Shown: positions 1 through 64,000, counted from the stretch's first letter. The stretch is DNA of 64,000 nucleotides from Octopus sinensis (GCF_006345805.1 NC_043014.1:53754001-53818000); one strand, 5' to 3'. Notes: generated by a model from the sequence alone, not told the origin. Numbers and translations: made by a program.

Positions 1-295
1 ACTTATATACAATGGAAGCTATAACAACACTATGGAAGGACAACAGAAAAAGATGATATAGGCATATCCCAGAAAAGGTTTCAGAAAATAACAAAACAAC
101 CATACTCTGGAATGTGCCAATACACACAGATAGAGAGGTCAAGAAAAAATGCCTTAGAATTGATGTATCAATCTCAACAGATGACAATGTATGTCTATAA
201 GAAAAGGAGAAACTCTTAAAATAAAAAGATCTGGTAATAGAGGTAACCTGAATGTGGAGCCTAAAAACAGAAACAATACTTATAATAAAAGGTGA
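1..295 (+). mobile_element. R4/Dong-like non-LTR retrotransposon, decayed restriction-like endonuclease domain
   Basis: HIPEKVSENNKTTILWNVPIHTDREVKK...EKEKLLK*KDLVIEVT*MWSLKTET, with stops. Confidence 0.75.
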
Positions 296-822
296 GAAAT
301 TACAGAGACAGTAGAAGTCAATGCAGAATTGATTATCAAAAATAAAAACAGATATGGAACACAAAACAATAATAGAAGTGCTATTTTCTCGCTGTGTTCC
401 CCAATCTAGAAGGGCATGCTATTCACCCAGACTAATTTAGCCATACTCACCAACCTTACAGTAAATTTACTAGCAGGCAACACCTACCTTGCATCTTTTT
501 CTCTAAATGGAACTCAAAGAAATTGATGAGGGATTAACTGAAAAGGTGTCCATTTTCAACCCTTTCAATTTTATCTACCATTCAATCTCTTTGGCCATGT
601 CACCATACTGAGGAAAACTGTCAAGAAACGATACTCAGAGTATTTACAATAAAATAGAAAGAAAAAAAAAACAAGCAAAATTCTGCACATATCCAAAGAA
701 CACATAGCTGTACTCAGTAGTGCAATGAAGGCACTCATTGAATGAATGATGTAATAACAATGAAACAATGATGACCACAAATGATTAATTAAAAGAAATT
801 TTCATATTCTCTATCATTTCAG

Positions 823-43393
<42,571 letters not shown>

Positions 43394-43404
43394 TTAAACA
43401 AATG

Positions 43405-43527
43405 GTAAGTTTTCTCTGCAATCCAAGAGTTTTTTTTTCTCTTGTAGTTTTTGTTGTTATTGTTGGTGTTTAATTTAACCCTGAGTAAGTATGTTCTTGT
43501 GACTATTCTCTTTTTTGTCTTTTTCAG
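43405..43527 (+). other. Putative 123-nt intron in the ABCC 3'UTR
   Basis: ATG|GTAAGT donor 11 nt after the stop and a long pyrimidine tract ending ttttcag at 43527. Confidence 0.6.
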
Positions 43528-43757
43528 TTTTAAAGCCTCTGATTGAAACATCTTTAATCATCAATCACACCTGAACCAGCAAACCTATAATTATTATTCC
43601 ATCCATGACATCCCTGTCATTTTAGGGGTATCTATGGCTATATTATGCACTGTGTCCTTCTATTAGTTTTAAAAATAGTAAAACTGAAGACAATTAGTGG
43701 CATCAGTCTTACTGGTTTTCATTGCTTTGCAAAGCATTCCTTTACTTGGACTAAATC

Positions 43758-43763
43758 AATAAA
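43758..43763 (+). terminator. Candidate polyadenylation signal for ABCC
   Basis: First AATAAA after the 3'UTR acceptor; no transcript evidence. Confidence 0.3.
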
Positions 43764-44595
43764 AAAAACTTACAAAAAGGTATGATTTGACTGCTTTATC
43801 TAGCAGGGCAAGTATCATTTTTTGGTTGTTTTGGTGGTGGGGGAACTTTTTTAATAGTTATTGTTGTTGTTTGTATGAATCAGAGAGAATTCACAAGTTT
43901 TTGTGGCTGACTGAGACAGAAGTGGTTGATTGCAATTAATGTTTTATTTTGGTGAATGGCTGAACTAAGAAGAGGAAGAATTGGATAGAGAAACAGGTTA
44001 CAGTGGAATGTACGGTGGGTAATGTGGGTTCGAAAGACAATTTGATAGAAAGGAAAGATAGACATGGAACACCTTTTATCACAGGTCCATTCAATCATGA
44101 CTGCCCTGGAACAAAACAAGTATCTGAGAAGAGGGGTTTGAGAACAGGCAGCTCCAAGGAACAGAGGCTGGTGTAAGGGCAGTAGAAAAGCCAGAGATAC
44201 AGCATGTCTGCTGGTTTGATGTTGGTGTGTGTTTGTGAGCTGCAGCATCCAGGTGGCCTTTGGAGGATGGATGCAGTCTACAATATAGGTGTGCATTGGA
44301 TTCAGGAAATGAGTGTTACGTGAGCTTTGAAGTTGTAGCAAGTTGAAGTATTCTCTGGTCCTAAAGAAGGCCAAGTTTTTCTCATCATCATCATCATCAT
44401 CATTTAACATCTGCCTTCCATGTTGGCATAGATGGGACGGTTTCACAAGAGCCGGCCAGGCAGAAGCCTGCACCAACCACTCAGCAGAGTGGACTTGGTG
44501 ATTTTTGCATGGCACAAGCACACAAGGTCAGTTTTGGCAAGGTTTTCACTGCTGGATGCCCTTCCGAACACCAACCACTCAGCAGAGTGGACTGA

Positions 44596-45114
44596 ATGAA
44601 CCGAGCCTGCCCACCTCCTCTTCTTTGCCAAACTTGCCATAAACAGATCACTTGTTGTATGACACAAAACTATGAATCAAACAAAGGTGCCCATCTTTAA
44701 AGGGTCTTCTCTAATTTCATGTGGAAACCATTTTAGTTTTATTCCAAACATCAGCTTAAGGAAAGAGTTAATTACTTCAAGCTCTGAATTATTTTCAAAA
44801 TGAATTGAAATCCTAGAGATATGGTATCAGAGAGCTGATAATACAAGGGTCGGAACTAACTCCTGTACATTTTCTAAGATGGCAGAAATGTCAGAACATT
44901 GGGGAAACTGGTTGGCAACATTTATTCTGGGTTTTTAGATTCTGAGTTCAGACACTGCCAAGAACCACTAGTGTAGCCAGAGGGTGTGCTGCTTAGGGTG
45001 GTTCTTCCGTTTGCTACCCACCAACCCCACAAAGAAATATATTTTGTGTCATACAACAAGTGGTCTGTTTATGGCAGTTCGGCAAAGAAGAGGAGGTGGG
45101 CAGGCTTGGTTCAT
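44596..45114. repeat. Inverted repeat, 73-bp arms (44596-44669, 45042-45114)
   Basis: About 4 differences between arms. Confidence 0.88.
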
Positions 45115-45245
45115 CATTGCCTCCATCTTAAACTCTTTCAGTTGTCAAAGCAACGAGCTGCCTCTTCCTGCAGAGACACATCAACAATAATAACAACAAC
45201 AATAAAATTTAAGATTTTTTTGTATTTTGAAAAACAAAGAATAAA

Positions 45246-45806
<561 letters not shown>

Positions 45807-46258
45807 GTAATAATAAAAAAAATTTCACATTTGCAAAGAGTGAAAAATAGAAGCACAAGATTTTGTGTTTGTTGTTTGGAGTTGTTCATTGCTGCAGCAG
45901 GGGAGAGTCCTGCAGATTGTTGTCGGCCAAGCAGACAGTCTGCTCTCTGATTGCATCAATACCACTACCACAATTACTACTACTACTATTACTACTGCTA
46001 CTACTGCAAGCGGTTAAGTCTTTCCCTCTGTTATTTTGGTCAATCTCTTTGTTCGTTCGGTGAGTAGTAGTACCAGCTTTAACACCAGCTGAGTTACTAC
46101 TACTACTACAACTACTATTACTACTACTACTACTATTGTCAATGCTGTGGCTGCTGAGTCCACTGTTACCACCACGACCAGTGGTGGGGCGGTGGTGGTG
46201 GTGTTGTTGTTGTTGTTGCTGATGATGATGGAAGACGTTGTAATGGCAGTGGTGGTGG

Positions 46259-46407
46259 TCATGATGGTGGAAGCATTGATGTTGCTATTGTGAATGAACC
46301 TGGATGCTTCCGAGATGTTTCAAGAGAAGTGTGACCAGCAATGTGATCCAAACGGAATTTGTCCAGGGATGCGGAAGCATTGACAATATGGCCATCATTA
46401 AGAACAA
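46259..46407 (-). CDS. PKNOX: PKNOX last coding exon (phase-1 reading ends ...TSMLPPS*; see frameshift finding)
   Basis: Strong acceptor tttctttctttttcag; (F)[24 protein letters not shown]...MLPPS-TGA. Confidence 0.7.
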
Positions 46408-49400
46408 CTGAAAAAGAAAGAAAAATAAACAGGATTTAGTGGAATACTCTGCCCCTTTGTTTCAATTAACTTTCAAAATATTCAAGAATTTACAAATTTA
46501 AACAGGTTTTGGGAATACAAATTAACATGAAAGCTTTTTATCTAGAACAGTTTAAAATGGGAAGTTTGTACAATGGAGTCAGGGGTGGTCTTAGGCAGTT
46601 TGATATTAAAGAGGTTGAATAGTTTCTGTGGAGTTCTCCCCATCAAACCAGGTACAGGCATTATAGTAATGCTATTTTAAGCATTGTTTTCATGCAGATG
46701 GCAGCCTTCAGTACATCTACTTTTACTACTTACCACTGCAAGTACAATGAAGAGGTTTAATAAGACAGGAACATATCTATAGTTATTAATAGTTATTGCC
46801 AAACTAATATGGCAGTCCATAAATATAAGACTAAAGCTGTCGCTGATTAGCTCCAAGAGGCCATCGCCTCTAGCTAGCTATATGACACACGAACCTTCGA
46901 AGGTTGTAATGGACGCAGGTTCGTGTGTCAAATAGCTAGCTTGAGGCGGTGGCCTCTTGGAGCTAATCAGCGACAGCTTTAGTCTTATATTTATGGACTG
47001 CCATATTAGTTTGGCAATAACTATTAATATCCAGTAACGCTGCCGTAATCTCCTTTAGAGAGACTTAGTAATTTTAATATTTCTATTATATCTATAGTTG
47101 CTTCCCATATTTGCTGGAATAATTAAAATAACATTAGTCATTGAACTTAAATGACTGTCTTTACCTCAAAGAATATATAAGAAAATGGCTTGTGAAGTTG
47201 TTTGTAGCTAAAACTGAAATTATTGTCTACTATAAGACATTTTCACAAAGTAGAATCCCCATGGAAAAAGATATTTTTCAGTATGTAAACACTAAACACT
47301 TTCTCTTTCCTCTTGATTCCTAAAGTTCTATCGAAAGAAGAAAACAAACCATTCCATGAACTTTCTCCAGATTGTAAATATTTTCATCTTTAATGAAATA
47401 CCTCACTTCGTAAAATAAGTTACAGGTGATATCATGCTGACAATTTCTAAAAAGAATGAAACAGTATTCATCATCATCATCATCATCATTTAACATCCAC
47501 TTTCCATGCTGGCATGGGAGGATGGTTTGACTAGGGAATGGCAAGCCAGGAGGCTGCCCCAGGCTCCAATCTGATCTGGGAAGGTTTCTACAGATGGATG
47601 CCCTTCTTAACACCAACTGCTCCAAGATTGTAGTGGGTGCTTTTATGTGCCACTGGCACGGGTCCATTCAGGTGGCACTCGCATGGAACCAGATGGGCGA
47701 TCAATGGGAAATTGTAAGAACTTTGTAAAAAGTAAGCAAAAGAAAAATTAAATGTGTGACATCTGTGCATCTTTTTCCTTGTAATTCCTTCATTTCGAAT
47801 ACAAATTTCTAATTCCACCAAATATTATAAAGAAATTATTTCTCTTGTAATAACTGTCATCACTAAGGAAGCCATGTGAATTTGAAAAGTTCATCCATCT
47901 TCAGAATCTATAAAACTATTTGTGTTGAGCAACAGCAACCATTGGAAGATTCTGACACACATAAAAACAAATAAATACATAAAATAAATGAAAGATCCTC
48001 AATAGGGTTGTGTAACCTACTTGAAATAGCAGCCAAATCTCCCTTAAATCATACCACACCATTTGTAAAAGTGAATGCAGTATTTGTATCCAGGATAATA
48101 TCATAAGTTTTAAGCCTGTCACAACAGGGCCATTAGACAGGAGCTTAACTTGATTTCTATGGTGTAGAAGCAATTAAAAGTATAATACCCACCCCCTCAC
48201 CACAACCACCACTGAACATGATGTCTATCTATTGTAGGTTTAACCTCAAGTTGGTACTTTTTTTTTTTCATTTGAGAGGACTGGAGTGAGATGAAAATGA
48301 AGTATTTTGTTGAAGAACAGATCACACTGCTGAGTGTGGGAATCAAAACCATGGACTTGCAACTGGGTGCCTCACCCCTACAAGAAATTCAACTTACAAG
48401 TTGCTGTTTCCATATTGGGTAGCACTATGGTTTGATTGGACGGCTGGCTTGATGTGGCTAAAGGGCTGCTCTCATTGGATGCTCCATCCCCAATGCCATC
48501 AGCATCTCCAATAGACAGAGGACTGGAGCTACCCGAAAGGTTACCATCGAGAGTTGTGGGTATCTGGGGACGTAGATTGGCAATATTTTCAGGCCAGAAC
48601 CTTTGAAGGGGTCGATTGGGTGGTTTATTTTTCTTCACTTTGGCTTGGTCAGGATTGCTGGCATCCAGCATCGGCTGCAAAATACGTCGACGAGCGTTGA
48701 TGAACCTGAAAAGAGTCAGAGAGAAAGCAAACAAAGAACTGAGTTCAAAAATTGTTTTCTCTCAAAGAATCAGTCTTGAAACACAAGATTCATCTTCCCC
48801 CGTCTCCATGCCCACCATGGCATACATTCTCATCCAAGATCGTTTTAAGATATTCTTTTCCATACTTGTCTGGGTCACACAGGAGTATGCTGAGGCAGAT
48901 ATCTTTCCTGTCACTGATACCACCCCACCCTGTTTCCAAAGGGGCTAAGAATCTCCCAGTTTATCAAACAACAACCCAGACATGTTTACAAACGACACCA
49001 TATGAACAATCCTTTTGTCTACAGAGTGCAACCTGTCAACAGATGTTGAGAAACTGAGGTCACACTTTCACAGGAACCAATTCTCTTGGACTCTTGTTTT
49101 TCATGAACAAAAAGAATTCTTTCAAATTCAGAAGTCAACCAATGAAAGCCAAATGGCTTCCTTCTTCAATTCTTTGCTTCTTCTCAGCACAAGAAACAGG
49201 GGAAGTGTTTACCATTCATTACTTTATGATACAGTTTTCATTACCAAAATCATATTTTCAATTAAAGTTGATACTTTAGTGACAAGGAGGGAAGCGGTGG
49301 ATGCCCATAGAGGGAGCCTCAGTATGGAACTCCATAAATTACAATTTTTGCATTCTGAGATTTGAGACTGAAGCTGTTGTTATGGTTAAAAGAGGTGCTA

Positions 49401-52400
49401 AGGTGAATGCCACAATATTGATAGTAATGAAATTGAGAAACAAATATAAATTTCATTTAAAAGGAAGTTATTCTAGAAAATCTAGGAAAGTTCTCCGAGC
49501 CATGATAGATGCTGCTGATCATTGGGATGTCCGAATGTTTATGATTTGGTTCTCAAAGATTTATCTATTAATATGTTGAAAAAAACCCAAAAAGACAGGA
49601 CCCTACAGCCAGCTGGGAAAGGGCCATTGTCAATATGAAAAAACAAAAGGTGTAAGAGTACCCAGTATAAAACCATGGGGCACAGGAGATGCAATGAGAG
49701 GCAGGCAGAGGAGATGATTAATTTAGGATAACAATAAAATAGTTTTTTAATCATTGAGCTTACCAGTTGTTGACTTGAAGTAATGTCAGGTTTGTCTGGG
49801 CTGCAATTTGTCTTTTTTCGTCTTCTGAAGGATATGGATGCTTGAGAAATGAAACAAATTTGACGCATCAGGAATTGAAACATTTGTAAGAGGTGAAAAA
49901 AGTGACCAGCTGCACAACTGAAAATGCATTTCATTTACAAATTGCTATTTCTTTGTTTCAGTTCTTTTGGTAGTATTTTTGTTATTTTGAAAATAACTCT
50001 ACATTTTCAATGGTTATGTGGTTAAAACATTTGCTCCACAACCATTTTTTTGTGGGTTTGGTCCTCCTTGAGGTGTCGCAGAAATCTGGACAATGTAAAC
50101 ATACACACATGTATGTACTGGTTTCAGGCACTGACCACACTGGAGCACTGCCTTGAATGTTTTAGTTGATCAAATGATCTACCACAAAATTCTGGTCCAT
50201 TTTTGTTGAAATGCTAAATTACAAAGACATAAACTAACACCAGCCATTGGTGTCCTGCAAAGGCCAGATACGAAGAGAAACAAACACACACCTTCTTAAG
50301 AGGTTGTCAGGGTTGATCAGAAGGGAGCTACACAGGACAACAAGGGAAATTATCAATGTAAGGCTTTTAAAAGTAAAAGTAAATAAAGGATCGAAAGGAA
50401 TTTAAAATGGACACTAAACCAAATACAAACCACAATATTCTGAAAGAGCCAGGATCTCATGATTTTAGTTGCCGTCTTGGGCAGAATTCCTCTTTTAGTT
50501 TTTCTTTTACAAATCATATCTTCATCATCTGAACCAAGTTGAGCAAGGTTTCCCATGGGAGTGATCTGGGTTGATGCTGACAACAGACAACAGAAGAAGA
50601 ATGCACAGAGATAGAAAAGCAAAACAGACAGGGAGATGAATTAACAGATAGGTGAATCCTTTAACATAGATAAGTAATAGTAATGAAAAGAGTCAGTCAA
50701 ACAGACAGACAATCAAAGAAGAAGAAAACTGAAGAATATTGTTGCATTTACCTGGAGTCGGTGGAGCAGAAGTAACAGGGATTTGTCCGATGATGTTGGG
50801 AGTTCCAACAACACCAATCTGTGACAAGGGGGTACTACCATGAATAAGAGGTGAACCACTTGCCACTTGGTTAGGAAGTGAAGCAGTTCGAATCTGAAAG
50901 AGTAACAGACGGGGAGAGTTCATTCAAAGACAAAATGGGGAAGATTCTTCAAGGATTCTATCTACTAACAAGAGTAACAAGAACATTAACCTCACAAAGT
51001 ACCCCACCTCTTCTCTCTCTTGTACGTGGTATTTAATTATAATACACTGCTCCTAAATATACCCCATTAAAATGACCATCACCGCTGAATGCTGGTGTTC
51101 AAGGAATCTTCACAAAAGAATAAATCACTAATCATGTCTGCTGCACTAATTGTCTTTAAGGGACAAGATCCACCCTTATTAACCAAAGTTAGTTGCCCAA
51201 AATTTTGGTTATTGTGGTTATCTCCCTTGTTGGATGATTTTCAGACTTTTAAACATCCCATGATGGAAGTTTTTGTTTACTAATCGCATGAATAATCTCA
51301 GATGATTAAAGTTTTTTTTTAATTCACTGTACTAAATAAGTGAGACTATACTATGATTAAAAAAAAAAAGAGTAGGCTTTTCCAGTTGAGAACAATTTGT
51401 GTGCAAAACCATTCTCATTGGCCCTGCTTCGAGAAAACCAAATTTATGAGAAACTTCAATGTTTTGAGTCGTTTGAGAGACTCAAGTAATTGGTGTCTGC
51501 TTGCGCATGGGTGATGCTTTGCCCCAAGTGAATGGGATCTAAGCAGATGCAATCTTTGAGTTGAGAGAAACTATACTTGAACACAGATCAGAGAATGTGA
51601 ACAATAAAGCAAAGTGTACAAACCTGAATTGGCTGTGCAACAATACCTTGTGGTGTTTGCACCATTTGATACACAGTTCCGCCAGATACAATCTGCCCCT
51701 GTCCTAAGGAACCCATTGAAAGGGCAGCTGGTTGCGCAGCAGCAGCGGCTAAACCCTGCTGGATGAGGACATTGTTGGCTGCCATTGAGGCAACCACTTG
51801 CTGCTGCATCTGCAACTGACCCTGGAGTGAAACAGCAGCGGCAGCAGCTGCAGCTAGGCTATTATTGTTGGTGGTGGTGGTCGTGGTGGTGCTGGTGGTG
51901 CTGGTGCTATGATGGTGGTGGTTGCTGGTGCTACTTCTGCTACCACCACCACCACCACCACCGCCGCCGCCGCTGCTGCTGCTGCTTGTGGTGGTGGTGA
52001 TGCCAGTGGTTCCAGGGGCCGACGATGGCCCTGTTGTAGTTGGAGTTAGCTGTGAGGAACTGGTGCTGAGAGAAGGAGTGACATTCCCAGAGTTGCTGCC
52101 ACTACTGCTGCTCATTGAACCATCAAAATTGGGGGTTGGCGAGTGCACCTCGGTGCGCAGCAGGTGCTCGCTCTGCATCTTGCTTTTCAGGCATGTTATG
52201 TAACGGTGGCAGAAATCCTTGCACAACTCATTCACTTTCTCCAACTCCAGCAGATGGATGCGTAACACCTGAATAGCTTTCAGCATCTGAAGAAGAAGAG
52301 GGAGAAGAGAAACATTAGTTCAGCAGGGGACACACGGTGGGTTCAGCAGCAGGGGACTTTGCTTCTAACACTTCACAACCCATGTTTCTGCTCCAATAAT

Positions 52401-52536
52401 TGAAGAACTTTCAAAACATATTCAAAAGGACACGCAGAGAGCCATAGGATTAAGAAGAAGAAGAAGAAGACCACTTTGCAGCAATCAGATTCCAGGTTTG
52501 ATTCCATTGCACAACTTGGACATCTTCATCTTCCAT

Positions 52537-52592
<56 letters not shown>

Positions 52593-52605
52593 ATGTATGT
52601 ATGTG

Positions 52606-52654
<49 letters not shown>

Positions 52655-54205
52655 CTTTCAAAGAGGAAGAATTTACGGATTTTTTCTCTTACAAGGTTTT
52701 TCACGCTGACTACTGATAATTTCTTTTAAAGATTTTATCCTCAATTGTTAATTTATATATATATATATATCTAATTAGAAGTTTTGTTAAGCTCATGAAG
52801 GGATGGTTTCATCCAAGAAAATACTGGTTCAATACCAAGTGTTTTGTGGAACTAATTTCCTTAAAATAATAGGTGTATATATATAAACAGATAGCTTATA
52901 TTCATATAAAAGAAGAAAAAGAAAAAAAATGGAGATTGAGAAATTAATAATTGTTTATTATTAACAGCATTATTAAGTAGCTTGCTAACCAACCACATGG
53001 TTCCGGGTTCAGTCCCACTGTGTGGCATCTTGGGCAAGTGTCTTCTGCTATAGCCCTGGGCTGACCAATGCCTTGTGAGTGGATTTGGTAGACGGAAACT
53101 GAAAGAAGCCTGTCGTATATATGTATATATATGTATATATGTGTATGTGTGTGTGTTTGTTTGTGTGTGTGTGTTTGTCCCCCTAGCATTGCTTGACAAC
53201 CGATGCTGGTGTGTTTACGTCCCTGTCACTTAGCGGTTCGGCAAAAAGAGACTGATAGAATAAGTACTGGGCTTACAAAGAATAAGTTCCGGGGTCGATT
53301 TGCTCGACTAAAGGCGGTGCTCCAGCATGGCCGCAGTCAAATGACTGAAACAAGTAAAGAGAGCAAATTAATCATCTTTGCTTACAGCTGTTTCAGTAAA
53401 TATTTATATGACCTGAGCATAAAATCTTCAGAGGGGAAAAAAATATACTCTTGGATGTTTTATATGTGTTTATGGATTCATTAAAGCAGACTGAATGATA
53501 CGGTTTATGATTTTTTTTGTTATCTGTTCAGGTTAGGAGTTTACAGGTTGATTGGAACTTACCAAACTATCCAATTCTGTGTCATCACTGAAAAAAGGAT
53601 TACGGTCCTTCTCCTGGTGTTGCACAAAAGCCTGAATGTCAACATCGAAATTGTCTCCTGCTGGACAATCAGGGGTTTGAGTTGCACGTTCACATTTCTC
53701 AAATAACAGAGCCATCAAAGGAAAGAGGGGGTGCCTGGTTCAATACAAAGCAAATAAACAATCTCACATTTAATATAAAATTAATCACATATTTAATACA
53801 GACTTACAGCCCTCATCTCTCTGAAAGCCTTGCATGTCGGGACATGTCACTATACCTGTAGTACCCTATGGATTCTTGACCTAGGGGCCACATATCTCGT
53901 ACCTTTATTACAAAACCATCATCATTACTATGTTTCGTTTTTTTTTTCCGTGCTTCCATGGTATCTCACCACTTGTGGTCCCCTTATACTTCATATTGTA
54001 TCCCTACTACTGTTCCTTGTCACCTCCTCCTCCCTTTCTTTCCTTCCCCTAAATTGACGTTTACTGCACCCAACTTTATCCCCATTTCTAATCATTTGTC
54101 ACTCTTTTCACACCCTACTGCACGCACTGACCCACCCACACGTTTCTGTTCCTTTACCCTGTTCTCCCTTTCCTATCCACCTTGTACCTTAACCTCACAT
54201 CCCGC

Positions 54206-54238
<33 letters not shown>

Positions 54239-55702
54239 CAGACGAGGAAGTCATGTATCCACCTCTTCAGCAAGACTCTCACTCCTGCCTCCCCATCATA
54301 CTTTCGTATCCCTCGTTACTATATTCCACTTGGTTGAGGAATCTTGTCTTTTTAGACCTGGGTGACCTCCCCAGTGCTGCCACAAAAACCATCCAGTACA
54401 CTCTGTGAAGCAGCTGGCCTTCGGAGAGGTGTCCAGATGTAGAAATCAAGCTGAAGCAGACACTGGAACTTGGTGCAGCCCTTCAGCTCATCACTTCATG
54501 CCAAACTGTCCAACCCATTTGAACAGGTGTTAAATGATGATGATGATGATGATGATGATGAAATATGAAAATACTGGTTTGTTTGTTGAGATGAGATATT
54601 GAAAAAGAAGCTGGCATACCGACAAATTGCTTTCTTCTCATGTTCAAGACTGTGGGATTCAGAACCCTGTTGTCCACTGCTAGTCGTTTGTTGAGTAATC
54701 ACAGACGTTGTGGTGCTTGTACCACTGCTGGAAGTGCTACTGGAAAACACACGATTAAAACAATGAGAAACATCAAATGATTTTGTATGGATGAGGGGAT
54801 ACACATATGAAGAGGAAGGAAAAATTAAAATTCTCTTGTTTTTAGGAAAAAATATTCATAATAAAATGAAACAGATGTATTTCTGATTTCACAATGTCCT
54901 CTTCAGCTTCATTACCTCAATCCTCTTCCCCATGTCTCATCCTTCCTTTAATATTTGCTGTAGGTTCTCATTACACAGCCAGCCTTTAATAGTTTTCTTC
55001 ATTAATTTACATAACTTTGCTGTGTATTCAATGATCAAACTCACCAGGTCGATATCTTTTATATCCTCGCAAAGAACAGTGGTTGTCGTCAGCATAATTA
55101 AGACAAATAAGTGAACAGTTCAGCTCTTGTCTCCTCAACTGTTTATCTTTGTACACTCAACAGTTAATAGGTACCATGAAGAGGAGGTGCCTTTCAAAGA
55201 ATTAGAATTTGCCTCTTACCCAGAGAAAGAAAACAAAAAATTTAAGCTTAATGTCCAGAGGATAGATGTTCTGGAGATGAAGGACTGAACAAAATTATTT
55301 GAGCAAAGGTAGAAAGGAAGAGAGATAAGAGAAGGAGAGACAGATGTGTCCAAGGTGGACTTAGGTAAATGTGGTAAGTAACTTGCTATTTCAGAGTAGA
55401 AGGTTATATTTTGTTGTCTTAATCTGTAGAATGTTTTAGATTGTAAATAGCATCAATTTAAAACCTTGGCCAGTTACATCTTACTTAGACTGAGTTTTCA
55501 TATAGAATTACAATGAAAAGAGAAGATGGAACTTTCATGCCTTTCCTAATGCCATCATTAGACACATACAGCTCTTGCTAAATATCTTTAAAAAATATAT
55601 AAATTTGATTTAAATATAAGAAAGAAAAGAAGACCTTTACCTTTTCGATTCTGGTAGATTAGGGGACGCTGTGGGTGACACAATGTGAGTAGTTGCCAAC
55701 AT
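46259..55702 (-). CDS. PKNOX: PKNOX/PREP TALE-class homeobox protein, 9 coding exons, 612 aa as read
   Basis: MEINOX/HR1-HR2 ([16 protein letters not shown]; [26 protein letters not shown]), TALE homeodomain ([44 protein letters not shown]) and post-[10 protein letters not shown] motif are PKNOX-type, not MEIS-type. Exons sum to 1839 nt in phase. Confidence 0.92.
46785..47028. repeat. Fold-back inverted repeat, about 112-bp arms, 20-nt loop
   Basis: 46785-46896 vs 46917-47028, about 3 mismatches. Confidence 0.92.
48398..48705 (-). CDS. PKNOX: PKNOX coding exon 8 (helix 3 and post-HD region)
   Basis: (W)[42 protein letters not shown]...NMETAT+T|gtaagt; 3' end could instead be an internal phase-1 donor near 48543. 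Confidence 0.9.
49764..49840 (-). CDS. PKNOX: PKNOX coding exon 7 (TALE loop PYP, helix 2)
   Basis: [25 protein letters not shown]+W; gtaagc donor. Confidence 0.97.
50431..50576 (-). CDS. PKNOX: PKNOX coding exon 6 (homeodomain N-arm, helix 1)
   Basis: (A)[48 protein letters not shown]. Confidence 0.95.
50752..50893 (-). CDS. PKNOX: PKNOX coding exon 5
   Basis: [47 protein letters not shown]; tttcag|...|gtaaat; phases 0/1 fit. Confidence 0.87.
51624..52286 (-). CDS. PKNOX: PKNOX coding exon 4 (MEINOX-B/HR2 plus long low-complexity region)
   Basis: [40 protein letters not shown]...[20 protein letters not shown]; 221 codons. Confidence 0.95.
52975..53360 (+). mobile_element. tRNA-derived SINE with CORE-like segment (GGCATCTTGGGCAAGTGTCTT); copies at 31455-31640 and 58675-59030
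   Basis: Shared ggttcagtcccactgtgtggcac..gggcaagtgtcttct..gtgagtggatttggtagacggaaact and 3' cagcatggccgcagtcaaatgactgaaacaag. Confidence 0.8.
53563..53734 (-). CDS. PKNOX: PKNOX coding exon 3 (MEINOX-A/HR1)
   Basis: (R)[57 protein letters not shown]|gtaagt. Confidence 0.96.
54620..54739 (-). CDS. PKNOX: PKNOX coding exon 2
   Basis: (S)[39 protein letters not shown]+R; CAGTAG acceptor; gtatgc donor. Confidence 0.88.
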
Positions 55703-55768
55703 TGGAGGAGTGTTTTGGTAAGTGGTGGGTAACACCACTTCTATGACCCATCTGGACTAAAACATCAC
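55641..55768 (-). CDS. PKNOX: PKNOX exon containing the start (first in-frame ATG 55702; 5' part is UTR or miscalled, see findings)
   Basis: Acceptor gtgtag| at 55769; [20 protein letters not shown]+AG|gtaaag; phase 2 matches next exon. Confidence 0.72.
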
Positions 55769-57339
55769 CTACACAACAACAACAACAGCAAATAAAAATA
55801 ACCTTCAAGCTACCTCTGTGTGAATTATGATATTAAATTATATTTACAAGAATGAAATGACAATTATCAATGAAAAAAATTGTGATTTTTTTTATTTATA
55901 ATTTATTCTTTTTACTTCTTTTGTTAACCTACTGTCATTAGCATTTGACATTTCTAAAACGTACCTGAGATTTATGACAAGTGAATTAACATTCACGACA
56001 GGTGAAGTGTTTCATTTTCTCGGGTGTTTCTTGATAAGAAATCACGATAACTGGGTGTATTGTATCACTGCACGACACAACTCATTGTTGTATCTCAGAA
56101 AAGGACATTGGTAGGCATTCTGTTTCTCTATACGGTTAAGTGTGCAGTTAGAATATGGTATACAGCCTGGCAGAGCCTCTACACGGTTATTTGACATACT
56201 AGAGATAGCAGCCAAATCTCCCTCAGACCACACTCCAGTTTTAGAAAAGGACATCCTGGGTTCCTTGCATGTAGGAAAACATGGATTGTCATGGCTGGAA
56301 TACCTTTGATCATAAATCTGTCCAATCAAGGCTAATCAACAACTATAACCTGTAGTTAAACATTAGCCTCTCCACGTGCCTCATTGCCAGGCATCATCAT
56401 AGATCTGTAGCCACCCACCTCCACCTACACCAAAATGGTGATGGCTATGTCTTATACCCAACCACATTAAATTTATGCCATGCCTCTCCTTTCCTCATTT
56501 TATAGGGATGATCACTCGTTTCCCTTCAGATCAAAGACAAACTACTTTTTCCAGTGGCCGATTATTTTAGTTCTTGTACAGAAATCTCTTGAATGAAAGA
56601 AAAGTCAGTTGCTGGACAAATGCCTTTCCCAGCTTTTTTGTCAGCAGGCTTCATCAATCATGGACCCCACAGCCTCCTCTCCCTCACACAACTTTCTGTA
56701 ACCATTAAACATGTTCTCTCTCTCTTTCACTTTTTTCAGATGTCACCAAATGTTCATAGCTTTTGTTTTCTTCATGTGATGACCAATGAATCATACCTTT
56801 TGATATTATTAACAAGTTTTCTGCTTGTTTCTTCTGTTCATTGATGGACTTTAACATTTGTAACCATCAATACAGAATATCTTCAGTTTATGTCTTAGGA
56901 ATCATGTCTCTACACAATCGATAAGCTTTTGCCTTTGTTTGTTGCAGTTCCAGGTCACACATCCCCGCCTAAGAATGGCTCCCACACCTGATCCAACGAC
57001 TCTGCTTTTTCAGATTCGTCAAAAGTCATGTGGTCACTCAGGCTACAAGAAATAGCAGCCAATTCTTTTTCAAACCACACACCCTTCCTTCTTAAGACAT
57101 TGACACATTAGACAATGTTGTCCTCGATATGCCTTTCAACATTGGTCTGCTTCACTGGAGCCAAGCTACATGTAAACAACAATCAAATGCTTCAGTCAAT
57201 TCGGAAGCTCCTACATGGCAGCCCAACATGCTCGTAATAGCAGCCAGACTCTTTCCCAATTCATTCTTTACTGCTTTTTGTTTTTTCTTTAAGGAAAGTC
57301 ATATCAAATAATACAGTCAGAGATGCGAAATCATGAGAG

Positions 57340-58535
57340 ACAGTTGGATGGAGTAACTTTAGATCAATGAGTTGAACATAGCATTTCCTGTAAATCAGAT
57401 TGCCCCAGGATCCAAGCAGACAAATGCAAAAGGTGTCGCTCTGGAGGATGGTGAGGGAGATGCACTGAAACAGCCATGGCAGCTCACAGGGTTTGCACTT
57501 GTGGACAGCCATCTTTGCCCCGATAGCGGTGAGCAGGAATATGGTCCGGGGCTGCTAAGAACACTAGAAATCTCCACTGCAACAGGCGCTCAACCGATAC
57601 CTTGACAGTTTGCTTTCTCAGCCTGGACTGATAGTTACTGCTGGAGAAGGTACCACAGCACGTGGCATCCCAGATGAGGGGCCTACCACCACAGAACACA
57701 AAAATTGTCAAACTGTCAGGCCTTTTACTGTCCCCTCGGTCTAGATCTGCTGGCTCAAGCTGGGAAGGGAAACCTGTGGCATCTAGGCCATGCTTTATGA
57801 TTTTATTAAGAGTGACATTGTGTGGAAGGCGGCCAGCACTATGATGGCCGGACAGTGGGTGGAGGCTGAAAGAATTCACAACGGATCCGCATTCATAAGG
57901 TTCACAGATCAAGAGAGCAAGCTTCAAGGAAACAGAGACAGTGGCTATCAAGCTGAGTGCCAGTCGAGAGTGATGACACCGCATTGAGCCAAGCTCTGCT
58001 GTGAGGCTCAGAAGCAGAGTGGAACCTGCCAGACGGTGCTGGTCAAGTCAGCACACTAACTCATCCGTGATCATGCTGTATTGGATGGCATCCCATTTCT
58101 TTTGAGGGGACCAGATGTCCACAGAGGGGAGAGAGAGGATGGACGTCAGAAGGGTGCAGGCTGAGCTGGTCCCATCTCACGTGTGCCACTTCAGGTTCTC
58201 CAATCAGATGGTCCAGATGTGTTGTGGAGATCCCAGTTAATGGCAAGAGGTCACCCAGAGAAAAACCAAGAGAGGCAGTGAGTTTGGAGATTGCAGGCTG
58301 AGCCCCCATATTTGATGGGTAAGGTGGCCAGTTGCCGTGAAGGGTCATTGAAATGAACGTTGCATAAATCTCTTCAGCTGTCTGCTGGATACAGGCATCA
58401 AGGTCCATAAGGAGAGGTCTGTGGCTGTAGCAAGTGGCCCTGCAGAGGGTATACAATAGCCTCAGCATGGTGAAGCAGTTTCTTAACAGCAACAGTGCTG
58501 GGTGGGCACCTATCACATTCAATCTGTCTGTCAGT
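57340..58535 (-). mobile_element. CRE-clade non-LTR retrotransposon 3' half (thumb, zinc knuckle, restriction-like endonuclease), decayed
   Basis: LLLLRNCFTMLRLLYTLCR..; LEPADLDRGDSKRPDSLT..GRPLIWDATCC; WLFQCISL. Confidence 0.82.
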
Positions 58536-59179
58536 CTTTTAAGTTGGCAAAGCTTAGACCTGAGTGTGGTGTGTATGGCAGGAAAGGATTGCCAAGGCCA
58601 TTGTTAGAATGCCAAAGAACTCTTCAACCGAGGCCGATCTGGGGTTGAATAGCAACCCAAATATACAAATGTGTAGGTGCAGGCGTGACTATGTGGTAAG
58701 AAGTTTGAGTCTTAACCATGGGTTCCTGGGTTCAGTCCCACTGTGTGGCACCTTGGGCAAGTGTCTTCTACTAAAGCCTTGTGAGTGGATTTGATAGACG
58801 GAAACTAAACGAAGCCCATCGTGTGTGTCTTTGAGTTTGTGTTTGTCCTCTACCACTGCTTGACAACTGGTGTTGGTGTGTTTACGTCCCTGAAACTTAG
58901 CGGTTCGGCAAAAAAGAAACCGATAGGCTAAGTGCCAGGCTTAAAAAATAAGAACTAGGGTCGATTCGTGCGACTAAAATCCCTGCAGGCAGTGCTCCAG
59001 CATTGGCGCACTCTAATGACTGAAACAAGGACAAGATCTCCTCGTGCCCAGACAAAACTCTTTCCATTAAATGCCTGGACTGGTTAAGTTTTGTGTGAAA
59101 TTTAAAAAGGAAGTGTTTTTCTAATTATTAAAAATGTTAGGTTATTTTTGAAAGAAACAGAGTTGAAATGAGTTGTTGT

Positions 59180-62100
59180 GTGGCCCAGAATCAGTCCCGA
59201 TCGAGCAGACTTACGATCGAACCCGTTCCAAAGCATGATTCGAGGGAATTTGGCTGTTATTTCTAGCCTATCGAACAACCGTGTAGAGTTGACCTCGTTG
59301 GTATATAAAATAGGTTACACGCTAACGAGCAAGTATCTATATTCGACCTGCTAGAAATAGCAGTGAATTTTTACTATTACACTCGTCTCCAAACTCTGAT
59401 TAGCAGACTTTCAGAATTGTTTTCACTACCTTATGAAGAAGTTAAAGAAATTGGGTGATTATTTCCTTCTCTAAAAGAATTTTTTGTCCAAAAAATTTGA
59501 TTTTCTACAGTTTGTGTCTAACCACAAATTTCGTTCCCTTTACTGGTAAATTTTTACAATTACACTGACTCACGAGACGAGTGTAACTGAGAAAATACAA
59601 AAATTAAATAGTTTCCTCTTCAGTCACAGCCAGCCATGTCAGCAAAAAAAAAAAAAACTTACGCAAAGGAACAACTTTAATCATAAATCAGCTTGATGAG
59701 GTTGACCTAGGGCTAAACAACACAATTAAATAAACCAAGATACGAAAATACGGATATCTATACAAAAGCAGAATTAATTGGTTTCTTTAATTAAGTTAGT
59801 AATTAAATAAACAGAGCAGAAACATTATTTGCAACAATATATGTAATTAATAATTATAATCAACGTTCACACATGACGTAGATTTAGTTGCTCTTAATTA
59901 CAAAACATTGGTAGAAGTGTAGTTTGGTGCGTGAAATTCCTTCAGAGCCAAAGGAATAAGAAATAACCATCAGAATTCCTCCCAAATATAAATTCGTTTA
60001 AGGCTTTTTTTTTTTCACTAACCATTGATATTAAATTTTATGTTAAAGATTTTTATAATGAATTTCTGCTTCTAAAAAGATACAAATGAAAGGTTCATTA
60101 GTAGAGTTTTACAACAACTACAAACATACCCATACACACACGAAACACGAGGAGAAGAGGGGCTCTAGAGTCAATAGATCTTCTAGAAATAGCAGCTAAA
60201 TCTCCCTCAAATCACATCCTATCCACCGAAAGAAAAGGAAGGACACACTGTACAATATAGTCCTAGATAGACAAAATAATAACACGAGCCAACAAATGGC
60301 AATTAATTTAATAGAAACTTTGGGACAAAATGTTTGCAGTATTTTCAATGGGTCTTTATATTCTGAGTTCATATCTCATCGTCGTCCACCTCGTCTTTTA
60401 GTCTTCCGGGGTCGATTTAATATTTCTACAACATATCCAAGATGTAAATAGAATTAGAATAGAATAGAAGACTAGGAAACCTCTCCGCAATCAGAGCCGA
60501 TCGTCAAAGAAAGGAAGAACACGTGAATTATGTGGTCTTAGTATCTCAGAAAAAGACCAGATGGCCATGTCTGGAAAGGCTTTGATCATATACATATGGA
60601 CAATCAGGGTTTGCCCTATGGGCTAAACAACAACACGTAGACGAAGATGGGAGCGAATCCATGCGAGAGTTAAAATAGATAAAATAAAACAGTTGTGTGT
60701 TTGGGTCCGATTTCGATTCTAAAAGTGACAAAAGTAAAAATGATTCCAATAGAAAAGGCCGAAAAGTAAATGTGTAACGGCTGCATTTCCTCAAGAACTG
60801 TTTGGTTTGTCATTTGTGTTGGAATTTGATTTCCATCTCCCTCCCATGGTGTTGAGATGTAGTATTTAGTATATTTTACAATATATAAACATTATCTGAT
60901 TCACAACTATTCGGAACCAAGCTCGCTCGGTCTGTTTAAAATAGCAGCCACATCTCCCCTGTAAAAGGTCATTCATTCAACTTCTAGGATAAATTTAATG
61001 CATTTTTGATGTGAATACAATTATAATATAGTCCGAAAAGCCACTCCAATGACAAAGGAAAGAAGACTGGACGGTCACAGAACTTTGCTGTTCAGAATTA
61101 TTCCATCTTTGGTTTTGATTCACGAAATAAATCAAATAAATTTTTCATGAATGATACTGAAATGTTCAAGAGTTTTCATCTCTCTCATCTGGGAACATAA
61201 CTGATGATTTGAAATAGTATTTCAGTCGATTCTGAAGGTTCTTCTAATAATATATTTTAATGTCTGAAACTTTTTGGTGACGAGACAGAAACTTTTTGCT
61301 GAAAATGTTTGAAACTTGTCATCAATTTGTCAGACATGTGGAGTCCCGATTTTTGTAAAAAGATATTTACCCTTGTGGAGTGGAATGCAACGTGCTTTTA
61401 GTTTAATTATTTATTTAGCCTTGCCCACATTATTATAAAACTTGAGTTTTAGAAAAAAGAATAAAAAACGATCTAATGAAGGTTTTTTAAAAAACATTTT
61501 AAATGTTTCACTGCATATTCTTGTTAACGATTTTTTAAAATTATAAATTCCAACACAGGATTTTTGCTGAAATCCTCAAATTAAATGAAGACAAACCAAA
61601 ACACATTTTTATTGGAATAAATAAACTATTAGAACTTTTGATAACAAATACTTAAAGGGTTTAAACGATCGCAAAGTGAAATATTGACGGTAAATTTAAG
61701 TCCAGGATTATTTATTGTTTGTGATAATTACACAAGGTGCGTGTTTGTGTGTGTGAATATGTTTACTTCGGGGTTTCTTACGTTTGTAATATCTTTTTTT
61801 TTTTCGTGCAAAATACTTTTGGAATGAACATAAATAAAATAGCAGAAATCTTTAAAAGAACTTTGAACATAGGTCTACGGTTCCATCTCGATCCTAAACC
61901 TGATCTGGGTCCAAACATCAACTAATATCGCCATTTTTTCAAGAAGGCACTTAACTGATTAATTAAAAATTGAATTATTTTCGGCAATTAATTAGAGAGA
62001 CAAGATTAGGAAAAAGAAAACAAAGCAAAGAATACAATGGTTAATTAGGGGAGAAAGTTGATAGAAAATAATAAACGCTGATTCCCGAAGTTAGAAGAAT

Positions 62101-62910
62101 AAACCTGTGCCAACGAGAGGACCCCTACGTGTTCATTTGATGTGCTAGAAATAACAGTCAAATCCCTCTCGAATCACAGATCAAAAGAAAAGACGAATCG
62201 TGTGAAGTCGTCCGAGATAGAATCGTGCAAAAACAAATGGGATGGTCACTTTTAGAATTGCTTTTAATCATGGGGCTGTCTGTCGGAGGTAGACCTGGGG
62301 CTAAACAACAATCTTCCTCGAGTCCACCCAGCCACCCTTATATTTGAAAAGAAGGACACATTAAATACTGCATCGTCCCAGATAGGAAGATATTGTGGCG
62401 AGTTGGCCACGGTTGGTCTGTCTACGAGAACTGACCGGAAGGAAGCGGACTGGAATAAACAGCAACAATCAGCCAACGAGGGAAACCACGCGGTCCTGCT
62501 AGAAACATCAGTCAAAACCACATAGGAAACAGATAAGTGCTGTACATATATGATGGGACAACAAAGAGGGGATGGCCACGGCTGGGACACTACTGATAGC
62601 TCTATCTCTGCAATACTCTGTCAATCTGATTCGATCTCATCTCCGGGTTTATATGAAGACTAGAACGGGGAACTCAACAACAAGACGAACCAACGAAGGA
62701 GCGGACCTCCACCCGATCAATCGACCTGCTAGAAATAACAACCAAATTACCCTCAAATCACACCAGACTGACTTTGAAAATAAAAAAACGGACGGAAGGA
62801 CAAATCGGATGAGGAAATTGTGGATTAGGATTGCACTATGTCTAACACATGAAGAAGGAAGAAAGAAAAAAAGAAGGGATGGTCACGAGTGGAACATTCG
62901 ATCATAGGTC
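59180..62910. repeat. Cluster of an abundant dispersed repeat (core GCTAGAAATAGCAGCCAAATCTCCCTCAAATCACACC); about 15 copies in the window, also near 19635, 29812, 37736, 40310, 48023, 56199, 57046
   Basis: Recurrent diverged motif, often with ttgacctggggctaaacaacaac; family not named. Confidence 0.7.
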
Positions 62911-63123
62911 ATGCCTGCTGCCCTGCTCCCGATGTCGGGGCTGACCGAAGCGGGGGCGGCAGGGGGGGGAGGGCGAAAAACAACAACAACATCAATAAAG
63001 GGAAAGAGAGAGAGAAAGAAAGAGAGAAAGAAAGAATGAGAGAGAGAGAGAGAGAGAGAGGGAGCGAGTGAGGGAATGAAATGTGGTTCTCTCCACTCTG
63101 TATATAAATATATATATGCGTTA

Positions 63124-63154
<31 letters not shown>

Positions 63155-63278
63155 CAGATATTATTATTATTATTATTCTGACGATGGTGTTATTGCTTGA
63201 TATGCGAGAGACAGACAGAGACAGAGACACAGGCAGCGACGCACACACGCACGGTAGGCAATTTAATTGGAGGCTCAC

Positions 63279-63335
63279 CTCACTAACAGACGCTGTCACT
63301 CTTCGTCAAAATGGCGGGCGGCGATCATCACTGCA
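63279..63335 (-). other. PKNOX: Putative non-coding first exon of PKNOX (5' end approximate)
   Basis: AG|GTGAG donor at 63278 directly downstream of a CpG-rich promoter motif cluster; YY1-like CCGCCATTTT at 63307-63317. Confidence 0.6.
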
Positions 63336-63385
63336 CCCGCCCCGATCACGTGGCTCAATGACGTCAGCGCAGGCGGTGCCAATAA
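63336..63385 (-). promoter_or_regulatory. Core/proximal promoter: GC box 63336-63343, E-box CACGTG 63347-63352, CRE TGACGTCA 63359-63366, CCAAT 63379-63383
   Basis: Four canonical motifs in 50 bp in a CpG-rich patch of an AT-rich window, correctly placed upstream of the minus-strand donor. Confidence 0.75.
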
Positions 63386-63603
63386 GCTTCGCCGTTCTCT
63401 CAGACTCACGTCTTGTGATTTTTTTACTTTTTATTGTTTCACCTTTTTTATTTCGTTTATGTTTTGTTTTATTCATTAAAATCTCTTTATTTATTTTATT
63501 TTTTTTTTGCAATATTTTTGTGGGACCCAGAAAGGCTGTTCTCGAGTCTTGAAATGTCTTGTCCCGTTTGTGATGGACATTATTATTATTATAATCATTA
63601 TTA

Positions 63604-63779
63604 GTACTTTATTTTATCGACCCCAGAGAACGCCAGGTAAAGTTGACCTTGGCAAAATTTGAACTAATGATAATAATAATAATAATTATTATTATTATTA
63701 TTATTATTATTGTTTTTAGTTCAAATTTTGCCAAGGTCAACTTTACCTGGCGTTCTCTGGGGTCGATAAAATAAAGTAC
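63604..63779. repeat. Perfect 64-bp inverted repeat around an (AAT)n(ATT)n centre
   Basis: 63604-63667 is the exact reverse complement of 63716-63779. Confidence 0.95.
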
Positions 63780-64000
63780 CAGTCAGATATTGAGGTCGGT
63801 CGTTTTTGACTGACCCCCTTCCTCCATATTGCTGGCGTTGTGCCAAAATTAGAAAGTGTTAATTATTTATAAAATATTAATAAAACCCAACGATATCTTT
63901 ATTATTTTACTGGTTTTAGGTCCTTGGAATGCAGCCACGTTAGGACCCTAACTTTAAGCGTTTTAAATTACCGTACCGACACCAGAACATATTTCAGTCT

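What the first reader, a model, noticed from the sequence alone, without database searches (positions are those of the whole stretch)
45886..46290. PKNOX stop codon sits in a TCA-TGA context with a 124-codon open frame exactly +1 behind it
Seen: the phase-matched last exon ends ...CTT CCA CCA TCA TGA (46273-46259). Skipping one base gives GAC CAC CAC..., a stop-free frame of 124 codons to TGA 45888-45886: [30 protein letters not shown]...KAGTTTHRTNKEIDQNNRGKDL...[24 protein letters not shown]. It has non-repeat, protein-like blocks and resembles the His/Ser-rich style of exon 4. A TAG at 46287 confines any shift to 24 nt. Established: ornithine decarboxylase antizyme uses +1 frameshifting at UCC-UGA. 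Inference, three options: programmed +1 frameshift giving short (612 aa) and long (about 736 aa) PREP isoforms, a 1-nt assembly error (e.g. in the CC of CTT CCA), or a recent truncating mutation. Trinucleotide repeats keep two of three frames open, so chance is also possible.
Basis: partly seen in the sequence, partly recalled or inferred. Interest (0 to 1): 0.72.

Follow-up and report, generated by a model that had tools for sequence, protein, structure and literature searches.

The report
Broken reading frame in octopus PKNOX tail
The open frame behind the annotated stop of the octopus PKNOX (Prep) homeobox gene looks like the gene's real C-terminal tail, cut off by small frame breaks that are most likely assembly errors, so this is a gene-model problem and not a programmed ribosomal frameshift.

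Summary
The phase-matched last exon ends ...CCA TCA TGA (46261-46259). The +1 frame is stop-free for 124 codons to TGA 45888-45886, and TAG 46287-46285 bounds it upstream. The window is Octopus sinensis GCA_006345805.1, and RefSeq PKNOX (611/612 aa) stops at that same TGA.

The downstream sequence looks coding:
- 30 of its 31 stop triplets fall in one frame.
- Codon statistics favour it strongly.
- Two other cephalopod PKNOX transcripts read on about 80 aa in one continuous ORF.
- One of them ends ...NLCLGDDNSERDSSPLLD*, against octopus +1 ...[17 protein letters not shown]. That is the best match among 3235 six-frame ORFs.

Codon statistics from two training sets suggest the coding frame leaves frame 0 near 46297, about 35 nt before the TGA. 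It then runs in the -1 frame and enters the +1 frame at a C4 run (46189-46186). That amounts to two single-base breaks, so the TCA-TGA context would be incidental.

No frameshift-stimulating RNA was found. Relatives have no stop at this point.

Most likely these are consensus errors in low-complexity sequence. A real recent truncation is the main rival. No independent octopod reads or sequences could be reached, so this stays unproven. Programmed +1 frameshifting is about 2%.

The parts
55641..55702 (-). PKNOX coding exon 1 (ATG at 55702; [20 protein letters not shown] plus 2 nt)
   Evidence: translation matches the N-terminus of P0001. The gene start in L005 maps to window 55702.
54620..54739 (-). 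coding exon 2
   Evidence: The spliced translation is identical to RefSeq P0001.
53563..53734 (-). coding exon 3 (Meis_PKNOX_N, first part)
   Evidence: Pfam PF16493 on the product.
51624..52286 (-). coding exon 4 (rest of Meis_PKNOX_N, then a Ser/Gly/Thr/Asn/His/Ala-rich low-complexity stretch)
50752..50893 (-). coding exon 5
50431..50576 (-). coding exon 6 (homeodomain, first part)
   Evidence: PF05920/PF00046.
49764..49840 (-). coding exon 7 (homeodomain, middle)
48398..48705 (-). coding exon 8 (end of homeodomain plus linker; ends in phase 1)
   Evidence: tblastn of cephalopod relatives gives E = 1e-19.
46298..46407 (-). last exon, part read in frame 0: (F)[36 protein letters not shown]
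   Evidence: It matches the TADGH/TADGQ segment of relatives. Codon score is best in frame 0.
46296..46297 (-). approximate first frame break (frame 0 to -1 frame; equivalent to one missing base somewhere in about 46303-46290)
   Evidence: Codon-usage path search gives the same site at all shift penalties from 5 to 20 bits. Frameshift-aware alignment to both relatives places a shift at 46293-46296. The position is approximate, and the alignment support is weak under shuffling.
46188..46295 (-). segment best read in the -1 frame: [36 protein letters not shown]
   Evidence: Codon score is +21 bits in the -1 frame against -29 in the +1 frame with the octopus-trained model, and +9 against -20 with the relative-trained model. 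Composition resembles the relatives' ...IIIENSNDTNNNATIINTPTTSIISTN....
46259..46261 (-). annotated stop TGA (frame 0), preceded by TCA. Probably out of the true reading frame.
46285..46287 (-). TAG that closes the +1 frame upstream
46186..46189 (-). C4 homopolymer inside the (ACC)n array, where the array changes phase; approximate second frame break (-1 to +1 frame)
   Evidence: TRF reports indels in the 46181-46203 array. The path search puts the shift at 46187. ACC reads as Thr in the -1 frame upstream and in the +1 frame downstream.
45889..46185 (-). tail read in the +1 frame: TTGRGGNSGLSSHSIDNSSSSSNSS...KEIDQNNRGKD...[25 protein letters not shown]
   Evidence: Codon score is +52 and +24 bits for its two halves, with both other frames negative. 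Its end is the top match to the C-terminus of P0002 among 3235 ORFs, with shuffle p = 0.0016.
45886..45888 (-). inferred true stop codon TGA, followed by a long (TA)n microsatellite
46014..46016 (-). TAA, the only stop in the -1 frame across the tail

Best explanation
The sequence behind the annotated TGA is the genuine C-terminal tail of the Octopus sinensis PKNOX/Prep protein. The reference sequence carries small frame-breaking indels inside this low-complexity exon, so the RefSeq model stops early at a stop codon that is out of the real frame.

The best-supported reading path has three parts:
1. Frame 0 from 46407 to about 46298.
2. The -1 frame from about 46295 to 46188.
3. The +1 frame from 46185 to the stop at 45888-45886.

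That amounts to two breaks, each equal to one missing base. One lies near 46297 and one at the C4 run 46189-46186. It would give a protein of about 737 aa in place of 612.

Shown here: the tail has a coding-like frame structure, and relatives carry a continuous longer tail. Inferred: the breaks are consensus errors of the assembly in repeat-rich sequence, and not germline changes. Also inferred: there are two breaks and not one. I put about 60% on two breaks and 40% on a single 1-nt event between 46284 and 46262. No ribosomal frameshifting is involved.
For: 1. Identity. The window is 100% identical over 27,742 bp to GCA_006345805.1 CM016876.1. RefSeq XP_036366962/964 end at the same TGA.
2. 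Stop phase. Thirty of 31 stop triplets in 46284-45889 lie in one frame, across two separate (AGT)n arrays and seven non-repeat sites. A given frame stayed open in 0.0002 of dinucleotide shuffles.
3. Codon usage. A model trained on the gene's exons 2-8 gives frame 0 +12 bits for 46405-46298, the -1 frame +21 for 46296-46188, and the +1 frame +52 and +24 for 46186-46017 and 46016-45889. Competing frames are negative. A model trained on the relative's CDS without its tail gives the same best frames. In a hold-out test the correct frame scored highest in 37 of 43 windows of 36 codons. The path search returns shifts at 46297 and 46187 at every penalty tried, and scores 110.8 bits before penalties against 68.8 for a single shift at the TGA.
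4. Background. Only one other locus in the window, a pure microsatellite, reaches the tail's score.
5. Relatives. Two other cephalopod PKNOX transcript sets (P0002, 656 aa; P0003) run on about 80 aa past the point where the octopus model stops, in one ORF. Length variants among them are all in frame (P0002/P0125/P0132).
6. C-terminal match. P0002 ends NLCLGDDNSERDSSPLLD* and the octopus +1 frame ends [17 protein letters not shown]. This is rank 1 of 3235 ORFs, with shuffle p = 0.0016 (80 aa) and 0.012 (45 aa).
7. Array phase. The (ACC)n Thr-codon array changes phase exactly at the C4 run.
Against: - No independent read set or second octopod sequence could be reached, so an assembly error is not shown directly.
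- RefSeq does not flag the model as low quality.
- Support from homology is modest. The tail of P0003 does not match significantly. Profiles of PKNOX C-termini from many animals do not find the octopus tail. BLASTP finds nothing.
- The frameshift-aware extension into the -1 frame gives p = 0.03 with P0002 and 0.68 with P0003. The -1 segment therefore rests mainly on codon and composition statistics from small training sets.
- Trinucleotide arrays mutate in steps of three, so an open frame can outlive loss of function.
Confidence: 0.6

Rival explanations
1. The frame break or breaks are real germline changes in O. sinensis, either fixed or carried by the sequenced haplotype. The protein would then truly end at ...MLPPS, lacking the ancestral tail. 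The open frames behind it would be a young, not yet decayed former coding sequence now serving as 3'UTR.
For: - The reference sequence as it stands, with a RefSeq model that is not flagged.
- Repeat arrays change in multiples of three, so frames persist after loss of function.
- O. sinensis and O. vulgaris split only about 2.5 Mya (PMC10700109), which leaves little time for stops to accumulate.
- PKNOX tails evolve fast.
Against: - It would need one or two non-3n indels in a conserved developmental regulator, with no other damage in about 135 downstream codons.
- Both inferred breaks look like single missing bases, and one sits in a homopolymer inside a repeat array. From my own knowledge, that is typical of long-read consensus errors.
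- Every relative found keeps a longer tail.
Confidence: 0.2
2. Programmed +1 ribosomal frameshifting at UCA-UGA, of the antizyme type. Ribosomes would skip the U of the stop and read GAC, giving a 612-aa short form and a roughly 736-aa long form.
For: - A Ser codon (UCA) followed by UGA, with an open +1 frame that has no ATG of its own.
- The +1 frame ends in a tail that resembles the relatives' C-terminus.
Against: - No match to the antizyme frameshift element or to any Rfam family.
- The 131 nt from the site fold no better than shuffles (z = -1.0, with 27 of 200 shuffles folding at least as well).
- The other cephalopods have a continuous ORF with no stop here, so the site is not conserved.
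- Codon statistics disfavour the +1 frame for the first roughly 100 nt after the TGA (-29 and -20 bits) and favour the -1 frame.
- The best path leaves frame 0 upstream of the TGA.
Confidence: 0.02
3. Chance. The region is ordinary 3'UTR made of trinucleotide repeats, which happen to leave two of three frames open, and it was never coding in octopods.
For: - The -1 frame is also open for 101 codons.
- About a third of the region is trinucleotide array.
- Long stop-free frames occur in other microsatellites in the window.
- Database searches with the +1 piece find nothing.
Against: - The seven non-repeat stop triplets share one frame with both (AGT)n arrays.
- Non-repeat blocks score as coding under two independent codon models.
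- The only equal-scoring locus in the window is a pure microsatellite.
- The end of the ORF is the best match in the window to a relative's C-terminus, and it sits directly before the stop in both.
- The annotated protein would have the shortest tail of all relatives seen.
Confidence: 0.08
4. A single 1-nt event between 46284 and 46262, and not two breaks. The true protein would read ...TSMLPP, then the His/Gln-rich [23 protein letters not shown]..., then the same tail. This differs from the best explanation only in where the frame breaks.
For: - It is the most economical path, with one event.
- The +1 frame is open over the whole stretch.
- A short His run exists elsewhere in the protein (NHHHHS).
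- The alignment evidence for the -1 segment is weak under shuffling.
Against: - Codon scores for 46296-46188 are -29 and -20 bits in the +1 frame, against +21 and +9 in the -1 frame.
- The path search prefers two shifts even at 20 bits per shift.
- The (ACC)n array changes phase at the C4 run.
- The relatives are Asn/Thr/Ser/Ile-rich here, not His/Gln-rich.
Confidence: 0.25

Closest known systems
Gene models truncated by small indel errors in long-read genome assemblies (the class NCBI often flags as 'LOW QUALITY PROTEIN' after correcting a frameshift)
   Same: A conserved gene stops early. The ORF continues in another frame and ends like its relatives do. The breaks equal single missing bases, one of them in a homopolymer inside low-complexity sequence.
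   Different: This model is not flagged, and no reads were available here to prove the error. Frameshifts introduced through genome-guided assembly that truncate ORFs are described for another mollusc, Aplysia, in PMC9282427, not for this assembly.
Ornithine decarboxylase antizyme +1 programmed ribosomal frameshift (UCC-UGA-U with a 3' pseudoknot; Rfam has a family for the element)
   Same: A UCN Ser codon directly before UGA, and a downstream ORF in the +1 frame without its own start codon.
   Different: There is no stimulatory element or unusual structure. The site is not conserved in relatives. The coding signal after the stop lies in the -1 frame, not the +1 frame, for about 100 nt.
PKNOX/Prep (TALE-class homeobox) proteins of other cephalopods and other bilaterians
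   Same: Meis_PKNOX_N plus Homeobox_KN domains. The exon 9 start matches the relatives' TADG(H/Q) segment. The tail is low-complexity and ends in a motif like L-C-L-x-D-(D/N)-N...D-S-(S)-P-L-L.
   Different: The octopus tail is longer and richer in Ser. It lacks the acidic run of the relatives (DDDDLEEEEE). Only one of the two cephalopod lineages gives a significant match, and general C-terminal profiles do not detect it.
Frequent +1 frameshifting at stop codons in Euplotes (AAA-UAA/UAG); from my own knowledge
   Same: A shift at a stop codon into an open +1 frame.
   Different: That is a genome-wide property of a ciliate with altered termination. Nothing like it is known in molluscs, and the site motif differs. 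It was not tested beyond the points listed for antizyme.

Membership tests
PKNOX/Prep TALE homeobox gene | N-terminal Meis/PKNOX homology domain (PF16493) | tested here: met
   Precomputed Pfam hits on P0001/P0121. The spliced window translation is identical to P0001.
PKNOX/Prep TALE homeobox gene | TALE homeodomain (Homeobox_KN PF05920, WFINARRR) | tested here: met
PKNOX/Prep TALE homeobox gene | Best matches are named PKNOX1/2 across animals | tested here: met
   One search hit list (762 proteins with E <= 0.001; the named ones are PKNOX1/2).
Antizyme-type programmed +1 frameshift | Shift site: a sense codon followed by an in-frame UGA, with an open +1 frame (canonical UCC-UGA-U) | tested here: inconclusive
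   UCA-UGA-C is present and the +1 frame is open. The motif is not the canonical one, and any sense codon before a stop would look similar.
Antizyme-type programmed +1 frameshift | Stimulatory RNA element or pseudoknot just 3' of the site | tested here: not met
   No Rfam match up to E = 10. Folding z-score is -1.0.
Antizyme-type programmed +1 frameshift | Shift site and two-ORF layout conserved in orthologues | tested here: not met
   The other cephalopod transcripts encode the region in one ORF of 656-659 aa. No octopod orthologue was available.
Antizyme-type programmed +1 frameshift | Coding signal switches from frame 0 to the +1 frame exactly at the stop | tested here: not met
   The codon path leaves frame 0 near 46297 and uses the -1 frame until about 46188.
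Antizyme-type programmed +1 frameshift | Shifted product seen by ribosome profiling, peptides or a reporter assay | not testable with these tools
   Needs experiments.
Assembly consensus indel error | Reads from the same individual disagree with the consensus at the break | not testable with these tools
   No read data could be reached. Exact look-ups of small ORFs in the region found no independent contigs.
Assembly consensus indel error | Break equals a single-base indel in a homopolymer or low-complexity run, with intact coding signal on both sides | tested here: met
   The second break lies at the C4 run inside the (ACC)n array. Coding scores are positive on both sides. The first break lies in CCAGGTTCATTC, which has only 2-nt runs.

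The most novel reading that the evidence does not exclude
The reference sequence is correct, and octopus PKNOX makes two proteins from one mRNA: a 612-aa form ending at UGA, and a roughly 736-aa form made by +1 ribosomal frameshifting at UCA-UGA that restores the ancestral C-terminal motif. This would be the first animal +1 recoding site outside antizyme, and it would sit in a developmental transcription factor.
Probability: 0.02. Interest if true: 0.85.

Novelty: not a real feature. Interest (0 to 1): 0.15.

Why it matters
If the best explanation is right, the O. sinensis RefSeq PKNOX model (XP_036366962/964) lacks about 125 residues of its real C-terminus and carries about 12 wrong ones. The same assembly underlies the gene annotation used for O. 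vulgaris brain studies (PMC10700109). Truncated models of this kind can therefore carry over into expression and evolutionary analyses.

The case also shows a cheap way to spot such errors without reads. A stop whose downstream sequence keeps its stop-phase and codon-usage signal in another frame is suspect.

If the breaks turn out to be real, octopuses of this lineage would have lost a tail motif that other cephalopods keep. That would be of modest interest for the evolution of TALE-class factors. Only the roughly 2% frameshifting reading would be a major finding.

Tried and rejected
- BLASTP of the +1 piece against P0002 and P0003 gave nothing significant. tblastn of the relatives' tails against the window was swamped by low-complexity hits without composition correction. 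With correction, only exon 8 and a weak frame-0 hit in exon 9 remained.
- Profiles of PKNOX C-termini, one from 95 tails and one from 13 chosen tails, scanned over all six-frame ORFs did not find the octopus tail. I therefore do not claim the pan-bilaterian ...L-x-L-D-N-S-D-S-L motif for octopus.
- The +1 piece searched alone had no hit in the 5.8-billion set. In the 1.84-billion representative set it hit only a 6156-aa low-complexity protein.
- Searches for other octopod PKNOX proteins or fragments found none.
- Exact look-ups of small ORFs that a gene caller might have called on independent contigs over the site (82, 97, 48 and 35 aa) were not on record.
- Two exact-pattern scans of metagenome contigs found nothing.
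I call them 'other cephalopods, probably decapodiform' on similarity alone.
- I looked by eye, without any tool, for a splicing rescue through alternative acceptors or an internal intron. The AG at 46286-46285 and the AG at 46220-46219 both return to frame 0. A candidate 81-nt intron (46299-46219) keeps the frame. An AG at 46308-46307 would join exon 8 to the -1 frame, but it would delete the conserved DGH segment that relatives keep in the same ORF. All were rejected.
- A-to-I editing of UGA was rejected because it cannot change the frame, and frame 0 stops again 31 codons on.
- The 40-nt insert of the relatives' split transcripts resembles the octopus intron end no more than background does.

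The pieces were searched apart.

Full report
**What the window is**

The window matches Octopus sinensis assembly GCA_006345805.1, chromosome CM016876.1, with 100% identity over 27,742 bp and no gaps. Window coordinate x corresponds to record position 53,754,000 + x.

On the minus strand lies a PKNOX/Prep TALE homeobox gene. I rebuilt coding exons 2-9 from splice sites and exon 1 from the gene start. The spliced translation is identical to RefSeq XP_036366964 (P0001, 611 aa). Isoform X1 is 612 aa (P0121). The annotated CDS ends at window 46259.

**Checking the observation**

The last exon starts at 46407, after ...ctttttcag. Exon 8 ends in phase 1, so the frame is F-VLNDGHIV...[16 protein letters not shown], with the TGA at 46261-46259.

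The +1 frame is open from 46284 to 45889 and ends at TGA 45888-45886. That is 124 codons after the annotated stop. TAG 46287-46285 closes it upstream.

The -1 frame is also open for 101 codons, 46319-46017.

**Is it more than chance?**

Yes, on three counts.
- Of the 31 stop triplets in 46284-45889, 30 lie in frame 0, one in the -1 frame and none in the +1 frame.
- The trinucleotide arrays found by TRF cover about a third of the region. The seven frame-0 stops outside them share their phase with both (AGT)n arrays. No frame-breaking indel therefore separates these blocks.
- A given frame stayed open in 0.0002 of 5000 dinucleotide shuffles.

I also scored every 99-codon window of the 64 kb, on both strands and in all frames, with a codon model trained on the gene's own upstream exons. 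Only one other locus is stop-free and scores as high as the tail. It is a pure microsatellite near 10.2-10.6 kb.

**Relatives**

A search with the C-terminal region found the O. sinensis proteins and two sets of transcript-derived proteins from public read assemblies. These are P0002 (656 aa) and P0003 (352 aa, C-terminal half). They share 60% and 53% identity with octopus in this region, against 44-46% for the other molluscs and the nemerteans whose match covers a similar share of the region. They therefore come from other cephalopods, though I could not name the species.

Both align with the frame-0 start of the octopus last exon (TADGH/TADGQ against LNDGH). Both then continue for about 80 more residues in one ORF. 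Length variants within P0002's cluster differ only by whole codons.

P0002 ends ...NLCLGDDNSERDSSPLLD*, and the octopus +1 frame ends ...[17 protein letters not shown]. In a Smith-Waterman scan of P0002's last 30 or 18 residues over all 3235 six-frame ORFs of the window, the +1 ORF ranked first. Shuffling the +1 ORF gave p = 0.0016 with the last 80 residues and 0.012 with the last 45.

The limits of this evidence are plain:
- P0003's tail does not match significantly.
- BLASTP sees nothing.
- Profiles built from PKNOX C-termini of many animals do not find the octopus tail.
- The +1 piece alone has no relatives in either large protein set.

**Where the frame really changes**

A codon-usage log-odds model was trained on octopus exons 2-8, leaving out the last exon. 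It gives the following, in bits:

| Segment | Frame 0 | -1 frame | +1 frame |
|---|---|---|---|
| 46405-46298 | +12 | -30 | -2 |
| 46296-46188 | -13 | +21 | -29 |
| 46186-46017 | -95 | -26 | +52 |
| 46016-45889 | -53 | -29 | +24 |

A model trained on the relative's CDS without its last 120 codons gives the same best frame in all four segments. In a hold-out test on known exons, the true frame scored highest in 37 of 43 windows of 36 codons.

A path search that allows frame shifts at a cost returns the same two shifts, at 46297 and 46187, for every cost from 5 to 20 bits. It scores 110.8 bits before costs, against 68.8 for a single shift at the TGA.

The second site falls on a C4 run (46189-46186) inside an (ACC)n array. 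TRF reports indels in that array. ACC reads as Thr in the -1 frame before the run and as Thr in the +1 frame after it.

A frameshift-aware alignment of both relatives to the DNA also moves from frame 0 to the -1 frame at 46293-46296. It pairs IIIENSND.../IIIDNSND... with (F)IHNSNIN.... Under shuffling this extension is only weakly supported, with p = 0.03 for P0002 and 0.68 for P0003. It mostly reflects shared Asn/Thr/Ser/Ile-rich composition.

The three pieces, each translated on its own, are:
- [36 protein letters not shown]
- [36 protein letters not shown]
- TTGRGG...[16 protein letters not shown]

Each break equals one missing base, or two extra.

I put about 60% on this two-break path and 40% on a single event between 46284 and 46262. 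Under the two-break path the TGA at 46261 is out of frame, and its TCA-TGA context is incidental.

**Programmed frameshifting**

- Rfam at a permissive threshold finds no antizyme element or any other credible family in 45700-46600.
- The 131 nt from the site fold with a z-score of -1.0.
- The relatives have no stop or shift here.
- The +1 frame is the worst-scoring frame for the first roughly 100 nt after the TGA.
- I saw no standard slippery heptamer at either inferred break. This was read by eye and was not a tool result.

I rate this reading at about 2%.

**Error or real mutation?**

This could not be tested. No other octopod PKNOX sequence or independent contig over the exon could be reached:
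- protein searches;
- exact look-ups;
- metagenome scans.

I favour consensus error for four reasons. Both breaks are single-base events close together in low-complexity sequence. One sits in a homopolymer. About 135 codons downstream carry no other damage. The gene is a conserved developmental regulator whose relatives all keep a longer tail.

My recollection that this assembly was built from noisy PacBio long reads is background knowledge only. The held O. vulgaris genome paper cites the assembly (Li et al. 2020) and gives its contiguity and BUSCO values, not its per-base accuracy (PMC10700109).

A real, recent truncation stays a serious rival at about 20%. [quoted passage not shown]

**Verdict**

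The sequence behind the stop is very probably coding sequence of the same gene. The break is most likely an artefact, possibly two artefacts, and a real truncation is less likely. The frameshifting interpretation is not supported. Interest is low, apart from correcting the gene model.

Noticed in passing
L006-L008 (insert at L006:1225-1264) and L003:42-2160: Many transcript contigs of the other cephalopods carry a 40-nt insert exactly at the exon 4/5 junction, after ...VAQPIQ. It splits PKNOX into a 342-aa product with only the Meis_PKNOX_N domain and a separate 337-aa homeodomain ORF. The 342-aa product is on 20 contigs, whereas the full-length 656-aa product P0002 is on 2. The second lineage shows the same split (366 + 352 aa). 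This may be a homeodomain-less isoform or a poison exon. Its similarity to the octopus intron end is not above background.
   Followed up: partly
window 46017-46319, minus strand: The -1 frame is open for 101 codons across the annotated stop. Part of it (46295-46188) scores as coding, and the rest reads as poly-Val/Leu and scores as non-coding.
   Followed up: yes
window 36259-43393, plus strand: The neighbouring gene is an ABC transporter with two ABC_membrane plus ABC_tran units (1338 aa). It converges on the PKNOX 3' end and coincides with the strong negative GC skew at 36-40 kb.
   Followed up: no
window 10247-10654: A long (AAT/ATT)n microsatellite reads as poly-Asn, poly-Ile or poly-Leu/Tyr depending on frame. 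It is the only other place in the window that reaches the tail's codon score, which shows how simple repeats can mimic coding sequence.
   Followed up: partly
window about 45100-45830, minus strand: A very long (TA)n microsatellite, with some TG/TC variants, starts about 60 nt after the inferred true stop at 45886. It gives weak chance hits to miRNA families in Rfam.
   Followed up: no
window 46169-46181 with 46256-46268, minus strand: The minimum-energy fold pairs ACCAUCAUGACCA, which contains the annotated stop, with UGGUCGUGGUGGU about 80 nt downstream (13 bp, two of them G-U). The fold as a whole is no better than shuffles, so I treat this as a by-product of the CCA/UGG repeats.
   Followed up: partly
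window 1568-2185 and 3633-4318, minus strand: Open frames here look like remnants of mobile elements. One is a fragment with a Cys/His-rich motif, possibly from a retroelement. The others resemble a mariner/Tc1 transposase (...[13 protein letters not shown]...). This was seen only by eye in the ORF list.
   Followed up: no
P0002, P0125, P0132 (C-terminal tails): Length variants of the relatives' tails differ only by whole Asn or Glu codons. The frame of this low-complexity tail is therefore kept in those species.
   Followed up: partly
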